Assembly (NCBI RefSeq): GCF_022045235.1
Contig: NW_027266341.1
Span: 12,524,001 to 12,588,000, forward strand
Direction of reading: 5' to 3'
Source of the DNA: Haliotis cracherodii
Taxonomy: Eukaryota
Length of the DNA stretch: 64,000 nt
In this document: one piece after another, positions 1-64,000 of the stretch
Layout: each line of letters opens with the position of its first letter
Numbering within the stretch: position 1 is the first letter of the stretch
The notes under the pieces: model-generated
What the model was told of the DNA's origin: nothing
Seen by the model: only the letters and a program-made list of their open reading frames with translations
Databases searched by the model: none
Made by a program: the position numbers and the translations under genes

Positions 1-834
1 AGGCTTGCCGAGGATTTTTGCCACTTTTATCAACGAGTGTTGATATATTCGATATCAAAAGACACAAGGGTGAGATTTTATTTATCATCCAACATCATTC
101 TTCCAACTTTTTCAATTTGTAGAAAGTAATTAGCAGTGTCTTCAGTGTAAAAAGTACAACTAACAGCTTCAGTAGCAGAGCCATTAGTGATGTCATCTGA
201 TTGTGACGTCATGGTAACCAGTGACGTCACAATGGTCTGCAAAGCATTGTGATGTACTTTCATTGCAGCGATATCTACAGTGTTGATCTCATCCAAGCGA
301 TACCTCCTCTGGGAGCCAGTTTTGGATGATAAACATAGTGGTCACACACCTATACTCCCTTCAGTAACTATATCCTGCAGTGTAATGTCGCGGCGGAGAT
401 CCCCTAGCCTAATTGTTAAACAGTTCGCTCTGACCCAGTGTCAACTTAGCCACAGTGTTGGTGTCCCCCGCTAAGTTATGGTGGAACACTCTGTATGGTA
501 ATGCTTACTCACACATTCACTCACTCACTCACTTGAAAGTGACAAAACGCTTTCCAGTTTCACAAGAAATCCTTTCGCTCGGTCAGATACCATAGAAAGT
601 CCACTCGCTTTGTAAAAACTGGTATTTAACGAGAATGAGTGTAGTATTCTCTATATTCATAACGTGTTCGCGTTAATGTGCAGTGGATATTGCCGTGTTA
701 CCTCCCTCGCGCACCCCAGGGAAACTGCCATCTCCATGCCGTGCTCTCGTGGATGTTACCTTGACCTCCTACATGTACGCCCCACGGTTACTGCCCTATA
801 AAAACTCCCTTGTCACGTTACGTTAAGTGAGTGA

Positions 835-1106
835 GTGAGTTGGGTTTAACGCCGCTTTTAACAGCATTTCGGTAATATCAAGGCGTGTCAGCTTAATGTG
901 GGAGGAAAGCCCGAAGTGATGCAGGTCTCAGACGTTTACCATTTCGGTGAAACCCACGAGCACGGGGATGGTGCTGACAAACCTAGAAACATAATCAGGG
1001 TGAACCGGGATTCGAATCCACAATCATAGGTTTCTGGGGTGCCCAAGGGACGCAACTCTGCACAGCGAATCTGGGCGCCTTAGACAACTGGGCCACCCGT
1101 GCCCCC
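835..1106 (-). mobile_element. tRNA(Leu)-like SINE (family L), full length
   Basis: Head GGGGCACGGGTGGCCCAGTTGTCTAAGGCGCC, B-box-like GATTCGAATCC, (TCAC)n tail, imperfect TSD cgtta(a/g)gtgagtga. Sits at the tail of an older family-D SINE (about 1110-1240). Confidence 0.85.
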
Positions 1107-1319
1107 GTTAGGTGAGTGATTGACTATTTCTCTACGTATGTCACCACAAACGGGCTTCACACATTGTACCCATTTGGGAAATCAAACCAGCGTCATCGTC
1201 GTGGCTAACCAACGGTTAAACCACTTGGTTGCACCACAGCACCGAGAATACACACAGCGGAAAACGACGGGAGACAGACAACTGAATCAGAACCTGCCTC
1301 TACACTCGATCAAGTTGGT

Positions 1320-2050
1320 CATGTCTAACATCTGTCACATCTGTATCATCTGGCTCAGGTGTACCATCTGGTTTATGTGTAACATCTGGGACATGTGTAT
1401 CATCTGGTTTATCTGTATCATCTGGATCCTGTGTAACATCTGGGCCCTGTGTATCATCTGGTTCATATGTACTATCTGGATCCTGTATAACATCTGGATC
1501 CTGTGTAACATCTGGTTCATATGTACTATCTAGGGCATGTGTACCATCTGGGCCCTGTGTATCATCTGGTTCATATGTACTATCTGGATCATGTGTACCA
1601 TCTGGGCCCTGTGTATCATCTGGTTTATATGTACTATCTGAATCATGTGTACTATCTGGGTCCTGTGTATCATCTGGGTCCTGTGTACTATCTGGATCCT
1701 GTGTAACATCTGGGGCATGTGTATCATCTGGTTCATGTGTACTATCTGGGGCATGTGTACCGTCAGGGTCCTGTGTATCATCTGGGTCCTGTGTACTATC
1801 TGGATCCTGTGTAACATCTGGGGCATGTGTATCATCTGGTTCATGTGTACTATCTGGAACATGTGTATCATCTGGTTTATCTGTATCATCTGAATCCTGT
1901 GTAACATCTGGGCCCTGTGTATCATCTGGTTCATATGTACTATCTTGCTCATGTGTACCATCTGGGCCATGTGTATCATCTGGGTCATGTATACCATCTG
2001 GCTCATGTATACCATCTGGCTCATGTGAATCATCCTGGTCATGTGTGCCA
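1320..2050. repeat. 18-bp minisatellite (tgtgtatcatctggnnca variants), about 40 units
   Basis: Direct periodicity; produces the repetitive ORFs in several frames. Confidence 0.9.
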
Positions 2051-2528
2051 TCATAAACAATTTCAACGAAAAACATTTCAGAATTGAGTATCCTCGTCAA
2101 CAAGTGTCAAATATATTTACATTTTTTAAAATGTTTCCTTTCAGTTGTAAAAATATTTCGTGTTTGGGAGGAAATATATTTTATAGACAAAACTACTAGC
2201 CACATGTTGATTGTTTATTTTGCTATTGGTATATAACCTACATAACACAATTCGTGTGCAAAAGAAGGATAGATAATTTCAATATGTCCCATAAAAAACC
2301 TAAAGGAAAATTGTGTTTGGACGGTTAAAAATATAAAAAGTAAGATGGAAATAATACAATCATGCAAAACACAACTTTTAGACGGAAAAAATTATGATGA
2401 AGAAGTTACTCTAATGTGTATAATATATCATCATTTTTAACATATTCAGGCCATGCACGTTCTTATGAATTATAAGAGTTTTATATAGGAAATAGGAACT
2501 CTACTGAGAAGGTGCTTAAGATGAGGAG

Positions 2529-5500
2529 TCACATGTGCACGATATGCCCTTCCCTGGACGTTTGAAGGACGTGAACCTGGGTGCTGGGCCTGTTGCAGGC
2601 CTTGATGACGAATACGATGATGCCAACAAAGATGCAGAAGCCAATGATCCCTCCCACAGATCCGGCAGTGACACCAGTAATCGAAACGCTGGTTTTGGCT
2701 CTGGAGACAATACAATGGAACTGTTAGACATTGTCGATCTACAGAAATTGCAAGAATGTATTGTTCTATTGTTTACAATCGGACAAAGGTTTAACATTGG
2801 AATTGTTGAAGGGAAGGTATAATGAGGGCCCTTCTGTCAACACTTTGTTCTAACTTGGTATTATAAGTTGTAGTAGTATCACGAAGGGTACATGTGGATT
2901 TATGTGTCCCGCGTTAGGTTTAATATCACGAGCCGGAGGCTAGCAGTATAAACCAAACAAAGGACATATAAATTTAAATGTAGTCCGTGATAATGGTACA
3001 ACGAATTATCTTACCCCACAAATTCAAAATTGATAGACAATAGCTGTTCGATTGAGCTGAGGTCAACTCGTTCTTTGTCACGTGACTTTCGCTGACTCGG
3101 AAAAAGCGTGCGGCTTTTTGCTTTGAAGTGGGGTATAAGGGATTTATTCTCCCTCTACGTGCACCCTGTCTTGTTCGTGGCGGGGTATTAGGGATTTGTT
3201 CTTCCGCTGAGAATGTTTTGCCCTCCAAGGCGGGATACATATTAGCATTTTACCAAGATCACGTGAACTAATCCGATCTCATCATTCTAACATGGAGGTA
3301 TGATAATGACATTTATATTTCACGACCCCCTACTAGTATACTAGAGTATAGCGTCCGCCCGGAAAGCAGAAGGTCAAGGGTTCGATCACCGGCCGCGTCT
3401 TACCAAAAGACGTTAAAAGATGGTACTTGTTGTTGCCCTGTCTGGCGCTCGGCATAAAGGGGCTAAAACAAGGACTGGTCGGCTCGGAGTCAGTATACTG
3501 TGTTAGAGTGGGGTATTTATGTTAAATGCGGCATGGTATCTCAGTGTGCTAGCACTATAAATCGGCATCAATCCGGACAAGCACAAGCAGCCACACAAAC
3601 ACACACACGTACATGCACGTCGCTATATAAGTGCAATAACCTTGGACACGACGTTAAACCCCATTTTTCCTCGGGCATCTTCATTCATACCAGACGGAAA
3701 ATATGAATTGGAAACATCGTTCAGAAACGACAATAATTCAAAAGAGTTTCAAGTCACTCACGTGCAGCATTTAGCTGTGTACAAGCTTCCACAGCAGTAA
3801 CCAGAGCAATAGTAGGTTTTGTAGTAGGAACTGTAAGTACTGTAATATCTTTTACAGTACTGTCCGGCATAGACGCCTGTAACATGATCATACCATATAG
3901 GTAACATAACATACTCAACATATTACACGTTACACAGCAACATTGTGATACTGTGTTGTGACAAGTTACAGGTTGAACAATGACATTGTGGCAATGTGTG
4001 GATAATATATTACAGGTAGCACAGTTACAGTGTGTCGGTAACATATTATAAGTATCACAGTTACAGTGTGTCGGTAACATATTATAGGTAGCACAGTTAC
4101 AATGTGTCGGTAACATAGTACTGATAACATAGTGACACTGTGGCATTGTGTAGATAACGTATTATAAATAGTATAGTAATACTGTGACACTATGTCGGTA
4201 ACATAAACAGGTAGCACAGTAACATTGTGACATTATGTAGGTAACATGTTACAGATAACGCTGTAACAGATAACATCACAGTGATGACGTGAGTCATTAA
4301 TAAAATTTGTATCTTTAATTGTGAAAATACATTGATTACGTTACGTTGATCAGAAGCGTAACCACTCATGTTTTTCTGTGGAAGAGATATAACCAGCATT
4401 GCACCTGGGACCTGACATTTATAAAGTCGTGTATATTGAATGTTATACAGAAGACTGAGGTACATGTATATAGAGAAGAAACTGGTGAATACATATAACA
4501 ACGGAAAAAGCAGGTGTTGTTTAATATTCGTGATTTGATAAAACGCTGTCGCCCTCGTGTGTCCAACACAGACCGAAGTTCTGCATTTCACGAGATTTCC
4601 ACTTTCCATTTTCATCAATTATCCATAGCTCTTTTCAAGTAGTTTATAGGGATGGCTAGAAAAGGCTGAGCCTACGAAGTATCATGTATAGTATACAGCC
4701 TTATAGATGTGGGCAGCTCAGTTCAAAATCTAAAAGATTTTCAACTACCAACACTTTGGAAAATGTTGATAAATTATATTACTTCCGTGCATGATTATGG
4801 GTGATCGACAACTCACAATACGTCACACAGTCAATACACTTCTGAGAAATGAACTGGGCACGACAAAGGTTTAAGCAAGCTGGGATCCAAGACTCCTGAT
4901 CAGAAACGTTCCAGGTTCATCATCTCTCGTGAGAATGTACGCCGTCGTTTTGAAGCAGACCCAGCTGAGCTTGTTGATTTGTAACCATTTGTATCCATTG
5001 ATGAGTCTCGGGTTCACCACCATCAGCCAGAGACCAAACAACAGCCAAAGCAGCGGAAACATCCAACGTCTTTTCTTCCTCAAAATGGCAAAGTCTGTTC
5101 CACTCCGAAAGGCCATGCTGAATTTATGCTAATATGCTTTGACAACTGCGTAAGAATACATAAGGATAATACGTGGTGGAAACACGCATGAAAGGTCGGT
5201 TGTTCAACCGTGTATAAAGTTTATGTCACCATGGCACCAATGCATGGCCGTGGTTGTGGCTTTGAACACATTGAACAAACTCCGTATTCACCAGATTTGC
5301 ACCTCGGGCTTCCGCCTCTTCCCAAACTAGAAGAAAGAACTGCCTGGCAAACATTATACACATGATTGCAAAGTCATTTCTGTGGAGGATTGTTTACCTC
5401 ACCAGGAGGAAGCCTTCTACACCATTGGGATTCACTCCTGTATCGTTGACAGAAGTGTGTGGACTCCGGAGGGGATTATGTTAAAATATAGTCATAAAAT

Positions 5501-6128
5501 AGCACCAGTTAAGCAGCAAGGCTCAGAACTTTTCAACCTCTTGTAACTTAAATATATTCAGGCCCATATTGGTAAAATACGAAAACCTCAATATATGTCA
5601 CTTATGGGATAAACGGTGTGTATAATTTTAATTTGCGCCTGTTGTTGAGTATTTGATACCTGGAAATGCCATTTGGAAACCATCTCGTCGAACAGACATA
5701 TGTCGACATTGTGAGATGCTACAAAAGTATCGTAGCGGCATTGCTAAGGTAATACAATCCCGTGACAAACTAAACCCACAACAAACATCTTATGATAACT
5801 GTTGATCAATATAATGAATAATCCATAATGAAAGCGAAAACCATTTCTCAAAGACGAATGCCAATTTGCTCAAAATCGGTAATGATAACATTTATACTTT
5901 TATATCATGAATATTAGTGATCGGTTGTGACAAAACATATACTTATTAAGAAAATGAAACATTCACAAGATTACTGGATTTCCAATCCCATTTAAAGCCC
6001 TTTTCAACAAATCAGATTGAGCCACACACACTCCTTTATTATACAATGCGTTATACCGGGAGTTTTTAACTCTTACCTTGGAAGCTAATGGTCAGCAACA
6101 GCATCCAGGTTAGCATCATGCTCGTCAT
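2529..6128 (-). CDS. Cys/Tyr-rich single-pass membrane protein, CYYR1/Shisa-like (3 exons: 6128-6077, 3876-3762, 2700-2529; 112 aa)
   Basis: GT-AG junctions with matching phases (1, then 2) give MTSMMLTWMLLLTISFQGVYA (signal peptide) GQYCKRYYSTYSSYYKTYYCSGYCCGSLYTAKCC (6-Cys Tyr-rich ectodomain) TAKTSVSITGVTAGSVGGIIGFCIFVGIIVFVI (TM) KACNRPSTQVHVLQTSREGHIVHM*. Not in the ORF track. Confidence 0.88.
2868..3310. mobile_element. Non-autonomous element with a long terminal palindrome (Crypton-like architecture, tentative)
   Basis: About 135-bp imperfect hairpin at 2868-3002 centred on cgagccggaggctag. Confidence 0.45.
3325..3663 (+). mobile_element. tRNA-derived SINE with Meta-type central domain (intron 2 of the CYYR1-like gene)
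   Basis: B box GGTTCGATC, then ccaaaagacgttaaaagatggtacttgttg...ggcgctcggcat...gactggtcggctcggagtcag...gctagcactataaa, resembling molluscan MetaSINEs (from memory); shared 3' stem-loop tail. Confidence 0.7.
3890..4290. repeat. Degenerate 36-bp tandem repeat
   Basis: gtagcacagttacagtgtgtcggtaacatattatag units, clearest at 4016-4115. Confidence 0.7.
4880..5545 (+). mobile_element. Degenerate mariner transposase relic (intron 1 of the CYYR1-like gene)
   Basis: Fragments SIDESRVHHHQPETKQQPKQRKHP, PYSPDL, FRLFPN*KKELPGKHY, QKCVDSGGDYVK with stops and frameshifts. Confidence 0.8.
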
Positions 6129-6242
6129 GTTGTGTTGGTAAATCTTCCAAGACCAAATGCAACCCAACTGGCAGTTTAACCAAACAGCAGGTATACTGGT
6201 GCCCTGATTCAAAGCATATACATGTACACTTGTAGCGGTTCA

Positions 6243-6357
6243 CAATGGAATCCTAGAAGAAACATTGTCGCATTGTCGCATTTTTTTACACTTTTTGCCT
6301 GTTGATGCCAGGGCGACACTGCAACAACGCGACAACGTCCCGTCTGGGGTTCCATAG
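6243..6357. mobile_element. Small hairpin MITE just upstream of the CYYR1-like gene
   Basis: Imperfect inverted ends caatggaatcctagaagaaacattgtcgc / gcgacaacgtcccgtctggggttccatag. Confidence 0.55.
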
Positions 6358-7892
6358 TTAAGGATTCAATGTAAATAAACTAGTTTTATGACGAACCGAT
6401 ACACCATGTACTTCGTCTTGGTGACAATGTTTTTCCAAGTTGTTTCTTTGTCTCATTAAATAGTATTATATTTCTACAATAATAAAAATTCATTTTGACA
6501 ATTGACAATTTATTGTTGTTACCCTATACAATGTAGGTATTAACCAACGTGTGGGGCTACTGATAATAGTGTCGAATTCTGTTTACCTGCAGCTGTGCCA
6601 CAACTTCGGGTCATATCTTAGGATGTACTCTATTCTACGGAGATATGCAATATAATGGTAGAGTGACCAGCCTAATAATAGGCGAAGTGTAACATAATAT
6701 TCGACCGATATATATTAGAGAGGTGGAGAGAAGGCAGTCAAAGATAAGGGAGGGGGAAGAGAGCTAGAGAGAAAGGGGGAGAAAGAAGAAGTAGAAGAAG
6801 AATGAGAAGGAGGTGGAGAGTAAGAATATGTTTTCATTTCAATGATATGTCAATTGTATATCAGAGCGAATAAAATAGTAGTAAGTATTATACCTACCGT
6901 ACGTCACACCCTGCTTGTTTAACAAGCAATAACTTCTTGTGTTTGAGCGATGACTTGACCAAGTGGAATCTAAGTACATATTGCCGAAACATTGCCCAAC
7001 CTGCATTAACACTGAATCGTAACATTAATGATTGCGTAGATGCAGCCTCACGGCATGCAATGGCAATAAGGGCACGACAAACATGTTTCACGAGTTAAAT
7101 ACTGGATTAAAACATGTACATTTAATTACACAAACATAAGCGGGAGGTCTGCCCAATGTTACACAAACACTGCAAATTAAAAAAACAGGAAGTATGACTG
7201 GCATATCATTAAGACAGACATGTTATCAGATTTATGCATGTAGTTTTCAAGACCAAAGTGATAGGTTGTGTTCTCTAAATACGCATTTGAAAACACGTGT
7301 CTCTCACTGCCCTTCTAGAAGTTGATACTAGTAAGGAATAATGAAACTATTATAACAGTTTCTGATTTACTTCACGTTGAGTTGAATGTTGGCGCGCGGA
7401 CAGCGTCCGCCAAAGGACATGGTAACACGAGTAATACTCAATTACAACGCCAGCGTCGTGGATATAAAACAATTAATGCCACGTTGTAACAGGAAGAACC
7501 AATACGTCCATTACGTGACTCCATGCTGGGACACGGGTAGCACTGTGAGTCAAGACGTAGCACAAGTTCTAGGATGCCTCCCCTGTTAAGATGCGGGTCT
7601 TCAGCCACCCGTACTTGTCGTAAGAGGCGGTTAACAGGATCGGTGCTCAGACTCGCTGACTTCGTTTATGTCATCGTATCTCAATGGGTAAACTCATGAT
7701 GTCAGTCACTCGATTGTTTGGTCCAGACTCAATTATTTACAGACCGACCTCATACAGCTGTACTATTACTGCGTGCAACGTTAAACAACACACACGCACA
7801 CGCATACACGCACACGTACACGCACACGCACACGCACACACAAAACTCAACTGCTTATGTATTTTATAGTATGGACATTTTATTCAAATTCA

Positions 7893-8059
7893 GGGGTGGT
7901 CGGGTAGCATAATGGTTCAAGCGTTCGCTCGTCACGCCGAAGACCCGGTTTTTGATTCCCGACATGAGTACAATGCGTGAAGCCCATTTCTGGTGTTCCC
8001 CGCCGTGATATTGCAGGAATATTGCTAAAGGCGGCGTAAAACCGTACTCACTCACTCAC
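7893..8059 (+). mobile_element. tRNA(Asp)-like SINE (family D)
   Basis: Head with cgctcGTCacgccgaagacccgg resembling the tRNA-Asp(GTC) anticodon and T arms; (TCAC)n tail; TSD tattcaaatt. Confidence 0.85.
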
Positions 8060-8390
8060 TATTCAAATTTCAAGAAACTTTATGCTTTTCATCATTAAAG
8101 ACCTCTCATTCTAGACATTTTATAGTCGACATGATGCGCAATGCTCGATGGTAACCTATGTCATGACCTTTACAATGAGTTTTCATACGCACTGGCACTA
8201 TAACTTGTAATGACATTGTGTGTGTGGAGGGTGCTGACGGTAAGGCAATACACCTGGTGTCCTGGTGTCATCCTTCAGTGTTCCATTCAGGTTTCAATAC
8301 AGTGTCGTTTTTACGCCCTACATTTTGGCAGATATTTGAGATTTTTGCCTGGCATCCTGACACGGGGATCGGTTGGACAGGCTGTGTACC

Positions 8391-9089
8391 TTGCCTAATT
8401 GTGCCCGAGGACGTGGTATGTTGACTTGCCTCATTGTGCCCGAGGGCGTGGTATGTTGATTTGCCTAATTGTGCCCGAGGGCGTGGTATGTTGATTTGCC
8501 CAATTGTGCCCGAGGGCGTGGTATGTTGACTTGCCTAATTGTGCCCGAGGACGTGGTATGTTGACTTGCCTAATTGTGCCCGAGGGCGTGGTATGTTGAT
8601 TTGCCTAATTGTGCCCGATGGCGTGGTATGTTGATTTGCCTAAGTGTGCCGAAGGCGTGGTATGATGATTTGCCTAATTGTGCCCGAGGGCGTGGTATGT
8701 TGATTTGCCTAATTGTGCCCGAGGGCGTGTTATGTTGACTTGCCTAATTGTGTCCGAGGGCGTGGTATGTTGACTTGCCTAATTGTGCCCGAGGGCGTGG
8801 TATGTTGACTTGCCTAATTGTGTCCGAGGGCGTGGTATGTTGACTTTCCTAATTGTGCCCGAGGGCGTGGTATGTTAACTTGCCTAATTGTGCCCGCGGG
8901 CGTGGTATGTTGATTTGCCTATTAGTGCACGAAGGCGTGGTATGTTGACTTGCCTAATTGTGCCCGAGGGCGTGGTATGTTGACTTGCCTAATTGTGCCC
9001 GAGGGCGTGGTATGTTGACTTGCCTAATTGTGCCCGAGGGCGTGGTATGTTGACTTGCCTAATTGTGCTCGAGGGCGTGGTATGTTGAT
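8391..9089. repeat. 35-bp minisatellite, 20 units
   Basis: ttgcctaattgtgcccgagggcgtggtatgttga(c/t), no spacers. Confidence 0.95.
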
Positions 9090-9654
9090 CATGCCACCTG
9101 AGCTGATTTGCCTAGTCAAGGCTCCATTATTTACGGGCTGCCTGTGATAAAACAATAAACTAAATTGTTCACAGGATGTCCTGATAAAAATCGGAAAGGA
9201 ATGTTTGGCTCGTTTGACAATAAACCCTATATTTCTTCCCTCTGTGTATTAGATAAGGTGCTGTAGTGTATGTATGGCTGTTATATACACACGACAAGCA
9301 AGGCACAGGTTTTTTTCGTGTTCCGTAACCTCAACGTTTATATCCTCCTTCAGTTTCATGTCACGACTGGCCCAGACTTCTAGCCTGCCTAGTTGCGCTC
9401 CTCCAGCGTGCCAGAATCCTGTAATTGTTGGTTAGAATCCCAAATTCAGCCTGATAATGATATTCAGTTTGTCAGCAACATAATACGTACGTTTATGTAA
9501 TTCTATGAATATTCTTAGGTATAACAAACTGTGATGTATTTATTTCACGTGGTATGTTAAATCTCTTTTGTGTAATATGTTAATGTCAAATAAGATGTAA
9601 TATAATGTCAGGTTTTAACGTATTGTTCTTAGTACTATTTACAGATTTAAAAAA

Positions 9655-10135
9655 TGCAGCAAAGAGGATTTGGGTGATCAGGCTTTGTTTGGCTCAAAAT
9701 CAGCTAGGGGCCCTTGTGCCCTCTACACGCACCCCAGACAGCGAATAGTCGAACCCAACAAGAATGTGTCGGTGAATGTGAGGACTTCCCACACTGCAGG
9801 CTTCTGCATTATCCAGATTGCCAGAAGGACTGTATTCCGGGCAGCAACCACGGGTACTCTTCCACAGTCTGTCAACAGATTGGGAGGTACCAAACATAAG
9901 GCACCAGGAACAATGGGCAGTCGGACATCTTGGCACTTGGGAAGCAAGCGTGACATTTCAAAATCGAGGTCCGCATATTTGCCATATTTTTCCTGAATCT
10001 TGTCAATCACATTAGTGTCAAAAGGGACAGAACATTCAATGATATAAATTATTTCATTGGGATTATCAGAAAGGACAAGATCAGGTGTGTTGGCCTAAAT
10101 AGGTATGAGGCTGTATACGGGCCTATACCAGTTTG
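9655..10135 (-). mobile_element. R4/Dong-type non-LTR retrotransposon 3' fragment (restriction-like endonuclease)
   Basis: IECSVPFDTNVIDKIQEKYGKYADL...LPIVPGAL...MQKPAV pattern plus a 3'UTR shared with the 18745 copy. Confidence 0.8.
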
Positions 10136-12049
10136 CATCATGCCACAACTGGATTCATAAAACACATTCGTATATAATTTCTCCATTAGAATATTAAACC
10201 AGAGAGTCCAATGGTTCCAACTCTTAATAAGAAAGTTATTGGTACTTCCACTGTGTACTATGTTCGGGTTTCGGAACACACTTCCTGCATTTGAACTTTG
10301 TATCAGAAACTCACATGGTTCTCGCTATTTCTGTAATTGAGTTGTTAGTACATACGTTTTGGATTACCAAGCTTCCGGTTCCAGAAAATACATCCTGCAT
10401 TATACCGGAAAGTTTCATGGGTTTAGTTCAGTTTGATGCGACTTATTTGGAACTTCCGGTTTAGACTGTTACTTCTCTTTTATTGTTAAAAAAAACATTT
10501 TACAAAATTCCTAAACAGCAGGACAAAAATGATTAAATTGGGACCTGTAATTTTTGTGGTATCTGGTGTTCAAATGTCCACATTCACACTGTACATTGGT
10601 ATGGCTCTTATTCGCGCATCACGCAAGTCCATACAAGTATTACCCCAGTCTACGGTTCGATGCCAAGGGTCAGTGTCATAGGGTGAAATATGAAAACGTC
10701 ACGGTCGGATAAGCTATGCATACGATCGTACTGTTATAACATACATTTGTATTTGCAAACTTATGTACAAGTTTTAAAACCATGTATTATATAAAGGACG
10801 AATTTGCATAATAATCTGCAGCAAAGGCTACAAGTAACAAACATAAAACAAGCGATATTGAGTATGCGGACCTTTGCAGTGTTCGGTATAAACATTTTTT
10901 AGTGAGTTTAATTTGTCATCGCGATAGCAATATTCCGTCAACACGTCGTTATTTCCATGTTGCGATTCATCTTTTTCAGTTTTCTCCACCGGCGCCATTC
11001 GTAATCACAAGCATGATTCCGTCATCCCGTACAGAAGAGCTATGAGCGGAACAAGACACAATCTATATTTCATTGGTCGATAATCTAACTGCAACCTCAC
11101 ATCATTTAAACATTTCCTTAGAGTAAATATTTATGAGTTACCCCCACCTCCCTCTCCAAGACCAGGGCTTGCCCTCATACGTGTACAAAAGTCACGAAGA
11201 CGTCAATGATCATCACAATATGCCATTGATGGCTGTAATGTTTGTTGACCTAGATTGACCGACACTCTTTCAGCCAATACCATGACGTAGCGGAATAGTT
11301 GACACAGAAATCTACCATCCATGGCGTGTCTGATCAGTGAATGGTCAATGTCCCGACGGAGATATTAACGCCCACTCATGCCACATGCTTATGGGCTATT
11401 CTAAAGAGAATCTATCATATATTCGGTTTAATAGTGTGTGTTCATTCAGTCATAAATGTACGAGAAGATCCTGAAAATGCTGTAGTTCGTATAAATACTT
11501 TCTAGGCTACATGTTCATGTATCTGCCCAGAGTACACACGGTAAGTACATTATCATGGAAAATGTTTCATGATGCTTGTATCGGTTTATCAATAATTATT
11601 TCTTGTTTTTACATGCAAAATCACACTTTATATTTGTTATTTTGCATAGGTCTTTAACCTCACGAATCTTTGTTAGTCATACTTCATAAGCATTCTGTTG
11701 TCATTCTTGGAATAACTTATCTAGCATCGTATTATAGCTTCATTTATACGCTTCCTTCGTAGTATAACCTAGTTAAAATATATTCAATATGGCCAGTAAT
11801 ACGTGCGAGTGGTAAAGACATTATTATATGAACTGTAAATAATGTTAAGATGTCTAATGTGTTTCATCAACCTAAAGTAAAAACATAATTTTACAGGATT
11901 AAATGTCTAAATCAACATCAAATCATGGCAAAATATACAGACCTACAGAATTGTACATTTATTTTTCTCATTCCTGTCGATCTGGAAACAAACTGTACAT
12001 GTCGAGTAAACAAGAACAGAATTGCATGTAATTCCCGTCTAACGAAATG

Positions 12050-12310
12050 GGAAGCAAGGGTGACCCAGTCGTCAAAGGCGCCGCAGATAGCTATGCTGAG
12101 TTCGTTTCAGAAACCTATGATCATTGGTTCGAATCCCGGTTCGCCCTGATTATGTTTCTAGGTTTTGCAGCACATCAAACGTTCTCGCTGGTTTCACCAA
12201 CGTGGTAAAGGTGTAAAACCAACATACCTCCGGGCTTCCCTCGCACAACACACTGACACGCTGTGATATGTGCAATGCTGTTCAAGGAGGCGTTAAATCC
12301 AACTCACTCT
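12050..12310 (+). mobile_element. Family L SINE, diverged
   Basis: GGTTCGAATCCCGGTTCGCCCTGATTATGTTTCTAGG core and ggcgttaaatccaactcact tail. Confidence 0.75.
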
Positions 12311-12321
12311 AACAAAGTTAA

Positions 12322-12570
12322 CCCTCGTGAAGATCCGGGTTAGAATTGGTCTCCGGCAACCCACGCTTGTCGTAAGAGACAACTTACAGGATCAGCTGGT
12401 CTGACTCGCCAGCTTGTGTATGCATGTAATGTATCCCAATTACGTTGTTCGATGATCATAATCTCTGTAACTTGTTTGTCTGGTCCAGAGTCGATTCTGT
12501 ACAGAGCGCCGTCATACTGTCGGAATATTGCTGAGTGTGGCGTTAAACACCAATCACAGAAACACACTAA
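12322..12570 (+). mobile_element. Family P SINE-like element (other copies near 7580-7790 and 43195-43370; 3' parts at 32030-32200 (-), 39150-39255, 54940-55040, 60490-60595)
   Basis: Colinear with 59021-59257; tail gctgagtgtggcgttaaacac. Confidence 0.75.
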
Positions 12571-12686
12571 TAAATATAACGTCGTCTCGCATATTGTACC
12601 ATGCGATAGATAGATAGAAAACGGACACTTCACGGTGAATTTTATGTTTTTGGGGTTTTTTTATTGAGAGACTCTCAGGTACAACT

Positions 12687-12972
12687 GGGGGCACGGGTTG
12701 CCCAGTTGTCTGAGGCGCCGCGATTCGCTGTTCAGGGTTGCGTCCTTTGGGCACGTCAGACACCTATGATTGTGGGTTTGAATCCCGGTTCGCCCCGATT
12801 ATGTTTCTAGGTTTGTCAGCACCATACGCGTGGTCGTGGGTTTCACCGAAGTGGTAAACGTCTGAGACCTGCATCACTTCGGGCTTTCCTCCCATATTAA
12901 GCTGACACGCCGTGTTATAACTGCAATACTGTTAAAAACGGCGTTAAACCCAATTCACTCACCCACTCACTC
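12687..12972 (+). mobile_element. tRNA(Leu)-like SINE (family L), full length
   Basis: Colinear with 835-1106; flanking repeat cagg(t/c)acaact. Confidence 0.85.
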
Positions 12973-13585
12973 AGGCACAACTGTGAAACTATGCGATAAG
13001 TAAAACACAAACTCAAATTTAAATGATGCCAACAAAAGATACCAACCTAAAGACACCTACACGTAAATTATAGCGACAAAACCCGTTCCATAACCATAAG
13101 AAAGCTATGCTAAACGCCGTGTCCATCGTACGATTCCGACTCATAAGGAACACAGACGGTTATCGTGACCTGGTTGTACTCGACTGACTGAGCATCATGT
13201 ACTAGTGTGAAGAGCTGGATACCTGCCCTTGTATCATTATACTTTAACAGAATCAATGTTATGTCATGTATAGATTGGTTATATCGACTATTACAGCACG
13301 GCGTCAACAGCCTACCGCAGTGAATACACCTGTTTACTCCAGGTAAACACAGGGTTGTAAATAACAGACGCCCAGGTCGCGTTCTCATTCTCGGGTGTGA
13401 CTGGATTACAGTTGATCAAGGGTGAGTCTTTTTCTGCATATTCTCAATTAGTTGTGTTATAATTGTTATCTGTTACTTCTCACACCTGTTGAAGGGGCAA
13501 TATGTAGCCCTGGCATGTTGTGTATGTGTACTAAAGAAGTTGTTATCCATAATACTCCTTCTCATACTTGTCTCTAGTTAAATGT

Positions 13586-13616
<31 letters not shown>

Positions 13617-13708
13617 GGGGGGTTATGTCGTAAGGGCTAGGAAAGATGGTTTCTGTATATCCATATTTGAATATTCTAACTTTTCACTGAATTCATAATA
13701 CATAATAT

Positions 13709-13769
<61 letters not shown>

Positions 13770-15254
13770 TTACTCACATTATTAACACATTGAACCGTAC
13801 AACATAAATGACCTCTGTGATTCTTTAATATATGAGGGTTGTTTCTTTGAATGCACCAGAGTTTACAAAATAAACAGGTAAATAAATCAAAGTGATCATT
13901 TCAAAGGTCGTCTTCTGTATAAAATGTAAAATCAACCTTAATCGGTTTGTTATTTCAAAACTTCTGGAGTCACTTGATGGATAACACTAAAAACAGCAAT
14001 GACTACATTAACTGGGTCAGTCGTTTCTTTTTGTTACCGTCTTTTGTTATGTCTAAAGTTGATGGTCTGTGTCGATTCATAAACCTTTCCAAGAAAACAT
14101 GAAATTTGATAGTTCACGGAAACACAGACCCATTTCAAGGAATGACATATGTATGCCATATACGCTAACTCAAATTACTGTCGAGGTTTATGTGAACTAT
14201 TGTCTGAGTCATCCTGAAGATCTTAGTGGATAGCAAGTATGTCATATTTATTTTGAAATAGCCAGTGTCAGAGGGTTATTGATACACCCCTATTATATTT
14301 AATAGTAATACATAGCTATGTACGAACACTATTGTGTCATAACACAACAATAAATCACAGCGGTATAAACCTAGTTTGATGTGGTTACAGTTAATGCATG
14401 AACAAAACACAACTGAAGATTGTCTGTCTCGCGTTTACAGTAAATAAACAACAATATATGGTAAGTGTTTCAGAGAAATCCTATTACTGCATTCCATATT
14501 TAAGTTTTAGTGTAATACATTTTAAACCCTTTTCTTCAATACATTAGTCAAATACAATATTTCAAATGCTGTCGCATATCCATTGAATGTTTGACACAGA
14601 CAGAAGACGAGACACTGTTTTGAAAAACACCCGCAGCTGGGTTTTGTTTACCTGCTGCCATGACAACAACGCGACCCGTGCTTATTGTGCATGACCTCTC
14701 TCTGCCAACCAGGAAGTAACTGCTCCAATGGCCATCACGGTTGTACAAAGCAGGAGAGATATTGTGTCGTGTAGGTACACGTCGCCCGATACAACAGATT
14801 GTATACCCAGTCAAGTGTGCAGCTCAGGCTATTGTCACACAGCAATCTGTGACAGATCTTGACAGCCGAAAACACAACGCGAATCTGTTACTTATGGGCC
14901 ATTAAAATATATTGGAAGATCTGCTACCTTAGTTTTTTACTCGGTTTCATGATCAAAAGAAGCATAGAATTCAATGTGTGCGACAGTGTGTATATCTGTT
15001 AAGCCGTTTGATTGAGATTTTAGCAATACACCTATTTCCACAGGTTGTTTCTCAATAGATTATAAACTATAAATGATCTCTAGCTATGGCGACTCCTAAC
15101 GAGTTATCATGATTCTTGGGAAAATATAAAAGGTCTTAATTTTAATCATTAACGCAAAATTCCTAAAAGTAAATCAAAGTGTATGCAATGTCAACATACT
15201 CCACGTGAAATCCGGGACAGCTACCTGTGTAAGAACTGACACAGGTGAGGATCA

Positions 15255-15416
15255 AATGGCTATAAAGAGAGACAGATGTTTCTTTGTGTGTCATCGCACC
15301 ACGACAACATCGATCGTAATTTACTGTTGACTTGATTAATCACATGCCTCTGGAAGACAGTTGCAATATAGCAAACTGCGGCGAAATAAGATGTTGACCA
15401 TTTCGTCGGAGTAAAT
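15255..15416 (+). promoter_or_regulatory. Possible TATA promoter and 5'UTR exon of the 17100-22562 gene
   Basis: TATAAAG at 15261, TCAT initiator-like site about 30 nt downstream, candidate donor GA|GTAAAT near 15410. Motif evidence only. Confidence 0.3.
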
Positions 15417-15914
15417 ACAATACAATTTGATAAATTGATTTCATGTGGTTAATAGAAGTATCTAAAATCGTATTTTTCATCTGTAGATCATGAATACACT
15501 TTAAATATGATAATCACAGTATGAAAATAACGAAACGAATATAGTGTTATTCCGTGGTATTGGACCCAGTGCACGACCTGTCATTGTTTTTAATATTATT
15601 ATTGTTAAATAAAACAATACTTAAAATGAATACTTTCTGCATGCCTAGCCCGACGTACAAATTGCCCCGTCCTTAAGACATCTTTTTATGTTTACACACA
15701 TTTATCCAAATACTATTTCAACTCAAATTTGTTTTTTGCACCGGATTTGGACTGTTTCCATCTACAGTCGGGTGGTTAAATCGCACGCTCGTCCCGCCAA
15801 AGGCCCGGGTGCGTTTTCCCTCAAGGGCACAATGTGATAAGTGGGATATTGCTGAGAGCAGCGTAAAACTACACTCAATCACTCACTCACTCACACACTC
15901 TTTAGGAATATTGT

Positions 15915-17080
15915 CTTTGTTTGTATTCTAGTATCGAGTATTTGATTGTATTCCAATATTCAGTAATTGTTTGTATTACAATACTGATTATTTGGCTATA
16001 TTAAAGTAATGGGTATTTGATTGTATTCCAATAGTGAGTTTTTTATTGTATTCCAGTATTGGGTATTTGATTGTATTCCACTAGTGAGTATTTGATTGTA
16101 TTCCAGAAGTGAGTATTTAATTGTATTCAACTAGTGAGTATTTGATTGTATTCCAGAAGTGAGTATTTAATTGTATTCCAGTAGTGGGTATTTGATTGTA
16201 TTCCAGTAGTGAGTATTTAATTGTATTCCAGTACTGAGTATTTGATTGTATTCCAGTGGTGAGTTTTTCATTGTATTCCAGTATTGGGTATATGATTGTA
16301 TTCCAGTATTGAGTATTTGAGTGTATTCCAGTAATGAATATTTCATTGTATTCCAGGAATGGATATTTCATTGTATTCCAGTAGTCAGTAGTTGATGGTA
16401 CTTCAATAGTGTATTTCATTGTAATCCAGTATTGAGTATTTGTTTGTATTCTAGTAGTGAGTATTTGAGTTTATTCCATCACTGAGTGTTAGATAGTATT
16501 CCATCATTTAGTGTTAAATAGTATTCCAGTGTTAAGTGTTTGTTTGTATTCCAGCTGTGAGTATTTGACTTTATTTCAGTACAGATTATCTGATTGTACT
16601 CCAGTGGTGAATATTTCAGTTTATTCCATCACTGAGTGTTAGATAGTATTCCATCATTTAGTGCTAAATAGTATTCTAGTGTTAAGTGTTTGTTTGTATT
16701 CCAGCTGTGAGTATTTGACTTTATTTCAGTACAGATTATCTGATTGTACTCCAGTGGTGAATATTTGAGTTTATTCCATCATTGAGTGTAAGATAGCATT
16801 CCATTGTTGAGTATTTGATTGCATTCCAGTTGTGAGTATTCGATTATGTTCCAGTATTGAGTATTTGATTGTATGCCAGTAGTGAGTATTGATTGTATTC
16901 CAGAAGTGAGTATTTAATTGTATTCCAGTAGTGGGTATTTGATTGTATGCCAGTAGTGAGAATTTGATTGTATGCCTGTAGTGAGAATTTGATTGCATTC
17001 CAGTTGTGAGTATTCGATTATGTTCCAGTAGTGAGTATTTGATTGTATGCCAGTAGTGAGTATTTGATTGTATTCCAGTA
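15915..17080. repeat. 25-bp minisatellite, about 46 units, ending at a splice acceptor
   Basis: gagtatttgattgtattccagtagt; the last unit supplies the AG at 17077-17078. Confidence 0.92.
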
Positions 17081-17099
17081 CTGACTACTACAAGACAAG

Positions 17100-20000
17100 A
17101 TGACATCACCTGAGCGAGCCCCTTCGACCATGTCCGACATCGTGCTAGAGGCAGAGAGCCGGCTCCCCGAGGACTTCAACCCCTGCGTCACCGACACCTT
17201 CCTGGCAGTGCCGACTGCAGGCATCGTCGTCGTGCCGTGGAGAGTGTTCCAAATATTCCCAGAAATTGTACATCCGAAATTCCGGACTGTTGAAAACGAA
17301 ATCGTGTACGACGGTGATGTTAACATCCTCATGAGTGCAGCATCGTTGTCAACGTCGGACCGGGGATATATGGAGGAACTCACACAGTCATGGTAGGTTT
17401 CTTAAAGAGTAAACAGGCAGTGGGGCAGCCTAATGGTCGAAGCGTTTGTAAGTTTCGACGTCTGAAGTTGTTAACACTAAAAACAACTTAATGTATTACA
17501 GGGTTATTCAAGTTTCAACGGAGGAGGACCTGGACACAGTGACGGGTCGTCTTTCCGCCTTCCCCTCCTTGCTGTGTGTTACTCTGACAATCCGCAACGT
17601 CATGGAAGACAATTCAGAAAGTACGTAACACAGTGATAGTGGTTAAGCGCTGATCTCTGGTTCGATCATACGACGGCAATTACATGCAATGTAAGAGGTT
17701 TATAGATATGTGTTGAGACCTCCTGAATCGTAATCTTTGAGTAAATCCTGAAGCGAGGTACCAAGGTTTGAATAAGTAAGTGAATGTTGCTTTAAACCGT
17801 TATGACTAATCGCCTACGATCAAGGCAAATCAGCGACTGCACGTGTGAGCAACGACCAACGCGATCGTGCCATGCAAACAGTTACGTCGCCAAATCTTAC
17901 CTTGAAGCATTATAAAGGAGCCCTGAATCCCTACGGGCACCGAAGGATCCTGTTTTAGATTGAGGGGATACAATGCTCCTGAGAGGAGTTTAACTCTTTG
18001 CACCACTTCGCCAACCTGGACTATGAAGAACATTGTACGCGTGGATATCAATTGTTGTTTATTCACCGTTACGATATGCCTTGGAGGGATTCTATGGTTA
18101 ATTGTGTTACCATTTTGTTTCCAGTACCCATGGTCATCTTCATCAGCCCCGAGGCAAACTGCATGAAGAACCTCACCTCCAAACTCGCCGATGTGAAAGG
18201 AGGATTCGGGAATGGCAAAAAGTTTTCATTGGAGGTAAATATAAAAAGTCAACGCTGGAGAATAATCAGTTTCGATTATCTGCCGAAACAGATTCCATCG
18301 GGCGTAAAAGGTAAACTAGAGAGAAAAATTATACGAATAGAGGAAATATTTAATATTAAGAATGCTAGGCTACAAAATGTATTGGTTAACCCAACTATCG
18401 ACACATCACAACATCGATACGGCATTACATATTTGACAAGTTAAGATATGGATCTATCAAGCATGAGACATATGACTTTTATATGAGATTTTTTTCCATA
18501 TTTGATCATATCTTTAACTATGTTGCTTTATTGACAGAATAAACAAAATGCAAAATGATCAGTTTTCTTCTGACATTAGCAGGAGTATGAAATGAACAAT
18601 GCTCCAGATATCATGTGACGTTAAATGTGGGTCTCATCCTTCACATTGTGCTGATTGGGAGAAGTCACTATTTATTTTATGCTTATTGACCATCGGTTGC
18701 CTATTCGCTAGATATAGTTACTTTCTTTGGGTGTGTCAACACAATACCAGCAAAGTGGGTTTTGGTAATCCTGGCACAGTCAGGATGGTTAGGATACTCA
18801 TCGGCTCAGGGCCCTTTCCCCCTCTACATGAAGCCTAGACAGCGAACCTCTCCCAGGAAGCGCTGCCGAGTCGAACCTAACCAGAACCTTTCGGAGAAAT
18901 TGAAGACTCCTCAACACTGCAGCCTTCTTCATTACCCAGATTGTCAGAAGGGCTGTATTCCTGACAGCAAACCCGGGTACTCTCCCAATGTCTGTCAACG
19001 GATTAGGATGTACCAAACCTAAGGCACCAACTTGGGATGCAAGCGTGACATTTCGAAAGCGACAGCTGCATATTTGCCATTTTTTTCCTGAATCTTGTCA
19101 ATCAAAAAGGACAGAAAACTCAATGATATACATGATTTCATTGGATTATCAAAACGGACAAGATCAGATTTGTTGGCCTGGATAAGTCTGAGGCTGTATA
19201 CGGGCCTGTTCCAAAGATTTTTCCATGACACCCTCTACATATTCTGGGTCGTACCATGGATGGACCTCTAAATGTGTGCAAAGGTGCAAAATATAATTCT
19301 ATCAAGAAGAGCCTCCACGTTTATCAAACCACGTCCTCCCATTATAACTGGTAAATATACGCGATTCCAGGAAGAACGAGGGTCGTGGGATCTATTGTCT
19401 GACATGATTCTTTGTTTGAGGGTGTCAGTACCCTGAATTTCTTGTTCCGTCCAATCAACAACACCAAAAGAGTACGAAAGGACGGTTACAGCATAAGTAT
19501 TTGTGGCCATGACTCTTTTGCGAGCGTTCAGCTCTGAACACCAGATTTTCTACATTTGTATTCTGCCCGTGGTGTGTCTTTGATATGGGCATTCTGGAGT
19601 TTTTCTGTTACCTGCATAGGCCCGATCGTCCACGAAATAGTCCATAATTCCACCCTAAATAAACTGACCGATCTTCTTCGTCTTCATTTTCTTCTTCTTA
19701 CATGAAATACTGTTAAACCGGCGTTAAAATAAACCCACTCGTTACTCTTATATGCTTACGTTATAGTACCAATGCAGACTTTGATAACATGTGGCAGTGG
19801 AAATGTAACAATGTTTAAATAACAGGAAAGTATAAGCAAAATCATTTCAATGAAATGTTGTGAACATATGAACCTCATATTGACATCTCATATCTACCCC
19901 AAGAAGGGAAACAATATAGTATGCTATTCCCCCTTTACAGGTTGATCTCGGCCCATCGTTACAACAGTGGGGCAAGACAGTCTTGAGAAGAGAGTTCTTG

Positions 20001-22562
20001 AGCGTTGGAGGAAGGTTCTGTGTTACGAGTGGCGCCATCTTTAATCACGTGTTTGACTGGAATAACATACTGGGTTGTGTCCCTTGCCTGCCGTGTGGTG
20101 TGATCGGCTCATCTGCTTATCGGGTCAGTTGGAACTGGATTTGTTTTCATTAGCAAACAGATGTTCTAAGATATTAGTATCGTGAATGTGCAATTTTCAA
20201 TGTTTACGTTATATCTGATCGTATTTTTCCGGGCATTTTCAGAGTGCACATGGAGATGGAGATTGTTTATTTGGTAATTCTGCTAAAAAATACAAATATG
20301 TGTGAATACAAGGATATGAAAATTCAGGACAGAGGTTATCCGATATTATTACTGTTCAACCTTTAAATAATTCCAAAGCATGCTTGTCATAACAGTGTCC
20401 CGTTTCACAAAGTAATCGTATCTCTAGCCATGTAATTGTTCGTAATCCAAGTTATCTTTTCGGATAGGGGGTGGGGGTGTCGGGTACTGGATTCTTTGTC
20501 AAAATATGTTTTTGACAAGCGTTTCAAAACAAACAATAGAAATAAGTTATGGGACCCACATCACGTCATGTCAGATCTCCAGTGTAAAATGTGAGGGGCG
20601 GGGAGGGGTGACGACAAATTTCCATCATTTTGTACATTTTACAAAACTACCACCACCAACAACAACACAATCCCCCGCATCCATTCTTAGAACACTACGA
20701 CCGCTCTGTGATTGAGGCCCTGTCTAATACACCATTTTATCACTGAAGCACATAAATAACTTCTTAATAAGCCAAAAGAAAAAACATTTTCGGGACGATT
20801 GATTGTAGAAACAGACAATTTTGGCTTTTAACTGGAAATTTGTTTGCCTCTCTGTTGATTCATATACTACTTTCTACGCTTTAATATCATCACAATGTCT
20901 GATATTTTGTCCAGATCCACAGAAAGATAAATTACCAAGATGAGATCTTCGATACAATACAAGATATCGTCATCATTGGGACAAAAGGCTCGGACTTGTC
21001 AACGCAACAGGAAGCTGTGTACCTCTGTAAGCTATACTTTATACACTCTGTACAGACAACTATCTAATGTAAACGCAATTCGCTGTCGCATATGCTAATA
21101 GGACACCTCTGATCGTGGGTTCCCATTTCAGAATCGCCATGATTCTGTGTCTTTGTCTTAGCACCATGGCCTGCTCGTGATTTCAGCAAGTGGTAAACGT
21201 CGAATATAAAACGTCAACGCCAGATAATAACCAGTCTCAATTATCTGCCGAAACAGATATCCACTGGGCGTGAAAGGCAAAATAGGGATAGATTATATGA
21301 AAGGATCACTGATAATCCTTAAGGAGACCAGGTGTTAGTTAAAAGGTTAAGCATGCCCTGCTCTACCGATAGCACCCGCCACTCACAAAATTTGCCCCAG
21401 CTATACTCCTGCAATACGACGGCATTAGCTGGAATATATGCAGTTTTTTTATTTCTGGATTCCAGTACAGCCTAGCTTCAGTAATGAGTGAATGAGTGAG
21501 TAAATAGTTTACATCGCATAGGAATATAGCGGTGAGGACAAGGTATTCATCTTGAAATATTTGTCGACAAAGAACAATAAAACAGTAAGGTATATCACAT
21601 TGCATTGTATTTCAGTGATGCAGTGGATTAAGGTATTTCGACTGTACTATTGTATGGATTGCCGACGGAAGATGCCGCCGTTAGAATCTGACGGCAACAG
21701 TGGACCCTTTTGCACATGTAAAGTCAGAATCACATCCTCACCTGTTTTCGGGAAGAATAAAGTGGCCCCTTTGGACGTTGGAGAAGGCAGTTATTGTGGC
21801 GACCCGAACACGTCCAGATCAGAAACAGGAACAACATCTTCAGTAGACAGAGCTGGAACATCTATGACAGCAACTGCAACAGTAGCATCAACGCAGGATG
21901 GCAAGACGCAATACCAAGAACACCATGACGAATCCAGAACACAGAAGACCAAATTTAGAAAACATACATCTAAACAGAAAAAGGTCACTGATGACAAAGG
22001 GGGTCCTTTTGCCCCTTACCGAGAAAAGATCGCTGGCAGGGCTATAGCAAGGAGGAAGAAAGGGATAATGCAACAGGGTCTGAATCAAACAGAAATAGAG
22101 ATTAATATGAACATATTAAATGCGAGACAGCCAGGTGGGGCTGTTCAACCGAAACAAGCTGTGTTCAAATATCCAGCCAAAAGAATATCCGGTCAGCAAA
22201 AGAAACCAGGACAGCGCAGGAGGAGCTCAGGCTTTGTGGAGGTTCAGTTAAAGATGGCTGATGGCGCAGAGGGAGCTGAAGAAGGGGAAGCCAATGTTGA
22301 GGCATCTGAAGTTACACTGGACAACAATGGTGTAGCTAGTGGAGTTTCTTGTGTGCATAATGAAGATGACGTATCGGATGATGGCTTCTTCTTCGTGGAC
22401 ACTGACATGGACGAACAGTTTGAGAGAAATCCACTTGGTCAGACGGACCTTCAGAGTTTCTTGACCTACGAAAGGGATCCGAAAACAGGCACTGTTAATC
22501 CTGGTTTCGGTGGACAACCTGTTTTGAAACAGCCAAAGAAAAATCCGGAGAGCATTGCTTGA
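17100..22562 (+). CDS. Uncharacterised protein (6 coding exons: 17100-17392, 17502-17620, 18125-18234, 19941-20123, 20915-21026, 21616-22562; 587 aa)
   Basis: All junctions GT-AG, phases 2,1,0,0,1 consistent, one uninterrupted frame. In-frame TGA just upstream of ATG 17100. N-terminal about 290 aa looks globular (includes GCVPCLPCGVIG and YYCMDC); C-terminus is low-complexity basic then acidic. No family recognised. Confidence 0.85.
18745..19620 (-). mobile_element. R4/Dong-type fragment with internal deletion (intron of the 17100 gene)
   Basis: RT C-terminal NTYAVTVLSYSFGVVDWT...RVYLPVIMGGRGL joined to RLE ANKSDLVRFDN...DKIQEKNGKY. Confidence 0.85.
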
Positions 22563-23569
22563 AACAGCATTGTTAGTGTTTAATATGTCAATATTATAAT
22601 TGTGTTTGGTATTTCCACACTATAACTGTGTTTTGTATGTCAGTTCTATAATCTGTGATGACTTACAAGTGCATTCTCTGGGTGTAACCTTCACCTTCAA
22701 TAAACTGCGGGGCAAAAGAAAGTATACATGCGAAAATTGGATTTGACCAATACATTACAAATGTTTCCTTAACCTTACTAGGCCGAAAACAGTCGCCGAC
22801 ACGCTGCAAACGGTAAGTCCAAAACGTAACTACGATACCCGTATCAAATACATCGCCATCAAATAACCATTTCTTGTTTGTGGCCAAAAATGAAACAATC
22901 AAACATGGGTGTTTTCTTTCTTTGGCCCGGCAGTTTAGTTGATACACGCCTTCAATGTATTAATATGCAGAGAAAATATTTTTTATACCACACATCTTAT
23001 AATGACGATAGCTTTTTTTATGTTCACATGAAAATAGCGAGAAATCACATGACAATCTTATCATCATCCATTGGATAGTTCTATCTTATAAGCAGTCGGT
23101 AGAGCTCACAGCATAGGAATCAATGCTAGTCCGAAGTTACAAGATTTCAGATAGGTAATGACATGTAGTAGACTGTTAGGATCTACATCCTGCATTAGAA
23201 ATGGTACGCTTGTGTTAATGTTAATAGGGGAAGCATAAGCTCCTTCAGCAGCAACCCTCATACTTGACAGAATAATATACTTCTTGTGTGTTACTATGAC
23301 GAAAATTATTGGTGAATCTATTCAATAAGGAGTATGTAAATGTATGGCTTAACTATGAACATTGAATCCATCCGTCATAATGACAGTAGGGTCATCAGTA
23401 TTGTACAGTTGTACAGTTATCTGACAAACAGATTATTAGCCCATGTGACCCATTGTACAAATGATAATTCATATTTATGTGCGCTTCAAATTACAGATTG
23501 TCTCTGAAATAACATATTATAGGTGCGCTTCTACAATTGTACAATTATCGTGTTTCCTGTATCTAAATA

Positions 23570-25078
23570 TACTAAACCCCAAAAGAAACATCACCGTCGA
23601 TAAATATATGAGAAACCTTATTTGTCCAAACACTGTTAACATACTTTGAGACATATTAAAAAGATGAAACTTGAAACCAAGGTTGAAATTAAAGTGTCAC
23701 ATGTTCTTAAAGTGAAACACAACACTAGTCTCCGAGAAAATGGCATCACAAGTCAGTATCTCGTGTATCCGCCATGTCCATTTATGACTGCCGTGCAACG
23801 TCGACACATGAAATGGATGAGGCGGTTGATGAAGGCCATAGGCACTTGAGCCCACACTCTGAGGAGCGCCTGACGCAGTTCAGCTGCAGTTGCCGGCCTT
23901 GGTCGGACGTCATTCAGCCATCTTTTAATCTCGTCCCACACATGCCAAATGGGATTTAAATCGGGACTGAGGGCAGGCACTGCATGGTTCTGATGTAATT
24001 CTGCTAGAGGAAGTCTCTTGTTGATCTCAGAGTGTGGGCACGGGCGTTATCATGCTGAAAGTCGTGGTTGCGGCGACGTGCCAAATGAGGCATGGCGTGT
24101 GGTCTCAAGACTTGATCAATGTACCGAACTGCTGTGACACCATTGCCTCTCCCTGGAACGATGTACTGGACCACAGGGCCGACCCTCTGTGCAAGACCAA
24201 TTTCACCCCACACCATGATGCTCGGACCACCCCACGAGTCTCTCTCAACAACACAAGCATCCGAATAAAGTTTCGGACGCCGTCGCCAGACTCTCTCTCT
24301 CTCTCTGCCATCTGCTGTTCAGATACAGTAACGGCTCTTGTCTGAGGAGAGGACTCTTCTCCACTACTGGTGGCGCCAATGATGTTGCTGCGTTGCCCAC
24401 TGAAGACGGTGCCGGCGATGACGTGGTGTCAGAATGGGTCCTCGGTATGGCCTGTGACAGTGGAGGTGTCTGCTCGTCAATCGTCGACGCACGGTGTCCG
24501 CTCTTATGTGTCGCTGTTGTGTCCCCATGATCTGTCGAGCAGTTTCCGCAGCAGTAAAAAAGCGATCTTGAAGATGCTGTCGCACAATCTGACGATCCTT
24601 ACGTCGGCTTGTGACCCTAGGTCTTCGACTACGTTGTCGGTCATCTGTAGTGTTGGTGGTCTGGTACCGTTGCTGGAGCCTTATATGGTCTTCACGTGAA
24701 CTTGCAGGGCGGTTTGTCCAGCTTGCAATCGTCCAAGGGCTTGGTATCGCTGATATCTTGTCAATCTTTGTATGTGGTAGTAACTCAATAACGAATGAAT
24801 GTTATCCGATCTGGGTGGATTTTTATAGGGCAAGAAATGAGGGAACGCATGTACATTTCAATTAGCACAGAACTCACGTGCATCGGTTTACCATGGCCAT
24901 TGCCGTGATGCGTTTGTGCGATCGGTTTTATTGTCATCTGCTTTGTTTTTTTATCATCAAATTTTATTTTTCCGGACAAGGTAATGTTTAATTTTAGAAA
25001 CTTTGGCAAAAATTACCCAGATATTTAAATGACATCTTTGCATGCAATGTTACTTGGGGTTTATTTTGTGGTTCAGTA
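23570..25078 (-). mobile_element. Tc1-family DNA transposon, near full length, inactivated
   Basis: Imperfect TIRs TACTAAACCCCAAAAGAAAC / TACTGAACCACAAAATAAAC with TA TSD. Frameshifted transposase: DRFFTAAETA, VMVWG, FQHDNARAH, SPDLNPIWHVWD, GGYTRY. Confidence 0.9.
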
Positions 25079-25239
25079 TATAAGCGTTCATAAAAAAGTT
25101 TTCACTTAACCTGAAGGTGAAATGTTTGTTATATGCAAAATAGTATTTGGCGACAAAACACTTTCAATTATCATAACACATATCTGCTAAAAGAGAAGCC
25201 TCTGTACGACTCCGTCAATAGAATGGTCATGTGTTTATA

Positions 25240-25630
25240 GTGATGATATATGCTGTCCGCGAAAAGATGAGCGAATTCTGCCCCACCGGTGACACATGTC
25301 ACAAACACATGCACAGGCAAGTAAATGTTCATCCGAAAACACAGTGGAATACATGTGTATGTTGTACAAGTCGAAAAAGGGAATCGCATCGGATATTTTG
25401 GTCTCCGATGAGTCACATTTGTCCTCCACACGTCTGCAATAAAACCTTTTGAAAGCTTTACCGAGGCCTTAAATATTGTATAACTCATTTTGAGCAAGAG
25501 TCATATGACGATCTTTATATTAAAATCTAAGTACTAAGAGTATTCTTGATTGTACCTCAAAAGTTGTGAGTTGTTGTGTATATGTGCTCGGCATAAAGTG
25601 AAAGTAGACATTTGGTAAGTATGACATCAT
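25240..25630 (-). mobile_element. Diverged fragment of the same Penelope-like family
   Basis: Colinear with 62020-62430. Confidence 0.7.
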
Positions 25631-26241
25631 TTAATTAATACTCCTTTCGCGAACACCTATTGTCATCACTGATTTTCAGTGATCTGTTTATATGGCTTTC
25701 ACTACTATTTCGCCTGGTTGTGAACATGCCATTCAAGTACTTACTTTACACACGCATTGATAACCGCTAACGCCCAGAAAGACTACTGCCTCTAATCCCT
25801 TCTTAGTCCTACCCCCTTCCACCCACCCCCTTTAATACCTGAACCCCCTACTCTAATCCCTACATATAATAAACAATTAATTAAAGCGACAAAACCCTTT
25901 TCCTTATCCAATAGAAATCTCTGCAAAATCAGAGTCGATTGTACAAATCCGAATATATCATGAGAATGTGTTTATGAATCACTTTCAAATAGTAATGATG
26001 CCAGGTGTTCACGAAAGCCAACCAAGTTTACAAAACACAAGCCAACCCCCTCCTTCCAGCAATTTCTCTTATTTCCCTCCTTGCCTAAACCTTTGAAACG
26101 AATATATACTTTAATACTGGAGAACTGGTACCAACCCTTCCCTCCCATTCTGATGATCCCATACGTTTCATCCCCCCCAGCCCAACCCCTCAACCACCAT
26201 TTCCCATTGTCCCACTTGTGTAATACTTTTAAGGAAATGTT

Positions 26242-29200
26242 CTAACTTCCTGAACTACTGCTGGACATTGAACTTCTGGACAGGTTAATATAACAACCCG
26301 ACTGTTTCTTCTTTCTTGAGTGAGTGTTGTGTTTGATTAGCAAAGTGTTGATGTCCGACAGGATGATTAAAGCAACTGGAAAGATTAGGAACATGAACCC
26401 AAAACAGCCGACAGCATTAGCCGATGGACGATTATCAATGGCACAGGTTTTCTTTGACCTTGTCTTTCTGAGGGAAGATGTATCCACTCCCAACTCCTTC
26501 TTCACCCTCTCTCTATGTTCCTGTACAGCTTCCTTTGACATATTCTGAAGGCGGTTGCTTCGACAGAAGCAGTTACACCTCCATGACCCCTTCTTGATCA
26601 TACTCAGGATATTTTCCCTTTCCTTCAGAACTGTCAGAGAATTATTGGGTGACTTGAGGAACTCCTGCATCAGTACTGTCATGTTCAGTGTTCTTTGTTG
26701 TCCAGTGTTTCTATGCAACCGGTCATACTGGACTGTTAATGTCACTGGTTTAGGAGACTCATCAGGTTGGATCTGTGTGGTTTTCATTGTTTCCAAGCTT
26801 GTTGGCGTGCTTGGAACATTCTTTGTTGTCTTTTGTTGGGTTGACGCGTCTGTTGTGACTTTTACGGTCATTGTTGACTCCGTCAGTGTTTCCCTTGTCC
26901 ACTTGAGGGTGTCAGTGGTGGCATCTGACGGAGTAATGGACGTGGCCTCCTTTATCGTTGATGTATCATATGTCGGTTCAGTCTCGTTGGCAGTGCTATG
27001 AGGTGTGATGCCTGTCGTTGACGGAATTCCAGTGTGATCTGTTTCAACTGTCGTGGTGTCATGATGGGTGCTTTCTTTACTGGTCAATATACTGGTACCT
27101 GTTGTCATTCCTAGTCTCTCAATGATATCTGTAAAAATCATCGAATACATGAAACATTCTAATCTATGATATCGCATGTATGTGATGTAAACGCATAACC
27201 TGCAACCTTATTATCTAAATGGCTCCAGTAAAAGCTTATGACATAAAAATGCTAAGACATGTTTCATTAAAACCCAACATACTTTAGACGGCTGTTCTTT
27301 TTCTGAGACTGAGATATTTACCGGTCTATGATTGGTGTATGAATTGTTTTTCTTGAGGAAAGTGATGTGAGATATGTACATACCAGGCAGAAGATGTTTA
27401 CATCTTGTTCCATGCCTCTTCCTACTTCTTCTTATTGTACCAGAGGTAGAGACATGTTGTACGTCAAATCCACAGATGCTACTGGAATTTCTGTTGCAAT
27501 TCCTCCCGTCCCACTCCATGTTACTCCCGTACAATGCCAAGCATGACCGTGAGTTCTTGGCTGACCACCCTGTGATTGGATCACAGTCACTCCAGAGCCA
27601 GATTTTAAACGTTTCCGAATATCTATACATGAAGCCACCAATGAACGCTGGACCTCCTGGAAATTATATGTTGAGAGATACACGGAGCATTACCTCATCT
27701 TACATTACAAATACTAGTGAAAGATTGGTCAAGGAGCGGGTAATCGCATTTTTGTGGGTTATAACTCAAGACAAGTGTAACGAGTTTTGCTTAGTGAAAC
27801 TGATCGAAACTGCGGATATATATTACGGACTTGTATGAATGAATGTCGGGAAGATCAATTCGTTTTCAACCGATCCCTGGCGTGATGTATCCTGTGTGTG
27901 AACAATAATGGCTCAGGGTACATAGGCTACACAGGGTACACACCACATATCCATCAAGATCGGTTGACAACTTATTGCGTAACCTTAACTTGAAAAAAAT
28001 GTAATGAAAGGACTGAACGCAGTGGTGTTTTTATCATTTATATATAAACACGTGAATCGAAAATAATCGCGTTCGCATAAGTATTGCAACAATATCTAGT
28101 TTAATAGTAATACTAAGCTGGAATGTTGTCACTTTCGCTTGTGTCCATCATTTTACATCACAACATATACAGATGATATCAATGTCAAAACAATTCCTAT
28201 CCTAAGTAGTTGTCATCCAACATGTACAGCGAACATTTCTTTATTTTTGCAGTTATTTATATCACTATTAATTCTTTTCTGAAAAAAAATATTCATAAAA
28301 ATGCATTTTGATTAACAAGAAACCTAGGGGCGAAAGAAAGTTGATCAAGTTTGTTTTTTATTTGACTTTCCTTAAATGAGATTAATAAGTAATAAGTGAC
28401 TGGGTCATTTTGTGTAAAATGAAATTGGACGACTTGGGTAAGAAATGAACTTGCAACCACATGACCCCTACTATGTTTGAAATGGAAATCTGTGCCGAAA
28501 AAAGAAATTTACTGATTTTCAAAGATAAGATGTCTAAGATACTGATCAGCAGTTGTGTATTTTGTGAAGTCATTAATTGTAATTGGTAAAGTTTGCTCTT
28601 CCAAAAAAGGAGGGGATCATGAATTACATATCTTAGTACTACGTATTAGAATAAAGATATGTGTTAACGACAAATATCTTGTGCAAAAACGTTTATGTCT
28701 GTAAAACTTAACACCAAACACAGCCTATAGTTTGCACGTGCCTCCTGCAGTAGCTATACACACATGCGTAGGGTGTCTTTCCTCACTTCAACACTTTCAA
28801 GGAATGTCGATTAATCTCTTTCTGTGGACCATTATTTCTGTCAATCTTACTGATTTTTTTTATCATACAGTTGTGATTTACTTGAATTCATTCACTGTTT
28901 GTGTATGTACTAATGATGCGACGTCTGCCATGCGTGGATCGTCTACGGGCTATTGGCATGCTGGAAACTGGCAGCAGCCAATACGTTCAATGCCTCACAG
29001 TCTGTGATTCGCAGATCATGAAACAGGTATCAACAAACCCCAAATGCTGACGATCGACGCCGTTCAAGGAGTCCCAGGTCAACGGCGGGAGTACAAGATC
29101 CATTGATCCGCTCTAATGTGCCACGCGTTGTGCCGCCTCTTACAAATCGTCATATTGACAACAGGCGTCAATGAACGTCAAGCCAAAAGTTAATATCAAA

Positions 29201-32200
29201 TTGACAGATCACTATAACTGAGCCAACCCCACTCCATATCGTGAAAGAAAAGGACAGTTTTACATACTGACACCCTTCGTTGTCGCTTTTGCAGGGTGTG
29301 AGGGTCGACCAGTTGTTTTTCAGAATGACAACGCCCGTACTCACCGTGCGCTAATCGCCAATGCACACCTCAAGTAGCACAAAATTCGTAGAATGCCATG
29401 GCCAGCAATGAGCCCAGACGTTTCCCACGTTGAACACGTCTGGGACATGATAGGGGGACGTGTGCGTCAACGTTATAGACCGCCGGCCACATTGGCTGAA
29501 TTTTCCCAGGCCTTGCAAGAGGAGTGTGTCAGATTCCCTCAAATAGCCATTGGGAGACTCACACGCAGTATGCCTCGTCGAGTGAAGGAATGTTTTTTCA
29601 AATCGTGACGCTGTTACACACTACTGATCCAAATACGTCATCTTTGAAAATTTCTATTTTACCCCACTCGTTCTTCAAGACCGTTGGCGGTCATTACATC
29701 CACAGTCATACACCACTACCGTGTTCCCAATTCGTTCATTAATATTAATATACATCCGTTACAATTTTTAATTATTTCCGAGTACTTCCTACTTTTTAAG
29801 GAGTTTATATAAAAAGGCTAAAATCACGTAGAGGTATCTTTTGAGTGCTGACTTAGCAGGTCAACGGCAAGAGTACCAGATTTTGCAATAAAATATCGCT
29901 AACTTGAGCTACGTCGTATTTTCAATTGAAAATCAAACACATGCCTAAAATATATTATCAAATCAACTGAGAGGAAAATAGTTTGCTCCTCAGTTTAGAA
30001 CATGTTTAAATTCGGAATGTTTACTGCGAAGATGTATATTTAAGCGTTGACATATTACCTACCAAATTTGGCATAAATGCCTTTTATAGTCTGGAACATC
30101 TTGTCCGTCTTTATATCGAAGAGGAAGCCCCCTGGAATATGACAATGGATGCTTGCAAACTGCCTGGTAAGTTCCCTGTGTTCATACTTCACGCACATGT
30201 CATCAGCCGGGAAGTACATGAATCCCACCCCCGTCGGGCAGTTGGTCTGATCTGAAAAGTTTACAACATTAAATACCATACACACGAGAACAAACGTGAA
30301 TCTAGCTAAACGGAATGCTTTGCTGTCTTAAATATATGGATAGGATAGTAGACAAACCAGTATGTGTTCTTCATTTAAGACATGGCTGTACTTGTGTCAA
30401 TTTATCAAGGCTGCAATTGACAAGTTATTAATTTGCTTGTGTTGGACCAGTAGACATCTTTAAAATCGTTTTTTGTTCATGGGATAGATGTATTTGTGTG
30501 AGTTTGGAATAGTATTTCAGATACAACACATCACTTTAGCTCATGATCTGGGATTCGATTCTGAGACCAACTGATCCTTTCTTAGCTACGTTTCTGACCA
30601 CTTGTGCACCCGTTCCTCTGATGTACAAATCTGTTGAGACACCAAATTAGTTGCAACCTGTGTTAAAAAATGATGGCAGGAATAAAGCCTGGGAGACCTG
30701 CTGACACAGATTTGGCATAAACATGCTTACCCATCAACATTCCGGGTTCGAGGCTGGAAGCAACATCATCCTTCATAGAATGCACTATGAGCCCAAATGG
30801 TACAGTAGAGTTTAGGTGCAAGAGTCCTGAAGCACCATGGACTTTCGTGAAGGTTTTCATGGGACACGATTCAATGTCATGCGTGAAGACCTTTGGATCA
30901 TGTAATTCCCCAACTGCTTGGGAAAGGAGATCTACGACATCTTCGTGTACAATGACTGTCAGAAAATACTGCGATTTCCCGGCAAGATTAACGGTATACT
31001 GTTGTAAATACTGGCTACTCGAAGGAACTTGGTGTACTGTATGTAACTGACGTCCATTTGTTTCGATAGGTTTCAATACAACCAAGACATACATCGGCTT
31101 GGTTGAGGAAATACACAAAGGCTTATCTACATCCAAGATGATGTCAATGGGCTCCTTATCTAGAATGTTTCCCCATCTCTTGCCTGTACTGGAAGAAAGT
31201 TTCGTTCCGGCCTTAGGGGCATATATTCTATACAGACTCTTCACGACTGGGTAAACGGGAAGCACATAACTCCACCCAAATAACGACTTGGGTAACATCA
31301 TCTTCTCAACCAGGTTCACAAAGTTCCCTGTTTGGCACGTACTTCCAACCATCACGGCGACTACCTTATTGCTGCTGATGGTACTTCCGGTTACATCGGA
31401 AGAACACTTAATGCCATACACAGACAACTTGTTCATATTGATGATCTTCTTGGACCCATGCTTAAATCCATGACAGTCAAGGTCCTTCTTTGCCAGTCTT
31501 AATGTGATGGTAACTTTGGTGTTATCGTCCTTGGACACAATGGAAAAGAATGTCTGGCAGCTCGGATCGGGAAGATAGGTTACAACAACGTAGCTTGTAG
31601 ACAACCTTTCTACTGGAATACACATAAACCCAGCTGATATATCTGGCCTTTTACTGATGCCACGTACAGACACTGAGGACGTTGATGATATAGAAATTCC
31701 TTTTGGTTCCATTTCATTGAATTTGCTGTAACTTGAAGGAATATATATTGTTTTGACTTTCTTTGTCATGCTTATTGACTGCTGGCTATTCGAAAAAGTC
31801 AGGTTTATTTTGACGTTAGGCTCTCCTGTTATTTCCGCTTGTGTTGTATTCTTCAAGGCGGTAGGTCCAAACTGTGTGAATGCCAAGATGAACTCTTTGC
31901 CCCAGTTATCGCGAACTCCTTCACTTAAGGATACTGAAAGAGGAAAGTAACAAAATAACAGAATTATACAACCTAAGGCTACGTCTATTAAGTATATATG
32001 GACACGACTGCAATATACGCACTTATTTATTGCTTTTGTTGTTTAACGCCGCACTCCGACATATTCCAGCTCTATGACGGCGGCCTGTAAATTATCGAAT
32101 CTGGACTAGACGAAACAGTGATTGCTATTACCAGTAACAATCCAAGTTGTCGGGGTATGATGACCCGCACCAAGTCAACAAGCATGATCACCCCGACCCA

Positions 32201-32325
32201 AAACCGTAAATAGAATCTCTATTCACCTAGGCAGAAGCAATACAATCATCATTACATATTAAAGTAACTTAAAGCAACCACCTTGTCTTACCCAGAAGAA
32301 GGCAGCCCTCTAGTACCAGCATCAT
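26242..32325 (-). CDS. Type I membrane protein: signal peptide, IgGFc-binding-protein N-terminal-like domain, C-type lectin domain, Thr-rich stalk, TM (5 exons: 32325-32292, 31933-30731, 30251-30063, 27656-27384, 27128-26242; 861 aa)
   Basis: All four introns are phase-1 GT-AG. MMLVLEGCLLLVSLSEG then DNWGKEFILAF...IPVERLSTSYVVVTY...DVTGSTISSNKVVAVMVGSTC (FCGBP N-term pattern). CTLD cysteine pattern CP..F....C...A..HC..PGG.L and W.WSD...CLAL....WDGRNC.....IC. Thr-rich stalk, CNCFC, DNRPSANAVG, then hydrophobic CFGFMFLIFPVALIIL. Confidence 0.88.
28900..29808 (+). mobile_element. Tc1 relic with internal deletion (intron of the IgGFc/CTL gene)
   Basis: MRRLPCVDRLRAIGMLETG N-terminus; FQNDNARTH...WPAMSPDVSHVEHVWD. 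Confidence 0.75.
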
Positions 32326-33290
32326 AGTGCTGCAAAATAAATGATGTATTTGCAAAAAAAAATACAACCTTCACACGTTTTCAAGAACACGCTTAATTTC
32401 AATGTTATTGATTCAATTTGTAAACACCGTCCATATTTATAATTTACCTACATTAGGTGACTTTACGAAAAGATAGCTCGTATGATAGCATATCACTCCA
32501 TATGGTGTTCAGTTCATTTTAAATAAACTACTACAGCTTCCTGTGCTCCTTCAATGTGATGTTACCCACCTAAGACACATGTGACAGGCTCTCCTAAACT
32601 GATCTGTTATTTCAACTGTGTTGAAGACGTTCCCGATTCAAACAGAGCGGTTTCCAATAAACACGAGAAAATAACATAATTTATGTATACCCTCACTGTG
32701 CTATCAGTATAGAGACGCATTTAGAAATTTGCATTATTAACAGAAATTGATCTGTGAGTTACGGATACCACCCGATTTCCGTGTTTACTCACAACAGATG
32801 TGTGTATACGTTCTGCCCTGTTTAAATACCTCATCCTTAAAGCATTATCTAGTTAAGGTTGTAGAATTATAGATAGTTCTATACACATAATATTGCTTTA
32901 AATACGTTCATAGTGAATTTATTGTTACGAGAAATGTTTGAAAGTATCTCTTAAATTTCTGGATCTGTTAAATTATTTACTGTTTTTTTCTACCAGATTT
33001 GACCTCAGGCCTATTTCAGTTTCATGTGCAATTCCGTAGATGTGGCGCCAGCGAAAAGGGTTCCATATGTGTATGAATTGTTGTTATTGTTTCGTATTCT
33101 ACCGTTTTTGGTTACGTAATTGTTCACAAGAGAGTGACTCATAAATCAAAAATATACTATGCTTCTCCCTGCAAATTTACCATCTTGCACACCTAGGTAC
33201 ACGTCGGTTATGTCATCGATACTAGCAATTGGTGTGAACGACATCAGTAATGGTTGTGTACATCAACAATAATAAGTGTCATGTTACTAC

Positions 33291-33460
33291 TTAACGATTA
33301 ACTGACGAGTGTGTATTTGTTTCGGTTCATTGAGGTATGAATCAAAAAACCGATTTGGAAACTGTATAAATCCGCGTAGTGGATTATAACAAAAGCTTGC
33401 GCATCGGTTTTTCGATTCATACTTCAATGAACCGAAAAAATACACAGTCAATCCTTAGAA
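33291..33460. mobile_element. Long palindromic end of a non-autonomous DNA element
   Basis: tgtgtatttgtttcggttcattgaggtatgaatcaaaaaaccgat pairs with atcggtttttcgattcatacttcaatgaaccgaaaaaatacaca around the centre atccgcgtagtggat. Confidence 0.6.
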
Positions 33461-33715
33461 TTAAATTCCACCACGAAATCATGTGTTATCTACAATAGTT
33501 TAACCAAAAATAGTTGCATATGTCAAAGCAGACGAAAATGATAAACATTCCAGGTGTAGGAATACATACTGTGTCCTGACATGAATCAAGTGATTGTTTA
33601 ATTTATGCACATAACTTGACACGCCCACAAAGTCAGTAGCTAATCAACGGAGAGTAGGATCAAAACAAACTTCATAGGACCTGTCAATCAAGGCAAGAGG
33701 CGAGAACTGCAACAG

Positions 33716-34230
33716 TCAGACTGTTACCAACCGGAAAACACAACAGAAGGCGAATGTTTCAAATGACATGGTCAGTAACCGCCAGATACAAACATTAGTT
33801 CCCTGGGATAAAGGGAAGACACTGTTGGAAAAATGCAGTTTAGAAATGAAACCCGAAGACATGATATTTGTGGAACCCAAGCGAGCAAGCCTGCACGTTT
33901 GCTGTTTCATTCCTTCTCGGCCTTCGGCCTCAAAGGGTACTTTGGACAATGAATATGCATGAATTTCGTTAAATGTCCTGTGCATGACCATACACGTGAG
34001 CAGAAAGGGAATTCCCTCAACTGTAATATTGGGATTCACCTCCATTCCGTAGTAATAAAAGTAGTCCACTTCGGTGGGCTTGGATTAATACATTCAGAAT
34101 GCAGGAATTACAATGAACACAGCGAAATTTTAATTATAAGAGTATTGAAGCCTATTCCTGGCGTCCACCACAGTTACATGTGCAATGCTTGAAAATTGTT
34201 AATGGTGGCTTAAGACATTCTCACTCATGC
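33716..34230 (+). repeat. Dispersed repeat of unknown class; inverted homolog at about 59990-60445
   Basis: Colinear reverse-complement similarity (aaatgacatggtcagtaaccgc, gcctgcacgtttgctgtttcattcc, cagaatgcaggaat); ends in a SINE-like tail. Confidence 0.65.
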
Positions 34231-34265
34231 TTGTAAATAGGACCCCTTTTGAATGTAGCTACAAT

Positions 34266-34403
34266 NNNNNNNNNNNNNNNNNNNNNNNNNNNNNNNNNNN
34301 NNNNNNNNNNNNNNNNNNNNNNNNNNNNNNNNNNNNNNNNNNNNNNNNNNNNNNNNNNNNNNNNNNNNNNNNNNNNNNNNNNNNNNNNNNNNNNNNNNNN
34401 NNN
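34266..34403. other. Assembly gap
   Basis: Run of N. Confidence 1.
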
Positions 34404-35220
34404 GAAAGACAAGTCGAGTATGCAGAATACATGTTATTTATTTTTAATAGTAAAGACAAGAAATACTAATAGGGCAAGATTGACAAAAAATTGTTTTTTT
34501 CAAATGTTAAGGGCTTACACAGTTTCGGGTCAATACCCAAAATGTCATTCGATACCTGGTGTGACCACCATTAGCATTGATCACTGCCACACATCTCCTG
34601 TACAATGAGTGGATCAGACGATTTGTGCAGAGCAGTTGTGCGTAGTTCATCGGCAGTTGTAGGGACTGGGCGCACATTGTGCAGACGCCTTTGAACCTCA
34701 TCCCACAAGTGTTCGATGGGGTTCAGATCAGGGCTGAGGGCTGGTCACGGTAGAACACGGATGTTGTGTTGTTGCAGAAAGGCCATGGTAGCTCTGGCAA
34801 CATGGAGACGAGCGTTGTTCTGCTGGAAAATGTGTTGTTGATGTTGTGCAAAAAATGGAACAACGTGGGGTCTGATCACTTGGTCGATATACCGCTGAGC
34901 ACATTCAGAAAGCACATGGGTCCAAGTCTCGCATTAAGTCCAATCCCTGCCCATATCATGACGCTAGTTCCACCCCATGGATCCCTTTCCACAACGTTTC
35001 TGTCAGCGAAACGATCACCTCGACGCCGCCAAATTCTGACTCTTCCGTCTGCATGGGAGACACAAAAGCGACTTTCATCAGAGAAGATGACACGCCTCCA
35101 CTCACGATGACGCCAATTGTGATGACCCTGTGCCCACTGAAGTCGTGCTTGTCAATACCGTGGTTGGAGAACAGGACGACGTGCTGGTCGGCGACATCTG
35201 AGGTTGTTGGAACGGAGACG
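34404..35220 (-). mobile_element. Tc1 transposase relic
   Basis: VIFSDESRF, FQQNNARLH, SPDLNPIEHLWD, GGHTRY on the minus strand; abuts the N gap. Confidence 0.8.
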
Positions 35221-35578
35221 GAAAATTCTATCATCAAAGATCCAATTGATGAAACCCAAATTGAACTCTAGAATGTATTGATAGATTTGTCATTTCAATC
35301 GTAAATGTTGCACTGTTACTTTACAAATACTGTATATTTAATTCAAATGTCTCCCTACAATTGTTAAATTACTTGGTGTCGTCGCTGGAGTGTGTAAATA
35401 CATTATGACGTCACAGTTGTAATTTATGACGTCATTACATGTCATTGTCAGTTACACTGAAGAGCTGTCAGCGAAACTACTATGTTTGAAACTGATATAA
35501 AGAAGATGATGGACTAACGTGGACTTTATTATTTTATTATATATTACATGTACACCGAGTGAGCATTTACCTCATTTT

Positions 35579-35580
<2 letters not shown>

Positions 35581-35658
<78 letters not shown>
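35581..35658. repeat. (TA)n microsatellite (others: (GT)n/polyG 13584-13622, (GA)n 13710-13765, (CT)n 51350-51424, (CT)n(CA)n 58190-58260)
   Basis: Direct reading. Confidence 0.95.
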
Positions 35659-35659
<1 letters not shown>

Positions 35660-36760
35660 TGAGTCAAATTCAAAACTTCACATTTTTAAAAGTAATCCCA
35701 TATATAATATATAACGGACAAATGTATCAGAAAAGGTAATGTTTAATGATTAATGTCCAAAGAAGGATTTTAATTAACGGTGGTAACCTACGGTATTCGG
35801 TATTAACATCAACAGTTTAAATCATAAGTCTCAAGCACGAGAATCTGATGGCACACAAGTTCAGTAGCGTGTATGGCCACCATGTGCGTTGACAACTGCC
35901 ACACAACGCCTCCGCATGTACCTCGTGATGCTTGTGAACACATGATTGGGAAGACGACGCCATTGTTGCTGCAAAATGGTGCTAAGATCTTGCAATTTCT
36001 GTGGTTGGTTCTGGAGAGTACGCAGACTTCTGCCGAGCGCATCCGAGACGAGTTCTATGGGATTGAGGTCGGGAGACCTTGACGGCCAGTCCCTGACGTT
36101 GACTCCCGCATTCTGAATGAAATTCCTTGTCAAAATTGCTGTGTGGGGTCTGGCATTGCCGTGTTGGAAGATCAAACCGAGTCCATGTGCTGCCATAAAA
36201 GGCAGAAGTTCTGGTGCCAGTACCTGGTCGCGGTAAGCAGCAGCGTTGAGGTTGCCACGGATGACAAGAAGCCTGGAACGTGCATTGCCACAGATAGCAC
36301 CCCACACCATGCCACTTCCGCCTCGAAATCTGTCAACTTCCTGTACACAACACTGGGCGTAACGTTCATGACGGCGCCTCCACACCCTCGCCCTACCATC
36401 AGCAAATGGAAGATTAAATCGGGATTCATCACTGAAGACGACTTGATTCCAATTCCTCTGAGACCATCGTAAGTGTCGCTGTGCCCACAATTGATGTTGA
36501 CGTCTGTGTAATTGAGTCAGAATCGCCCCGCAGTATGGCCGTCGTGGTTTCGACCAGTTTGCGCACTCAGTTTACCCCTAAACAGTTCATTTCTGGTTGA
36601 TGTAGCCGTCAAAAATCGGTTACGGAGGTGACGTAAGACAATCTGACGATCCTCTGCATGTGACGTCACACGTGGTCGACCTGGCCGAGGGCGATCAGCG
36701 GTGGTACCCGTTTGCTGTAGACACGTCTGTAAATCATAAACAGTCCGTCGATTTTGATCG
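35657..36760 (-). mobile_element. Tc1 transposon next to a (TA)n tract; 209-aa catalytic-domain ORF 35861-36490
   Basis: VFSDESRF, GMVWGAI, FQHGNARPH (second catalytic D replaced by G), SPDLNPIE, GGHTRY. Confidence 0.88.
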
Positions 36761-36853
36761 ATTCACCTGCACAAAAACGGGTGTTATCTGAAGACATTAG
36801 TGTTTAAATACACAATAAGGGCCCACAATGATAACTGGTCAAAATGTTAAAAT

Positions 36854-37028
36854 NNNNNNNNNNNNNNNNNNNNNNNNNNNNNNNNNNNNNNNNNNNNNNN
36901 NNNNNNNNNNNNNNNNNNNNNNNNNNNNNNNNNNNNNNNNNNNNNNNNNNNNNNNNNNNNNNNNNNNNNNNNNNNNNNNNNNNNNNNNNNNNNNNNNNNN
37001 NNNNNNNNNNNNNNNNNNNNNNNNNNNN
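36854..37028. other. Assembly gap
   Basis: Run of N. Confidence 1.
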
Positions 37029-37069
37029 TGATCACAGAAACTTTGGACAAGCATGAAAAAAAGAAAGAT

Positions 37070-37221
37070 ATAGAGATATAGAATTGTAACCATATATATC
37101 CCTTTAATCTGATTACATGTCACGCCCAAGTACAACCCTTGATAACCTAACGCCCCTGATGATAACACTGGCTTATATTAACATGAGAGTGTCGGTGAGG
37201 CCACATAGGATTTAGGTAAGT
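37070..37221 (+). promoter_or_regulatory. Putative promoter and very short non-coding first exon of fasciclin copy A
   Basis: Block homologous to 54420-54590 and 58685-58852: two TGATAA motifs (37140, 37160), TATA-like TTATATTA at 37173, donor GTAAGT at 37216. Confidence 0.6.
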
Positions 37222-37337
37222 AACGTAAACTACGTATTTTACAATTGAATCACATGTTTACTAACAGAGATAGTATTGATGACAATCAATTCCAAGTGAA
37301 ATTGACTGCGTATGTATTATTCTTTTGTTAGCTAATA

Positions 37338-38600
37338 TCAATCTTTATTTCAAGTACTGAAAAGGCCATAGGCCTATAGTACATATATACATACAGTAGC
37401 AATGGGTGCAATAGGAATTACATATATCGTAACTAAATATCACATCTATAATGCAGAGGATCTGATGTTCATTGCATGATATATATACATTGAAAGATAT
37501 TTTGTGACTGTTTCATTTTGGGATGACATGAGGATATAAAATTTGTCTATTCTAGGATTCAGATAAAAATATTTATGTATGTATTCTTTTCTCATATTTG
37601 CATACAATGGACAGACTAGCAAAAAATGGTATTCATCTTCTATCTCTTGGCAAGTACAATATTTACACAATCTGTTTTCCCTTGGTATCGCTAAATGTCT
37701 ACCTTTTTCTATTAGAAGGTCATGAGAACCACATCTGAAACGGGATAGTGCTGTTCGGAATTTCTTAACATTTATATCCAAAAGATATTTTTCGGTCAGA
37801 ATGAATGATTTAAAACAGGTGTAATGCTTTAACTTATTATGTAAGTTTAGTGAAGAGTACCACTTTTGAAAATACATATCTTTTAGCCTTTGTCTTAAAT
37901 TATATATGAAACGATCTGGTACTGTTACATGTTGCTCTCTCCAAATGTACTCATACCCGCAAGATTGGAGTATCTTTTTGACACCCGAGGCCCAGTTATT
38001 TTTACCTCTGCTATCGTAAAGAATCATCATGTTATAGCATTTCTTTGGGAATCTGGTATTTGGCATTTTAAGCAATTTTATCCAATATTTTATTACTTTT
38101 ATGTAACTGAATATATACATTGGGTATCTCCCACATTCCCCGTAAACTGTAACATTTGGAGTGTTGGAATTTACTCCTAAAAATCTTTTATACGCAAATA
38201 GATGTACCTTCTCTATTGTATCATAGTTCTCTAGGCCCCAGACTTCAGCACCATAGAGTAAAATAGGACTGATCTTAGTGTCGAAAATCTTAGAGAATGT
38301 TTCAAAGCTAATATTTCCAAGGGGTTTTAGGTTTTGTAAAATGCCAATTAAAATCTTTTTGGCTTGTAGTGGGGCTTTGTTGCAATGCAGTGACCAAGTA
38401 AGACGATTTGTAAAATGTACCCCCAAATATTTGTAACTTCTTACAACCTCAAGTTTTTCACCTTTGTATAGCCATTTTTCTCGTTTTGATAATTTCCCTC
38501 CATTTTTGAAAACTACAACCTTTGTCTTATCGATATTGACCTTCAATTTCCATTTGTTACAATAATACTCAAGTTCATTTATTAACTTTTGAAGTCCAAA
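37338..38600 (-). mobile_element. 5'-truncated LINE (RTE-X-like), ORF2 C-terminus uninterrupted (37446 to about 38600); lies between the promoter and first coding exon of fasciclin A
   Basis: KVNIDKTKVVVF, YKYLG, PILLYGAEVWG, GECGRYP, RFRCGSHDLLIEKGR, RLCKYC...EDEYHFLLVC; AATAAA at the 3' end. Confidence 0.88.
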
Positions 38601-39260
38601 AGTTTGAAGAACTTTGTATCATTCTCTTGAACGTAAAACGTCGTAGATTGATTATTCAGTGCATCAAAAAGACCAACTTTCACTTGTGATGGTTTGCATT
38701 ATAGGCAATTAAGAAGGTGATACTTGGCATTGGAAGAAACTTAACAGTGATTTAAACGTTCTTTGGCATGCTAGTTTGGATAGTATCCATATATTTCAGA
38801 TATTTACATTATTAATTTCATTTAGATCACACAGGGATTTACCGGACGCGAAATCCTGCGTCCTATACGCGTGCAGATTCACATTAAGAAAAGTAGAAAT
38901 TTCGTTTGCATGTTCAGAAAAGAATTATGCTATTTCACAGATCGCTACCACTTAAAACAATACTTTCTTCGAGCATGCGCACGTTTATATCGTTTGTGGT
39001 AGAGTTCTGACGCCGTATTGATTGTGGTGAAATGTGTGCTTCAAACCACGGTAAAAAGATTTGCAAAAGTTTTTTTCGGCGGGGAAAGTTCTAATCCATT
39101 TTACGGTGATTTCTTCGAGGGCGTGTCAGCGTGTAACGACAGCGTATATCGAAGCTCATAATACCAATCACTTGATTGTCTGATCTAGATTCGATTATTT
39201 ACAAACCGCCGTAGTGACGCTGGTATATTTTTGAGTGCGGCTTTAAACAACAGTCCGACC

Positions 39261-39460
39261 AAATCTGTCCCCGACTTGATTATTGTCTGGCCGAAGTGAT
39301 ATGACTGCGGCGCTCAAGAACAACAAATCTGTCCCCGACTTGATTATTGTCTGGCCGAGGTGATATGACTGCGGCGCTCAAGAACAACAAATCTGTCCCC
39401 GACTTGATTATTGTCTGGCCGAGGTGATATGACTGCGGCGCTCAAGAACAACAAATCTGT
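39261..39460. repeat. 64-bp tandem repeat, 3 units
   Basis: aaatctgtccccgacttgattattgtctggccgaggtgatatgactgcggcgctcaagaacaac. Confidence 0.9.
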
Positions 39461-39686
39461 TTACCGCCGCTTCATTGAATGTGGTTTGTATTTCAAAGAA
39501 AGTAATAATGGAAAGTAGGAACAAACAGCCACCTTACATGCACAGAATTGATGAAAACAGAATGGTAACAATACTGGTACACCTGCCGTGGTATTGGCCA
39601 GACTTATATTCACTACATATAAGTCTGTCAGATTTAAAGACGACACTTATTCTCCATGTTTCTAGTGTAATTTACTTGGTGGAGCA

Positions 39687-53177: not shown

Positions 53178-53423
53178 TGAGTGAGTGAGTGAGTTGGGTT
53201 TAACGCCACTTTTAACAGTATTGCAGTTATATCACGGCGTGTCAGCTTAATGTGGGAGGAAAACCCGAAGTGATGCAGGTCTCAGTCGTTTACCAACGAG
53301 CACGGGTACGGTGCTGACAAACCTAGAAACATAATCGGGTCGAACCGGGATTCGAACCCACAATCATAGGTTTCTGGGGAGCCCAAGGGTCGCAACTCTT
53401 AGACAACTGGGCCACCGTGCACC
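53178..53423 (-). mobile_element. Family L SINE with internal deletions
   Basis: 13-bp TSD actgtaggataat at 53165 and 53424. Confidence 0.85.
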
Positions 53424-53442
53424 ACTGTAGGATAATGTCCAG

Positions 53443-53549
53443 GTCCCACTTGCACAAAGCGATCTTAGCGCTACGACTGTTGGAAGCCTATGTTAAAGTA
53501 TGGGAGTTACGATCATCTTAGTGCCGAGATCGCTTTGTGCAAGTGGGCC
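53443..53549. mobile_element. Small PIF/Harbinger-like MITE
   Basis: 23-bp TIR G(T/G)CCCACTTGCACAAAGCGATCT; CAG TSD. Confidence 0.75.
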
Positions 53550-53699
53550 CAGTAGTTATTTAATGGGATATTATTAAGTACAAATGACAATGGTCGGCCA
53601 TTTTGTCAGTACACAATTATCTTGACCATCGCGATAAGCTGCCTTTACGCTTATCTGAGATGGAGATGTACAAAGTCAATAAAACTTCATTTTTATACT

Positions 53700-54130
53700 T
53701 CTCTACCGAGAACGACTAAGCCATGATGCATTCGGGTTGAGAATTTACATAATCCGCTTCGAGGTCCACACACTTCTGCCAATGATGCTGATGTGCCCAG
53801 ATCACACTGGTGTAAAAGGCCTTCCTCAGGTGGTTTAAAGAGTCCTCTACAGTAGAAAGACGTCATCTTATTTGTATAATGCTTGCCCATCAGGTCTTTC
53901 TTCAAGTTTGAGAAGAGGATGAATCTGACGGTGCCAATGTGGTGTATACGCAGGATGTTCAATCAGTTCATACCCACGCTCTTGCCTTGTAGCCATGCCA
54001 TGTATGGTGTGTCCTTTTCGGGAAGGGGGGGGGGGGGGGGGGGGGGTGGTTGTGCACCAGCAGGATTCTCTTGGAATCCCAGAAAACCGAAGCCAGATGA
54101 TGGAACAAGCTTTGGAGGAGGAGATGTTAG
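53700..54130 (-). mobile_element. Degenerate mariner transposase relic
   Basis: GYELIEHPAYTP, LFSNLKKDLMGKHY and an FWDS-like segment; homologous to 4880-5545. Confidence 0.7.
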
Positions 54131-54419
54131 ATATTTCCACTGAAATGACTGTCGTGTCGACCACGAAAAATATACAAAACATTTGATTTTTCATAATTCC
54201 GCACATTTCATAAGGAACATTGTCTTCAAATGCAAAACAAATCTCAAGCGAGAGACACACACATATTGCACTATCACAATAAGTTGTATAAATAAAATAT
54301 ACGGGCTATTAAAAAACAGTCCGTGGATATTATAATATCCCCGTTCATGTGATTATACCCGATTTGAGAACAACAGTACTTTTCATTACAAAGACTTTAG
54401 ATAAACATGAAAAATAATG

Positions 54420-54590
54420 AAAGATATATAGACAAGAAATTGTTCATATAGCTCTTTAAACTGATTACCTGCAGCGCGAATCATGGTTTCCCCGCCCTAT
54501 TACAACCCTTGATAACCCCATGTGCCTGATAACACTAGCTTATATTTAAATGGGAGAGTCGGTACAGCCACAAGGAATCTGCAGGTAAGT
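54420..54590 (+). promoter_or_regulatory. Putative promoter and first exon of fasciclin copy B
   Basis: TGATAA at 54510 and 54527, TATATTTAAA at 54541, donor GTAAGT at 54585. Confidence 0.55.
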
Positions 54591-54771
54591 TATACAAACT
54601 ACATATTTTGATTAATATATTTCCCGCTACCACTTAAAACATTAATTCCTACGAGAGTAGTGTGCGTAATGTCATATCAATTTTGTAGAGTTCTGTCTCC
54701 GTATTTACTGGGGTGAAGTGTGTGCTTCAAAACACGATAAAACAAGATTTGCAAATGTTCGAGTACGTCTT

Positions 54772-54893
54772 AGACCCGGGTTCGATTCCCGACATGGGTA
54801 CAATGTGTGAAGCCCATTTCTGGTGTCCCCCGCCGTGATATTGCTGGAATATTGCTAAAAGCGGCGTAAAACCATACTCACTCACTCACTCAC
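54772..54893 (+). mobile_element. Family D SINE, 5'-truncated
   Basis: 13-bp TSD tcgagtacgtctt at 54759 and 54894. Confidence 0.85.
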
Positions 54894-55347
54894 TCGAGTA
54901 CGTCTTCGGTGACTTCATTGATGGCGTGTCAACGTACAGCGAAAGCGTAGATCGTTGCTCGTCATATCTTTCACTCGTCTGGATTGTCTGGTGCAGACTA
55001 GAATATTTCTGAGTGCGGCGTTAAACATCAAGCAAACAAAATCTGGCTCTGGCTTGATTATTCTCAGTCCGAAGTGATATGACTGCGACGTACAACAGCC
55101 AACTAATGGGATTTAAGCCGATTCATTGTGATCTTATATCGAAGAAGTAGTATGGAAATTGTCCGAATAGGAACAAACAGCAAACTTACATTTTTTAAAA
55201 ACCACCATGAACAAAATTAAATGCAACACTAAGTTATTATACCTACCGGTGGGATAAGGCATGGTAATATTGATTCCAGGTAAGGCAGTCGGACAAAGAG
55301 AAGACACTTATTCCTTATGTTTCTAGGGTAACTTACTAGGTGGAGCA

Positions 55348-55445
55348 ATGAACGTGCAAGTCGTGTGTGGGCTGCTTCTGCTTGGCGTCTGTAATGTTGC
55401 TACGCGAACTATCATGGAGGCACTGGCTTCAAGGTACGACGTCAT
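55348..55445 (+). pseudogene. Fasciclin paralog copy B, truncated inside its first coding exon
   Basis: MNVQVVCGLLLLGVCNVATRTIMEALASRYDV is nearly identical to copy C, then joins directly to the middle of a Tc1 transposase. No downstream FAS1 exons before copy C. Confidence 0.8.
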
Positions 55446-56290
55446 ACCTGTCCACTTCCTGTACGCAGTTTCCGGTGTAACGTTCTCCACGACGTCTATA
55501 GACCCGTGCTCTTCCATCCCCTCGACAGAGGAAAAATCTTGATTCTTCGCTGAACCAGACCTTTCTCCATCGCATTTGAGGCCATACCCTGTGTTGACGA
55601 CACCAATGCAGTCGTTGCTGACGATGTTGTCAACAGGACATGAAGTCTTACTCGTAGACCTGCTGCTCTTAAACAGTTTTGTAAGATCTGGTCGGAGATT
55701 CTGTGCAATCCGGGTATTTTGGATGCGGTTGAGGTGGCTGTGGTCGTCCTTTCACGTAGGTGGCGCAGTTGGATGTAGCGATCTTGGGCGGGGGTGGTTA
55801 GTCTTGGTCGTCCCGACCTTGGCCAATCACGTGTTGACCCATGCTGTTGAAACCGATCCCATAGCCTTGTGATGGTGCTGGGCGATACATTGAAAACGTT
55901 GGCTACAGCTGATCGGGATTCTCCTGCCTGCAAGAGGCCTATGACGCTGTTTCTTCGCACTTCTGTTAATCTTGTCATGTTGTTGAACTGACACTGCTCG
56001 TTTGACGCAGAAGCCAAGCAGTCAAAAACCCTGCACTTTAATGCCGTTCATAGTGCTGCTGCACGTCTAGTACGTGCATCTCCATTGCCCTTGGAGTGGG
56101 TGCGTTGTTCCTAATCGTAAGTGTTTCCCGACTAATGGTTTGCCTGTCCTTGTTGTGATCATTTTGATTCGGGAAATTTGTCACTGACACTATAACACAT
56201 TGAATCTTCTTTATTCTGCACCTCTTGGTCCGCTAATTTTACTTTTATGGCCAAATATATCCGTATTGCATTTCATTTTTTAAGAGTATA
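55446..56290 (-). mobile_element. Tc1 transposon 5' half (HTH region), fused to fasciclin copy B
   Basis: MTRLTEVRRNSVIGLLQAG...PRSGRPRLTTPAQDRYI; terminus ...aagagtata near 56290; other end lost. Confidence 0.85.
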
Positions 56291-56299
56291 GAAATTGTA

Positions 56300-57290
56300 A
56301 GAGAGTTTAAATTAGTGGTGTTTATTTTGACAAGACACTAACATGAAATTCTCATATAACTCATGGTGTTAACAAATGTAATAAGGTTATCAAACGAAGT
56401 GGGGTGCTGATAAATCATCTATGTTATGGCTTTATAAAACATTAATACTGTCACGGAATTTATGCGTGCCTCCAAATGTCATCTTTCCAAACTTGACCGC
56501 ATTCAGTCAAAGGCTTTGGGAATCTGCACGGGTGCCTTTGCAACTACACTGCTCTCCAGGCTGAATGCTCAGAAATGTCACTAGGCCTTCGTCATGAACG
56601 TATGTCTCTCAAACTGAAATATAAAACCAACTATAATGTAGCTATTGTTAATGATTGTGTTGAGGATATGATTTGCGACCGGTCACATGGCAAGGTCCCT
56701 TTTGGTTTGAGTGAGTGAGTGAGTTTCGTTTTAGGTCACATCGGCAATATTTCAGCCATATCGTGACTATCAAAGGTTAAAGATTATAAATAATTTAAAA
56801 CGTATAAAAACCTGCCAACGAAGGGCAGTAAAATAACCAGACTTATCACAGAGAAATATTTAAAACTAGTGTGGAATCATAAAATGGATATTACAATACA
56901 TTACAATGCATAAAAAAACAGGCTATTGATCTTCAACTGAAGGTAGATCACCATACTGGGGACCATTTGGTTTGAGTATTTAGAAACTTGCTGCTAAGCA
57001 TTGAGTTTTACAGTGCAACCTAGTTGATTCTTCTGTACGTCAAGATACGGCTTCTGACACCATGCCTTTTTTATTATCTGAATTCAACCATTGACCCCAA
57101 AAATGAGTCCAAATGTTATAAACGCTATATCTCAGGATTTTATAAATGAACATTATGCCAACTTCACTCATGTATTTAACGATGCCTCTTAGGTTTCTGC
57201 CTTGGTTCGAACTCCTCGGGCATATTTGACATCAGATTTGTACATCTCAAGTGTGTCCAGGCTACATGACCATCTCTCAGTTGGTGGGAT
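56300..57290 (+). mobile_element. Degenerate I/Nimb-clade LINE fragment (RT C-terminus plus start of RNase H)
   Basis: WGADKSSMLWLYKTLILSR, LSKLDRIQSKALGICTGAF, HVFNDAS. Confidence 0.75.
56713..56965 (-). mobile_element. Retroposed 3' end (probable LINE 3'UTR) with (TCAC)n tail
   Basis: 12-bp TSD tttggtttgagt at 56701 and 56966; terminal stem-loop GTCAC...GTGAC. Confidence 0.7.
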
Positions 57291-57292
57291 AA

Positions 57293-57560
57293 TGAGTGAG
57301 TGAGTGAGTTGGGTTTTACGTCGCTTTTAACAGTATTCCAGTTATGTCACGGGGTGTCAGCTTAATGTGGGATGAAAGCCTGAAGTAATGCAGGTCTCAG
57401 ACGTTTACCACTTCGGTGAAACCCACGAGCACGGGTATGGTGCTGACAAAGCTCATGATGTCAATCACAGGATTATCTGGTCCAGACTCGATTATTTACA
57501 GGCGCCGTTATTTAGCTGGAAGCAGCTGAGTGCGGCGTTAAACAACAAACAACAACAAAA
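57293..57560. mobile_element. Fusion of a family L SINE 3' half (-) and a family P SINE 3' half (+)
   Basis: 57293-57450 matches family L reversed; 57451-57560 matches family P (gtccagactcgattattt...gcggcgttaaacaacaaac). Confidence 0.7.
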
Positions 57561-57869
57561 ACAACATGTTAAGGCAATCGAATCTGGTATCAATGGTTCA
57601 CGAAGTGATATGTTTATGAAATATTAAAGCTGAATACATGTTCTAACTCAAAGTATATTACGTGTTCATTTTCTCTAATTACACTTTTGGGCCCAAACAT
57701 AGTTCAATTCAACGGTCAATATCAGACTTCCTGACCCCAGAAATGAAATACTGATCACTTGGTGTTTTAAAATATAATCATTATTATATTGGTTAATCAT
57801 TTCATTTCCATTATTTACTTTGCTCTTGTTTAAAGTCATTTGATGTGTTGGGCGCAAGAAAACCTTAAA

Positions 57870-58140
57870 CCCCAGTCGTCTAAGGCGCCGCGATTCGCTG
57901 TGCAGAGTTGCGTCCCTTGGACACGCCAGAAACTTGTGATTGTGGGTTCGAATCCCGGTTCGCCACGATTATGTTTCTAGGTTTGTCAGAACCATACCCG
58001 TGTTCGTGGGTTTTACCGAAATGGTAAACGTCAGAGACCTGTATCACTTCGGGCTTTCCTCCCACATTAAGCTGACACGCCGGGCTATAACTGGAATAAT
58101 GTCAATTTGTTAATAGCGGCGTTAAACCCAACTCTCTCTC
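57870..58140 (+). mobile_element. Family L SINE
   Basis: cccagtcgtctaaggcgccgcgattcgc...gggttcgaatcccgg...gcggcgttaaacccaactc. Confidence 0.85.
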
Positions 58141-58186
58141 TCTGTATATAATTAATCTGTAACACTGTAACGCGTGACACGCAAAT

Positions 58187-58262
<76 letters not shown>

Positions 58263-58684
58263 TAATAGCCGCTTGTTCTGTAATACCCGACACCGCTCTA
58301 CATTGTTGATGCAGTAGGTGTAAACGCCATCAGTTTTGAGTATATACGTCATTCATAATTGGTGTAAACGTCATCAATTATGGGTATACACGGCATCACT
58401 GATTGATGTAAACGTCATCAGTAATTGCTGTACACGGCATCAGTAATGAGTTCCATGACACCACAAAAGTATGCAACCAATTCCCGACGTCCCCAGTAGT
58501 GACATTGCTTGAAATTTGCTGATGGGTGTCGTCAAATATTCTCCATCATCATTATAGACAGGAACCCTTTTAATGTGCGCCGAATTCTCATACCCACACA
58601 TTAGTAAGGAAACATATGGTATATGGATTATATTTGTCATGTTCTTTCTATCAAAGAAACTCAAGATATACATGATAAAAACTG

Positions 58685-58852
58685 AAAGATATAGAGACAT
58701 AAATTGTAAAAATAGCCCTTAAAACTGATTACCTGCAGCGCGAATCTTTGTTTCCACGCCTAAGTACAACCCTTGATAACCCCACGTTCCTGATAACACT
58801 AGCTTATATTAACATGGGGGAGCCGGTGTAGCCACAAAGGATTTCGGTGAGT
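58685..58852 (+). promoter_or_regulatory. Putative promoter and first exon of fasciclin copy C
   Basis: TGATAA at 58774 and 58791, TTATATTAA near 58804, donor GTGAGT at 58847. Confidence 0.6.
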
Positions 58853-59020
58853 AATGAAAACTATGTATACATATTTCACTAATGACTAATATATATACTT
58901 ACAAAGAAAGTATAAGAGGCATTGAATTCAAATTTACCGCATATATATTTCTCTCTAAAAATGAACCCGTCGTTGTATGTTTATTCAGTACATCAAAAGA
59001 CATACTTTCACTCGTAGTGT

Positions 59021-59257
59021 AGGCCCGTGAATATCCGGGGTAGAATAGGTCTTCAGCAACACATGCTTGTCGTAAAAGGCGACTGTGCTTGTCGTAAGAG
59101 GCGACTGACGGGATCGGGTGGTCAGGCTCGCTGACTTGGTTGATGCATGTCATCGATCCCAATTGCGTGGATCGATGCTCATGTTGTCAACCACTGGATT
59201 GTCTGGTCCAGACTCGATTATTTACAGACCGCCGTCTTATAGCTGGAACAAACCAAC
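59021..59257 (+). mobile_element. Family P SINE-like element with pseudoknot-forming non-tRNA head
   Basis: 12-bp TSD cactcgtagtgt at 59009 and 59258. Head cccgtgaatatccggggtagaataggtcttcag; the GTCGTAAGAGGCGAC hairpin is duplicated in tandem. Confidence 0.85.
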
Positions 59258-59631
59258 CACTCGTAGTGTTTTAAATGATGTTTTGTCAAGGTTTTATTAT
59301 TTTAATATATGTGCATATTTTTAAAACCAATCCTTGAATTCTACCTCTAATGCCGCTGCTAGTGACTATAGTGTGAATAAAGGTCAGTAAGTTCAGTTCA
59401 GTGACCCTGGACCCAGTTCAAGGATTCCTGGTCAGGAAAGGTCCCCACTGGTTTGTCTGGCCCAGACTCTCACCCCCAACACCGGGTTTTGCGCCAATTC
59501 ATTTTGATTTTTATATCGAAGAAAGAAATTTTGGAAATTAAGGAATACGAACAAACAACTAAATTACATTACCAAAATTAATGAATTCTCGAAATAACAC
59601 ACGTTTCTAGAGTAACTTACTAGGTGGAGCA

Positions 59632-61796
59632 ATGAACGTGCAAGTCGTGTGTGGGCTGCTTCTGTTTTGCGTCTATGATGTTGCTGCGCTAACTATCATG
59701 GAGGCACTGGCTTCAAGGTACGACGTCATGTCCTTCTCAAGTCTCGTACGAAGAGCTGGACTGGAAAGTCTCCTAAACACGGGTATGTTCACACGAAAGG
59801 TATGTATGTATGAACTTGTATTTGACTATGACATTTCTATTTGCCAAATATCCCTATCATTGTTAGCCTATCAGTCAGAGTTGTACCCCTAAGGCATGCC
59901 AGGATCCGCCCTTCTCATAAGTGGTTATTCCAGCCCATAGTATAAGGTATGTCGCCTTGGCTAAAACGTTTCAAGATAAACCCAAGGTTCACAGTGATAT
60001 AATTAAATTTTCGTTGTGTTCATTGTGATTCCTGCATTCTGATAAGGTGAATTGGTCACGTGTTATTCCATTCATTTTCCAAAGAATGTAAACAATTAAG
60101 CCACGCCCACCGAAGCGGATTACTTTGACCACTACGGAATGTCGGGGAATCCCAATTACAATTATTAGAAATCCTTTTCTGCTAACCTGTATTATCATAC
60201 ACATGACTTTTTAACGAATTTCATGCATATTCATTGGCCAAACCAACCTTCCAGACCGAAGGCTGAAAAGGAATGAAACAGCAAACGTGCAGGCTCACTC
60301 GTTTATTTCGGTGGCATTGTTTGCACAAATTTCATGTCTTCAAGTTTCATTTCTTACTCTCGTTTTTCCAACGGTGTCTTCCCGTTCTCATAGATCAAAT
60401 GTTTGTATCTTGCGGTTACTGACCATGTCATTTGAAACAGCCGCCTTCTGCTGACATATATTTTTTGCCATTCCATACAGTATACAGTGCACATAATATC
60501 AATCACAGGATTGTCTTGTCCAGACTTAGTTATTTACAGACCGTGTCATATGGCTGGAATATTGCCGATAGCGGCTTTAAACAACAAACCATCAAACGAA
60601 ATGTGGCCAAGATACGATTATTCTCAGGCCGTTCATTGTTATTTTTACATGGAACAAAGAACAACAAACCCAAGGTTCACGCTGATACAACTGAAATATG
60701 GTTCACAAGACAACTTGAAAATTAAACAACCTCTTTTCGTACTGAAGGAAACTACACCGTCTTCGTCCCGGTAGACACGGCGTTTCAACTGCTTCCCGAG
60801 CAGATGATTACGCGGCTGTATCAGAAAGAGAACCTGCAAGAGTTGAAGGATCTGGTCAAGTATCACATTGTGCCGTACACTGGGAACACGCACCGCCACT
60901 GGACAGGGGAGAAAGTCAACACCCTGGCGTCAAAACCTGTACGCATGGTCACCTACCCCCACAACCAGGTCCGTCGCTGTAACATGACATCCACAGTGTT
61001 TAATGGGTTTGTTGCCCTTTCTCACGTTTATATTTTTCTTCATCTTTTGCTCTTTTAAAGTTTAACGTTGAACTTCTTGCTATTTGGCTTGCGTCCAGGT
61101 AACTGTTGTCAACGGTGTCGTCCTCACGGAAGCCAACCTGAGTGTCTCCAATGGCCAAATCTTTCTGCTGAGCTCCACCCTGTCTCCTCCGAGTTTTGAT
61201 ATTGTTCAAGACCTATACCAGGAACCCAATTACTCCTCGTTTCTGACTGCTGCCGCCATGTCGGGAATGACGAGCAAACTTAAAGGTCTGAAAATGCCCA
61301 CACTGTTATTAACCGAATTTTAAACATTGGGGCAAACGTTGAATAAGAATGAAGTAGATATGACGGTGTTAAAAGCTAGTCTGACATATTGCGAAGCGTT
61401 CAAGCACAAAGGAATCTTTTAAATATTGACAATACACCGCATTCAAGTACATGGGTTAACGTTGTAAACATTGATATAACACTCTGTGTTCACGTACACA
61501 GGTAAACGTTGTACAACATTGATATAAAAATGCCCCGTTAAAGTGCACAGGTAAACATTATTTTTACATATACATAATGTGCTCTGTCCAAGTACACAGG
61601 TAAACGATTAAGATTTGACTATGATATACGACAAGTCAATTCAAATTGAATGTCAAGTTTGCTATGTAATAATTGACGCACGCATTTTTGTCTACAGAAG
61701 ACAACATCACAGTCTTTGCTCCATATGATCTCGCATTTACTAAAATGGATAAAAATAAGACGGATGCTTTGTTCAACAACATACCCCTGCTACGAG
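59632..61796 (+). CDS. Fasciclin (FAS1) paralog copy C, first four coding exons (59632-59782, 60748-60968, 61099-61285, 61698-61796); last two exons not found in window
   Basis: Exon sizes 151/221/187/99 match copy A (154/221/187/99), frames open. Motifs NYTVFVPVDTAF, KYHIVP, SNGQIFLLSSTL, NITVFAPYDLAF. Confidence 0.85.
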
Positions 61797-61989
61797 GTGA
61801 GTGATACTTTCTCCAACAACATTCACATGGCACAAACCCATACTACATGTTGAGTGAAGTTTTATTCAACAAAATGCCCTTGTTTCAAAGTGAGTGAAGC
61901 CTTTCACATCAACCTGTCCATGCTTCAAGGTGAGGGACTTAATTAAAAGCGACCAAACTATTTCCATACTCAATTGAATCATGAGCTTG

Positions 61990-62620
61990 TGTTTATGAAT
62001 CACTGTAGAATAGTGGTGCCACCAGGCGTTCGCGAAAGGGTGAGCGTATCCTGCCCCACCGGGGGCACCCGTCACAAACATATGCAAAGGCAAGTCAATT
62101 ATTCATCTGAACACACATGGGAAAATATTGTACAAGTCAAAATAGGGAATTGCATCGGACATCATTTTTGGCACTCATGCGTCAAATTCGGAAATGGCCT
62201 CACATTTCTTCCATAAGTCGTTTTGAAAGCTTCACTGAGGCTTTGAATGTTGTAAGCTTGATCAAACAACTTCTGAGCAAGAATCGTGTGATGGTCTTTG
62301 AAATCTTGGTAGAAAGAGCATGCTCGACTGTATCTCAAAAGTTGTGAAATGTAAACATATAGGCTGCAGCTGCTCGAATATTGCTCGACATGAAGGGAAA
62401 GTTAACAATTGGAAAGTTGAAGTCATCCCTCTTGCCATACAGTCTTGTGGAGACAGTTTTGTCATTCTGAATCTGTTAGCATAGATCCAAATATTAAACA
62501 GATTTGGCAGTCTCACTGGTCTCTTTTATTTCTGGTTTAGGTGGGTAAATCCGTAGAAGGGAACAGGCTATTTGATTACTGAACTATATCAGATTATCGA
62601 TATACCTGAAACTTAAGTTA
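61990..62620 (-). mobile_element. Penelope-like element RT C-terminus and 3'UTR (no C-terminal endonuclease; Naiad-like, tentative)
   Basis: YLDL...TRLYGKRDDFNFPIVNFPFMSSNI...SQLLRYSRACS; followed by the acgggtgcc...gcaggatacgctcaccctttcgcgaacgcctg 3' motif. Confidence 0.8.
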
Positions 62621-62814
62621 AACTTCTTGTCCAAATTGGCTTGTTTTTACTTTGACAATCCGAGCAGAAATGCCGATTCATATGCATAAAGATACAGATC
62701 CACAAGAAGGGGATAGCAATTGGTGCCCACGGGGATGAGTACTTCTTACCTAAATGTCGAACCAGGTCTTTGAAAGGCATTTAGAAGTGATACACATAAG
62801 GAAGAGCATATATG

Positions 62815-64000
62815 GATGTCAACTTCTTTATTATGAGGAACACAACGTTTCGGAGTATATGCTTACTCCTTCATCAGGCGAATGAATGATATGCGGCAGA
62901 GAGCACATACATGTACATGTAACAAAAATAAAAAGATAACAAAAGTTGGAAAATAGCAAAGGGTAGAAACTAACAAGTGAAGCCAACAGATGATTGACGC
63001 TGATAGGTGATTAGCAATAGACTATGGAAGCCAACACTTTACAGTAATTAGCACTTATGGTATGGAAGTCAGTACTTGAGTTATCATAGATAAGTAATAG
63101 GTAATGGACATTGGACAAACGGGTGGCCAGTGATAATTATCACTGATAGGTGAAAGAATGGCCCCTGAAGAAGAAGAAGAAAATATTTTATTTGTGTGTC
63201 ACATGTTGTATGTGTATACATTAGACATTAAAAAACTTGTATAAATACATACATCAGGCCACAAAAGGCCGATGAGACACAATGCACAATGAAAAACATT
63301 ATTTATATAAAAGAATTATAACTTATAGGATTGCAAAACCTGATAAAAATGAATTACAATTTTAAGTAAGGAATTGTTGCCTACGTGCAAACATTTTTTA
63401 AATAAGTGCGGCAAGAGGTTTTATATACGTGTTACAGTTCATTAAGAACACTGTCTGGTCCATGGCAAATTGAACCCAGCTAGGTAATTAGCACCGACAA
63501 AGATCAAAGCAATAAGTCCCAAGCACAAGGCAGATAGGTTCCCTGGTCACGGTTCATGGCTGGCTGGTGTCTCCTGATGCCCATGGCTTCTTGTAGTTTT
63601 CTTTGTGTCGCCAATTGTGTTTGTGGGTAGATAGGACTTTGGTGACTTCCCACATGATGTTATGGTTTTGGTTCTTCAGGATGTGTTTGGAAATAGCGGA
63701 TTTTAGGTCGAGTTTGTTCACAGAGGTCCGATGTTCTTTGAGATTGCCGTTGAGGGGTCTAAGGGTCTCTCCAATGTACTGGTGGCCACAGTTGCAGGGG
63801 ATCTGGTATATACATCCTCGGGGGTTGAGACATGCGCTGCTGGTGCCCCTGCCATTGGCTTGTAGATGGATCTTGATCTAGACATGTTTGCTTTGTTCTT
63901 GATGAAGCTGGAAATTTGATGAGTGACAGGGCCTTGGTAGGGTATGGTGATTCCGATAGGCGATTGAGCTGGTTTGGGCCTGGGTTAGAGTTCTTGAGGG
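62815..64000 (-). mobile_element. Penelope/Poseidon-type element 3' part: GIY-YIG endonuclease and terminal region
   Basis: ITIPY...GCIYQIPCNCGHQYIGETLRPL...KEH...SAISKH...EAMGI...MNRDQG, frameshifted; hammerhead and AATAAA downstream. 63170-63420 may be a nested LINE 3' end with a (TTC)n tail. Confidence 0.85.
62841..62880 (-). ncRNA. Minimal type I hammerhead ribozyme in the Penelope terminal region
   Basis: Minus strand reads CGC CUGAUGA A GGAGUA agcaua UACUCC GAAAC GUU GUG: intact core, 6-bp stem II, palindromic AACGUU stem III. Confidence 0.75.

Follow-up and report, generated by a model that had tools for sequence, protein, structure and literature searches.

A pseudoknot-plus-hairpin RNA common to animal retroelements and viruses forms the head of a Haliotis SINE

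Introduction

The closest described relatives of the element considered here are mollusc LP-SINEs. Matetovici et al. (2016) reported 255-bp LP-SINEs in Haliotis with a head of ~70 bp that is common to Nimb-17_LMi, I-3_DR and RTE-9_CPB, proposed that this head is a promoter and mentioned the promoter/ribozyme of L1Tc as an analogy (PMC4758252). Unlike the present analysis, the sections of that paper covered here give no structure for the head, no viral occurrence and no upstream ribozyme (PMC4758252). HDV-like ribozymes are known from R2, L1Tc, RTE and other elements (features used for comparison, PMC3185411; background, PMC6765202), and Nimb is not in the list of six ribozyme-bearing LINE clades in the covered part of one source (PMC5786205). 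Also relevant are xrRNAs, which block 5′–3′ exonucleases: location in 3′ untranslated regions (UTRs) and tandem copies are typical of them, and a 2021 review, in the sections covered, regarded xrRNAs in cellular RNAs as yet to be found (PMC8374639). For class 3 xrRNAs, the base of P1 is where Xrn1 stops (PMC12397905), and ordinary frameshift pseudoknots fail to stall this enzyme (PMC10321173).

Here we analyse a SINE copy in a 64,000-nt stretch of the Haliotis cracherodii genome (hereafter, the window). Its head is a real RNA fold, composed of an H-type pseudoknot, a stem and a conserved hairpin, and this fold is a structured RNA common to retroelements and viruses and absent from Rfam. The earlier note on this DNA did not connect the SINE with LP-SINEs, under which name the family and its LINE-derived head have very likely been published (PMC4758252); what is new is the fold, of which the open literature searched holds no description (figures, supplements, Repbase and subscription papers lie outside that scope), together with the mapping of the SINE 5′ end and an HDV-like fold upstream of the motif in LINEs.

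Results

The SINE copy and its family. The 5′ end of the copy had been placed at 59021 on the strength of a target-site duplication (TSD), and this placement stands: the 12-bp sequence CACTCGTAGTGT occurs only twice in the whole window, once on each flank of the copy. The features are as follows.

7577–7793, + strand: older SINE copy with a single hairpin and a 10-nt deletion in the pseudoknot
12319–12553, + strand: older SINE copy with a single hairpin
59009–59020, + strand: 5′ TSD, CACTCGTAGTGT
59021–59257, + strand: LP-type SINE copy (family ~263 bp), lacking ~21 nt of the 3′ tail by copy alignment
59024–59039, + strand: stem S1 (59024–59027 with 59036–59039); within it, loop U at 59028 and then the S2 5′ strand at 59029–59035
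59040–59047, + strand: A-rich loop L3, with conserved AGAAUA at its end
59048–59054, + strand: S2 3′ strand, here forming 6 of its 7 pairs
59056–59068, + strand: linker and P3 5′ strand (59060–59062), then GCUU as the 5′ part of the internal loop
59069–59090, + strand: additional 22-nt hairpin unit, a family trait
59091–59112, + strand: conserved hairpin P4 (GUCG-UAAGAGG-CGAC), followed by the 3′ part of the internal loop and GGG as the P3 3′ strand
59113–59231, + strand: SINE body, without a match to the LINE UTRs searched
59232–59257, + strand: Nimb-type 3′ tail, truncated, with a short (C/A) repeat
59258–59269, + strand: 3′ TSD, CACTCGTAGTGT

The window copies at 59024, 12322 and 7580, previously grouped, do align as one family, scoring 50.2, 43.5 and 26.3 bits against model R1, which was made from retroelement copies only. 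The source genome holds 6,264 exact matches to a 34-nt SINE pseudoknot pattern (control, 0); this count covers exact heads only, and the SINE thus has at least 6,264 intact heads. A BLAST comparison covering the window and 20 further 10-kb stretches returned 67 pieces, some of which belong to other families with the same tail. Full SINE copies are 86–94% identical over 32–35 nt to the 3′ ends of Nimb/I-type LINEs, which are abundant and intact in this genome, and the head is 75–79% identical over 61–63 nt to the 5′ UTRs of its Nimb LINEs. TSDs were detected in 30 of 60 tail-bearing copies and vary among copies, and the short tandem repeat at the 3′ end is (C/A).

The head had been described as free of Pol III A and B boxes, and this was borne out: neither box was found in the one full-length copy scanned (L025), in which relaxed A-box patterns with one mismatch gave three hits, and ARAGORN found no tRNA in either of two SINE loci. 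Nor did longer copies reveal a tRNA or 5S head further upstream, as 50 solitary heads have no common sequence beyond position −2. Separately, a tRNA-headed SINE family with the same Nimb-type 3′ tail is present in the window at 7893–8060, ~54720–54890 (+) and ~47130–47290 (−). Elsewhere in the genome, tandem arrays of the pseudoknot half of the head abut the 5′ side of a complete SINE body at two loci (L387 and L398; C1 near 4.975 Mb and 8.264 Mb), with units of 52 and 44 nt in ~7 and ~20 copies; template jumping at the 5′ end may have produced them.

The RNA fold of the head. From 5′ to 3′, the fold model consists of S1 (3–5 bp), the loop U, S2 (7 bp), the A-rich L3, a linker, P3, an internal loop (RNNU/UAA) and P4 with its 7-nt loop. 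To evaluate covariation, one locus per family was picked by eye (19 non-viral and 7 viral, giving 28 motif copies), S1 was placed blind to the S2 3′ strand, and S2 was then tested in a fixed register; as judged by eye, the automatic choice of S1 mis-registered no fewer than 5 of the 28 rows, which stayed in the count. Across the 28 copies, 76.5% of S2 cells were paired, compared with 54% when strands were swapped among copies (maximum 67%; 0 of 20,000 swaps reached the observed value), and pairing fell to 34–44% when the strands were slid; all seven pairs form in 12 of the 28. A MAFFT alignment of the 19 non-viral rows was consistent with this result, with both sides changing in five of the seven S2 pairs and 0 of 500 shuffles reaching the score, and LINE subfamilies contribute an additional A–U to C–G change in S2. 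Support for P3 came from 20 retroelement copies (1 of 20,000 swaps reached the score) and was weak in the viruses (741 of 20,000). Because the alignment rows are related, these shuffle counts are not probabilities.

The covariation that had been proposed as a check is therefore present and the predicted pseudoknot is real, with a refinement to its eight pairs: the conserved helix has 7 bp, followed by a U that is itself mostly conserved but stands opposite a variable partner. The copy at 59021–59257 departs from the family in that its S2 contains a U–C mismatch, P3 has CAC where the family has CCC, and the internal loop has UGA for UAA. An alternative pairing of GGGUU with AACCC was not upheld; the linker CCC instead forms P3 with the GGG that follows the hairpin. 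Hairpin P4 is unsupported by covariation because its pairs are nearly invariant, and its conservation is partly inherent in the search patterns used to collect loci; in a search that left the P4 loop free, true hits retained UA(A/U)(A/G)AGG loops. The tandem duplication of the GUCG/CGAC hairpin is present as claimed, but as a family trait rather than a peculiarity of this copy: two matches to the hairpin unit were found in 53 of 103 SINE heads, one in 23 and none in 27, and the duplication is part of the majority sequence drawn from 55 full-length copies.

Single-sequence folding energies were unremarkable for three SINE heads (z = −0.03 for the window copy, −0.24 and 0.18), as computed by a program that cannot form pseudoknots. 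A comparison with Rfam, also proposed earlier, returned no match to the head: the window gave nothing at the gathering score, and only chance hits fell near the copy, in 7 viral loci and in 17 other loci.

The SINE 5′ end. Copies of the SINE begin two bases ahead of S1. Of the 30 TSD-defined 5′ ends (among 60 copies examined), 24 fall 1–4 nt ahead of S1, and homology among 50 solitary heads, a set that excludes 30 tandem or nested ones, stops at −2, with −3 and positions further out near background. In these 50 heads, the base at −1, next to CCCG, is A in 44, and the base at −2 is G in 38. For a SINE family recovered from metagenomes (30 copies), the homology limit is instead at −1, with G at −2 in 8 of 30. 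Searching the genome for SINE heads preceded by the last strand of the HDV-like fold gave eight pattern matches, none with the ribozyme. Small-RNA reads from three runs labelled as another species mapped to one SINE copy (8, 119 and 12 reads), with an antisense 31-nt pile and none at its 5′ end; these reads are size-selected and cannot show where a 263-nt RNA begins.

Nimb LINEs. Among ORF1 loci of Nimb LINEs in the source genome, 28 of 30 bear the motif, each directly behind a 60-nt HDV-like fold and, with it, ~630 nt upstream of ORF1; the same order, HDV-like fold then motif, was found in 30 of 30 LINE loci examined, one of them with a deletion (L334–L363 and L402–L472; for example, L354:721–780). 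The genome contains 689 exact matches to the 21-nt core of this fold, and the last ribozyme strand is immediately adjacent in 544 of 600 exact LINE-type motifs. Of the first 100 such motifs, 16 lack an exact junction; the ribozyme was kept in all 14 of these that were inspected, and the other two are duplicates. In total, the ribozyme is retained in 62 of 62 distinct LINE heads (59 whole, 2 beginning 3 nt in and 1 internally deleted) and none of the 62 begins at the motif. LINE copies instead begin 60 nt upstream of it, at a sharp start (64 of 66 heads have G at +1, and the base before it is random) that contrasts with the less sharp SINE end (G in 38 of 50), the SINE copies being older.

From the first base of the LINE, a nested double pseudoknot can be read from the helices in the sequence and from a descriptor hit, scoring 27.5–29 bits against RF02682, below its gathering score of 44 bits. 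The first 60 nt of the LINE thus look like a new HDV-like member and a predicted ribozyme, with which Nimb would join the LINE clades that carry one. When 33 loci were scanned with the HDV descriptor, 32 gave no hit 5′ of the motif, among them a LINE in a Solemya record.

Several further observations concern these LINEs. Dense Nimb clusters in both orientations (C2:20.9–21.75 Mb and C6:4.2–5.6 Mb) resemble piRNA clusters, and antisense 31-nt small-RNA piles are seen on the LINE as on the SINE. An intact motif-bearing Nimb-type LINE (L303, G001:C4:517500–527000), with a 449-aa ORF1 and a 1,236-aa ORF2 of APE, RT and RNase H, is filed under a Solemya gill-symbiont scaffold and is probably host DNA within a bacterial assembly; the remaining six GTDB motif matches may likewise be host DNA in bacterial records. 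In one run (X2), summed contig depth over the ribozyme and pseudoknot (L354:702–819) was ~10–100 times that of the remaining 5′ UTR, with loose contig ends after 813/819, perhaps reflecting a separate abundant element in that run's organism; no such element was seen in 30 source-genome LINE loci.

The motif in viruses and other repeats. A pattern for the 3′ core only matched nine IMG/VR loci, seven of which also have the upstream pseudoknot and the AGAAUA linker, both lying outside the pattern. Model R1 scored 7 viral loci, those of the six RNA-virus contigs and the DNA virus described next, at 37–71 bits, compared with at most 24.8 bits for 30 other pattern-matched viral loci, and missed the first tandem copy in one contig (L265). 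Six distinct RNA-virus contigs carry the motif, four with an RdRP family hit and two with capsid hits only. In all six, it lies on the sense strand, 6–123 nt past the last stop codon, with its 3′ edge 14–119 nt from the contig end; two contigs (L077 and L265) have tandem copies. A large DNA virus (212,482-bp contig, matching Chilo iridescent virus in size) carries the motif in sense between two genes (L091:7983–8045), 121 nt past one stop codon and ~150 nt ahead of a long ORF. Most of what looser viral patterns added was due to chance: one such search gave 62 loci, of which 6 were true and distinct, and a single new virus was gained. Scans of metagenomes and GTDB contained at least many animal-repeat-like copies of the motif among the matches listed, and in four loci (L196, L206, L224 and L228) the motif is immediately 5′ of a tRNA-like head, as in the MESC SINEs of scallops; ARAGORN called no tRNA in L196 or L206.

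Discussion

The motif must act as RNA, because it is present in RNA viruses and its stems covary. It marks the 5′ end of elements with nothing upstream (SINEs) and not of those with a ribozyme upstream (LINEs): with the ribozyme retained in all 62 LINE heads, none of which begins at the motif, the motif does not determine the 5′ end of an element that has another means of setting it. We favour the reading that this conserved pseudoknot-plus-hairpin RNA blocks 5′–3′ exonucleases, as a new type of xrRNA that trims read-through transcripts to the 5′ end of the SINE, and we give it an even chance. Host read-through transcripts would include the SINE, whose first ~70–90 bases would fold into the pseudoknot and hairpin; a 5′–3′ exonuclease would be arrested by the head, leaving a transcript trimmed to the SINE 5′ end; and Nimb LINE machinery (ORF2p) would then likely copy the trimmed RNA via the common 3′ tail. 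In the LINE itself, the HDV-like ribozyme would be active at the 5′ end. Plain H-type knots fail to stop Xrn1 (PMC10321173), and the knot would therefore be insufficient by itself, such that the conserved hairpin domain would need to dock on it.

By analogy with xrRNAs, a passive block to 5′–3′ decay would fit every setting in which the motif occurs, including virus 3′ UTRs, tandem copies and SINE trimming. Two observations pull the other way: occasional LINE copies beginning at the motif might be expected if it arrests exonucleases, yet there are none among the 62, and the bases ahead of the SINE head (A at −1 and G at −2) would also suit a capped transcript begun by Pol II at A. The earlier note had inferred a promoter-less SINE that uses a structured RNA for 5′ processing or protection. 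The conserved pseudoknot and the missing Pol III head agree with that description, and its processing-or-protection half coincides with our best reading, but its suggestion of a ribozyme sits poorly with the 62 LINE heads and the virus 3′ UTRs.

Among other functions, the motif could recruit ribosomes as an element for cap-independent translation, by which uncapped RNAs (ribozyme-cut LINE RNA and the RNAs of tombus-like and toti-like viruses) would be translated and the SINE would ride on ribosomes making ORF2p. Its positions behind the HDV-like fold ~630 nt before ORF1, in virus 3′ UTRs and ~150 nt before the long ORF of the DNA virus are compatible with such a role, as is the conserved sequence of its hairpin and internal loops, which is often seen in binding sites. 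A 3′ UTR location past the stop codon is compatible with a cap-independent translation enhancer too. We nonetheless consider this function unlikely, as it leaves unexplained why non-coding SINEs of different animals start 1–2 nt before S1 with no common flank, and why some viruses carry tandem copies.

The published 'LINE promoter' reading, an internal Pol II promoter in DNA that is perhaps also an RNA structure like L1Tc Pr77, draws on the head lying at the 5′ terminus of SINEs and of three LINEs in Repbase (PMC4758252), on a purine at −1 with G common at −2 (a possible start site and reverse-transcribed cap) and on a precedent for dual function (PMC3185411). RNA viruses, however, have no use for a DNA promoter, the stems covary as the sequence changes, LINE copies begin 60 nt upstream, and the metagenome family has no G excess at −2 (8 of 30); we therefore rate this reading as distinctly improbable. 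The HDV-like fold upstream in LINEs is the main evidence against both this reading and a ribozyme: its retention argues against a promoter or efficient self-cleavage at the motif, as a strong promoter or an efficient ribozyme at the 5′ edge would have stripped it from LINE insertions. A new self-cleaving ribozyme cutting 1–2 nt 5′ of S1 is more doubtful still, for although the fold is compact with conserved unpaired bases, the SINE 5′ end fairly sharp, ribozymes known in UTRs of linear RNA viruses (a few of them in 3′ UTRs; PMC13725137) and LINE cleavage possibly masked by upstream bases tied up in the HDV P2 helix, the fold matches no Rfam ribozyme family, sense-strand cleavage in six virus 3′ UTRs would remove the genome end, and the SINE end, albeit in older copies, is less sharp than that of the LINE.

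Extended beyond the SINE, the exonuclease-blocking reading proposes a new xrRNA class, traded among animal retrotransposons, several RNA-virus lineages and a large DNA virus, that makes promoter-less SINE 5′ ends by nuclease arrest alone; we place this wider proposal slightly short of an even prospect. If true, it would provide a cellular xrRNA and a new route to a SINE transcript, would explain how a SINE with so many intact heads and no Pol III head is transcribed, and would require revision of the 'LINE promoter' reading of LP-SINEs. Whatever its function, the head is a structured RNA of retroelements and viruses that is missing from Rfam.

Comparison with known systems

Judged by sequence, the window SINE is very likely the published mollusc LP-SINE (Hdi_LP/Hmi_LP), with the Hdi_LP consensus itself compared by length only. 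Both have a ~70-nt LINE-derived head and TSDs, at 255 bp published and ~263 bp here (PMC4758252), and the window family has the LINE-homologous head in place of a tRNA head, the variable TSDs and the 3′ short tandem repeat of LP-SINEs. The Pol III head with A and B boxes of tRNA- or 5S-headed SINEs is absent. In the Nimb-17 homology head of scallop MESC elements (Suppl. Fig. S2), layout and core are as here, with S2 changes that by eye are compensatory (PMC4758252); identity with MESC/Meta SINEs was ruled out by the absence of a tRNA head.

The partner Nimb LINEs start with an HDV-like fold, like R2, L1Tc, RTE and others, whereas the SINE head, which follows that ribozyme in the LINE and stands alone in the SINE, lacks the HDV helix order: Rfam gave no nested double pseudoknot (P1, P1.1, P2, P3 and P4) for it, and in SINE loci L382 and L385 the HDV descriptor found no such fold that lay upstream of the head or extended into it. 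The CUAA of the head was considered as the J4/2 strand and rejected, the room for P3/L3 being too small. The earlier judgement that this helix order fits no known ribozyme held for HDV-like, twister, hammerhead and pistol ribozymes by helix comparison and Rfam, with no family-model match of the head to twister, twister-sister, hatchet or hammerhead. The A-rich linker after the hairpin is presumably a further likeness to pistol. The 5′ hairpin with a pseudoknot-forming loop resembles that ribozyme, as described in the covered part of its source, and helix order and the lack of an Rfam hit at E up to 10 set the head apart from it (PMC4604425).

The head lacks the secondary structures of xrRNA classes 1, 2 and 3 and of coremin (two short hairpins), with no three-way junction (classes 1 and 2), no P1/P2 stem-loop with T-loop (class 3) and no xrRNA match in Rfam. 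As a functional class, xrRNAs need a pseudoknot for their fold, form a ring of 15–16 nt around the 5′ end and block Xrn1 without protein; the head shares a conserved, covarying pseudoknot, whose role in resistance is putative. It resembles viral xrRNAs in its pseudoknot, its length of ~70 nt, its 3′ UTR or intergenic locations and its tandem copies, and the 5′ end that xrRNAs protect is at the base of the first stem (PMC8374639, PMC12397905). It differs from them in placing a simple H-type knot first and a conserved hairpin domain after it, and in occurring in cellular retroelements as well as in viruses.
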